From assembly GCA_951406725.2 (NCBI GenBank), contig OX597816.1, forward strand, positions 89,528,001 through 89,592,000: a stretch of 64,000 bases of DNA, written 5' to 3'. Each line of letters begins with the position of its first letter. Positions within the stretch are counted from its first letter, which is position 1. This document shows, piece by piece, positions 1 to 64,000 of this stretch. The notes beneath the pieces were generated by a model. The model was not told where the DNA came from. It ran no database searches and saw only the letters and a program-made list of their open reading frames with translations. The DNA is from Octopus vulgaris. Its lineage: Eukaryota. The position numbers and the translations under genes were made by a program.

Positions 1-911
1 ATAGTAGACTTAACAAATACCAGGCCACCACCAGAAAACCCGACATACTAGAAACAACAGGTAAACGAGATTATTTCTGAAGAAACTTCTCCGTTTTCCA
101 AAACGCTAAAAGTGAAACATTGGGAGTGTGTAGCTTCTTGAAAGTGGTGAGGTAATGAGTATAATTCTTAAAAATTCGTATTGTTTTTTCTCCGTGTATT
201 ACCAAGAATAAAAATTTGAAAAAAGTAAAAAATGAATTTGGTGTGGAGAGGGAGAAAATTAAAATATTGAGAACGTATTTTGTAGGTGAAATCCTAATCT
301 TCTGTATCGCAAACATAGGAATCTGAAGATATTTAGGAAAAAAATAAGGGGGGCCCGGAAATGTCACCTCGGACATGCTAGAAAGAAAAGACAAAGGACA
401 GAATTTCTGGGAAAACTTCCTTTTAAATTTATATCGAAGATCAGTTTTTTAAATACGCTGATCATAAACACAAATTACACAATAGAAAAAGATAATTTCA
501 ATTGGATTTGAGCAGTAGATTTCCGCGTGCACACTGCAAGAAATAACATAATTCGCACAGAAGTTTTACCTAAAGTGCGTGTATGTGTGTCAAAGAAGTT
601 ATTTTATGGCATTTTTTCGTTCGAAGAAGCAAAGTTGTCAACTCGACATACATGGGATCATATGATTATTCGTTAATTTCCGTAAAATTGTTTTAACTTC
701 TGTATGCTTTGAAGAGAGCAGAAATTGAAAGAGGGGATAAAGTGAAAATGCGACATTTGCTTTGAAGTGAGAGGAGAAAGTAAAAGATAGGAGAAATTGT
801 AAGATATACGTGTATATGAAATGGACGTGTGTGAGAGAGAGAAAGAGTGAGTGAGTGGTGTGTTGTGATGTATGAATTCTTTGCATGTATGTATAAGTGG
901 TACTCACTCGC

Positions 912-958
<47 letters not shown>

Positions 959-1125
959 CACACATTATCTTTCATATACACATACATAGCGGAGGTAAAG
1001 AATACGCACATCACCCGTTTTCAGCCTAACCTTAACCTAAACAGCGGGAGTGCGTATTCTTTATCTTCGCCCATAAATACACATGCATACATCTTTTTTG
1101 TGCCTGAGAGATAGAGAGAGAGAGA

Positions 1126-1224
<99 letters not shown>

Positions 1225-1684
1225 CTGTATTTCCTCATAACATACAAAAATGGATGTCTTTTAATGCAATTTTTGGGGTGTGTGGCTTATTCTAACACAA
1301 TATTTATGTGTACATTTTCATAAATGTTTGTCTGAATAGAATTCTACTCATGCGTGAAACATCGGACGAAAATGAAACAATGAAAGAAAATCGAAATATT
1401 GTCAGATTATGACCTGAAAATTGTGCGACCCAACCTAGTTGCTGAGGTTATTTTAGTTGTAAAAAGTGTTGTTGAGCCAAAAACATAGTTTATTTGGTAG
1501 ATAGATAATAAACAGGTTTCTTTATTATAATAATGATGCGACTAATTCGGAGAAACATTACTTTTATTATTCACACATCGTCACTCTTGTAATGCAACAC
1601 TTTATAATTTTGGTTCCAATTGAAGGTGTATTTGAAATAACTATAGCTGGTTGTTGAGATAACGTAGAACATATGTAAATGAAA

Positions 1685-2045
1685 ATAAAGTGTATTTGAC
1701 ATGTGTAATTGATTTGATTGTTCTGGTCTTAACATCAGTTGGTAAGAATAGAAGTCATTTGACGACACCTTTTTGCTTGTTATTGGCTATTATGTTGCAG
1801 GATTAATCCTTGGAATATTGAAATGATGCCCATCTTGTCCATTCCACAGAATAAGAGTATACCAGAGAGCGTGATAAGAGGGATGAGTCTGTGAAAGACG
1901 TTTAAGCTTGTTATCTCGAACACGAATGAGAATATTGTGATTTTCATGGGGATTACCAAGCATAAGGATGGCTACTTCATAAGATTAAAACAGCGTGAAA
2001 TGTTCTTTACTATAGTTTACTATTGACGTAACGAACGCAGGAACA
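1685..2045 (-). mobile_element. Decayed Helitron Rep/helicase N-terminal coding fragment
   Basis: Minus-strand translation gives YEVAILMLGNPHENHNILIRVRDNKLKRLSQTHPSYHALWYTLILWNGQDGHHFNIPRINPAT**PITSKKVSSNDFYSYQLMLRPEQSNQLHMSNTL. This matches the Helitron pattern EVA...RDI...L.RISETH.SYD.LQYPL...G.DG.H...KKVS..DFY.Y..M.R. In-frame stops are present. Confidence 0.8.
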
Positions 2046-3319
2046 CATTCATAAAGTTGATGATATTGAAAACAGCAAAATGTATACATAGGAAGTTCAA
2101 GCGAAACGAAATGTAGTCAATATAGGTGCAAAACATACTTTCTGTAGCATAGTTATGCTATAAAAAAATGGAAAGGCACCAATTTAACAAAAGTTACTAT
2201 GCGTCACCAATGTAACAAAGTACAGAAAGTCAACATTTATTTGAAACATCTACTAAATGTTATAAAATTCACAATCGAATATCACGGTGAAGAAAGTGAA
2301 AGTCCAAGAAAATTCAGAAAGTATAATTCAATTTTTCATACAAAAATAATTTATTTTACAATTTTGAAACGAACGCTGAACCGAGTGTACAAAAAGGAAG
2401 ATGGTATTGTAAAGTTAATTTAAAATATTTGCTGAATGATGTATGCAGCAAGATATAAATTAATTTGACATTGCCACATATTTTTTAACTGTGTAACATT
2501 ATAGGTTGTAGAATAAATACTGACTAACGCAGTAAAAAGGTTGTGCGACGTTGATACTCACAGTGATGAAAAAGACTGGGAGGACTGTTAAAAATTATCT
2601 TGAAATTGGTTAGGAGTGGAATAACATTTCTGTAATTAAATTGAAAGAAATACTGAGGCTTTCTACTTCGTCAAGCTTCTGAATTTGTTATAATAACCAG
2701 AGTAACATTTCTTCCAGATATATTTGCGAGTATTGTGAGTGGTGTTAAATCAGCCAAATCTTCATGTTGGTAGTACTTGAAAGGGAACGCTGTTCGTTTA
2801 AAGTCCAGGCCGCAGCTAAACTTTCAATATAGGCACGTTTCACTGTTGGGCGGGAGAAAATTACATAAACTAAGGCACACACAAACACATACATTAATGC
2901 ACACCTGAAGCCTATCTCTGTCTCTGTGTGTCGGTCGTCACAAAAATGTATGTATACTGACAGACACATGCACCGTCACACACTTATATTTGTCAGTCAT
3001 CGGCCTAACGTAGGTAACGAACGCACGAACACACTCATATAGAAAATGTGACGTCATCGACGTTATGGTGGTGATATAAAATGCTGTTTACGATAGGTGA
3101 ATAAAAGAAAAATGACAATGTTAAATTTTTGTAATGCAAATATGTGAATGAAAATATAGTTTAGTTGGTATCCAAAAGCCTACTGAATCTTTTGATACCC
3201 CATACGTCAAAATCGGCAACTCGGTTTTGGAATGCATAAGGAACATACGCACACACACACACACACACATACAAACTCTCTTTTATATATATAAGATATA
3301 CATAATTATATATGTATAT

Positions 3320-3367
<48 letters not shown>

Positions 3368-3470
3368 GTATACATATACAATATACATATATTGGTCATT
3401 ATGTATATTATATATATAATATACATTTATATGTATTTGTACACATATATACAAGAATAGCTATGTAATA

Positions 3471-3521
<51 letters not shown>

Positions 3522-3799
3522 GTGTGTGTGTGTGTGTGTGTACATATATGTAATATATGTGTGTATATACACATACGCGCGAACGCACATGCACATACAC
3601 AAACATACACAGACACTCACACATACACACATCCATATATATATACCAACGTAGATCCTCCAAGGTGATTTGATGTATAACAAAAACACAACCAAAAGAT
3701 TTGGGAGTTTATGCCGTTATATTTATTACTAATAGTAGCAAAAAGACCATTCGCTTGTCGATTTTCTGCTAGTCACTTGATAATATTTTAATATCCTAT

Positions 3800-4130
3800 A
3801 TTGGGAGCAACATCAAAAAACTCCACATTCGCACCACGGAACACGTTCGCCTAGACCTGTAGAAACGCCAGCCCCTGGATTTTACAATATACATCAGGGA
3901 CACTAAACATAGTACAAACATCCTTCGAACCAAGGAAGCCATCATCAAACAAAAGCTGGCCAGGCTATTATAATAACACCAGTCTGAGCTAGTCACAATC
4001 TTATCTCGTCTCTCATTTCTTCATGTGCCCTGGTGAAAAGGCCATAACACCGAAATATCGAATACAAGGTAAACAAACAACTGTTGTTTTGTTTTCACTT
4101 ATGTTGTTCATTTATCATTTTCCGTGTTTG
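3800..4130 (+). mobile_element. Degenerate Penelope-like element 3' end (GIY-YIG C-terminal remnant plus decayed hammerhead)
   Basis: Translates as PLDFTIYIRDTKHSTNILRTKEAI, resembling the R.IKEA..I motif of the PLE endonuclease end. It is followed by CTGGTGA(4030)..GG/CC..GAAA-TATCGAA-TA. Confidence 0.4.
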
Positions 4131-4137
4131 AGCCTTA

Positions 4138-4510
4138 TCTCTCTATATATAAACGGCAGTTTGTCTGTGCGTGTTTCTGTGTGTCTGTTTGCTTGTACCC
4201 TCACCCTGACCACGGCTTTCAACCGATTCTGATGAAACTTAACACACACATAGCCCAATGTCATAATTCAAAACTAACGCAGCGAAAATTTTGAAAAGTT
4301 CCCCCAGTTCTGAAAAAAATCGATAAATTCGACATGGGGTCGAGAATTAGAAACACAAACCGCAAACTGTCTAGGGGACGCAACTCCACCTTTTTTAACT
4401 AAAAAAAAAATTAACATCATTTTTTTTGCTATTTTTTGGCTATAACTCTCTAAAAATGCTTTATAGTTATTTCCCTTACAAACCTGAGCAACGCCGGGCG
4501 ATACTGCTAG
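4138..4510 (+). mobile_element. Non-autonomous Helitron
   Basis: 5' TC start (TCTCTCTATATATAAA), GTCT/GTGT-rich tract, 3' subterminal hairpin (CCTGAGCAACGCCGGG) and CTAG terminus. Inserted between A(4137) and T(4511) with no TSD. Confidence 0.85.
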
Positions 4511-4544
4511 TCATATATATTGCCTCCGACAGCTACTTCTGAAT

Positions 4545-4890
4545 CTTCTACCTGCTGCAACATATATTGCCTACCAGAACCAACCCTTATCCGCCAGGGA
4601 TTAACCATATCTTCCAGCTGCTTAACAATTGAGTCTAAGTCCCTGTTCAGAGATGTGGTAATGATCTCTGTCGTGTGGATGCAGTGAGAACGTCTGCTAT
4701 GTCTCTTCCTGTTGGCCACGGCTTCATAATCTCCGTTGCAGCTGTTCGTGCCACATAATACGTTCGTTACATTGTTCATAGGGCACTGATAGGCAGTCAT
4801 GATATTAGTATTTTGATAACCGGCACAAATCCTTATAATAGAGGTAAATCTTTTCCAATATTCAGGCGGTTTCCAATCTTCCATGTCAGT
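4545..4890 (-). mobile_element. Internally deleted Tc1/mariner (maT/DD37D-like) transposase remnant
   Basis: ORF 4507-4932 has KR..IIRICAG...GDYEAVANRKRHSRRSHC (HTH region) fused to VNPWRIRVGSGRQYMLQQ, compared with VKPWI..VA.GRPYV.QQD just before the second catalytic Asp. Confidence 0.65.
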
Positions 4891-5156
4891 TAACTTTTTC
4901 TCAACTACAACGCTAATCTTTATGCTCCCCAACGCCTTTCACTGTTCACCAACACATCAAGCTATTCCTGAAAAAGAATGTGTATGTGTGTGTGTCATCA
5001 AATTTAACCTGAACAGCCAGTATGTATATGATAGGTAGACAGATAGATAGATAGATGTATTTATAAGTACATATATGCATGTATGAATACACACACACAC
5101 ACTACATGTACGTACGTATGTATTTGCATATCTATCTATCTATCTATATATATATA

Positions 5157-5900
5157 CAAATTGAGATAGGGGTTGTAAATGCAAATTGAGATAGGGGTTG
5201 TAAATGCAACCCTCCATGGGATACCATATATCCAATATACTGCCAGTGAAGTACCCAACAAAGTTAATACATAAATGTTAATGATTGCGATGCAATCAAT
5301 TCATTTACTGTATTATATGGGCAAAGGTAAAATGATTTACCACAAATTACTAATACAAGATAAGAAAATGGAGAAATACATCTAAATCAAATATCAATTA
5401 CCAGATAATACTCAATCACATACTTTATTAAACCACCACATAAGAGACTGTAGGGTTAAATATAAAAAGCAGAACAAATCAGTGTACATAAAGGAATGTA
5501 CATAAAAACGTGTACATAAAAGAGTAATGTTGTATGATAAGTAGAATATATATAAAAGAGAATATAAATATAAGTAAATATAAATATAAGTATAGATTAC
5601 ATCTTACAGCTGTTTCGGCCATGTAGATAAGTATGTCTCATTTTACCAATCTTAGCCGTAATCTATACTTATATTTATATTGACTTATATTTATATTCTC
5701 TTTTATATATATTCTACTTATTATACAACATTACTCTTTTATGTACACGTTTTTATGTACATTCCTTTATGTACACTGATTTGTTCTGCTTTTTATATTT
5801 AACCCTACAGTCTCTTATGTTGTGGTTTAATAAAGTATGTGATTGAGTATTATCTGGTAATTGATATTTGATTTAGAGGTATTTCTCCATTTTCTTATCT

Positions 5901-5903
<3 letters not shown>
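5157..5903 (-). mobile_element. (TA)n-flanked fold-back element: 246-bp inverted arms around a half hammerhead
   Basis: Arms at 5355-5600 and 5658-5903 differ at about 4 positions. The loop on the minus strand reads GGCTA...TGGCC-GAAA-CAGCTG-TA-AGAT. A 25-bp direct repeat lies at 5157-5206. Confidence 0.85.
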
Positions 5904-5993
<90 letters not shown>

Positions 5994-6381
5994 GATTTAA
6001 TAAAATTCTCCGTAAAATTAATAATGAATTCACATATCACAAAAAATATATAGACCTTACTGATGACATATAAAATCTAGCGACAAATATTCAAATTTCG
6101 GCGGAAATATCAGAGATCACATTGAGCCTGTGAAAACACATGCCAACATCACTTCATCCAGAAGATAAAACTTTGATGTTATAGAAACGTTGATGATGGA
6201 TTTATGAAATTTAATGCTAAAAAACACTTACTGGGAACTCGTACAAAAATTGAAGAAACCTTGATATACATGTTAAACTTACAGCGCCGTTCTGCATTGA
6301 AATTAACATGTTCAAACGAAAACCTGTTTCATATGAGCATAAACGCACATATATCCATACACACAGGGACAAAAATACATT

Positions 6382-6455
<74 letters not shown>

Positions 6456-6457
<2 letters not shown>

Positions 6458-6957
6458 GTAAATCTTCGAGGATAATCCGCATTGTTTCCCAAAATGTAAA
6501 GGTCAAAATCCCTAGTGCGTGCTATATACGAGGTTAAAAATGAAAATAATTTTCTAAGCAATGTCCGAGTCTCTATTTGCAGTCCGGCAATGTATATTCA
6601 GACGCATATTCAGACGAAAATACCTTAAGCTAAGCCTGAAAGCAATGAAGTTATAAAAGAATCATCCATAACTTGCAGTAAGCAACATTTATAAAACGTT
6701 CTTACTTTTATTTTTTTATTTTTTGCAAACAAAATGCACAAAAAAGCAACATATTTCCATTATGTTATATATACAATAATAATAAAGGACGTTACCGTAC
6801 ACATTTTTACGAACCAAGGACGTTATATAGACCTCCTTGACTCAAGTTAGAGACGGGGTGCGTATAATACAAAAGGTTTAGGTTTTTCAGAGGTACAGTC
6901 CCCTAAAAGTCCCCTGCGTATTATACTCAACGGCGGACTATACTCGAGGATTTACGG
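6456..6957. mobile_element. pogo/Tc1-mariner-type MITE
   Basis: TIRs CCGTAAATCTTCGAGGATAATCCGC and GCGGACTATACTCGAGGATTTACGG (3 mismatches), TA on both sides, repeated subterminal GCGTATTATAC-like motifs. Confidence 0.85.
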
Positions 6958-6965
6958 TATACATT

Positions 6966-7007
<42 letters not shown>

Positions 7008-7162
7008 AATGCATATATATACAAATGTATATCTATACAAATGCATGTGTGTGTACGCATATATACATACGAAAATATGAAACCCTTAACTAAAATGAAA
7101 ACACTTTATTACATGTATCCGGTATATGTCTAAAAGAAAAACTGTACATATGCATACATATA

Positions 7163-7198
<36 letters not shown>

Positions 7199-9119
7199 TG
7201 TATGTATGTATGTATGTATGTATGTATGTATGTATATATATATATATATATGCATGTATGAATGTATGTATGTATACACACATATATATATAGTGAGAAT
7301 TTACAAAAAATCAAAAGACGAAGACGGGTGTGTAAACAACAAACATATGTATTACTTTAACGCCCACCACATATATATATGTATATATGTGGAGAGAGAA
7401 ACAGAGACAGAAACAGAAACAGAAAGACAGACAGCGATAAACCTATATGCATATATATATATGTGTGTGTGTGTGTGTATACATATATACATACGTATAC
7501 ACGCATATACGTATATATACATTAGTATACATGTGAACACATACATAATGTGTGTATGTGTATATGTGTGTATGTGTATGTGTGAAATTTTATGTGCGCG
7601 TTTGTGTATTTGTATGTGCGTGTGTATATGTATGTGTGTATGTGTATGTGTGTGTGGGTGTGTATGCGCTTGTACACCAAAAATGTGTGATTAAAAGTGA
7701 AAGTGAATATGTATTAAAGTGATCTGGTTTATATTATTTTTCCTATAGCGTCCTTTTCGTTTCGTCTTTTTTTATATATTTGTTATCTTTCGACATGGAA
7801 TCAGTGCTCGACTGAAGAAGTTCTGCTTGGCAAAACGCTCTTCTAATTGATTTTCTTTCTTTTAGTTTCTATTTCAACATAGTATATATTTAATTTCTAA
7901 AATACAAGAAGAGCGATTACAATTCAAATACCGAATCAAATTTCTTAACGTCTTCCACCTATCACGTTGCACAGTAACACATCAAAAAAATAAATACGTA
8001 ATTTATGATAGGCACTAGGGATATAATTGTTATTTCGACCTCATTCAGTTCTGCCTAGACAGCCAGCAGTTTAATATTCTTTTGTCTTTCTTATTATCTA
8101 CACTGTCCGATGAAAGTTCTCTTCAGATTGAATTTTTACAAAAGATAGGGAAGACATTATTAAGCTTTGTTTTATTAAACCTCGCCTTATAATGGCATTC
8201 AATGTTTGTTCGATTTCATGCACCGCAATGCTTCGTGAGAGATTGCACAAACCAATTTTCAAGACATAATGCATCTAGACAGAGTGAGTGTGAGAAAGTG
8301 TTTTCATGGATTCAGTTGGCTGATTGTTATTTTCATCTTTCAGAAAAATAATTGCAAATCGAGAAATTGCTCTCTGTCTGCCGTGAATGCTAAATTTCTA
8401 CTACAAGCCATTAACTGTGACATTTCTGTTTCTCATAAATAGAGGATTTTAGGTAATGAAACACAAAAATGACAGACTAGCGGGATTCTCAAAACACCAT
8501 TCTAATTCAAATATATTCAGTTATACTTCGATAACCAACAGTTTATTTATTATTTGGAAAAGATCTCATAAGATCGAAACATTATTAAAAATGTATATTT
8601 TAATAAAACTTTCGATTTATAAAGAAATGCATTCTTCCGGTCTTCAAATAACTGTTCAATGTATATTTGTGTGCGAATAAGTGTGTATGTGTGTCTGATG
8701 CATGTGTGTATGCAAGTAGTCTTGAAGACAAGATTATGTGCGATTTTAACTTTGGTACTTAAAAGAATTTTCACCATTCCTTATCAGTCTTTTATACTAA
8801 ATTTCCAACAAAGGTGACACTACCTAACTCCAGTAACGTGACATGACCTTTTTAGTGTCATCATCAGGCTCTGATGACAGTAATAGTGGCGTGATGTTGT
8901 TTAACGACTTCCCAATGGGTCGCAAAGTATCATGTTTGATACTTAAATATAAACACACTTATACACACATATACTGCTATCACCGAGAAAATCCTTTTCA
9001 CTGAATTTCAAATTATTAAACATGTCCCAGTAATATTCATACATTATGTTGTTTGAGTTTCATCTGTTCGTTGACTTCTCATTTATATTATGCTTAATTT
9101 TATAGTATGGTTTCTATTG

Positions 9120-9325
9120 TAAGCTGGCAGAATCTCTGATACACTGAGCAAAATGCTTAGCGGCATTTCGTCGGTCTTTACGTTTTGGGTTCAAATGCCG
9201 ACGGGGTTCGATTTTGCTTTTCATCATTTCTGGTTCGATAAGCACCAATAGAGCACTGGTGTCGATTTAATCCACTTAGCCCCTCCCCGAAATTGCTGGC
9301 CTTGTGCCAAAATCTGAAACCAATA
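9120..9325 (+). mobile_element. tRNA-derived SINE (GGCAGAAT...GGTTCAAAT...GGCCTTGTGCCAAAATCTGAAAC family)
   Basis: Box-B-like GGTTCAAATGCC. Homologous to copies at 13.0, 26.8, 29.4, 30.2, 42.6 and 59.4 kb. Confidence 0.75.
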
Positions 9326-9353
9326 TAACTTCCATTGCTAAACTTCTTATATA

Positions 9354-9517
9354 CAAGGGGATGCTGAAAGGTTTCTGGCTTTGAGTAAACGAAGATACAG
9401 GAGGACCAGTTAATTATGATTTTATTCAACATATTCCCCTCTTAGATTCACACACTTACTCCAGCGGTCCTTCAGTTCTTCTAAGCCCTTTCCTGATACC
9501 CTTAAAGCATCCCTTCG
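9354..9517. mobile_element. Short mariner-type MITE
   Basis: TA-CAAGGGGATGCTGAAAGG ... CCTTAAAGCATCCCTTCG-TA imperfect TIRs with TA flanks. Confidence 0.6.
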
Positions 9518-10575
9518 TAGAATAAATTTTAAAATTATGTCAACGGTTAGGAGTTTTCTTAATACCGGAAATGAAATCCTGAAAAATCAACACACAGGAA
9601 AAATTCATATGAAGCAAACTATGAAATTTACAGGCGAAGATAATTTCATAATTAAATAACATTATTCTGCTGAGCCCTGAGACTTACTACAAGTACTCGA
9701 ACCACATGCTGCTACCAGTGTCATCTCATTCTCATGATAAAACTGAGAAGCTCTTGAAATGTTGAAAAGAAGTACGAAACGTCAGTGTTACAAAATATTA
9801 AACATGGAGACGATGATATTGTAACGCATTTCTCAAAGAAAACCGTTCCCTACTTTCTCATACACACAGACACATACACACATACATAAACATACACACA
9901 CGCGCACATCACTCACATACACTTCACTCACACGCACACACATGCAGCACTCTCGCGCACGTGTGAATGTATGTATATGAAAAGTATTTTTATATTAACA
10001 CCAATAAACAGATATAAGCTATCATCATCAAATTTATTAAACCAAACTAGTACAATACAAAAAGGTATGAAATAAACTGAGAAACCCAGCACTTCCAGAG
10101 TTAAATATCTAATTTAAGAAGCATACAAATCATAAACAGGTCGATAGATGAATACCAGAAACAAATATTAGAATCCAGCATTAAAACTTATAAACATATA
10201 GACTGTCATACCTATAACTACATAGTACTCAATCTGTCAGGTAATCTTAGAAGCATGAACACTATGGAAGAAACTTAACTGAACCGAGAATTCCCTCCTC
10301 AGCTGCCTAAGGGATACCAACTTGGTATCATCACCAAGAGGCGGGACCACCACTTCTGTCTGAATCAAATAGCCTTTGAAACATATCTAACCTGCTTGGA
10401 ATTATACAAACTTAGTAACTCAAACCAGTGTCATAATTACAAGCTTAACTACTTGGAGCACGATTACATTGCTGCATTAAATTACCAAATCAATAATTAT
10501 TCAAGTCAATCAACACATAAAGAAAAAGAACAAAAGAAAATAACGAATGAATAACTAATTAAACTGATCAACGTA

Positions 10576-11090
10576 AGCTCAAGCGTGGCTGAGTAGTAAC
10601 AAGTTTGCTTCTCAACCACATGGTTTCGGGTTAAGTCCCACTGTGTGGAACCATGGGCAAATGTCTTCTATTATAGCCCCGGGCGACAAAGGACTTGTAA
10701 GTGGATTTGGTAGATGAAAACTAAAAGCTCATCATGCGCGCGCGTGTGTGCGAGTGTGTATGTGTGTGTATGTGCATGTGTGTGTGCAAGCGTGTGCGTA
10801 TGTATATATACATGTGTGTGTGTGTATGTGTGTGAGTGTGTGTATGTGTGAGTGTGTGTGTATTAGTGTGTGTGTGTATGTGTCTTTATGTTTATGCTGT
10901 ATACCCCATCCCCGCTTGACAACCGGTGTCCGTTTATCCACGTACTCGTAATATAGCGGTTCGGCAAACAAGACCAACAGAAAAAGAACTAGATTTAAAA
11001 ATAAGTATTGGGTGGATCAGGTCGACTAAATCTTTCAAAGCGGTGCCACAGTATGAACACAGTCCAATCGCGGAAACAAGTAAAAGAGAA
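10576..11090 (+). mobile_element. tRNA-derived SINE with internal (TG)n
   Basis: Head GTGGCTGAGTAGTAAC...CAACCACATGGTTTCGGGTTAAGTCCC, then (TG)n, then CCGCTTGACAACCGGTG...AGCGGTTCGGCAAA tail. Related pieces at 18.1, 23.8, 34.2, 34.7 and 46.5 kb. Confidence 0.75.
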
Positions 11091-11760
11091 ATGGTACCAT
11101 GGGCACACTATAACCACAGACATTGACATGCAACACGAACTTATGCAGAAACAAATAATTATGACCAACGAATAACATATACAAACCGACTATGAACACT
11201 TCGCGTCCAAATATACACATACGACTATTGATTGATCAGAACCTATATAGTGAAAAACCACAACATTCTTAATAACTTATAACATGAAATCGAATTACTA
11301 AATAAATAATTTAATAATCGAAATAAAATTAACATTTCTCCTCGCCAGGGAACATGTTCTGACCGTCTATCTCCTTCCTGTATGTGCTACGGGCAGAAAA
11401 GGCCGGTGTCAAACTGAAAGGAGAAAGCGAGCGAGAGAGAAATAGAGAAAGAGAGAGACAGACAGAGAGAGACAGACAGAGACAGAGACAGAAAGACAGA
11501 CAGAAAGCCAGAGCTGGAGAGAGATTCAGAAAGAGAAGTGGATAAGCAATCGCAAAGAAAAAAGTTTAGTTTAAATATCAACAAGATGTTGATATCAACG
11601 AACGCATTCACCGAGAAGATTTTCTTTTCCAATAAGATTTTCTTATGCATACACGCATACGTACATGTGTATACATACGTACTTGCCCACACTCATACAT
11701 ACATATGTATATATATTAATATGTGTGTGTATAGATATACCAATGTATACATATATGCAT

Positions 11761-11807
<47 letters not shown>

Positions 11808-11887
11808 CATAAATGCATATGTGTGTATTATATGAACATACATACATGTATAAAGTCCTGAGACAGTGGAAACGTGTTAAATCTAAT

Positions 11888-11931
<44 letters not shown>

Positions 11932-11940
11932 TAGACAGAC

Positions 11941-11995
<55 letters not shown>

Positions 11996-12989
11996 CTACA
12001 ATATTGATATATTGTTTAAATATAGCAAGTTTTATTTTCTAACATAAGGGCTAAATAATTTTATTCTGTGTGATTATATATAAAAAGAAAAATATTTAAC
12101 AAATGTTTTTCTACAGTAGTTTTACTTAAAATATACTAGTGTATGCGTTCACACAAGTTAAATTTGACATACATAGCACGAGGAAAGGTATGAAGAGAAA
12201 AAAGCGATCACCTGTTACTTCAATATTTCTACATGAGAAAGTTTTAGTGTATAAATTTTTAGGTGTATGTTGCAGCCAAAATAGGTTTTCTTGTAGACGA
12301 AAAATCATATGTAACTGACTGGGATCCGGTTTGCGTTGACATTCAGCTTTTAAAGTTTTAAGCGGATTTTTTCTTTTTTTTTTCCAAGATATGTAAGAAT
12401 CATGTACCGATTAAATGAATACATGAGCAAGTCACTTATGCCATTTCCAAAACAAGGGATGTAACCTTGGGTTTGCGTTTTTGTTTACTTTTTGTCGTTT
12501 ATCTATTTTAAAAGTATATTGTTGGTTAGTGTTTTCAAAAAATATTTATTCTTATATAAAATACAGAGTTCTTTTTAGGAGAGGAAAGGTTTTTAATTGT
12601 ACAGCGATGAACCGCTTTAATGCACATTTTGTATGCCGCTACATACAATTATTTCACACTATCAAAATTAGAGAGCAAACGGCAAGACTTCTGTGCGGTT
12701 GCAACTTCCGCTAGAAATAGCAACCGAATTTCCCTGATATCATAATGAAATTTGTAGATATTGGGAGTCAATTCATATGTTGTCGTATTAACACAAGACC
12801 ATACATATTTGTGGCATTGCGCCATAATTAGTGACACGAAGGGCCCGCTTATGGACGTGGAAAACTTACAGTCTGCTGTTTTTTTTGGATTCAGTCAACC
12901 ATTTCTTATTTATACACCGACCTACAGGTCTAGTAGAAAGTTCTTCCATTCACTACAAGCATGCTTCACAGTAATGTCCTTTCTACAAT

Positions 12990-13195
12990 AGGTCATGGCC
13001 CGAGTATTTTTGGTGGGGGGGGGTGTAGTCGATTACATTAACCCTAGTGCTCGACTAGTACTTACTTTAACAACTCTTTCAGGATGAATGACAAAGTTGG
13101 CTTCGACGGAATTTGAACTCAGAACGTAAAGACAAAAGAAATTCCACTAAGTAATTTGTCCAACGCTCAAACGACTCTGCCAGCTCGTCCCCTTT
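12990..13195 (-). mobile_element. tRNA-derived SINE
   Basis: GGATGAATGACAAAGTTGG...GGAATTTGAACTCAGAACGTAAAG...CTGCCAGCTCG, the reverse complement of the 9.1 kb family. Confidence 0.75.
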
Positions 13196-13714
13196 GGTAT
13201 ATCTAGAATAGGATGATAGAATGTTCTGAACAGAAAGATATAGAGAACGCTTGTTTGAACTCATAACCTCTGCATATGTTGCCCAATACGATATATCCAT
13301 TCAGATGATAATTGTAGCAGCAGGGCCACCATCAACAAGGAGCAGAAACGCCATAGCATAACTATCACTTCAATTATTGCATCTACATTCATAGCACCTT
13401 CACCTTCTCCGCCACCATCGTAAACTATACCTTTCCCAACAACATCATCACAACCATCTACAGCTAACATCCTTTCATAATTACAACAACGAAGACCAAC
13501 ACCAACGCAGTCCAAATAGAAAAGGCGACATTACACGAGCGCGCGCGTACATACACACACTCACACACACGCGCGCAACCATGAAGATAATCACGAAAAT
13601 ACATGTATCCATAGAGAGAGGTACACATATCACTAACCCCACAAGTAATAAATCTAACACTACTCCACCATAAACCTCAACACTCCACAACAACGATACT
13701 AACAAAAACAGGCC

Positions 13715-13945
13715 TAATGAGAGGGTTCTCTACGTGGTAGGACGACCTCCTAGAAATAGCAATTAAATCTCCTTCAAATCGCATTCTGCCGTCTTATAAA
13801 AGGGAAGGACTCTCATTAGGTAATATAGCCCTAGATGCCAAAAAAATATATAAATAAAATTCGATAGCCATGGATAGAATGCCTTTGATCATAAATCTGC
13901 TTGATCTAAATTCACCTGGGGCTACACAATAACAGCAACAACAAT
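13715..13945 (+). repeat. Old dispersed repeat (SINE-like 3' part ending CTGGGGCTA..CAACAAC)
   Basis: Diverged similar blocks at about 25100-25290, 32710-32920 and 53200-53385 share AGAAATAGC..AAATCT...GAATGCCTTTGATCATA...CTGGGGCTAAACAACAAC. Confidence 0.55.
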
Positions 13946-14504
13946 ATTAGCCACACGCAAACATTGCCATCAGTAAAACCTCCATCATCTTTCTTTGCCA
14001 CCACCACCACCACCACTACCATCAACACTGCCAATTTTACCATCAATTCCAGCACCACATCCCCAACGCCAGCCTTGCCATCATTGCAACAACGACATCC
14101 CCAGTACCACCACCATCACAATCATTACAAGTGCCAACATCACCACCGTTGTAGCTACCTCGCACTTATTGCCACTATCATTTTCCCCTATCAATGGCAG
14201 GACCGTTGGTTTATGATAACACAAGGCCGAACTGGTTACTAATCAAACGTAAAGTAGATGACTCACTTCTAATTTGATCCTTGATCAGCAGTTACTGTTA
14301 CCGCAACCTCTCCATACATCCCTTTCTCTTACAAATGTATACATACACATATAGTCAGATAAAGGTAGACATAGACACATATATATACGCAATCACATAA
14401 ATAAACCTGCTGACTCACATAAATATATTCAGACATAAGAACGCACACATTTGAATAGGTATATGCAATAATGGCACATAAAAATATATGTTCATTAACA
14501 TATA

Positions 14505-14512
14505 CAAAACAC

Positions 14513-14560
<48 letters not shown>

Positions 14561-14592
14561 CTCTCATATATACATATATATATATCATCTCC

Positions 14593-14652
<60 letters not shown>

Positions 14653-14793
14653 GAGCGAGAGAGAGAGAAACACATGTACACATATATACATACATGCATA
14701 CATACGTAGGTAGGTAGGTAGGTAGGTAGGTAGGTAGGTAGGTAGGTAGGTAGATAAGTAGGTAGACAAACAGACAGACAGACAGACAGGCAA

Positions 14794-14849
<56 letters not shown>

Positions 14850-14896
14850 GTAGGTAGGTAGGTAGGTAGGTAGGTAGGTAGGTAGGTAGGATAGAC

Positions 14897-14995
<99 letters not shown>

Positions 14996-15000
14996 TAGAT
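14505..15000. repeat. Compound microsatellite (CT)n-(TA)n-(TAGG)n-(GACA)n-(GATA)n
   Basis: Directly visible. Representative of dozens of simple-repeat tracts, for example 910-955, 1130-1222, 3250-3640, 15700-15920, 25505-25610, 26090-26670, 29582-29757, 51088-51457 and 60300-60477. Confidence 0.95.
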
Positions 15001-15700
15001 ATCGCTATATAGTCACATATAAATTCAGAAATTTATACATACATAGACACACATGAACCACACGCATATGTGTGAGTATGTGTATGTATTTATAAATGCG
15101 TGTGTACACATCGGAATACAGACATAATTGCATTTATCATACGGAAGCGCAAAACTCTACACACATAATTACCTATATCATACGCATTCACGTAGGTATC
15201 TATACACAGACGTTTACACATACACTAATACGCATAATTACCAATATCATACATATATAGAAGGTATTAGTATAAACATACACACACAAAATTACATGCT
15301 CATAAGTAACAAACTCTAAAACCACGCACTTACACATATACATATGCATTATCATAGAGAGACTCATATAGAAAAAATATTACATACCCAGACATACAAA
15401 CTACGCTCATACCAACGCACATGCAAACACAAGCTCCAGAATAACACACGTCTACAGTATTATACACACGGATGTACAAGCTCAAACGTCCATAAACACA
15501 GATTTGCAGCCTAATACACTTATACACCAATTGATCATGGCCAAAATAGCGTCAGATTAAACAGAATTACAGATGGGATAAACGGTAAAATGAAAGACTT
15601 AAACGACAGACAACTAAGGGGAATGCAATCATGTAGTGTATATAAAAGAACAGAGAACAGAGGGTAGAGATGAAGACTATGAGAGGGGAAGAGAAGAAAG

Positions 15701-15790
<90 letters not shown>

Positions 15791-15830
15791 GTAAATTGAA
15801 ATGGTTGATAGATGGATAGATGGCTAGATG

Positions 15831-15923
<93 letters not shown>

Positions 15924-16214
15924 ATTGAAATGGTAAGACTGTAATAGAACAATTCACTTTAAGTCGAATAAAAAAATATGATCATGAAAAATAAAGAACG
16001 ATAGTGATAGAGGAAAAGAGAATGAAGCCAGAGCGAGGAAGGAGAGACACAGAATGAAACAGCTAAACTAAAGCTGAAAAAGATAGTTTCATTCCTCGGT
16101 TACTTCAATTTCGTTACCGTTATATTGCCAATACTCTTGGAAAAAGGATGAAAGCCATAACCTTTTATGTTTTACTTGCTTCAGTTATTGAACAGCGGCC
16201 ATGGTGGGATATTC

Positions 16215-16680
16215 CCATGTAAGTCTCATAAGGCTTTCGGCAGAATAATGAAAAGCTATTGGCCTTTGAATTCTAAGTTATTGCGGCAAAGATGGGCACT
16301 TTGACACTGTTTAGTGGTCCCTTGTCCGGGGATTACCACATCTTGCAATGGCAAAGTTTTGACGGAAGTCCTTCTATGATCTTCCAGACGTATATTATTG
16401 TGTATCTTTCATGTCTTCGCTCTAGGAAGTAGAGCTTTAACTTTTTCAATATTTCCCAGTAGCTGACCTGTCGCATTGAGACAATCTTCCTCGTGTAGCA
16501 GCATTTGCTTCAAGTTTCGTTATTAATTTTAGATGGCTGAGGACAAACATCCAACCGAGGACCATCATGGTTTCCTGTCCTTTTCTTCTCAAAGTTCTTA
16601 GTATTCATCCCACTAGCATCTACATATCATTGCCATCTTAGTAAATATGCACGTGAAAGAAAGCATCATTACTCATATTA
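16215..16680 (-). mobile_element. CR1-group LINE 3' ORF2 remnant
   Basis: Minus strand gives YTRKIVSMRQVSYWEILKKLKLYFLERRHERYTIIYVWKIIEG, matching the L.YWERLK.L.LYSLERRRERY.II..WK motif. Confidence 0.7.
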
Positions 16681-17686
16681 ATGCACAGGTCACGTATTGA
16701 TTATGATTCTGTGTGTGTGTATACATATGTGTGTGTTTGTGCGTGTTTTGTGTGTATATGTGTGTATGTGCGTTGGTGTATACGTATATGTGTTGGTGTG
16801 TATGTATGTGTTCTGTATGCACGCATGTATATGTGTGTGTGTTTGTATAAATGTATATGTGTGTATGATTGATAACACCCATAATTCATACACTAAAGTG
16901 GAGGTAAATATTCTAAAATCGATATTAAGCATTACTAAGAATTTATGTATAAAAAGTATAAATCTACTTAATTCAGCTTGCGTAAACCCAAGATAAACGT
17001 CACGTGACATACTTGACTGACATTCGTATACTATTTTCAAAGCATGGAATGACAAACGAAAAAAACATACTGCATATCTATAATGCATCCTGGAATTGGT
17101 TTTAAAATATATTTTCGCTGCAGTATATGCGGGTTTTGATGCAATAGATCAAAGAACATTTGTAACTTCTATATGATTGCACCTAAACATTTTTTTTTCA
17201 GATATTCTTCGGTATAACTTTTTAAATTCGAATTTCAGAATATTCATGATTGCTGTTATTTGAGGGTGGTTGTTCATTAAAAGAATAATGACCGCAAGCT
17301 TGATAAAAAGAACTCTATATAGAATAAGTTAAACTTACTGGAATTTATGATGACAAATATACACTCTGTAGAACTACTTGGAACGTTGGCTAGTGGCTGG
17401 TGTTGTTTAAAGTACGAAGCAAACGGCTGGGTTTGAATTTAGTGAAGATGTCTTTCTATTATTGTGTACGTGCGATAAGTTAAGTGCAGCGTCAACTGGT
17501 AGTTATAAAAATGAAAGGAAGAAAGAAAGATACAGAGAAGTAATTTGTTATACATATACAAACAGATGCATATTTACGCTCAAGCACACGCACACACACA
17601 CATACACATACACACAAACTGGTGTATATATGCACTTATGTAGATTTGGAAGTAAGATCCTTGTCACTAATTATGTGGTTGTTAGA

Positions 17687-17725
<39 letters not shown>

Positions 17726-17729
<4 letters not shown>

Positions 17730-18013
17730 GCAGCATGGAAGGTGTTTGTAAGCCATTTAAGAAACACACAAAAGCCGTTTGATTCACTTCAACATTTAAG
17801 CTTAATTTGTCAAAATATTTTCGTCGCTAAAATCTGCGACCTCTCCGCGGAATTTAGCGATAAAAATATTTTGACAAATTAAGCTTAAATGTTGAAGTGA
17901 ATCGAACGGCTTTTGTGTGTTTCTTAAATGGCTTACAAACACCTTCCACGCTGCAGTTGTTTTCGTTCCAGCACACGATCTCAGATCAAATCACTTACTA
18001 TGCGAGTACATCT

Positions 18014-18016
<3 letters not shown>
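17726..18016. mobile_element. (TA)n-flanked fold-back element centred on a hammerhead stem II
   Basis: Inverted arms 17726-17838 and 17846-17958 plus a ~58-bp tail. The left arm on the minus strand reads GTCGC-agatttta-GCGAC-GAAA-ATAT-TT-TGACAAA. Confidence 0.8.
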
Positions 18017-18052
<36 letters not shown>

Positions 18053-18070
18053 TGTGCGTATGTGTGTACG

Positions 18071-18102
<32 letters not shown>

Positions 18103-18139
18103 AATGTGTGTGTGTGTTTGTGTGTATGTGTTTGTACCC

Positions 18140-18260
18140 CACCCAACATCGCTTGACAACCGACGCTGGTATGCTTACGGCCCTGTAACTTAGCGGTTCG
18201 GCGAAAGAGACCGATAGAATAATTACTAGGCTTACAAAGAATAAGTCCTGGGGTTGATTT
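18140..18260 (+). mobile_element. SINE 3' part truncated at (TA)n
   Basis: CGCTTGACAACCGACGCTGGT...TAACTTAGCGGTTCGGCGAAAGAGACCGATAGAATAA. Confidence 0.7.
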
Positions 18261-18288
18261 GTATATATATATATATATATATGTATAT

Positions 18289-18369
<81 letters not shown>

Positions 18370-18376
18370 TGTATGT

Positions 18377-19166
18377 ATGGATCTATGGCATTAAGTGGAA
18401 GGACCGCATCAGTGATCTTGAAATATTGGAAGGCACTCGGTGTGAAAGTATAGAAGCTCTTGTGTTAAAGCAAAGGCTCAGATGGAGTGGTCATCTGGTC
18501 AGGATGAAGGATTCAAGGATGCCAAAACAACTTTTTTATGGAGAATTAGCTAAAGGAGAACGACCTCCACATAAACCAAAAAAGAGGTATAAGGACTTGC
18601 TGAAGGTTTCCTTAAGAGATGCTTGCATCTCTCCTGACACATGGGAAGGCATAGCTATTGATCATAGCAGGTGGAGAAGGATTATGCATGAGGGGACAGC
18701 CACTTTTGAGAAATCTCGAGTTGCACATGAGAAAGTAAGGAGGGATGTCAGGAAGGGCATCGCTGTTACACTTCCAGAAGGGAAGGGTCTTCCTTTGATG
18801 CTGACATGCAATGTCTGTGCAAGACCCTGCCTCAGTAAAGCTGGACTCAAGAGTCATCTTCGTAGTCATAAAACGAGACAGATGAGTGACAACCTGGCCA
18901 CTGGTGGTGGTGTAACACACCATACTAATCATATCTGTCGGGCATGTGGAAGAGAGTGTAATTCGGCAGGAGGACATAAACGACATGCAAAGGTACATGA
19001 AGCCCAGTTACAACTATAGCCGGCTATTACCAGTAAAGGTTTTAGTTGCCAATTTTGTACAAGACATTGTAGATCTTTAGCTGGGCTAAAAAGTCACATT
19101 CGATCACAGCACCAGTAACAGTTAAGCTTCGTGCAATGGCCATACTCGATAACGTGGGGGCAGCCA
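18377..19166 (+). mobile_element. 5'-truncated RTE-clade LINE with three C-terminal C2H2 zinc fingers
   Basis: LRWSGHLVRMKDSRMPKQLFYGELAKGERPPHKPKKRYKD is a typical RTE C-terminus. Fingers are CNVC..HLRSH, CRAC..HAKVH and, in frame after TAG 19017-19, CQFC..HIRSQH (stop 19116-18). Flanked on both sides by (TATG)n. Confidence 0.9.
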
Positions 19167-19209
19167 TGTATGTATGTATGTATGTATGTATGTATGTATG
19201 TATGTATAT

Positions 19210-19296
<87 letters not shown>

Positions 19297-19309
19297 TGTA
19301 TATAAATAA

Positions 19310-20700
19310 TAGCTATATAGTATAGTTAGTATGCTAAACAAAGTTAGTATACTATCCATAGAAATTTTTTTCCTGCCTAGTTGATCAAATTTTATTATGG
19401 TTTTAGTAATTACTTTATTTATCCCTCTCCTAAAGTGTTCCACCCTCCTGTTCTTAGTATTTATAAGGGCCTTTATGAAAGTAGCGCCTCTAATTAAATA
19501 CCCCTAAGAAACTATAATATCATGTATGGATTAACGCTAATAACTTTAAAAACCTATACCTAAATTAGAACCTTTACCTCTTAGTTTATAATTAGTATAT
19601 ATTTAGCATGTCCTGTAACATCAATATTCCTTTAGTTAATACCAAGTATCAGTATTTATTGATACAAGCTAAATAAGTATATAAACAATTTTTAGTTAAA
19701 ATACTTGAATTATTATACATTTTCTATAAGTCTTCTCTATTGATGTTTCTAAGGTGTATATACTTCATCATGGTTTTTAATGATTAAGCTATTTTATTCC
19801 TTTTCTATGGTGTTCTACCCATCAAGATCATTTTAATAGCTTTAAATTGTCTTTATGAAATAAATCTAATTTTGTTACCTCTATAAATTCATACTAAAAT
19901 TATATGAAATAATACCAGTACCTTCAAAACTTAAAATAAACTGATTAGGTTACAATTTAATTAATATATAGCTAACATATTTTTCGCTTCAGTGCTCTTT
20001 TATTAAATACCAATAAAATCCAATTGCGCAATCTCCATAGATAATATCTAGTAAGTTAATATTTAAGTATATAATATGTATAAATATAAAACTATCTTCT
20101 TAATAATCTTCTGAATAACCCTAAATTTAAACTTTTTACAATATGGCAATATTGTTTAAAATATTTAACTATAGTACCCCATGAAAAGATTTTCCTCTGT
20201 ATCATTATCAATGGTCTACTAATGGCTTTCCCCTTTAAATGTCAGCTAACTTCTTGATTTAAGACTTATATTGTTTCAAATTAATCTTGATAGTTTGATG
20301 ACCATACCCACTATGATTTCTGTCGACTCCCTCACCCACTTCTCTTTGTTTTTTTTGTTGTTTTTTTTGGGGGGGGTGTCTTAGATTTTGATATACAAAG
20401 ATTTGATAAAAAAGTTTATAAATTAAAACTGACCCCCAAAAAACAGCGACAAGCTGGATCTCTAACAAGTCTTTCTTCCTGATACCTTAGTAACTTCTAA
20501 GCTGAAGTGAAGACAGCATGTTCTTTGTCTATCTCCTTACCTCCTTCGAGGTTTTAGGTAAAATTATACTAATGCATCCATCTGTTTTAATTTACTTTAA
20601 TTCTATGTCTTTATGCAGCTGAGGATTGCTCTAGATTTAAATTGACGTAATGATTTCATTGTTCAATTAAATGGAGTTGTTTTAAACGATCGTACTGCAT
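19310..20700 (-). mobile_element. Highly decayed LINE-like sequence (possibly L1/Tx1)
   Basis: Only a weak GIRKKDLLEIQL motif (compare GIRQGDPLS) near 20450-20490 and an A-rich minus strand. Many stops. Confidence 0.3.
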
Positions 20701-20748
20701 TACCTCTGTATATCCTTGTTACTTATTTTGATTATATACATATATATG

Positions 20749-20820
<72 letters not shown>

Positions 20821-20895
20821 TATATAGATATATATATACATACAGTAATACCTCGGTGATACATTCCAAAACTCCCCGCCATGGGTGAAAATATG

Positions 20896-20970
<75 letters not shown>

Positions 20971-20973
<3 letters not shown>

Positions 20974-21950
20974 AAAATCGAACAAGAACGCAAAACATCC
21001 AGACAGTTAAGTGATACAAAAACGAAACGTGACAACAAAACGGAGAAATGTTACACAAATACAATGCAAATAACAGGGCATAACAACAGGTGTCTTTCGA
21101 CTAAGGACGAATTAAATTAAGCTGCCGTGTGGGGAAGTAAAGCCTTACGGCAGGGACATAAGATTTGACAGGTACAGGGAGGATTATAGATGTTGCATGG
21201 ATGGTAGTCGAACCAAGGAAGAACGGTGAGGCTTGGCCGAACACCGGTCACGTGGGGAAGAAGAAAGAGAGGTAGAGGGATAGAAGAATTAAGGAGGGGT
21301 GAGATAAAAAGTGAAAGGGATAGGGTGAAGTGAAATAGGAGGGAAAGTAGGCATGAAGAGAAGGCCAGGAAATGTGAGAGAGGAGGAACGAAAGAACGAA
21401 GAGTGGAATGAACGAAGTAAGTGTTAAAGGGCTGATAGAAAAAAGGAAAGAATGAAAGAATAGAAAGAATATCCAACTCAACCAATCGCAGTCTTCTGAC
21501 AAGGTCACGTGAGATAGTCTCTTCCATACTTCCGGTGAGCCGATAGTACAGTATAAAACGGTAGCTTCAACACCATCTCGAAGTCTTTTGGTTCTAGACC
21601 TTTTGAGGTCTAACCACTGATCACAGAGCACACAGCCAACAGCAGCCACATGGAGACGCATCAACACTCGATACGGCAATCTCCTTCTTCGTCGCTTTCA
21701 TCTTCTTAACGTCAACTACACAACAACCAGCAACCCTCACACAGTTCGTGAATTACTTCACCATGGCTAACAGGAAATACAACCTGCGAGAACTCCTGTA
21801 ACAAGTAACCGACTCTGCATTGTAGCCACCACTTCCACGTGCCTCAACTGGCTCTGCATTGTAGAAACAACTTCTTGTTACAGCACTTCAACTTCGTGTA
21901 CTTTGACTACGAACTGGTATTTATCATTGTGTCAGAACATTCTTCTAGCG
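20971..21950. mobile_element. (TA)n-adjacent ~1-kb element with a Pol II promoter-motif cluster (possible PLE terminal repeat)
   Basis: Starts at (TA)n with an end loosely similar to the 24.5 and 51.8 kb elements. CCAAT 21482, GTCACGTGA 21504, ACTTCCGG 21528, TATAAAA 21552. Confidence 0.4.
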
Positions 21951-22904
21951 TCCTATTATAGACTCTTTCAATACTCTGTATTTTATGCACACACATACAC
22001 AGTATGTATACATGACGGCCTGTTTATTGTTATTATATTTGTAATTATGACACATACATACACATGTTAACATATAAATAAAATCTTCTCTTAAACATTC
22101 TACCGGTTGTGTCTCTCTTTTCTTTCTGGCACTTATACTCATCCTTTTCGTATTTTATTGTAATTGACCGTTTGGTGTACTAAAGAAGTCATTCTCGTCA
22201 CCTCTCCTTCGTACGGTCGTTTACAAATTTATGCCTGTGGCACTCTGTAACTGCTACAGCACAAATTGTGAGGAGCAAGGTATCGCAACCACGGCTAATT
22301 AAGAAATTAAAAACTATTGGTGGCACTGTAGAAATTTGTAAAAACAAAAACACCTTCTGGAACTGTAGCTCAAATTTGTTGTACATACATACATATAGCC
22401 ATACATACATATGTAACATGGGTGGAAGCGTGCATATGCATAAGTAACAACATACATATTCACAGGCGCAAAGAAATGCATACATGGATAGAGATATATA
22501 CATATATCCATGATTAAATAACTGATAGTGGTTGAGTTTCAATGAAAGAGGTTTGGAATTTTTTAAAATAAGAGTAGATCACACTTACATACATACATAC
22601 ATACATACTTACATACATACATAGATGCATGCATATACATACATGCATATACATGCATATACATACATGCATACATACTTATATCCATGCATACACGTAC
22701 ATATTAAATCAATATGGAGATCATTCATATGGCTTATCTTATAAGTTGATGGTTCTGTTTAATCTGAAAAGATTGAGCTCCTGTTAAGAAACCAGCATAT
22801 CACTGAATAGCATTTTTGTAATCAATATTGATAAAGATATATACATCTAGATGTAAATATGTTTCCTTTTTTTCTGCTTTCAAAAGTTTGCTATCTTTCT
22901 CACC

Positions 22905-22976
<72 letters not shown>

Positions 22977-23019
22977 ATACCGAAACATGTGTGTATGTTT
23001 AAATAGACTATTAGGAAAC

Positions 23020-23088
<69 letters not shown>

Positions 23089-23758
23089 CATTATTATCAT
23101 AGCAAAAGTGTCGTTTAATCGCTATATTTCCTGTATGGATTTATCGCTGAAATCTATACATATTTTCATAGTTGTGTTTAAAATTTGTTTCAGTTTTTCC
23201 TTTGCTGAAATCAAGCCACTTACTTACAAAATGACAAGGCTAGTTTTCTTTCTGTCTGTATTTCTTTATTCATTTATTTATGTTTAGAGAAGACAGGAAC
23301 TGTGATTTATGAATGTGTGAATAAGCTAGTGTTTGCATGAAAGTAGAGGCATGTGCAAATATATTTGCACCATATAACGGACAGGCATGTCTCCTTAGTA
23401 CATGCGCAACCATTATATGTACCTACCATTACTCCTTGTTTATGTCTGTATCGCATATGTGTATGCGATTATTTGCATATATTCAGCCCAAGAACACTGA
23501 AATTGATAATCTCCGGAATGTTTTACTTATCTTCTCTGCATCATTAATCGACTGGATTTGGGTTGGGAGTTGAATCCAATCTTGCCGCTTTCTTTTATTA
23601 TGGAGAACTCTGTCATGTCTTTCATCTTTTATGTTGTCTTTTAGCCTGACTTTTACACTGCACCTATGATAGTACAAACGAACAGAAATCTTTAGACAGG
23701 ATATATGTGATAGGTTTTTCATTAGTTTACCATAGATATTCTCTTTATCTTCAATAAT

Positions 23759-23793
<35 letters not shown>

Positions 23794-23794
<1 letters not shown>

Positions 23795-23945
23795 GACGGG
23801 CTTCTTTCAGTTTCCGTCTACCAAATCCACTTTGGTCGGCCTGAGGCTATAGTAGAATACACTTGTCCAAGATGCCACCCAGCGGGAATGAACCCAGAAC
23901 TATGTGGTTGGTAAGCAAGCTACTTACCACACAGTCACTCCTGCG

Positions 23946-23948
<3 letters not shown>
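23794..23948 (-). mobile_element. tRNA-derived SINE head between two (TA)n tracts
   Basis: Minus strand reads GGCGCAGGAGTGACTGTGTGGTAAGTAGCTTGCTTACCAACCACATAGTTCTGGGTTCATTCCC (box A and box B). Confidence 0.8.
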
Positions 23949-24008
<60 letters not shown>

Positions 24009-24242
24009 ATAATTTAAATAATGAGGGTGATAAATTGAATTTAAATCTTAAATAATTATGTTCTCTAACCGGGAACATTAACTGCAGTGAATTATCTTCT
24101 GCAGAACTGTTTCCGGGATTTAGCGCGCCAGAACTGAGACATTTGAATATAACACCAATGTAATCGGTGGAACTGTACACACTTCTAATTTTATGAGGAC
24201 AACCCGTATATAGTTCTACAAATTATATTGAATTAGAACGAT

Positions 24243-24306
24243 CGTACTGAAGAGTCCACGGACGATGTTACGTAAGTAAAATCGTTAATGACGAAATCGG
24301 TCAACA
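24243..24306 (+). ncRNA. Type I hammerhead ribozyme (partly degenerate) in a ~450-bp (TA)n-flanked element
   Basis: CTGAAGA(24247)-GTC...GAC-GAAA(24293)-TCGG-TC. Extended stem II GACGAT/ATCGTT and TTAC-GTAA-GTAA. Stem I is weak. Confidence 0.7.
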
Positions 24307-24580
24307 GTTAATTTTCATTTTGTATATTTTCATCTGTCTTACCCGCTTATGTTCTGGTATTTGCTGAATTTCTATTGAGAACACTCTTTTCTTTGTGGTT
24401 AGATCGTAGGTGATCTTCTAGCATATTGGATGTCCACTTAGTTGTCATCCCTTCTTATACGCATGTATATATATATATATATATATAATCGAAACATGAA
24501 AACACATAGAGAAAACACAACGAGGACGTGGAACAAGTATAGTGTTATTGGACGCTCAGGAAAGGAAAGAAAGAAGGGGG

Positions 24581-24615
24581 ATTTGACGTTTGGAGCGGAG
24601 CTCTTCGTCAGAAAC
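24581..24615 (-). ncRNA. Minimal hammerhead ribozyme (GAAA changed to CAAA) in ~195-bp (TA)n-flanked element 24487-24682
   Basis: Minus strand reads GTTT-CTGACGA-A-GAGC-tcc-GCTC-CAAA-CG-TC-AAAT. Confidence 0.75.
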
Positions 24616-24680
24616 ATAGAAAAAGGAAAGATCCAAGGAAGGAAAGACGGAGGAAAAAAATCGCCAGCAATACACACGCA

Positions 24681-24757
<77 letters not shown>

Positions 24758-24828
24758 GAGAGGCAGACAGACACTCAGAGAGACAGACTGACAGACAGAC
24801 AGACAGACAGACATACTGACAGACAGAC

Positions 24829-24903
<75 letters not shown>

Positions 24904-25500
24904 CACATGCCCTGCGTTGAAATTCCACGGAAGTTAACTATGCTTTACACCCTTTTGGAGTATCCTTGCTACTAATTACTTACCGAAAACAATTAGCGGT
25001 TACCAATCCATCGTCGTTCACAAATGACGTCTGGTTGTACTTGTACTTTCCCCGGCTTTTGTAAATGCCTCTTATAACCTCTTACCTAGTTACCGAGCTA
25101 AAGGGCCATTTGATTCACTAAAAATCGCTACCGAATCTACCTGAAATTATACTTCACATGTGTAAAAAGGAAACACATTGGACAATGTCTGCCTAAATAT
25201 CTGGAGAAAAGACGGGATAGCCACGATTTGAATGCATATGGTTAGAGCTTTCTATCTATCAAGGCTGACCTAGAGAGTCAAACAACGTGAAACGAACAGC
25301 TACGCATCTTATTGACCTTGTCCCCGCTTATTCAGATGAAATTTGCAAACTCTATCCGGCTAGAGTGAACTTTTGTTATAATGAATAAATAATATCCGAC
25401 TGTCTATTTCTCTGTCAGTAAGCCAAGTTTTGAAATGTAATTAAATGTCGTTCGATTGTGATTGGTCTGCTAAGCGGCACGTGAGTGGTCCTCCATCTTC

Positions 25501-25614
<114 letters not shown>

Positions 25615-26098
25615 ACATACACAACTACACACACACATATATATATATATCGTGTACTCTCTAATAGCTTCCTATGACTGGGATTCTCTTTTCCTCTCTC
25701 TCTCTCTCTCTTTGGTTATAAATGTATGTTATATATGTATGTATGTATGTATGTATGCATGCATGTATGTATGCATTATGTATGTATACGTTTGTGTGTG
25801 TGTGTGTGTGTATGGATGCAAGCGAATGTCTGTGTAAATGTATGTTGTTAGTTTTTACGGTTTCTGCTGGCTTTGGCATCTTGACGACTTGGTTGATTGT
25901 TGATGAGTGGTAAATATAAATTAATTAAATTAATTAGTGTATCGGTGTCCACTTTATTCACAGAGAGAATAGAGAAGTGAAACATTAATCTTATTAATGA
26001 GTAAATAACGCCACTTGGTACTTGCCATAAGAAAACATTCGAAAGAAGTTCAAAAAGTCGTCTGCTCCTGAGACACATGCCATTGAAATGTACATACA

Positions 26099-26132
<34 letters not shown>

Positions 26133-26508
26133 CATATACAGATAGGCAGATAGAAATATACACACATACTCTAACACATACATATACACATATACACACA
26201 TAAACACAAACATATATACATAAATACATAAAGTACAACTGTCTAGCATGTACCCCTACGGCCGATAAAATATATACATATAGACACATATAGACATAGA
26301 TACACACACGCATACATACATACATACATACATACATACATACATACATACATACATACATACATACATACATACATACATACATGCAAAAATACATCGT
26401 TGATGTTGTTGGAATTCCAATGAAGGATCCTTGGATCTAGACTGGAAACCGGCTCGTTTTCTATTTGCAAGTGATCTTGAAATAAAACTGAATAAGGGCA
26501 TACATACA

Positions 26509-26542
<34 letters not shown>

Positions 26543-26724
26543 CATATATACATACATACATATATACATACATACATGTATGCATGCATGCATGCATGCA
26601 TACATACATGTATACATACATACATACATACATACATACATACATACATACATACATACATACATACATAAGTATGTACGCACACAATTTACAACAGCCT
26701 ACCATGTACCTTCACGACCGGTGA

Positions 26725-26963
26725 AATACCTATTTCTTTACTACCCACAAGGGGCTAAACACAGAGGAGACAAACAAGGACAGACAGACGGATTAAGTCG
26801 ATTACATCGACCACAGTGCGTAACTGGTGCTTATTTAATCGACCCCGAAAGGATGAAAGGCAAAGTCGACCTCGGCGGAATTTGATCTCAGAACGTAACG
26901 GTAGACGAAATAAGGCTACGCATTTCGCTCGGCGTGCTAACGGTTCTGCCAGCTCGCCGCCTT
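26725..26963 (-). mobile_element. tRNA-derived SINE, well preserved
   Basis: CGACCCCGAAAGGATGAAAGGCAAAGTCGACCTCGGCGGAATTTGATCTCAGAACGTAAC...CTGCCAGCTCGCCGCC. Confidence 0.85.
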
Positions 26964-29126
26964 GAAATACCGCCATTGCAAATATGTCTCGTTTTCATCG
27001 CTGCAGCAGATGTGCATGAGACCGTTCACTTTTTTCAAGATTCACTATTTGTTATGGTTCCAAAAACTTCCTGTATGTGACAAGACCATTCCCGAAATAC
27101 ACTTCAGGACATGAAACTATTTGCATTGCTATCGACAGGGACATTTACCAGAGCCAGAAAGTAATCCGCACCATTAAAAATAATAGACTACTTATCGAAC
27201 ATGACCATAAAAACGCCAATGTGATGCAATCACAACATACTTGATAATGTTCTATGGAACAGAGACGGAAGTTATGCAGTGTTGGAGATACCAGCTGCCT
27301 AATGGATGGGAATGGATGTGAACATTTCATCTAAATATGTAGGAAAAGAACCTCTATAGCGATCTAATACGTAGCTGACAGCTCTTATATCATAATTGTC
27401 GGTTCTGATTTGTACTCCTTATTAGAGGTGTAGTGGGATGTATGACAATAAATTTGCATAAAAGCCTGAAATATTAAAGTTACATAACAAGGTACAAAAA
27501 TCTGACTCAGCCTCCAAGATTGATTGATTACTACATAAGTTTAGGTTTGTAAACAAAAACAAATACCAATAATTTTCGAATTGAGTTTCTTACATTAAAC
27601 ATGAACATAAAATCATGTTTGAGTGTATGGGACACACACACACACACATGAGTAATCACATAAACTCGCCTATAAACATACAATAAGACTCATTACATGA
27701 TTACAAGTACATTCACATATATACCTATATAGCTGCATAATTTAGCTAATTTGCATATCCACATGCCCGGAGTTACCTTGATTCAAAACAGATAAGCTGT
27801 ATCACTTAGTGACCAATTTCATTTCTATGAAGGAAAAAGTAGAATAAATCAAAACAAATTTGCAAACATACACACATATGAATAGAAATATGCATATATG
27901 AATATACAGGAATGAAGAGAACACAGTATATACACGTGTAAGGGCATATAAGTGTTGATGTGTGTTTGTGTATGAGTGTATACTCTTCGTTCTACCCGTC
28001 TGTTTCCCTCTGTGTATGTGGGCACGCGTGCGCGCATGTGTATGACTGGAGATAGAAATATATATGTTATACAAACCTTGTTCAGAAAGCAATCTATAAG
28101 ACATCGCCGTCACATTACGTGTATGTTTGTAAATACATACACAGAAACACACAGAAACACACACGCACACACACACACATATATATATATGTATGTATGT
28201 ATGTATATACGTATGTATGTATGTATGTCTATGTGTATGTACGTATATATGTATGTAAATATGCATATATATATATATTTATATATGTGTGTGTGTGTAT
28301 GCGTATATTAATGCATATATATATATTGACATACATAAACGAATATTCATGCATACGTCCCTACACACATACATATATACATACATGCATACATACAAAC
28401 TTACAGTCATACATACATACATGCATACATACATACATACATGCATACATACATACACACATACATACATACATACATACATACATACATACATACATAC
28501 ATACATGCATGCATACATACATACATACATATATTCATGGATACATACGTAGATATGTACTCTAGATGTTCAGGCAGTGTTTTTATAAGTAGCTTTCTGA
28601 AAATCTATTAAGATTTGCAAGAAACCATATTTATCCACACGAATATTATTTTACACTCTTATACTTATTAAGCTTCCTTTTATTTTTTTATCATCGCTTC
28701 TTTTTGATTTCTATTTATACCCACCTTCTTTCTATCTTTCTTTTATACTATTAGCCTTTTTGTTTTTAACCTTCATTTTTCTTTCTTTCTTTTTTTTTTT
28801 TTTACATATTTCTACTTCAAGTAACTTCGCATTCCAACAAGAAAATATTTGTCTCGGCGAAGCATTTGAAAATTTCAACGAGTTACATTTATATTGTGGC
28901 TTTGGTAATAATTTCTCGCTTCTTTTGTCTTTAAAGAAAACAACTTTGTAACACACACCCCCACATCCCCCCACATACACACACACACACATACACACAC
29001 ACTCACTCACTCACTCACTCACGCGCGCACAAACTAATATGGTCTGAGATATTGATATGCCAGCACAGCGCTTGTAGTAGGCCGATCAAGTGGTTACTCA
29101 TCGTTGTTAATCTCATCTCATCTCTT

Positions 29127-29164
<38 letters not shown>

Positions 29165-29300
29165 TTTCTCTCCATCACCAATACCAACAACGATCGGCTT
29201 AGTTAGGTTGTTGGTTTCAGACAGAGAAAAAACAAGAATAATATAAACTAAAATTTAGCATAAGCTAACATAATGGTGATTGAAGAGACACAAAAATGGA

Positions 29301-29366
<66 letters not shown>

Positions 29367-29367
<1 letters not shown>

Positions 29368-29572
29368 TTCAAATTTTGGCACAAGGCTAGCATTTTCGAG
29401 AGAGAGAGAAGAAAGTCGATTTCACCGACCCTAGAGCACGACTGCTACTTATTTTAGCGACCCAAGAAGGATGAACGGCAAAATCAACCGCGGTGAAGTT
29501 TGAAATCAGAACGTGAAGACGGACTAAATGCCGCTAAGCATTTTTTCCGGCGTGCGAACTATTCCACCTGCT
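29367..29572 (-). mobile_element. tRNA-derived SINE with (CTA)n tail
   Basis: Same family core (GGATGAACGGCAAAATCAACC..TTTGAAATCAGAACG), preceded by (TAG)n on the plus strand. Confidence 0.75.
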
Positions 29573-29597
29573 CACTGTCTTAGTAATAATAATAATG

Positions 29598-29683
<86 letters not shown>

Positions 29684-29756
29684 AAGAAGAAGAAGAAGAA
29701 GAAGAAGAAGAAGAAGAAGAAGAAGAAGAAGAAGAAGAAGAAGAAGAAGAAGAAGA

Positions 29757-30078
29757 ATTGACATATCCCAGTGACATCAGGATCAAAGAGAGAGAAGAAA
29801 GTGAACAACTTCAATTTGAAGTGGAAAATATGCAGATTGTAGGCAATGAAGATAGTGGACGTGATACAAATAGTAATTGGCGCTCTTGGAAGTATCATCA
29901 CTCAACTACCAACATGGCTCAAAAAATATTGGCACAAGTGTAAAGGTAGAACGCCTACAAAGATCATTATTGCTTGGAACAGCAAGAGATCTCCGCACAT
30001 TTCCTGAAACATGATCGGTAGACAAGTGTCACTTTTGTCTGCTGGCTGTGGACAAAATAAGCTGAAAGTTTTCATCAA
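29757..30078 (+). mobile_element. Dong/R4-type (restriction-like endonuclease) non-LTR retrotransposon 3' fragment in (TAA)n
   Basis: PSDIRIKERE...DVIQIVIGALGSI...LPTWLKK...LQRSLLLGTARDLRTF is the conserved C-terminus of Dong/R4 elements. It is followed by (AAT)n, the known Dong target. Confidence 0.75.
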
Positions 30079-30125
30079 ATAATAATAGCAATAATAAAAA
30101 ATTAAAAAACAATAATAATAATAAC

Positions 30126-30199
<74 letters not shown>

Positions 30200-30200
<1 letters not shown>

Positions 30201-30414
30201 CCTTTCTACTTGTGACACAAGGTCTCATATTTGTAGGGAGGGGAGTAGTTGGTTGCATCGACTCCAGTGTTTCACTGATACTTAATTTAGCGACTCCGAA
30301 AGGATAAAAGGCAAAGTGGACCTCGGCAGAATTTGAACTCAGAACGTAGCGACAAACGAAGGACAACTAAGCATTTCGCCCGGTGTGCTAACGATTCTGC
30401 AAACTCGCCGCCTT
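30200..30414 (-). mobile_element. tRNA-derived SINE
   Basis: CCGAAAGGATAAAAGGCAAAGTGGACCTCGGCAGAATTTGAACTCAGAACGTAGCG...CTCGCCGCC. Confidence 0.8.
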
Positions 30415-30829
30415 ATGCCACTGATGCAGTACCAGACACTGGCTCACTCGCTTCTGATCTTAACTGATTAGAAGTGTTATCATGTTTTGTCTTAGTATAA
30501 AAGATGGGCTACAACAAATATTCTACTCAATACCGCAGATTTGCTTGCCAGTTACTTGACCTTAAACAGTTGAGCATGTCCCTTGGTGGTTGACGATATG
30601 TGCATCTCTGATCACGAACAGAAGTAGTGGGGGAGCATCATAGCCATGTGTTGAGAGGAATTCTTTGAAGTTTGAATAATTCACTCTGGAAACATGGGTG
30701 TTTCATTCAACATCCATAAACAACTCTTATTCAGGGATCTTTTAGGGGGATGGGTTACTAGAACTGACAAAAAAATTCTAACTGGGTTCCATCTGCAAGG
30801 TCATGCGCTGTTTATCTTGATATGAGATC

Positions 30830-31470
30830 ACCATTTGAATTTGTATGTTGTGTCTTCAATAAGATTGATGCAGGTCCCACAATTAAGGCGACCGCATTTT
30901 TTTACTGTTGCAGTAGGAATTGTGGAAAGCAATTTAGCACTGGTCAGGAATATTTTGAGGGACTTTGATTGTCTTTTACTTTTGATTATTTTGTGTACTT
31001 CGAATACTTGTTTCATTCTTGGGTCTTGTTCTAGTAGTGGGATGTTATGGTGGATAATATTGTAAACCTCTGTGTTTTGGGGGTTGTGTGTTGTAATAAA
31101 GGGTACATTATTGGATGTATCTTGAGCGTTTTATCATTTTTCATTGTTCTTCGATATCTATAGCTTTGGCACGTTCTATTCCATTGTCTATTGGATACTG
31201 TCTTTTAAGTAGTATTTATTTTGGTTCCTTATTGCGAGTTTCAAGGTTTGAGACAAACGTGCAGCTACTTCGTGCTAGATTATTCTTTGTGTGTTTGGGA
31301 TGGCATGAGGAGAATGGTAAGTATCGTTTAGAATTTGCTTGTTCATAGAGAATATCTGTTTCAATGAATTTATCTTTTTTTATGATTAGTGTATCCAGGA
31401 AAGGTAGTTGAGCTTTACTGTATTCCATGGTAAAGTTAATATTATTGTTTATGCTGTTGATTAGATACAT
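30830..31470 (-). mobile_element. Neptune-type Penelope-like element fragment (RT thumb plus Cys linker)
   Basis: NINFTMEYSKAQLPFLDTLIIK...ETDILY...SKRYLPFSSCHPKHTKNN...KKCGRLNCGTCINLIE. 5'-truncated at a (TA)/(CATA) tract. Homologous to 47.9-48.5 kb. Confidence 0.85.
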
Positions 31471-31487
31471 ACACATACACACATATG

Positions 31488-31518
<31 letters not shown>

Positions 31519-31601
31519 ATTTATATATACATATACATAAATACATACATACATACATGCATACATACATACATACATACATACATACATACATACATAC
31601 A

Positions 31602-31633
<32 letters not shown>

Positions 31634-31641
31634 CATATATA

Positions 31642-31745
31642 TCAGGTTGGTGCAAAAGTACTGTCCAATTTCTAGAAAAAGTTTCAGAGCGAATTTATCA
31701 ATTTTTAAACCTCTTCTTTGACCTGGTCCCCACATGCATGTACAA
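31642..31745 (+). mobile_element. mariner TIR fragment
   Basis: TA-TCAGGTTGGTGCAAAAGTA resembles the Hsmar1/cecropia-type TIR start. No partner TIR found. Confidence 0.45.
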
Positions 31746-34149
31746 CTCTACAGTTAAATTCCCAGACGTTACAGACATGTGTGTTTGTGTCTGTGCGTGT
31801 GTATCTATGTATGTATGTATGCATATATGCATGCATGAACATATGTATGTATGTACGTATATGTGTATGTGAATGTATGTATGTCCAGAAGTAAATCTAG
31901 AAAATTTATTGAAGCTTCCTCGTTCAGGAATATATATATTATTCCATTTGGAATGGGAATTATAGTAAAGTTTATTAACATCGTAATTGTAATCCATATG
32001 AATGTGTAACTAAAGACCCTGATATTTTGTAATATTAACTAAAATTTTCATAAAGAGCTGTGGATAGGCAAATGATCTTGGAAAAACTTATATATATTAT
32101 ATTTTATGTTTTCAATTAATTTATAGTATTTACTGCCGAACTTGAAAATAATCAATTAAATCAATGAATCATATTATTAATACTTACACAGTCTCGAAGG
32201 ATGGAACTAAAACTTACAGTGGCTACACTAAAGTTCCAGTTGAAACCTAGTCAAGCTCTCTGCTTATTCTGCCACAACTGTAGCAGATAGTTCTGTTGAA
32301 GACGAAAGTAGAAAACTTGGGGAAATTTTGTCATGTATAGTCAATCGATAAAAGATAAAATTTCGACAAAAGCACCCTATATTGATAGTCAATAAGTATT
32401 GAACAGCAGACACCGGAATTGGAGTTTACAAACCTAAAAGACTATAAACAAAAATGTTAAGACAAATTTCTGTGATCTTCTTAAGAGAAAGGGATACATC
32501 TGCCAAAATGCAGACCCAATTAGACGGATATCCTTTTGAAGAAGATGCAATATGTCATCAGTATCAAAGCAGTAGTGGAATATTTACTTATAATTTGCTA
32601 TAGAATCTTATCATGTAACTCATGAATTTCAGACTGAGTGTATCAATAAATTTATATTTCTTATGATAGAATGAATTATCTATATGCAGATCGCGCCATC
32701 AAGGAATAATCTGTACCGTTGTTCGACCTCAAAACAATAACGAAATCTTTCTGTAGACTCACCCTACAGTTTTAAGCAATTATTTATTTGACAATACAGT
32801 ATTATAGTATTAGATACCCTATATCTGGAAAAGGATGCAATGGCACTTTCACTTTTGGAATGTCTTTCATCATAGATCAGTTCGATCAGGCTAACCTGGG
32901 ATTAAGCTACAACAACAGCATCTAGTCAGAAACAGTTAGATTTATTTCACTGCAGTAAAATAAACTCGTTCAGCCAATTTGCTTTTAGAAGATATATTGA
33001 AAATTGATCTGCCATTGAGCAAGGTACCATGTTCATGAAAAGAATTTTATAGAAGCAGTCACAACATTGTTTCTTAGAGAACAGCAATCCATTCGAATAA
33101 ATTAATTATATAACCAGTTTTGTGAGCGAAATCAAGAACGAAAGCTGAAAGACGGAGTTACGTTTGTACCAGAAATAGAGGACTATATATTTATCAATAC
33201 ATAAATTGCAATTACATTGATTTGTCCTGTTACCTGAAAATAAATTTATAACAGAAGATGAAGCAATGTTTCCAAACGAATTTCTGTCAGTATTAATCTC
33301 GCTGATACACATCTTGACTCTTGAATATTTGATTTTATCAATTTCCTTGAAGAAATAAGCGAATTAAATTTATTGAGTTGTCATAGCATCATCAGAATAT
33401 TTCTAATAAGTTCCTTTTGGAATCAATAGAACATGGATAAAAGTTTTAGTGTTTAAAGTTTAGTATTAATACTCTTTAATAGAGAGAAATGAACAAAATA
33501 TAGTAAAACTAGAACTATTTGATATGAATATGTGTGTGTGCTTAAATATTTGTTTGGCAATAGAGAGAGCCTATTTTTAGTGATGTCATGGAGATTATGA
33601 CCAAAAGCAAAGCTATAGGTAGAAGATGCATGAGAATAAACACGAAATGCAAGTGATACAATTAGAAGTTTTTCCCAACTAAATAGCTAGGCATTGAATC
33701 TATGTCATGTTTACTTTTAGACAAATTTGAAGCCATTTTTATAATTTTCTAAAACAAGAAGAAACACCATGGATTCAAAAACAATTTTAAAGAATTAGAT
33801 GGGAATAATTTAAATACAATATTCAATGATAACCTAATTTTTTCTGACGAAAGACACTTTTATAAGTACAGAATCAATTGTTATATTCAATGTGTGATGG
33901 AAAACCGGAATATATGAAGCATAAATTGCAAGCTATTTCAGAAGATTTTGAAATGGCGTTGTCCTTCTGACTAAGATTACTTCAGGACGTATTAAAATCG
34001 ATAAATAACAGGAAAGAACCTATTCTTACAAAAAGTTACCGAAAGAAAAGTTTGGATATATATATACATAAGCCGTTGAATCAAACACATATATTGGCTA
34101 ATAAAAACTTGTCTACATTTTTTCTTTGCATTTTGAGGAAGGTTTTATG

Positions 34150-35050
34150 TATTTTCTTTTATCTTTTACCATTTACTTGATTCATGAATGCGGCCATGCT
34201 GGGGCACCGCATTGAAGAATTTTTAGTTGAATAAATCGAACTCAATACTTATTCTTAAAGGCTATATATATATCGGCCTCTCTTGTCGAATCGCTAAGTT
34301 TTGGGGGCGTAAACACACCAACATCGGTTGCCAAGCAGTGGTGGGGGACAAACACACATACACACACGCATACACACACATAAACATGTGTGTGTGTGTA
34401 TACGTAAATGATGATCGATGAGAATGAGTACCCAACACCATATTGGTGGATAAAGATTCTTTAATTGTGTTTTAAGGCTAACATTGGTTTCATGATAAGA
34501 AAATATCTCAAAGTACCACGCAGTGGGACTGAAACCGAAACCATGTAGTTGGACACCGAATACAGCATCAACAAAATTGATCATTATTATTTTTATGATG
34601 ATGAAAAATGCAGCGAGCTAGCAGAATGCAAGCCGAGCAAAATGCCTGGCGGCATTTCGTCCGTCTTGCTTTCCACCATGTGGTTTTGAGTTCAGCCCCA
34701 CAGGGCGACACCTTGGAAAAGTGTCTTCTATGGTAGGCTGAGATTCACCAGACGCTTGAGAGTAAATTTGGGAGACGGAAACTGGATGAAGCCCGTCGTG
34801 TATATACATATATGTGTATATGTGTCTGTTCATATTTAGGAGGGTGTGCCTTTGAGTTGTATTTGTTCTCCCACCGCTTGACAACCGGTTTGTTTACGTC
34901 ACCGTCACAAAGTGGTTCGGCAAAATGATAGTTATAGAGTATGTACCACCCTTAAAAATACGTATTGGGGTCCGTACTGGGACCGATTTGTTCGTCTAAA
35001 CCCGTCGACGTAATGCCCGAGTAAATGCAGTCCAATGATATTAACAAGTT
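34150..35050. mobile_element. Cluster of nested SINE fragments on both strands
   Basis: GCGGCCATGCTGGGGCACCGC (minus-strand tail, 34190), head fragment at 34515-34550, and plus-strand heads and (TG) body at 34610-35050. Confidence 0.65.
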
Positions 35051-35269
35051 AAAGAAATATTCTAATATGCTAAATGCTCTTCTGAGGTATTTACCTTCAA
35101 CTATATTTTTGCTATCTATTTTAGTTACTGTTTGTCATGCCGGTGGTTTCTCTGAATTGTTCAATCCTTAAATAGTTGTACACCAACAAATATTTATATT
35201 TAGTAGAAAACCCGTAGAATCTGAAGGAAAAAATCAAGTGACGTTCTGCATCGAAAAAGTATAATAGTA

Positions 35270-35528
35270 AAAGGTAAAAGTGATCTGAACGGAATTAGAA
35301 CGAAGAACAAAGAATCGGAAGAAATATCACAAACTTTTATTTCCAACGTTCTAACGAATCTATCAGCTTGCCGTGGGACAGAGAGAATTAATGAAAGTTA
35401 TACACTATGATCTATCCGAATAAAGATAAGAGTAAGGAGTGAAGCAAAACAATACAACCAGAAACTCCACACTATAATAATGATTTTCATCTATTTGGAG
35501 CCTTGGTAGTACATCCAATTTGTCCGTT
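35270..35528 (+). repeat. Local direct duplication, copy 1 (copy 2 at 37339-37598)
   Basis: About 260 bp near-identical, AAAGGTAAAAGTGAT...CCAATTTGTCC, covering a decayed SINE end and the sequence beyond it. Confidence 0.9.
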
Positions 35529-36343
35529 AGGGTTACGGAAAAAAGTGAAAAACGAAGAAATTGGAGGGGGAGGAGGGACAGGACCAAAAAAATTTCAAAA
35601 TACCGATTTTTGGCAATTTTCCGGAATCTCCGTATCCAAAATACTGTGTCAAACTTGTATAGAAATGATTCTAGGAAGTACTTGATAACCTGTGGCATTA
35701 AATCTGACGTTTCAGAAAAATGGGAACATGCAAATGTTATGTAACTGAAAAATAACTATACATAACTCTATATAACGCTGGTATGTGTCTTGTTGAAATA
35801 TTTCCCCACATTTTGTAAGATGGTAAGGTGTTGTTTGGCTGTTATCTCCAGCAGATCGCTTCCATATTGGGTTGCGAGGTGGAGGATTAACAGACACGGT
35901 AGCGTGATGAACTGCCTTACCTCGTTAGCTTCATCTTCGTATGTTCTGATTCCATATCCTGGGGGACTGGACTGTGCCTTTCATCTTGCTATCATGATCG
36001 ATAAAACAAATTACCAATAATATATTAACATCGATTCAATCAATTATTCCCTCCTCCCCAAAATGCCTCAATATTTGGTTATATGCCAACGGAAGAATCA
36101 ATATTGATTTCTTTTGTTTAAGACAAGACCATTTTTCATAGAGGTGTATAGCAGATTAAAGCAACCCTGGCATTTATTTATATCTATGTTATTGATCTTT
36201 TCCCGCAGGCACAAGACCATATATTTTATGAAAAGCTGTATTAGTTGACTGAATTGATTCCGATATTTGACTAGTAAGAAGGCAGCGAGCGGGCAGAATC
36301 GTTAGCACGTCGGACAAATTGTTTAGCGGTATTTCATCCGTCT

Positions 36344-36533
36344 TTTCGGCTGATATACCCTCCAGGCTTCATCAGGAGTCTTGGAGAAATTTCGAACCTG
36401 GGTTCTCATTCCTAAAGTATTTTTCGATGTTATTATTATTATTATCATTTTTATTATTATTATTCAGGTCACTGCCTGGAATCGAACACGGAATCTTGGG
36501 ATTAGTAGCCCGCGCTCTTAACCACTACGTCAT
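36344..36533 (-). mobile_element. tRNA-headed SINE-like element with hammerhead ribozyme tail (3'-truncated)
   Basis: Minus strand: CGTAGTGGTTAAG-AGCGCGGGCTACTAATCCCAAG-ATTCCGTGTTCGATTCC head, then (AAT)n, then CTGATGA-AGCCTG-gagggtatat-CAGCC-GAAA. Confidence 0.8.
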
Positions 36534-37100
36534 GATTTATCGTACTGTATTATGAGCATGTTTGTGTGATGTTCAAATCTATCATAGCAAATGTTACCAC
36601 AGCTTTTAAATTTAATATCTGTAAAAGCTGAAAACAATTCAAAGGTTTCATCCTTGAATCTATCAGATGTATTTAAAGTTATAATGTGAGTCAGAAATTC
36701 TCGTCTTTGGAACATGTCAGAAGGTTAAAGTCACTTCTCGCCCAGTTGAGTACATTGGAGAGAACAGATGTAACTGGTGTATCATTATTGATGTTTATAA
36801 CAGTTAATTCAGCATCTCAATTAGTTAAATATTACAGCAGATAACAATTAATGTACCAAATATCTCTTTATCATTTGTCATCGTTTACTCTCTCACTCTC
36901 TGTTTCAAAAATGTCCACCTCGAATGAATAGTGTAGCAGCTTCTACCGACTTAGGTAACCGGGAACAATTCTATCTTCTATGTGCGGCTATATATCCGCC
37001 TAATGATCATGAACACTCGAAGAGTACGATTATTTAAATTATACAATCAATATGGTGAAAGGTATCTCAGGTGAAAAGCGATTCTGACTTTCTCAAACTA

Positions 37101-37204
<104 letters not shown>

Positions 37205-37338
37205 ACATATAGAAATAGACAAACAGACAGACAGAATAACAGAGACAAGAAATAATGGATTCTGATTTAGGCACAATGCCAACAATTCTGAGGGAAAGAA
37301 GTAAGTTGATTCCATCAACTCCAGTGCTTGGAAGGATG

Positions 37339-37598
37339 AAAGGTAAAAGTGATATGAACGGAATTAGAACGAAGAACAAAGAATCGGAAGAAATATCACA
37401 AACTTTTATTTCCAACGTTCTAACGAATCTATCAGCTTGCCGTGGGACAGAGAGAATTAATGAAAGTTATACACTATGATCTATCCAAATAAAGATAAGA
37501 GTAAGGAGTGAAGCAAAACAATACAACCAGAGATTCCACACTATAATAATGATTTTCATCTAGTTCGATCCTTGATAGTATATCCAATTTGTCCCGTT
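37339..37598 (+). repeat. Local direct duplication, copy 2
   Basis: Matches 35270-35528 with few substitutions. Confidence 0.9.
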
Positions 37599-39973
37599 TC
37601 CTGCCCTTCTTCGCTATTCATATTTATTGTCTACCTTCACTCTTCCCCCTTTTATTCATAGCGTCTTATCCAACAAGAGAGAAATGAGAAGAGATTGATT
37701 CAAGTCAATTGAAAATATCAGTCTGTAAAGGGAGACGACAATGGGGGAATTAATGTGTAGTACAATTGGATGGTGCAATATTACTATGACCCCCATTGGA
37801 TATTGAACCTAATCAATAGGCCACCAACTAGAATTTCTCCTTATCGCTTCATTGAGTCTATGACCGAAGGTGTATCTCTAAAATGACCCTGGTCCACATG
37901 AATAGGTACTGTATGTTAGGAACAATTCACCTCTGTTGGTAGAGGTAGTGGTGAATCATTCCTACCATACGACTGTTTCCTTAAACTGTAAATTGTAGTT
38001 TTGAGTTCAATCCCTTTTGTTGGAATATGTCGGATTGGGAATGGTTAGAAAAGCTATATCAAGGATGGTTGAGTAGTGTTTCTATGAACCAAAACTGTTG
38101 TGGGACATACTGAAAAGTATTTGAGATAAAGAATATAAAAGAAGGTTTTTGAGAACAAATATGATGTTTCTGCAAACAAGCGTGCTAAAGAACAAAACCA
38201 GTGGAATACTTTCAGCTGATGTTAAATACGTTAAAGAAACATCATGATGATGGAAATAATAATGACGATACAAATTGTGCTAAATGCTTGTCTTCTCAGT
38301 TTATCTTCAGCTCAGAGATTGCTTTCGACTGTAAAATTTACGATCGACTTATATTAGCCAACTACAAGTTGAACAGCCAGTCGATGGCATTTAGCCAGCA
38401 AGTTAAAGCATAAAATAAAATAAAGTAATTTAATAACATAAAGACTAACGAATTTTTTTTAATCTGACACAAAGTGATTTTATTGAACCAAGGAAATCTT
38501 TAGACTTTACCATTAGTTGTTTTGCTTAGGATGAAAATTAATTTACGAATTGTTTACATAATAATGATGTGAAAAAGACAAATATTTAAGGCTAAGCATG
38601 AATTAAGTAAATTGGTATGCTATTTTTCTTTTTCTTTTGTCTTAGTCAAAAGAGGATGATCGGCACCAGAAACTAAGCAGAACCTCTGAGGCTGGGAGGA
38701 AAGAGATGCCACGAACAATTAGTTGCTGTTAAGCGTGACTTTATTCTTATTTAGTAGTCAATGGTCGTAGCTGAACCTTTCAATATCTTGTTTCTGTCGA
38801 GACACTAATTATAAATTGGAGAGAAAGAGGGTATATAAATAAATGCCAGCAGATACAGTAACTTCCCAGGGCGTTATTCATAGGGCAGGGTTGCTACCAT
38901 ATCTCTCGGTGACCCTCTGATGAAAAACCACTTTAACAGAAATTCGCGCTACACATGAGAAAATGCAGAAGGAGAAACCCATCAAAATACCCTGACTCAA
39001 AACTTGATCGACTGCTTGCAACTGAGCAACCTCCATAAAAACCATTTCAGATCCAGTGTTGGTGTTAAACTTGGTTATGACCTATTTCTACCTCCTCAAA
39101 AACAAGGTCTGACCAATGGATTTTATCATGACACCATCACACCTTATTTGAGAAACAAATACAAATTTTCTAAGGTGTTTGACTTCGTGCTCTAACATTT
39201 TCACAACTATCGCTACCAAAATAAGGTACGTTTCTGAAATTAAGAAAAGCCACAGAATTGTTGAGCAGCTCCTCAGCAGTTCACTGAATGAAGCCCAGTA
39301 AATGAAGCCATATTTTAAAGATGTGCTTTTGCAATGTGCATTAAATATAATAAATAACTGTAAACTTTTCAGTGTAAGTTTATCAATTTCACTGCCCTAA
39401 CTATAATAGTAATGAATTTATTTATTCTTTTTTAGATTTCCTCAATGTTAAACATTTATAAAAGATGGGTATAGGCAATTTAATAGACCTGATATGTAAT
39501 TAAAACTAATAACGAAAGATTAAATTAGAACATTGTGAAATATGAACACAGCACTGAGGGATAAAACTTTAAAAAAAAGACATTGCAGGACTTCATGCAA
39601 CCTTCCCTTAATTCTGTTTCTGTTATAAATAATGAGGCTAATGATTTATTTTGTTAAAAAAATAGAAACAATATGACCTTACAATATAATAAATATAATG
39701 AAAATTATAACGTACTCTGGAATGTAACATCCATATAAATATGTACATATGAGTGTACAGTTTTCTTTCTCTTTATGCATATTTATTTATTTTCATCAAT
39801 TCATATAATATCTGTGAATAATCTTGTCATTGGTTGCAGGTTTCCAATATACTAATCACTGGTTTACTTAATTTCTGACAGCGATAGTAACAAGTGGATG
39901 TGTAACACGATGCTGAGCAAATATCTCAAGATATGTAAGAAGTCTACCATCATATTTTGTCATGCATACATAC

Positions 39974-40078
<105 letters not shown>

Positions 40079-40333
40079 AATATACAAAAGAAATATCTAA
40101 AGTAAAGACTTGGCAGCAAAATATACCAGGCTAATATCATAGATATTGATATCTTTTTCAATAGGACTAATTACATTTTTACTTCACCTAGTGCCTTACT
40201 TTACTCTAACGCATGCATACACACGCACACAAATCGAAAGAGAACCTACATAATTTTGAGTAACAATTTTTGCTAAGATTTTTAGTTTTGGTATGAGTAT
40301 TTTAAGAGGTGAAAGCATTCTCTCTTTCTCTCA

Positions 40334-40368
<35 letters not shown>

Positions 40369-41154
40369 TTTCAATTTCTCCTTTACTATTTCGAATAATC
40401 TCAAAAGAAGGCTGTGTAGCAACTTTTAATGCAAAAAAGGTCATAAAAAGACCTTCCGTTACAGATATTGCATTTCATATATCATCGTTTGTGACATAGT
40501 CATCTCATTTGATGTTCAGTAGCTGACATAGTTTTGCTTTATGAAATCTCTCAAGTCGATGTGTGTGGTGTTGATATGATATCAAAGTCTTACGGTTAGA
40601 GCAATATGAAGAGCTCACTAGCCTAACATATCACAACTACCAACACTTTCGTTTAGTGCCTTGAATTACTTTTGTGAAAGACACAGTATGAGGAAACCTA
40701 AAGGATTTGGGGGACAGCTAGCAGACGGTTAATCATGTCATCTTTGAAAGAGTAGGACGAGGACAAGATACTACCAAAATAAGTGAAGAAGAAAACTTTT
40801 CCACTGATATCCCATGAATAGTAATTTGAAGGGTTTTCTTTCAGCTCCATGTGGATATTGAACATTAGTCTCCTCCGTGTTTTGCTGAATGTGAGGCTAA
40901 ATATTTTGCAAGTACATCGTAAATGCTTTGTATATTGGATTCAGTTGAGAATAAAACATTGTCGGTTAGCCTTTTAGCAGCTCTCATATCACGAGTACAC
41001 GTGCTTGGTATGATTTAAGTTCTCCTAAGCTAAAGAGTTCTCAATTGTATCTGTATAGAACGGTACTCTAATTTTGGATTGACAGTCTTTCGCCTACACA
41101 GCAGTCATATAAAATAACAGTGAAGTGGATGTGAGTACACAAAGTTATTTATAT

Positions 41155-41590
41155 ATACACCTTCTCCTCGACTTACGATTGAGTTCCGTTCTGACTGACA
41201 GGTTGTCAGTCGATCTGGTCGGATGTCGGATTTGTATTTTTCAACAGTTTTCATTCAAATGCAACTGGTGCTTGAAAACAACTGAGAGGCAGTGGAAGGC
41301 AGTGGGTGCTTAGGTAAAAGGGAGGTCTGTTTTGCCAAGTGCCAGTTATCGTACGCGCAGCTGCCCAACGCCCGAAAATCGATTTTCTTTCTTTCTTTCT
41401 TTATTTATTTATAATTTCCTTATTTCTTGTGATCGTAAGTTCGAATAGTTGTAAGTCGCATATGTCGTACGTTCACGAGACTATGAGAAGGATCTTTTCA
41501 TTGGCAGCCATTGTTATGAAAACACGCGAAAGTCGAGGAGTAATCACAGATAACATTAAGGTAAGGATTGTTGAAAGTTATTTTTAAAAA
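41155..41590 (+). mobile_element. Tigger/pogo-like 5' remnant
   Basis: CCTCGACTTACGAT TIR-like start, repeated GTAAGTC motifs, and MKTRESRGVITDNIKVRIVE resembling the start of a CENP-B/psq HTH. Confidence 0.4.
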
Positions 41591-41765
41591 GATAATCCTT
41601 TCGTTGAGACTCGGGGATCTAATACTTCGACCGCGTATGCTCTACAGCAAACTCCATTCTATGGACACGCTTTTCCCTTGAAATTTTCTTGCTAAAAGAT
41701 AAAGAATCTGAAACTAGCTTTACTACTCGACCTTAGTCTGCTTGTATAGTCTTAGCTAGCATAGA

Positions 41766-41970
41766 TACAACACTGGATTCAGAAAAACATTCCATCGTTC
41801 ACAGGCAAGGATATGTGGCCCTCAAGAAGCCCCGATCTCAACCCGTTGGATTTTTCTGTTAGGTCCATTCTGGAGACGAGGGTCTCGAGCACTCCTCATG
41901 CTTCGCTCGATGCTGTGAAGGTAAAACTGCGCTCGGAATGGGCTTCGATTCCGCAAGAACAGCTGCGTTA
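41766..41970 (+). mobile_element. Tc1/mariner transposase C-terminal fragment
   Basis: QHWIQKNIPSFTGKDMWPSRSPDLNPLDFSV.SILETRVSSTPHASLDAVKVKLRSEWASIPQEQLR contains the WP..SPDLNPLD motif with a third catalytic Asp. Confidence 0.85.
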
Positions 41971-42619
41971 TATGACTTCGTCTGTGTAAGAAATGTTAAC
42001 CCCAGTGCTTTGTCAGTTAATGAACATCAGACAAGTGAAGACGAGGATCATGGTGTATACGACGAGACCATCACAACCGAGGAGTTTTACCAGTTATTTA
42101 GTGAAAGTGAGGATGAAAGTGATGATAAGTATAACTCGATTCTTCCTTCATTTATTCTTCCGATTTTTGTCACAATGTTTCATACACTTCCTTATAATTT
42201 AAAACAGTTATTGTATTTTTTTCCAACCATAGCACATATGAGTGCATGGTTTTGTATGTCAGTTGCGGCAAAAGTGTCCTAATAATGAAAGGCATAAATC
42301 AAAAAGTAAAGGGAAGTTATCGATGTAATTAAGTCTCAATACGATAAACAAATCGACTAGCTTTATCAAGGATAAAATTTTACATTATAAACAACGGTTT
42401 CTAAAATGCATGGACTTGTAAGTCATCTTCAGCTTACTGAAAGCTCGGTTATCGAACAACAGCTATGTCGACGCGATTCCTAATCGAGCTTTGCTCTCAA
42501 ACATCAACAAATTCGTTGCGACTTATAGTCGGGTCAATGACAAAATTCCTGATTTGAACCTTGTAAGTCGGAGGTGCATCTTATAGGCGAGGGCGTTTTA
42601 TAGTCGAGTATATAGAGTA

Positions 42620-42764
42620 CATCGACCCCAGTGATCAACTGTACTCTTTTTATCGAACCCGAAAAGATGAAAGGCAAAGTCGACCTCGGCGGAATTTGAA
42701 CTCAGATTATGAATACCACTAAATATTTTGCCCGGCATGCTAACGATCCTGCCAGTCGCCACCT
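42620..42764 (-). mobile_element. tRNA-derived SINE
   Basis: GATGAAAGGCAAAGTCGACCTCGGCGGAATTTGAACTCAGA core. Confidence 0.8.
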
Positions 42765-42980
42765 TGTACATGTGTATGATATTAACATTTAAAATATTTA
42801 GGATCTAAAGAACAGCTAATACAAACAAATTGAGAGAGTTAAAAGTCCTCAATATTGAAATCTTATGAATAGGGATAATTAGAATTTGACTTCTAAATTT
42901 GTATGAGTATACATATACATACCCACTCATGCATTCACACACACACACACACTTGCACACACACACACACATACACACAC

Positions 42981-43031
<51 letters not shown>

Positions 43032-45592
43032 CACTCGTATCCATGTATTTGCTTATATGTAGTTATATGCGTACATATATATATATATATATTCATATAC
43101 GCAGATACATATACACACACGTTTACATACACATACGAACACATTGCACTCTCCTACACTTAGTTAAACCTATCTAAGAAATCAATATTGAAAGAAGATA
43201 GAGTTTCAAAGAAATGGTTAGGATTCAGTAGCCATCATCTCTTGTAGAAATGCAGTTTTCTGCTATATGTTCCTCCCTTCAAAACGCTTATTCACTTGTT
43301 AATGTGGAAACAAAGTTCACATGCACGTAGTAATGTATAAGTTTTTGTATACACATGCACACATATAACATTTACTTGAATCTGAGGTAGCACACCATTA
43401 CTACGTCAATTTTCCTGTTACTAACGTGTCCCTTGGGGTATTTTAAGGTGATAACGACAGGAAAGTTAGAGTAGTGACAATGTAACCATGTCTTCCAGTA
43501 GATAAATAGTGCACTTTTTATGTTGTATGTTTGTTCACTTTATGTCATAAACTCTAGCTACCTAAGTTGCTGCACCTATCCATTTGTCTTCTAAGGATAT
43601 AAGCCTAAGCGACCAGCTCCAAAACTATCCCCTATTCACCTCCGAAATATTTTCTTTACAAGCTCATTACCAGTGCTGTGCCTGGATGAGGCGTCTTTCC
43701 ATATTACCTCTTGTATGCAGTGAACCTATATCATTTCTGTTTTATATTATCAACGACGTACACCTTTACATATATTCAGTAATATTATGAATGATTTCTT
43801 AAATTAGCATACTGCCACGAATGTGAAAGGTAGGGAATAAACAATTCGATTAAGCTCAGGATATGATTGGTACTTTATAGATTCAAGACGTTTCTGAACT
43901 CAAACTGTAATGGTATGAATGGAATTAATTAGTATCGAAAGCATTTGAAAAAGCTTAGTATGATAGTCTTCCTCACAAGCCTAAGCCATGCGGAATTTTT
44001 AGTACGATCGTTGGCAATCTTGGAGCTTTTCTGGATAACTATAGTATTAAGAATATTCTAAATAGCCATCATTTTTTACTTACTCAGTTCAGCTGGTGAA
44101 ATAGTTATATTCCTGATCCAATCAGGTTCATAGTTTTCATTAATGATTTTCTGGATGTTATGATGTCTGATTTTATCATGTTTGCTAACGATACAAATTT
44201 GTATTCTTGCAAAATTGAGGAATTTGATTTCTATCATTGGATGAAAGTGACTGGTAAACTTGAGCTTGACCTGCATTCAGTGACGCTGAGATCTTAGGTG
44301 GTTGATTCAAATCAGCAAAGTCTAAATTTCTTTCCATTCACAGCTACAAGAACTCGGATAACATTTCTGTTTCTATCTCTGATATAGTTCTTGAGTTTTC
44401 TAGTCTTAATGTTTTATGCTTAATATTTTCCAAAGACGTAGAAAACAGGTAATAACTTGCTTAAACTCCTAAAATCTAACAGCAAATGTTAACCGCATCA
44501 TATTTCAAAACAATACATACATGTAATCAGTAGTTGCCTGAGATATCATTACAGATGATATTCTTAGTTAAACAATATACAATACTATCCTTACAGTAGC
44601 CTTAGATTAAATATTAAAATTTCGACTATGTTGAGAACATTTATATATTCCAACACAAAGACTTGGTATAACATTACCACGAAAACCTCCACCGTGTAAA
44701 AACAGGCCTGGCGCTATCGTACGAGTTTTAAAAAGCAGTATTGTACTCTTGGAGAAGTTTGTTTCCTAAGTGATGTGAATATTTCATTGAAAACCAGAGA
44801 GAGTACATTAATGAACGACAGCCTTGTAACTTACAACTTATTTGCCCTAATTATAAATCAACATTTCTTACAGCAACTATTGCCAATTTTTTTTAAGCAA
44901 TAATCATAAAAAATTGAACATTCCAAGCTAAAAAAAATTGTTCAATTCAAGCAAAACAGTGGAAGTTTGCTATCCTTTTTTAAAGTTCAACATTCAACTA
45001 TATAAAATTGTCCATGTTTAAATTCTGTTGTGATTTATTTCTGAATAAGAAATTAACCCCTCTGCATGCAGAGATACATAGGTTAAATAACACCATAGGA
45101 AAAATGCTTTTGATAAAGGCATTGGAAGCGAAATCTATTTTTCCTGCTCCTGCTTCACTTTAAATCTTGGGCTTTGTGCCATACCTAAGAAATCATTATT
45201 AGCTGCGGATTGTATGTAGCTCAGCCAAACATCACAAAGTCTGCAATAGTGTGATGACTAATCGATATCACTTTATCACAACTATCATGACTACAAAAAC
45301 CACAATAAGCTTCATCACCGCTTTATTACAGCCAACATGTCTACAAAGTTACAATTATTACCATCGTCACACACTTTTACTACTACCGTTATGCCATAAC
45401 CAACACCATTATCAATGCCACTTCTAGCGGCAAAGATGCAAGAATTACAACTACTAACGCTGCTGCCGTCTTTGCTGTCACCAGGTCAAGTACCTACCAG
45501 TTACAATCACACCAATATTAGCACTGCTTTGGTTAACACTAGCAACACCAACAACTGGAGACTGTTGGTAAAAGAATACAACAAATAATATG

Positions 45593-45614
45593 AGTTGAAC
45601 GAGAAGCACATCCA

Positions 45615-45672
<58 letters not shown>

Positions 45673-45694
45673 TGGATGTGCTTCTCGTTCAGCT
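45593..45694. repeat. ~102-bp palindrome: 25-bp unique arms around (AT)n
   Basis: AGTTGAACGAGAAGCACATCCAGCC-(AT)n-GGCTGGATGTGCTTCTCGTTCAGCT. Confidence 0.9.
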
Positions 45695-45738
45695 TTAAAT
45701 TGACTTCATAACTTTAAATTGAATAGAAGATATGAAAT

Positions 45739-45782
45739 CCACCTGATGAATGTCATTTGAAGACAGGAAACAATTGTAGTGG
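45739..45782 (+). ncRNA. Minimal type I hammerhead ribozyme in a ~200-bp (TA)n-flanked element
   Basis: CCAC-CTGATGA-aTGTC-atttgaa-GACAg-GAAA-CAATTG-TA-GTGG: stem I CCAC/GTGG, palindromic stem III, GUA site. The first stem II pair is an A/G mismatch. Confidence 0.85.
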
Positions 45783-45868
45783 CGATTTATTTACTTTATA
45801 TTAAAATTTTTTATGTATTGATTAAGTCTTTCCTTGTTTGATTTACAAAATAGTGGTTTTGTCTCTAA

Positions 45869-45906
<38 letters not shown>

Positions 45907-45986
45907 CTTCTTTTATACATTTCAGCCTTATATATGTGTATATATATGTGTGTGTTTGTGTGTGTGTGTGTATGCATGTATGTATG

Positions 45987-46035
<49 letters not shown>

Positions 46036-46368
46036 ATAAGTATATGTATGCACATATACGTATATATGGGGGAAAAATAAGTTCAAAAGAGAACAATTCA
46101 AATTTTCTGAGAGATCTGAAAAAAGAGAAAGAATGATTTCTAATAAAGATTCATCGTATGGCGGTGCCCCAGCATGCCCACAGCTCGTGAGCTGAAACTA
46201 GATGAAATGAAAAAAGAATTTAAATATTCATAAAAAAAACACCCAGAGCAAGTGATAAGAATATGAAAATAGTAGTTGAAAAATATCATTATAGGTATAA
46301 AAATATCATAAACAATTATAGAAAAATGGAGGAGAGAAAGATGTTGAATCAAAATTAGATTTAATACA

Positions 46369-46456
46369 AAATAGGATTCAATACACACGCGCGTTTCAAA
46401 AGACAATACATATTTGTATTGTCCTTTGAAACGCGCGTATGTATTGAATTCTATTT
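46369..46456. repeat. 88-bp palindrome containing a hammerhead 3' half
   Basis: Arms 46369-46410 and 46415-46456. The right arm has GAAA-CGCGCG-TA at 46428-46439. Confidence 0.8.
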
Positions 46457-46610
46457 ACGTCCTCGTAACTTAGCGGTTCGGCAAAAGAGACCGATAGAAT
46501 AAGTACTAGGCTTACAAAGAATAAGTCCTGAGGTCGATTTGCTCGACTAAAGACGGTGCTCCGGCATGGCGTAGAAAAAAGACTGAAACGAATAAAAGAG
46601 TAAAAGAGAA
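46457..46610 (+). mobile_element. SINE 3' part
   Basis: GTAACTTAGCGGTTCGGCAAAAGAGACCGATAGAATAAGTACTAGGCTTACAAAGAATAAGTCCTG...GACTGAAAC. Confidence 0.75.
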
Positions 46611-46836
46611 TATAAAAAAAGGTATATACATACTTACAGACATTTTGTTGGATGGGCGTTGACTGTTCAGGAGTTCATCCACCCTTTGACAGGTCATATG
46701 TTTTATCCCGTAGGGTGTCCAACAACACCCTCCTCATCAATCAAGCCTGATGGGATTGCCAGTTTAGTCGCCGACGACCTGACCATGCGACAGGTTGTAG
46801 CGGATTACATGTTACCAATAGCATACAAGAGCGACC

Positions 46837-46900
<64 letters not shown>

Positions 46901-46902
<2 letters not shown>

Positions 46903-49900
46903 AAAAAAAGTCAAGATAGAAAATGCTAAAATTATTTTATAAAATCATTTCAGTACCGGTTTTAGTCATTGAGACTTTTTCTACTGTAAGTATGGAAGAC
47001 AATTAAATTTTGGAAAAATTAAAAGAAAAGTTTTTTAAAAGAATATTTGCGTAGTAATCAAATATAAGGAGCATTTTCCTCGTTTCTGCCTGTCTCTGTC
47101 TCTCTTGTTTACTCATGTGGTTTCGAGGTCGTTTTGAATTCTTGGCAGGGAAGAAGAAGAAGAAGAAGAAGAAGAAGAAGAAGAAGAAGAAGAAGAAGAA
47201 GAAGAAGAAGAAGAAGAAGAAGAAGAAGGAGGAGGAGGAGAAGGAGGAGGAGGAGAATGTGGGAGTGCCATGATAGTAGTAGGATGTTAAATCGTCAAGT
47301 GCTCTGAAAGTGACTTGTTGTGAATGGTAGTAGTGATTGAATTCTTGAGACATCTCTTTTGAATGTCTTGTTTATAAAATTTGTGTAGCTTTTATTCTAA
47401 ACAGCAATAGTGGTAAAGTAAGGAAGGAGGTGGTGGAGAGGAAAAAGACGAAGAAGAAGGAGAAAGAGAAGGGAGAATAAGAAGGAATGTAGGTGGTATG
47501 ATAGTAATAGGATGTTAAATGGTCTAGTAACCTAAAGGTGGTTCGTTATGGATTATAGCAGTGATTGGGACTGTTTATAATGAATTCTTGGGTATCTCTT
47601 GAATGTATCATCTTTAATATTTGCGTGTGTTTGTGTTATTCTAAGGCTGTGGTGGATATGTCGTTTATTGTAGATGCGTTCAAAAGGGGTCTGTATTTTG
47701 TAATAAAGAGAGTCTCTTTACTAATTCGTTGGCTACAGGTCGTATCATCCCTGAATTGGTAGAGGGAAGAAATTCTGAAGCTTGGATTTTTTGTTATTGG
47801 CGCAAATGTCGATGTGTTGGCTGAATGCTATTTTTCTGTTTCGGGGTATGTTGATCTGGGATCTGTGCAGAGCCATCCTTTGACGTAGACTGTTCTTTGC
47901 TTGACCTATGTATTGTTCTTGACACCCAGAGCAGGTTAGTGCGTATGTGAAGTTGCTTTTCACTGTGAAACGTTGTCCCTGTTTGAAGAACTCTGATCCC
48001 TCAATTAAATTGCCGCATATCCCATAGTTGGGTCTTTCGCATTTAGTTACTGTCGGCTTCTGTGTTGTTGTTGAGCGTATTCGGGCTTGTGTTAGGAGAC
48101 TTTTCATAGATTTGAGTTGTCTCTTGTTTTTTATGATCGTGTGTGTTTGGAGGATTAATTTCATTCTGTGGTCCTTTTTTAGCAAGGGAATGTTTTGAAG
48201 GATGGTGTAGAAGGCTTCATTGTTAAGAGGGTTGTATGTGGAGATATATGGTAGGGCTTTTGGTTGTAAATCCTTGTCTCTAGTGTTTGCATTAGAAACT
48301 ATAATACATATCCTTTTTGCTAGGCTGGAGAGGATATCGTTCTGGTGTGTCTGGGGTGGCATGAGTTGAATGGTAGATATTGCTTGGAGCCCGTGGGCTT
48401 ATAGTATATATCTGTTTCTATAACGTTGTTAGATTTCTTAATGAGGATGTCGAGGAAGGGAAGTTGTTGATGGTTATATTCCATCATGAATTGAATGTTT
48501 ACGTCAAGTCCAATTATAAGTGTTTGGATTTCTTTAAGTCTCTCTATATTTTAATGCCAAAGAATGAAACAGTCATCTAGGTATCTCTTCCAGTTATTTT
48601 CTATTTAGAGGGAGTATGGGCTGCTGTATTTTCTAGAACCTTACGATAAAGACTAATTTCTAGATATCCCATGACTAGGTTGGCAAAGGAGGGGGCCATT
48701 CTCGTACCCATCGCAGTCCCCGATTTTTATCGATAGAAGTTGTCTTTGAAGACGAAGTAGTTATTTTCCACGATGAATTTTAGCCCTTCTATCACGAATT
48801 CTTTTTTGATGCGATGTGGGAGTTCGTTGGCGTGATTCTCTAGCCAGAATTGAATTGCCTCTGTTCCTAGGTTGTGGGGGATATTGGAATAGAGGTTGAC
48901 TACATCAAAGGATACTAGTAGGGTGCTTTTGTTTATTGTTTCAGGAAGGTGATTGAGCCTATCCAGGTCGTCCCTTATATAGCTTTTGACATGTTTGAGG
49001 AGTGGTTTTAAGAAGATATCTACAAAGTTACTGAGGCGGTGGGTTTCGCATGCGGGACCTGCTATTATAGGTCTTAATTTGAGGTCATTAGGATTAGGGA
49101 CTTTAATTATTTTGTCTAGGCTATCTTGCATGCGTTACTTATTTTCTCACTTTTGTGTATCTTTGGAATACCGTAGAATTGACTGGTTTTACTTTTCAAA
49201 TTGGTCATATAGTCATATTCTTTGTCGGTGAGCCCTTCTCTGTATAGGTTTAACATGGATTTTAGTTCTCTCATTATTTTCTGCTGACTGTAGTGTTGGG
49301 CTTTTTCATAATAGGTTGTGTCTTCCAATATGGATAGTACTAGAGTTATATAGAATACTGTGTCCATTAAGACAACTGCACTCCATTTATCAGCCTCTTT
49401 GATTGTTATTGATTTGTCGTCCTTTTTTTTGCTGAAGTTTGATTTGTGTTTTTGTCAGTTCATATGTTGATATGGGTAATTCGAGATGTGTTCACAGAAA
49501 TGATCAAAAGTTTTGTTCTTACCTTTTGAGGGGGTGTAGTTACTTCTGTTTCGGACCAACGATTCATCCTCGTTTTATTTGTCGTATAGCTCCTCAGCGA
49601 GTCGTAATTTTCTACAGAATTCAGCGATGCCTTCTTTCATTTCATTGCAGTTGGGGCGTTGTAGGGTGGGTGTAAACTTTTGCCCTTTGCAGAGTATATT
49701 GACTTGGTTTGCTGTCAGTTCTTTGTGAGTTAGATTGATAATTTTTATCACTTCTGGTTCCTCTTGTCTGTTTGGTGATATCTTGTGCCTCTGTGTTTAC
49801 GTATTGGGTCTAGAAAATGATTGCAGTGGTTGGGACGGTAACTATTATGTAGTTGTTCCTTGTTTTTGCGGGATGCCCTGTTGTGATTAATGGTGTGAAT

Positions 49901-50056
49901 TCTTGGAACAGTATTGAAAAGTGTGTCCCGATATCCCATGTTCGGATGTGGTGTTTTAGTGGGCCGTCGTTGGTAATTAATGCATGTGGTACGGGTTTGT
50001 TGTGCATGGTTTTTTTCCATATATGTCAACTCGTGTGTTCCTTTTCAACCTTCTAC
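46901..50056 (-). mobile_element. Near-full-length decayed Neptune-type Penelope-like retroelement (RT, Cys linker, GIY-YIG)
   Basis: IINLTHKELT...KGQKFTPT; FYGIPKIHK; LRPIIAG; LVSFDVVNLYSNIP; GTAMGTRMAPSFANLVMG; WKRYLDDCF (~48560-48593); LPFLDILI; KCERPNYGICGN; YALTCSGCQEQYIGQ...LRQRMALHR. Stops and frameshifts present. Both ends abut (TA)n. Confidence 0.93.
46951..46986 (-). ncRNA. Decayed hammerhead at the 3' terminus of the Neptune element
   Basis: Minus strand reads CAG-TAGAAAA-AGTC-tcaat-GACT-AAAA-CCGG-TA-CTG. All three stems are intact and the core bases are mutated. Confidence 0.65.
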
Positions 50057-50122
<66 letters not shown>

Positions 50123-50372
50123 TTAAAAAATAGGATAAAATCTTAATAAGAAATCTTAACAAGAAATTATCGGGTAGTTAGCGTGAAAAACCTCATAAGA
50201 GAAAAAAAAACTGTAAATTTGTTTTTTGAAAATATTTAATTATATTGTATAGAGGGCATTATTACACATAAATGCAACACGCTAGGAGGGACTCTTAAAG
50301 TCATAAATACCAAATATAAACACATTATACCGAATGCAATTCTCAAAGCGAGTCATTTAAAAACAGAATTTA

Positions 50373-50435
50373 GCTCCATATCACCTGTGATTTCGTAATT
50401 AACACGTTATACGCGTCCCTTGCTCTCAGTGAAGC
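50373..50435 (-). ncRNA. Hammerhead ribozyme copy with a 1-nt core deletion
   Basis: Minus strand reads GCTTCA-CTGAGA-GCAA...TTAC-GAAA-TCACagGTGA-TA-TGGAGC. Confidence 0.75.
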
Positions 50436-50893
50436 GAATCCAAAATATATCATAAATAAACAAAAGCATCATACCAGGCGGACAACCGTAGCCGTCATCG
50501 TAGCAGAAGGAAATGTTTACCCATCATACATTTATGTAAATGGCAGGCTCTTTTGAATTGCACTTCGGTAGACAACGTGCTTTTTCGGAACAAATTTAAA
50601 AAATAGGATAAAATCTTAATAAGAAATCTTAACATGAAATTACCGGGTAGTTAGCGTGAAAAACCTCATAAGAGAAAAAAAACTGTAATTTTTTTTCTTT
50701 GAAAATCTTATTAAGAGTTTATCCTATTTTTTAAATTTGTTCCGAAAAAGCACGTTGTCTCCTGAAGCGCAATTCAAAAGAGCCCGCATTTACATAAATG
50801 TATGATGGGTAAACATTTCCTTATGCTACGATGACGGCTACGGTTGTCCGCCTGGAATGATGCTTTTGTTTATTTATGATATATTTTGGATTC

Positions 50894-50957
50894 GCTTCAC
50901 TGAAGAGCAAGGGACGCGTATAACGTGTTAATTGAGAAATCACAGGTGATATGGAGC
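50894..50957 (+). ncRNA. Type I hammerhead ribozyme
   Basis: GCTTCA-CTGAAGA-GCAA-gggACGCGTataACGTGTtaa-TTGA-GAAA-TCACagGTGA-TA-TGGAGC. Six-bp stem I with one G-U pair, AUA site. Confidence 0.85.
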
Positions 50958-51089
50958 TAAATTCTGTTTTTAAATGACTCGCTTTAAGAATTGCATTCCG
51001 TACAATGTGTTTATATTTGGTAGTTATGACTTTAAGAGTCCCTCCTAGCGTGTGGCATTTATGTGTAATAATGCCCTCTATACAATATG

Positions 51090-51156
<67 letters not shown>

Positions 51157-51357
51157 GTACATATATGTATATATATATGCAAATATACATATATATGTAT
51201 ATATGTATATATATGTATATGTATATGTATGTATATGTATATAAATATGTATATGTATATATATATGTATATATATATATATGTATATATGTATGTATAT
51301 GTATATGCATATATATGTATATGTATATATAGATACATGTGTGTATATATATATATA

Positions 51358-51389
<32 letters not shown>

Positions 51390-51454
51390 CATATACATAT
51401 ACATATAAGCATACATATATACATATATATATATACATATACATATATATATAT

Positions 51455-51592
51455 ACATAAAGGGTTTAACTTTAGGGCGTTTCGTCAGACCTCAAAACCT
51501 GTTGGCCAAAGACCTCTTTAAAATATGGAGGGGAAAGGCACCGTTACGAATGTAAGTAAGGGGATTTTCTCCTTTCGTCATTGGCTATTGAC

Positions 51593-51596
<4 letters not shown>
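51455..51596 (-). mobile_element. Inverted partial copy of the 52678-52930 hammerhead element
   Basis: Reverse complement of ~52678-52819 with several substitutions. It ends right after hammerhead stem II, running into (TA)n. Confidence 0.85.
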
Positions 51597-51657
<61 letters not shown>

Positions 51658-51720
51658 CATATATATATATACATATATACATATATATATACATATATAT
51701 ATACATATATTCATATATAA

Positions 51721-51772
<52 letters not shown>

Positions 51773-51858
51773 AATCCAAACGGGAAACAAAAAAACAACA
51801 ACAAAGGAACAATTACAGTATTATTATTAATAGGCGCTCAGGAAATGGAAGCAGGGAG

Positions 51859-51893
51859 GTATGACGTTTCGAGCGGAGCTCTTCGTCGGAAAC
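51859..51893 (-). ncRNA. Minimal hammerhead (CUGACGA changed to CCGACGA) in element 51767-52062, same family as 24.5 kb
   Basis: Minus strand reads GTTT-CCGACGA-A-GAGC-tcc-GCTC-GAAA-CG-TC-ATAC. Confidence 0.75.
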
Positions 51894-52196
51894 ATAAAGA
51901 AGGAAGAGAGAGGAAAGAAAGATCCCGGAGCGGGCAACGGAGATAGAGAAAAAAACGACTGGTGTTAGGAGTTACACATGGTGAAAGGCGGATGTTTACG
52001 ATAACAAGAGCAAAGTGGGTTTTTAAAGGCAAAAGAGTGGAGACAAGGTTGGTAACGCAACAGATGTGTGTGTATGTGTGAGTGTGTGCGTGTGCGTGTG
52101 TGTATGTGTGTGTGTATATATATATACATATATTCATATATAAATACATATATATATATATATATATATATATGCATATATATATATATATATATA

Positions 52197-52264
<68 letters not shown>

Positions 52265-52433
52265 AACAAAGTTAAATGCGATACAATAAAATTAATTATA
52301 ATCGCCGGTGTACCAGTACACGCCATATATTATTCATATATAAATTACATTTAAAGCGAAGTGTGCACTAGATACACAAAAGCTGGATAAATTTAGTGAG
52401 ATGAAAATTAAAAACTTTTACAAACTTAGCTTT

Positions 52434-52506
52434 TCTTATACTGCAGTTTCGCCAAATTCAGTAATAAAAATAGTATTTATTTACTCAGGCTGGCTCTTCA
52501 GTAAGA
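52434..52506 (-). ncRNA. Intact minimal type I hammerhead ribozyme in ~335-bp (TA)n-flanked element 52261-52598
   Basis: Minus strand reads TCTTA-CTGAAGA-GCCA-(36 nt)-TGGC-GAAA-CTGCAG-TA-TAAGA: perfect stem I, G-C opened stem II, palindromic stem III, GUA site. Confidence 0.92.
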
Positions 52507-52594
52507 TTCCTGTTAATTATGGGAAGACCATATTAATAGACCCATGTGCGTCTACTGAAATGCTCTTTCTAAACTATTCAAAACACTGCACAGA

Positions 52595-52675
<81 letters not shown>

Positions 52676-52781
52676 GTATATAGTCGATAGCCAATGGCGA
52701 AAGGAGATAATCCTCTTGCTTACATTTGTAACGGTGCCTTTCCCCTCCATATTTTGAAGAGGCCTTTGGCCAACAGGTTTT

Positions 52782-52842
52782 GAGGTCTGACGAAACGCCA
52801 TAAAGTTAAACCCTTTATGAACGGGAAACCCAGGGTAATCCC
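52782..52842 (+). ncRNA. Hammerhead ribozyme candidate in element 52678-52930
   Basis: GAGGT-CTGACGA-aacgc-CATAAAG-ttaaacc-CTTTATG-aacgg-GAAA-CCCaGGG-TA-ATCCC. Confidence 0.7.
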
Positions 52843-52952
52843 ATAAACCGGTCTTCCCCAGTAAAATATATATACCGCTCTACATCTTAGAGTGTGCTTC
52901 TTCTCCGGTTTTTATATTTTCTACAAGCGGTATATATATATATATATATATA

Positions 52953-53084
52953 TATAATGTACCATCTTAAAGAAGCGGAGATCTGATGTTGGCTATATAT
53001 AGAGAGAGATTTAATGTTGGTGATATATATACATATATATATTGCGAACATTAAATGTCCGCTTCATTAGGATGGTAGATTATA
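52953..53084. repeat. Diverged ~40-bp inverted repeat around a TA-rich spacer, each arm a hammerhead 5' half
   Basis: Arms 52953-52993 and 53044-53084. The right arm on the minus strand reads CCATC-CTAATGA-A-GCGGACAT-tta-ATGTTCGC. Confidence 0.7.
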
Positions 53085-53639
53085 GTTTTGCTCCCACATT
53101 AATTCACAAGGTTCCAGGGAATGCATGTTATATTTAGCGCAAGTGACCTAAGGGTTACACCAGCTTATTCAACCGAGAACCGATGGGCAAGCCAGAGACC
53201 CTATACATAAGCACTCAAGATGCAGGAAATAGCAGCCAAAATGCTCTTTTAAAATACACTCCACCATAATAGAAATGGGAAGAACACATCAGCGAATCCA
53301 TAAATGACAGAACGGTCATGTCTGGAATGCCTCTACTCATAAAGCCACTCAATCAGTTTTTTCATTAGGCTAAACAACAACCGACAATTGGGTAAATATA
53401 GTTTATCAAAGTGCTATGTCGCCTACTGCGTTGAACTATCACCCTGCAGTCTGCCATAGTGTACAGAGTATGGTAAATCATCATTGAATGTCAGATTGTG
53501 ATGTATGGTACTCGGTTAGGCAAAAGTATTATGTAAGTGAAAACACAGACTCCTATAGGTCTCTCCGAATAAGGCTGACCTGATTCTAAACAGTAACAAC
53601 TACATTCCCTCTATTTATCTGACAAAATCTTCAGACTTG

Positions 53640-54900
53640 AACTTTGTAAATGGTGACACTTACTCTCATACATAACTTGTTCATGGCTCTATGTAGTAAT
53701 ATAAGCCGTTGTGAAACTTTGGCACATACAATGTAGATGTGTTCTGTCCATCTCACCTTGTTGTTTATAGTTACACCTAGAATCTCAAGCTTCTTTTTTT
53801 ATTCCCAAGCTGTAATTCAAGGTTTGGTGGGCATTTTTGTTTTTGTTTTGTTTTGTTTTGTTTTTTGTTTTGTTTTGTTGAATCCGTCGCTTTTTACTCT
53901 CATAGCTCAAACATTACTTTCCAATCATCTGTCGATTTTTCATCCTAACAATAGCTGTTAATTTAGCTTCTGCAAGGTCGTTTTCTCTTGCTCGTGTTTT
54001 CTGATGCAGTTATCAGCATACACGTACAACAAGCTATTACTGACGTTATCTAGAATATCTATAAAAACTATTAATAAAAGTTGCCTGTATATTGATTTAT
54101 ATAGAATTTACGCATTGATATGTAACAAATCAGAGGATTAAAATGGTTATCTCTGATGGATCTCCTATTAAGATATATTCGAAGCATCCTTAGCAGTTCT
54201 TTACGTAGTGTAGATTCCATTATACCACATTCTGTCAATGTTTCTTTTGATACTCCAATAGCATTTATTTCTTGACTCACGTCTAAATATTTATTTGATG
54301 TTAGGAATTACCTTCTAGAAATGAGTTCATTTTTCAAGTCGATTAGCAGTTATTTATTAATTGGTGATAAATTTGCTGATGATGTTCGGTAATGTTAATG
54401 ATCGGTTGTTTACTAGATTAGATCTGGATTTTCTCTGGTATATAGGACTTCTTTGAGTGTTTTTCTATTAGTTTAGAAATTCGCTGCAAATATAGCAGAG
54501 GTTAAATTGATGATACAGAGTTGAGACTGGTTTATTTCAGCATTCTTCCAAATATTGTTCTAGAAGTTGATCAACAATGTTAGGTGTATCAGATTTGGCT
54601 TCTTGTAATATTTCCATAATATTTATTGTTTTTAAGATCAAGTTGTTTCGCTGTACCAGAAGATTATTTAATACTCGGTGATTGTTCATCTTTATTTGGT
54701 GTGCAACTCTAATTATATGATTTCCGTCCTTAACAGAAGAAACACACACTCAGGAAAGACAATACATTCGCAGACAAATGTAGTCCGTTTGATCCCATTA
54801 GTAAGCAGTTTATAGTACAATTGGACTAGTAGCTAACCATAACGACAATATATTACTTCTCTACCACATAAATAATGGAGAAATTATCACCAATAGAAAG
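53640..54900 (-). mobile_element. Decayed CR1/L2-group LINE RT remnant
   Basis: Minus strand gives LYVYADNC (~54005-54030, compare YADD) downstream of an LDVS-like motif. Heavily disrupted. Confidence 0.45.
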
Positions 54901-57351
54901 ATCATTCTCACAAACCTTCTCTAGCCATAATATTGAAGAATAAAGCAATGTACGGTTGAAATGAAGTCGCAACATATCACCCCATAAAAGTATCCCAACA
55001 TTGTCTAATTAGAATTTCTACACTGCTCAAAAGAATTTAATTAAGAAATATATATAATACAAGTCAGTGACAGTAAAGAACGACGACATTCAGAAAATAT
55101 ATCTAGAGACAAAAATATTTGTTTAAACGAAGAACAGAAGTCTCAAATTGGTTAAATGAACAAATAAATAGAGAAGAACACTGCGAAAAATGTCACTCAG
55201 AGGTCTTCAAGTTAAAAGATACTTAATTGAAAATGAAAGTTAGAAACGAAAACTGAACAGTAGAAATCGAATACCCTTTCTAAAGTCTTCTGTAATTTCT
55301 CAAAGGAAACGGGTTTATGCGCACCACAAAATTATATTATTTTCTGACGTACATAATCACTTTCTGAACAATTTATATAATTCAGTTAGTGTAATCTGAG
55401 TTATATATTTACCGCAATGTAATTAACGCAGTAAATATATAAACCTGGGTAAATTACAAAAACAGAGAGGAATATACATGGATCATCAATGTCGGTAAAC
55501 CTATGTTCAAAGTAAATGAACAGAAATTGTCAAGATAACTGGAAGGAGAAAAGAAAAGTTATAAGGGAAAATATGTTTATCGAAGAAGTATAATTTAGTT
55601 GAGCCTCTTCTTTCATAGAAAAATGCATTGACTTTGTAGTCATATTCAAGAGAGAAATATTTGAAGTAATGTGGTAGGCAAGATGCAGTATCAGGTCGCT
55701 AGAAAAGAAGCTAGATGTCAAGTATATATGACAAGGAGAGAAGCTAAATCTAAGAGACTTATCATTGTTCTGAGCTGAGAAAATCAGAGAGATGAAGTGT
55801 TCTATATTATGGATCATTATACCAATGTGAATCTGAAGATAGACTTTGTAAAATGTAAAAAATCTGAAAAAGCAGGAAGTCCACTAAGATTAGTTGTCTA
55901 GATGTTGAAAATATCTAATACAGTAGGATGCATGCAATTCACTCATCTACGTATCAAGCATTGCAGAAACATATATCTGATGACTATAGTGATATCAGAA
56001 TCGTCAACTTATATACAGACAAATTCTTTGAAAACAAATAATGACAACGACATTAAATTGATGCAGTAAATCATGAATGTGTTGAGGAAGACTGGGACAT
56101 ATAAGAGTGAGAATTAGTTTAGTTGGACATTGATGCAATCTTTTTAGTGAGACAACCTAGAAGTTTTTAAACAAGAGCAAAACTATACATCTTGTATTTA
56201 TTGATCTGAAAAAAAGTTGTGACAGATTTAGAAATGATTAGCTTTTGAGAGCTGTACAAGCTATTAGCAAAGTAAGCGTTAACAACGAATTCAATGAAGA
56301 ATTTAGTATGAATGAGAATCTTTAAGCTTTCCTGTTTATTTTCAGACAATAACTTAAGAGATCAAAACCGACCTTTCATGGGAACAACGGTTTGGTACTT
56401 AACAGCTGAATTAGTAACCTGCATGCTCAGAAGAGTACAAGTCATTATAGTACTAGCAGAAAAATATAGAACGAGAAGACACAATCTATGGGGCTGAATA
56501 CTATATTCGAGTGTATAGTGGGAGCCTAGTTCTAATCATGAGTAGTTTTTGATGATTGACCTCAAACAAGCTCTGTAGAGAATCAGTAAATATTCAGAGC
56601 TGAAGAGTTTGTTCTTTCTAGCCTGAAGAACAAGGTTAGTTTGTAGCATGCAGATTTAGGTATATGATGAATGTGAGGTCGCCAAACGATATTATTTTAA
56701 GTGATGGTGAGGCCTAACACATGTAATGATTCTGAGGGCTTTAGTTGCATGTTACCCTAGATTTTTTTCCACGATTTCAACAATGATTGTGTATTTTGTG
56801 TTGTGTATGTTGATATTTGCGAATACTTTTGAGGCATTTTTTCACAGATGTTGCACATGTCGAACACTGAATATAAAGGTTGCATCTGACTAACGCCTGT
56901 AGGCAGGCTAACAAGAAATAGGTTAGAGGCGACTGCACGTAATTTAGGGAATGCAAAGGAAGAGTATTAGAAACATAACCGTCCCTTGGATCACGCAAAA
57001 ATTAATACAGCGTGAGTCTGAAAGAGAGCATAAACAGCGTACGCTGTGATCTGAAAGGGAGTTTTCTAATCCGAGATATTGTGAAATAAACCGATCCCAA
57101 CAGCTGAGTACAAATTTCATCTACTTTAACAGGATAAAAAATGAAGTTGATACAAACCAGATTTGAAATTCAAATATCACAGCCGACGACATAAGCTTCT
57201 TAACATTTACTAGATATGAGACTGTGAGTCTATGGTACAATTTAAGTAGCCTCATGTTCTCGGGTTTAATTATAAACTTGAAAAGCTTTTAAACTTCATG
57301 TATAAACAATTCCACGACTGTTAAGAAACCCAATTACAAATAATTACAAAT

Positions 57352-57444
<93 letters not shown>

Positions 57445-57492
57445 CAGACACATATATATATATACACACACACACACACATACACACACACA

Positions 57493-57602
57493 ATTGCAGC
57501 ATAGGTGTTTATAAGCCATTTAAAAACAAACACAAAAACCGTTAGATTAACTTCAACGTTTAAATTTAATGGTCACTTGCTTGCTATGCAAGTACATCTC
57601 CG
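57493..57602. mobile_element. Internally deleted relative of the 17.7 kb fold-back element
   Basis: AATTGCAGCAT..GGTGTTT.TAAGCCATTTAA...CTTCAAC.TTTAA.TTTAAT is joined directly to the ...CTATGCAAGTACATCTCC tail, between (CA)n and (TA)n. Confidence 0.75.
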
Positions 57603-57648
<46 letters not shown>

Positions 57649-59362
57649 CCCCGAATAACAATATACGAAAAGGATATTAAAAACAAATGAAATATAAAAC
57701 TGCGTTCTTCCGAAATGAAGCGATTAACATATCGATTGCATCTACTAGCGGGAAAAAATCAAGGGACGTAACTCTTTAAAACGTTTAGCAAGTTATTTCC
57801 CCTCATAGAAGACCACTTCCTATTGTAGAATATTTTGTAATTTACTTTTAGGGAAGAAGATTTTACCGTTGAAAGCACTCGCGAGTATGTGTATGTTTTT
57901 TTTTTGTATTTTTTTTTGCGTATGTATGTGAAGAATTAAAAGATGTTGATAACACATTAATAGCATGTAACGGCGGTATACGCACATACACATATACACA
58001 CACAAACATATACGACAACGGTACTTATTTTTTTCTAAACCGGCTAAATATTCTATCGGACGTTTTTTGCCGAACCGCTATGTTACGCGACATAAACACC
58101 ACTGATTGTCAAGTGGTGGGAAAATGTTCAAACACATATATGCATACACACATATATACATGGAAACATGTAGCTGAGAAGTAAGCTTCTTGCCATACAG
58201 CCACAATGAGCTACCACACCAACATTTGGGAGAATGTTCTTGCTACGCATATCTGTTCTGGTCCACATGCAGAAAAAAGCCACTCAGCTTACTGGTATAT
58301 CAAACCACTAGCGAACACACAAGCGCGTTGTCTGCTGCCTGTGACTTAGTGGCTTTTCTGTCCCTATAATAATGGTCAGTGCACCTCCACCACTCAGGTA
58401 CTCTGACCAACACGTCTCTGCTTCTCGTTACTCTTGATGCATCTCACAACCCATTCCCGTCCACGTTAACCATGGTGTCTAGCACATCCTTTCAAGATCC
58501 TCTAGGATCGTCTTTTTGTACATATCTTCCTAGCAGGTGTTGACCTGCAATGGCTCAAAGGTTTAAACGAAACATTAACAACATCGAGCTCACCGATATC
58601 AAAAGGCTTGCAACAATCATGAGCTCTGGTCCTTTCTCCAGAAACTGTTAGTAAAAAAGAAATATGCTGCTTGTGTATTTATCATTATTAATTATTAATG
58701 CTTCCTCCGACAAACACAAGGTAGGCAAATCAATGTAGCTGTCACTGCAAACTCCTAGTTTACGCTTGGCTTAAATAGTTATTTGTTATAAGTTCTCTTC
58801 ATGTGCAAAGAGATGAGAGGAGAGATACTTGTCTGTGAAACATGTCAAGGTAATTTCCTTTGCTTTTTGTGTGTTCAAAGAGAATAACAAGATATAGTGA
58901 CTTCTTTTTTAATATTCTACAGAAAAAGTCTAAAACTGTAGTTTAGCTAATCTCAATTTATCTTACGTTTTCTACAGCACACTGTATTACGAATAGACAT
59001 TAAATAACTATTTAATTACTCCGCCGACAAACGTACAGTATGCAAATTAGTTGTGCCATTACAGCCAAGCTCTAAATAGTAATTTCTTATCAGCTCTCTT
59101 TGTGAACTGTGAAATAAGAGTTATGCTTTTGTAATGGGCTAGAATAATTTCGTAGCATATATGTTGCTTATATTTTCAAGGGGCATACAGAAAGAAACAA
59201 TCGGAAGGTCGTGGATGTGCTAAACTTCAATTTGCGTAATTATTTTAGGATTTCAAACTTATTTAACACGCATCTACTTTCACTTTCCTTGTGCGTCGTC
59301 TTTTCTATATTCCATCTCCTCTACAGTACTTTGCCGTTTGTTCCACTCTCCTATTTCGACGA

Positions 59363-59535
59363 ACTGGCAGAATCCTTAGCACGTCGTACAGAATGCTAAG
59401 TAGCATTTCTTCCGACTCATTACGATGTGAGTTCAAATTCCGCCGAGGTCGGCTTTGCCTTTCATTTTTGGAGCACTTGGGTCAATGTAATTGGATAGGC
59501 CCCTCCCTCAAAATTTCAATTCCTGTGCCTATAAT
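59363..59535 (+). mobile_element. tRNA-derived SINE
   Basis: CTGGCAGAATCCTTAGCAC...GAGTTCAAATTCCGCCGAGGTCGGCTTTGCCTTTCAT. Confidence 0.75.
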
Positions 59536-59552
59536 ATAAAGAATTGTTATTA

Positions 59553-60265
59553 AGTCTTTGGCATGGCAGTGTTACATAGGGGCATTACCTGTTCGAGACA
59601 AGCTTTTCAGGTATAGACCTTCCAACAGCAGAACCTGCCCGTGATGCTTGCAGAGGGCCGAACCCGTCCTGCATGCAATAATTCAGTGTCCGTGCATTAG
59701 AAAGTTGTGAGTTTGTGTGAAACAGCTGTTATCGCGTGTAAGATAAATTCAGCTGTCTGTCGAGTGCATAGTGAAGATCGACGCACAACTTTTCCTTAGC
59801 AGAGAAGGAAGGCAGATCTTTCTCTGCTTAGTGTCTGTGGTAAAAGAGGTTGTGTGATGGACCTGTCTTAAAGATTTGAAGACAGGCAATTTCCTATCTA
59901 GCCAAGCCCTCATCAATTTCTTCGAATATCATTTGAAGAGGAAGGTGAGAGTAGAGAGGGTGGTGCTGCCTTTTAGTGTGTTTATCAAAAGGTGGTCGAC
60001 AGTGGCAATACTGGTGAGACTGAATAGATCTACTCTAAATATGCTTTTCTAAACGGGAGGAAAGAACCTGAAAGAGGGCATTTTCCCAAGCCTTGGAGAT
60101 GGCAGAATAATCCAGGATTTTCGTGTGAGTTTACTCCGGATTACCCAAGTGGACTGCCCCATTGGGAATTCTATTTATTTATTATTTATTTCCCTACGTT
60201 CTATTATATATCCTCCGTTGCATCCTTTGTAGTAATATCTCCCCTTGGTTGATGTTAACCCCACA
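59553..60265 (+). mobile_element. Tx1/L1-type LINE 3' end (zf-RVT region plus 3' UTR)
   Basis: SLAWQCYIGALPVRDKLFRY...TCP*CLQRAEPVLHAIIQCP is a CxxC...H...C zf-RVT motif. Later KEVV*WTCLK. Confidence 0.8.
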
Positions 60266-60347
60266 AGTTTTTGTAGTCTTTTACTTTGTTGTTGTTGTTG
60301 TTGTGTGTGTGTGTGTGTGTGTGTGTGCGTGCGTGCGTGTGTGCGTG

Positions 60348-60481
<134 letters not shown>

Positions 60482-61884
60482 AACTCGTCCTTCTATATTG
60501 TCTTTCATGCCTTGGGCCCTTGTGCCCAATAGAATTATCATTATTATTGTTGCTGTTGTTATAACAACTATCTTATGATAACAAAAGTTTGAGTGAATGA
60601 CTTGAGCGTGGACCGACAGAATGAGTAAACCGTTGAAGAAGACTATGGCAAAGAAGACTTAGCTTGTTATCCTCTTAGTTTCAATGGAATATAGTTCCAA
60701 TCAGTCACTGGATACAACATAGTTGATTATAGTCCGCTTAAAATAAGGTACCTTACATATGCGGCACAAATCAATATTTAGATAGTCGCGTATCCTCACT
60801 CCAAATGATAGGGTGAGAACATTCACTAGTCATGAATAACTTATGACTAATATTTAAAAGACTTCACTATAATATTTGTGTACAATTCTTTTCTACTTCA
60901 CTTACGTCACTAAAATACCGGCCAATTGGTCTAAATGTCGCGATTCATTTGAACCAATGGCCTTAGATGTTCAGAATTTCAATATACGACACTATGTGAA
61001 AAGCAAATCTAAGAATATATCTATCAGATCTGGAAAATAACTTAAAGACAAATCCCAAATGGTATAACTGTACATGAGAAATTGAAGAATAGGGTGCCAT
61101 TCCAGATTTGAGAGACTGAAATAAATTAAAAGCTTTCATCTAACTCCAGATAAGTGCATGAAACTAATCGAATATTACTATTCAAGGGAAATTACTCTCC
61201 AAAACCTTTAGAGTAACTTCCCTTGACACAAAAACAATAACGTTATATAAATATTTAAATACTTTTTGTAGTACTATAGGTATTTCTACACTTAATTAGC
61301 GGGAGAGTACAGTATCCAGTCCAACATTGCATTATATCATTTTAAATTACGAATTAGTTGACCTCCTTTGGTGAGAACTAGTGATTTTTAAAAAATTACT
61401 TCGATGATACACTGGTGCACGTTGAGAAGATCGCTTGGCAAAATCGCGTGGTTCTGGATTAATCTTTTCAGCACGGTCCATGGCAATTTAGTTCAGCGCC
61501 TTCATTCAGGCGGCGAATCGTTAAAGCGTGAAATAAAGTGCCTTGTAGTATTTGCCCCGTCTCTCTACGCCTGAAGTTTGAATCCCACCGAGGTGAATTA
61601 CTGGAGTCGGATGAGAATGCCTCGTAGGATTTGTTCTAGCTTTTGCATTCCAAGTTCTTCAGTGAAGATCAAATCCATCAGTCGGTTACACAATATTGAT
61701 AATGGTTCCTTAGTATGATTTAAATCAAATTTGCTGAATTATTGAAAGAATAATATTATATAATCCCACAAAGAACCTAATTTAAGTGAAATAAAAAGTA
61801 ACTTAAGAAAGCATATAGAAAGTTTGTTTACATATAAAAAAAAACACGAACTATTATAGTTCTTAAATTTGACAGGAAAAGGGA

Positions 61885-61963
61885 GGCTGATTCGCTGGTG
61901 TAAAGGTAACACACTTAGGGAAGAGGGTTCGACTCCCCTGCGGATAGGAAAGCCTTCTTTTTT
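61885..61963 (+). ncRNA. Candidate Pol III small RNA (tRNA-like or vault-RNA-like)
   Basis: GGCTG start, box A TGGTGTAAAGG (61896), D-like arm GTGT/ACAC, box B GGTTCGACTCC (61926), closing AGCC and a T6 run (61958-63). No normal anticodon arm. Confidence 0.5.
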
Positions 61964-63111
61964 CTGTCGCGGGCTTATATGCCCCTTTATTAGACTAACG
62001 GTGATCGCCATAAACTTTAAGCTTGAATAAAAATACCATTATTATTATTATTTACAGGATTGTAAAAACGGCGCCGTATAAAAAAAAAACAATCGCACTA
62101 AAATTATATATATACATATATATATATATAAGTGAATTTGGAGAGATATATTATCCTGGCAGATACCGTATTAGCTCTCAGTTAAGTTCAAGTTAACGAC
62201 TAACCACAACCATAAGTATTTAACGTCTGTGGCCACAATTTGTTGTAAGTCAATCCGTGATTTCTTCCGGTGGGTAATTCCGTGTACTTTTCGCTGGGCA
62301 GTAAAAATTGTCTCGAGTATATATTAATATTAATCATAAAGCGTATGGAAACTTGTACATCCACAAAACTTATTTTATAATTATATACACCATATTATAA
62401 TGACCTACACGTGTTTGTGCTGCAGCGGAAACATACATACATATATGTAATTAAATTAATTGGACATTGAGTTGAAAGGTTTACTACGAATCAACAAATG
62501 TATCCAATGTAATATAATTGCCAGCAATATGACTGAAGCTGTTTGTATAGACATTTTTATAGCTAAAAGCTGAATCAAAATTAGCATACTTGCTTAAGTA
62601 TGTTAATTACTGATATGACAAGTGAAACACGTCTGGTTTAGAGCGCCCTCCCTAACATAGAGTATGATATAGTACTCTCACTGGTATACTTAGAAATGAT
62701 GGTTTGCATATATAGTATATTTGATAAACTAAAAAGGAAAAAGATGGTATTCAGTATGATTAAACTACTGCACTATAGCCATAGCAATGCAGTTTAAAAT
62801 GTCTGAATGCTTCGAGCTTCCATATTATTAACCATGACTTAAGAAAAAAATTTAATTGTCATATGCCCATCGTAATTGGTGTATAGATATTGCAAGGGAT
62901 TTGGACCTTAAAAACGTGGTGATAGCATATGCTAAAAATAGCAGCCATGTATACATCAAAACACAGATTAAATTTCATAAAGAACACATTCAAGGTATGG
63001 TTTTGACCATGCCTGCTCTGTCACAGACGACCATACCCAAACAAAAGCAATAAGAATAAGTTTAAAGCCAAAGTTTGCTTGCTAATATATTTTATTTAAG
63101 AACGTTATTAT

Positions 63112-63152
<41 letters not shown>

Positions 63153-64000
63153 TTATATACAAGCCTATATATTATGTATGCGCGTGTGTGGGTATATGTA
63201 TTGAAATATTATTATGAGTATATGTTGTTAAACTTTTTCAATAATCGTTAGAGAAGAAGTCATGTCCCGAAGAAAACAGCTTGCGTCAATTAACAGCCTT
63301 AGTCATTTTCGGAATTTCATCCAACATTACTGCAAAAAACAAAAGTAAATATTTATATTACTGGAGTGTTAACAGTGCACAGATTAGACTGTACTACAAA
63401 ATAATATTTAGATCTTAGCCAACATTGTATGCGTAGATGGTTGCAAACTGCTTGTCTTTATATCCAGTGTTTTAATAGACAGAAAAAGAATAACTAGCCG
63501 GGCTGTGCTGAACCCTGAGGTAGGATTTTATCAGTGACTAATATTCCCCTAAAATGCACACGGTGACGCTGTTTATGAAGCCACTATAACTGATGACGTG
63601 TCCTCAGCAGGTGTTTCGGTTAACATAGGTGCGTTATTATGATGTCATATTGGAATAAAGAATATATTTTATAGGTCTTATTCAACAGTGCTTATGCCAG
63701 TCACTTGTCCTTTATGGATGTAACAACCTCTATTTGTAATGATAGTTTCCCAATCCAAATACATCAGGTGCTAGAGCATAACATACCGGACCTAGTGGTG
63801 GTGGACAAGGTGCACCACATATGCTATATATATATAGCTGACGTTGCATGCCCCTTTAACCTACGAATAGTCAAGAAAGAAAGCAAAAATATACTTAAGA
63901 GGGTTGTATCTTAAGTACGGAATTCATAATAATAAGGTAATAGTGAAGCAAGTTTATTAAAAGCTGCTAGAGTCACAGCAAGACATAGAGAAACCAAAAA

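Follow-up and report, generated by a model that had tools for sequence, protein, structure and literature searches.

Short, non-coding elements of Penelope-like element (PLE) type, each bearing a type I hammerhead as is typical of PLE terminal repeats, have very probably struck a TA-rich microsatellite in this genome on four or more occasions, a reading that covers both non-autonomous retrozyme-like units and the 5'-truncated ends of PLEs. The site lies in a 64-kb window, by which we mean the whole stretch of DNA analyzed and to which all coordinates refer. The window is animal-type DNA by its character, with a GC content of 29-40% and 115 tandem-repeat rows, most of them microsatellites. Between 50121 and 53084, six non-repetitive segments, labelled A to F in linear order, are separated by (TG)/(TA) arrays. 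These inserts and their TA-rich spacers had been reported in an initial annotation of the sequence, and they are real and lie essentially where it placed them. That annotation also counted at least five different ribozyme elements. We instead recognize four hammerhead-bearing families (A, B/E, C and D), because B and E are linked only to each other and make up one family, and neither B nor F is predicted to be a ribozyme; the one predicted intact ribozyme among the inserts is D. The features of the region are as follows.

47003-50054, minus strand: decayed autonomous PLE (reverse transcriptase [RT], Zn-finger-like linker, GIY-YIG); 3' boundary approximate
50055-50120: (TA)n(TG)n array, the left target
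about 50121-51088: insert A as a whole, two arms head-to-head, 473-nt unit
50121-50712, minus strand: left arm of A, ~1.25 copies of the 473-nt unit
50370-50437: type I hammerhead of the left arm of A, with a 1-nt deletion in CUGANGA
50706-51088, plus strand: right arm of A, an inverted, 5'-truncated copy joined head-to-head to the left arm
50892-50959: type I hammerhead of the right arm of A, core at 50900, C11.1 changed, AUA site
51085-51459: degenerate (TA)n/(TATG)n array
51456-51598, minus strand: insert B, short arm of the B/E pair, CUGACGA at 51488
51593-51767: (TA)n array
51767-52063, minus strand: insert C, single, with a minimal type I hammerhead at ~51860-51897, core at 51889
52065-52264: (TG)n(TA)n array
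52265-52596, minus strand: insert D, single, with a predicted intact type I hammerhead at 52434-52506, core at 52501
52598-52682: (TA)n array
52678-52930, plus strand: insert E, long arm of the B/E pair, reaching ~110 nt past B's end
52781-52843: type I hammerhead fold of E, core at 52787, GAAA at 52825, GUA site
52931-52956: (TA)13 array
52953-53084: insert F, a fold-back with 41-nt arms that are 83% alike and a TA-rich center

An all-against-all comparison of the six inserts gave B-E as the sole clear relationship, the remaining cross-matches being 19-letter matches between A and D. No long ORF is present in any of the six. The 3' ends of all six arms (6/6) meet a (TA)n, TA-rich or (CA)n repeat.

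Hammerhead motifs in the inserts

The core of a type I hammerhead consists of the boxes CUGANGA, GAAA and UH in the type I order. The core as used here matches the one drawn in Cervera and De la Pena 2014 (PMC4209133). Its boxes are exact in D and E and also in the right arm of A, where the lesion falls at C11.1, and helices I-III are pairable in A, D and E, with a helix III that may be palindromic and formed in a dimer. A strict descriptor of this fold matched D alone on both strands of the 64 kb, with a mean of 0.017 matches in 60 shuffles, bearing out the earlier call of D as an intact-hammerhead element. With one lesion allowed there were six matches, three of them within the stack (the right arm of A, C and D), and E was missed. 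A relaxed descriptor, loosened after E had been spotted by eye, gave eight matches in the window, four of them within the stack; with shuffled inserts it gave a mean of 0.045 and a maximum of one, and 0 of 1000 shuffles reached four. Shuffling the whole window yielded 2.0 relaxed matches on average, so most of the matches outside the stack are attributable to chance, as is probable for those at 8867, 45743 and 53634.

D is a single arm without an inverted repeat. Its hammerhead has a 5-bp helix I, a palindromic 6-nt helix III, a GUA site and a 5-bp helix II that is opened by G10.1-C11.1 and bears a long loop. D is the one insert that could still be cleavage-competent, probably in dimeric form. 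C is likewise a single arm without an inverted repeat. In its hammerhead, U4 is replaced by C as the single core change, the site is GUC, an unpaired A follows A9, the 4-bp helix II retains G10.1-C11.1, a palindromic CG takes the place of helix III, and helix I is weak. Except at U4, this form agrees with the minimal hammerhead published in PMC4209133, and the naming of C as a minimal-hammerhead element stands with that one core change. A related TA-flanked copy at 24488-24680, which has the canonical U4 and a changed GAAA (motif at 24611), brings the C family to two copies within the 64 kb.

The arms of A have one core lesion each. The G10.1-C11.1 pair that is present in the left arm is broken in the right, whose helix III is near-palindromic; since the single lesions of the two arms differ, they point to an intact parent. 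In E, the core boxes are exact, helix III is near-palindromic, and an unpaired base follows A9. A working view that the B/E pair lacks any hammerhead was dropped for E once the whole fold had been seen and the relaxed descriptor had matched. B ends inside helix II and, with GAAA, helix III and the cleavage site all absent, it lacks the 3' half of the core and is for this reason not counted as a ribozyme.

More general searches did not recover these motifs. Rfam gave no match at the gathering score anywhere in the window, and at E-values up to 10 none of its 86 matches in 49900-53300 was to a hammerhead family; the latter matches are to microRNA and other hairpin models lying on TA repeats and fold-backs. 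Five monomer minimum-energy folds included no complete three-way hammerhead (0/5). The dimer folds lie 4.9-12.4 kcal/mol below twice the monomer value, an uncontrolled difference to which we give no weight as evidence. A joint alignment of seven hammerheads did not bring their cores into register. Exact-motif scans found no match to the C and D hammerheads in viral contigs and none to the C hammerhead in metagenome contigs.

Paired arms and the E family in sequencing contigs

The left arm of A ends in a direct repeat of ~120 nt at a spacing of 473 nt (50121-50241 versus 50594-50712, with five mismatches and three gaps), and the right arm differs from the left at 14 of 382 aligned letters (3.7%). 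The partial tandem and the inverted copy together sustain the earlier description of A as a tandem-plus-inverted element. The 3' ends of its arms are unequal, the right stopping ~120 nt before the left's end point, and the repeated 120-nt piece lies upstream of the hammerhead part in both arms. B and E similarly constitute an outward-pointing inverted pair, as had been proposed in calling E the partner of the half element B, with 12 mismatches in 147 letters (8.2%), of which nine are transitions; their heads begin at the same letter.

We compared the region 52683-53830 with contigs from four of 24 sequencing runs (X1, X3, X4 and X7), which come from three organisms, one of them represented by two samples. 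The ratio of peak to flank depth over E is 1125, 1258, 1537 and 694 in the four runs, where summed contig depth is a rough sign of high copy rather than a copy number, and the E family is high-copy. Upstream of 52745 this depth drops ~100-fold, and the loose ends there differ; those behind 52860, 52874 and 52912 continue into letters that are AT-rich or read TATATA. In X1, X3 and X4, a joint between opposite strands belongs to another locus with a head-to-head pair of the E family, and the short arm at that locus ends at 52819, which is B's own end point (X4 record 17). The segment 52868-52930, once a candidate for a separate tiny inverted-repeat element, is part of the E family: contigs running from 52683 to 52912 rule out a separate element, as do the loose ends before 52868, which are read as E's tail.

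The compared region has 83 variant positions, of which 40 are listed, and with the majority letters at these 40 the G10.1-C11.1 pair is absent from E just as it is from the reference copy. Several variants bear on the helices. In helix I, A52783>G (0.92, X1) removes the A.C mismatch opposite C52841. Two further X1 variants, G52785>A (0.29) and T52839>C (0.24), replace one G.T apiece with a standard pair, and A52820>G (0.76, X1) adds one more pair to helix II. C52831>T and G52833>A fall where helix III is paired, and their shares (0.41 and 0.42 in X1) are much alike across the four runs, although paired variants were scored position by position and could reflect a single subfamily split. N7, the free position of the core, also varies (0.37, X1). 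The variants of the family tend toward restored pairing in helices I and III. At seven of the nine listed positions where E differs from the X1 majority, B has E's minority letter, five of the nine being supported by few contigs. These shared minority letters, the common head and the opposite orientation favor a single head-to-head insertion event as the source of B and E; the alternative is two independent insertions of one subfamily.

F has the fold-back form that had been ascribed to it, but its listing among the ribozyme elements does not hold, as GAAA occurs on neither strand and there is no exact CUGANGA. The bin with its left arm has a depth of 51.9 against 53.1 for the flank in X3 and 40.5 against 45 in X4; in X1 and X7, at the 80% likeness used for matching, this arm falls outside the locus contig. 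The bin with the end of the right arm is at flank depth in 4/4 runs. The raised depth in the center of F (52995-53072) we ascribe to its TA-rich letters. Like a miniature inverted-repeat transposable element (MITE), F has terminal inverted repeats, but it is not high-copy. We take it to be an unrelated old fold-back rather than a ribozyme element. Further fold-backs lie beside repeats elsewhere in the window, at 989-1070, 6456-6957, 17726-17958 and 45593-45694.

The neighboring PLE

The decayed autonomous PLE to the left of the stack carries stops and frameshifts, and the first repeat array begins right at its 5' end. Seven motifs, which we take to be its RT and endonuclease motifs, lie in three frames at 49391, 48909, 48714, 48583, 48463, 48041 and 47912. 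The Pfam GIY-YIG model matches it with E=7e-4 and 20.3 bits, under the cut-off of 22.6, and its Atlas comparison with eukaryotic GIY-YIG clusters gave 0.97. Its domain order and degenerate linker appear to agree with what Craig et al. 2021 (PMC8557442) describe for the Neptune/Nematis type. The element has no shared sequence with the six inserts, the best match being 23 letters, and so it is not established as their mobilizer.

Proposed origin and its alternatives

One way in which the stack could have arisen is through an RT/GIY-YIG protein supplied in trans, which would nick both strands of AT-rich DNA and prime reverse transcription at two internal sites on the RNA. The result would be two outward-pointing arms with unequal 3' ends, as in A and B/E, or, as the other outcome, a single truncated arm, as in C and D. 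Each insertion would split the array, and both halves could then lengthen by slippage and be struck again. Most copies in the stack are now mutated. Repeated insertion of mobile elements into a TA array that each insert divides but leaves available, in line with the serial insertions already put forward for this locus, is supported by the high copy number of E, by the 3' ends of its copies lying in TA and by the second TA-flanked copy of C. The literature describes comparable behavior. The PLE of one lizard nicks both strands at AT-rich sites in vitro, starts reverse transcription at two internal positions and inserts without need for hammerhead cleavage (Frangieh et al. 2024, PMC11167929), while PLE insertions are reported with tandem or inverted copies, tails and a (TA)n bias (PMC8557442). 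Both minimal hammerheads and those with a palindromic helix III have been published from animals (PMC4209133). In another TA-targeting family, MuTAnT, TA flanks are described as longer at occupied than at empty sites (PMC4486113).

A quite possible alternative, which we place only a little short of probable, is that the inserts are 3'-end remnants of long autonomous PLEs and the stack a graveyard of truncated insertions. The ~100-fold drop in depth upstream of 52745 with its differing loose ends fits this, as 5' truncation or as families that share one end, and so does the statement in PMC4209133 that most minimal hammerheads of animals are single and thought to be truncated PLEs. This origin is compatible with our preferred explanation as regards B/E, C and D. 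It is at odds with the absence of a long ORF from every insert and with A, which repeats ~120 nt with a 473-nt period and in both arms holds that piece ahead of the hammerhead part: a template with two copies of these 120 nt at a spacing of 473 nt would be a tandem or circular short RNA and not the end of a long element. A different origin again, as MITE-like TA-targeting DNA transposons (the inverted pairs and F) in which the hammerhead-like motifs are incidental, seems to us most improbable. Fold-back, TA-targeting, non-autonomous DNA transposons are known in MuTAnT (PMC4486113), F has such a shape, and the window holds further fold-backs beside repeats. Nevertheless, the outer ends of A and B/E are unequal, unlike matched terminal inverted repeats, inverted repeats are missing from C and D altogether, four cores stand against 0.045 expected, and the arms of F, being near flank depth, are not high-copy. 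For E, moreover, a core kept across copies without fixed symmetrical termini has already been seen, which speaks against incidental motifs in such transposons.

Misassembly, or fold-back chimeras across the low-complexity TA, would be a more trivial source of the stack, and a very unlikely one. In its favor, no contig of the four runs bridges any TA array in 52683-53830, the region to which the comparison was confined, and tandem and inverted PLE insertions are said to trouble assemblies (PMC8557442). The arms of the two pairs, however, differ by 3.7% and 8.2%, mostly by transitions in B/E, unlike a self-folded read; F and its right flank share one contig in X3 (52964-53630) and one in X4 (52973-53830); and three runs show a pair of the B/E geometry at a second locus.

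The arrangement had further been described as a repeat-spacer-like record, that is, an ordered one in which new elements enter at a regenerating target and position reflects age. Alternating purine-pyrimidine repeats do bound every insert. Moreover, 25.5% of all pure TA bases in the window fall within the stack, as do four of the six TA-flanked hammerhead insertions (p=0.04; 4/7 and p=0.07 with the motif at 36.4 kb); since density was the ground for choosing the region, these values are no evidence for anything beyond targeting in proportion to length. Against such a record stand the mixed orientations of the inserts, spacers that are unlike in unit and in length (26-375 nt), and a second, smaller stack of different composition at 23762-24757. 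Linear order is not time order, because the more diverged B/E pair (12/147) is nested around C and D and the less diverged A (14/382) lies outside (Fisher p=0.042). We accordingly give little credence to an ordered record, which is very improbable. If arms are identical at birth, A would be younger than B/E, and C and D, which B/E encloses, were probably inserted later than it. The likely order is B/E first, C and D into its center later, and A alongside, later than B/E.

Relation to known systems

The metazoan PLE hammerheads of PMC4209133, which include minimal forms, share with the stack the type I topology, a short palindromic helix III or none, and, as in C and E and not in A and D, an unpaired base after A9. 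Also reported there are several unrelated families per genome, motifs standing alone, and pairs on opposite strands at distances of 100-700 bp, as found here. The stack departs from that description in the long helix II extensions of A and D, in the absence of G10.1-C11.1 from E, and in the presence of four families within 3 kb. Among endonuclease-bearing PLEs, the Neptune, Nematis, Hydra and Naiad insertions described in PMC8557442 and PMC11167929 show a partial tandem with an inverted 5'-truncated copy, unequal arms, (TA)n or AT-rich targets and no clear target-site duplication, all as here. In contrast to those PLEs, the inserts are short and non-coding, and their 3' offsets of ~110-120 nt compare with tails of 30-40 nt in the same descriptions.

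Being short, non-coding and low in GC, with a type I hammerhead, the inserts also resemble the non-LTR retrozymes of animals, as these are portrayed in Cervera and de la Pena 2020 (PMC7229834) and by Li, Clavereau and Pollet (bioRxiv 10.64898/2026.07.22.740005). The 473-nt unit of A falls inside the reported retrozyme range of 51-972 bp, and solo monomers have been described too. The bioRxiv text defines an active retrozyme by at least two consecutive units, each with a whole hammerhead. No insert of the stack contains two such consecutive units, A having ~1.25 units with one hammerhead per strand. MuTAnT, as presented in PMC4486113, shares with the stack its insertion into (TA)n and has a fold-back shape resembling F, but it is a DNA transposon whose terminal inverted repeats match and which carries no ribozyme, and F by contrast is not high-copy. 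A search of the open literature, with subscription journals, Repbase and supplements outside its scope, found neither a multi-family hammerhead stack in one TA array nor these families.

Significance of the stack

The stack is real, was in part overcounted at first, and is accounted for by the known behavior of PLEs; it leaves established knowledge of PLEs and hammerheads unchanged. It offers a compact case of mutual feeding between TA arrays and microsatellite-targeting retroelements, with several ribozyme families in a few kilobases. The hammerhead of the E family is a candidate natural variant of the core at the helix II junction. Head-to-head pairs could provide an internal age through the divergence of their arms, and nesting could provide an order. 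Hence, a genome-wide count of stacks could serve as a cheap ranking of family ages and as a map of the alternative sites at which reverse transcription of PLE-type RNAs begins. It is also conceivable, although we think it rather unlikely, that such stacks are common in the genome and are nested chronologies of many PLE and retrozyme families, and that the B/E family, with its roughly one thousand copies, harbors a working hammerhead variant in which helix II opens without G10.1-C11.1. If this is true, nested stacks could order the waves of activity of these families without a molecular clock.

Further hammerhead-like motifs

A second TA stack, smaller than the main one, occupies 23762-24757 of the window, and its inserts are bounded by TA arrays:
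154-nt dispersed repeat
insert of 450 nt that carries a relic of a hammerhead (core at 24247, plus strand)
copy of the C family, one of the hammerhead-bearing families of the main stack

The relic at 24247 has an unpaired helix I and a helix II motif similar to that of insert A of the main stack. In the decayed Penelope-like element adjoining the main stack, the 3' part spans 47003-47745 on the minus strand; here, by eye, a possible hammerhead relic lies directly past the GIY-YIG frame, and the letters following its first core box look similar to the junction of the E family. Beyond it, a 100-nt stretch occurs in two diverged copies flanking a (GAA)n-rich region. A unit at 36340-36530 (minus strand) has the order tRNA-like head, TAA run and hammerhead-like core (36375), and continues past the core into a copy from a dispersed repeat family. 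The head was recognized by eye, and ARAGORN makes no tRNA call for it.

Dispersed repeats and fold-backs

An old dispersed repeat family, with eight copies of about 70-80% identity, is probably a SINE. The right flank of the main stack contains two short low-copy repeats (53190-53345), whose depth is about 5-16x that of the flank in all four runs.

Repeats elsewhere in the window
9122-9326, 13010-13194, 26794-26964, 29367-29581, 30203-30414, 36279-36348, 42615-42766, 59357-59473: old dispersed family
35326-35525 and 37395-37594: direct repeat of 200 nt, its two copies 96% similar and spaced by 2069 nt
989-1070, 6456-6957, 17726-17958, 46369-46456: fold-backs, the majority adjoining microsatellites
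45593-45694: short inverted repeat

The fold-back at 17726-17958 has a partial second copy at 57490-57570. The perfect-looking inverted repeat at 45593-45694, with 25-nt arms (96%) around a central 52-nt TA array, shows the geometry that B/E, the head-to-head inverted pair of the main stack, would have had prior to any nested insert.
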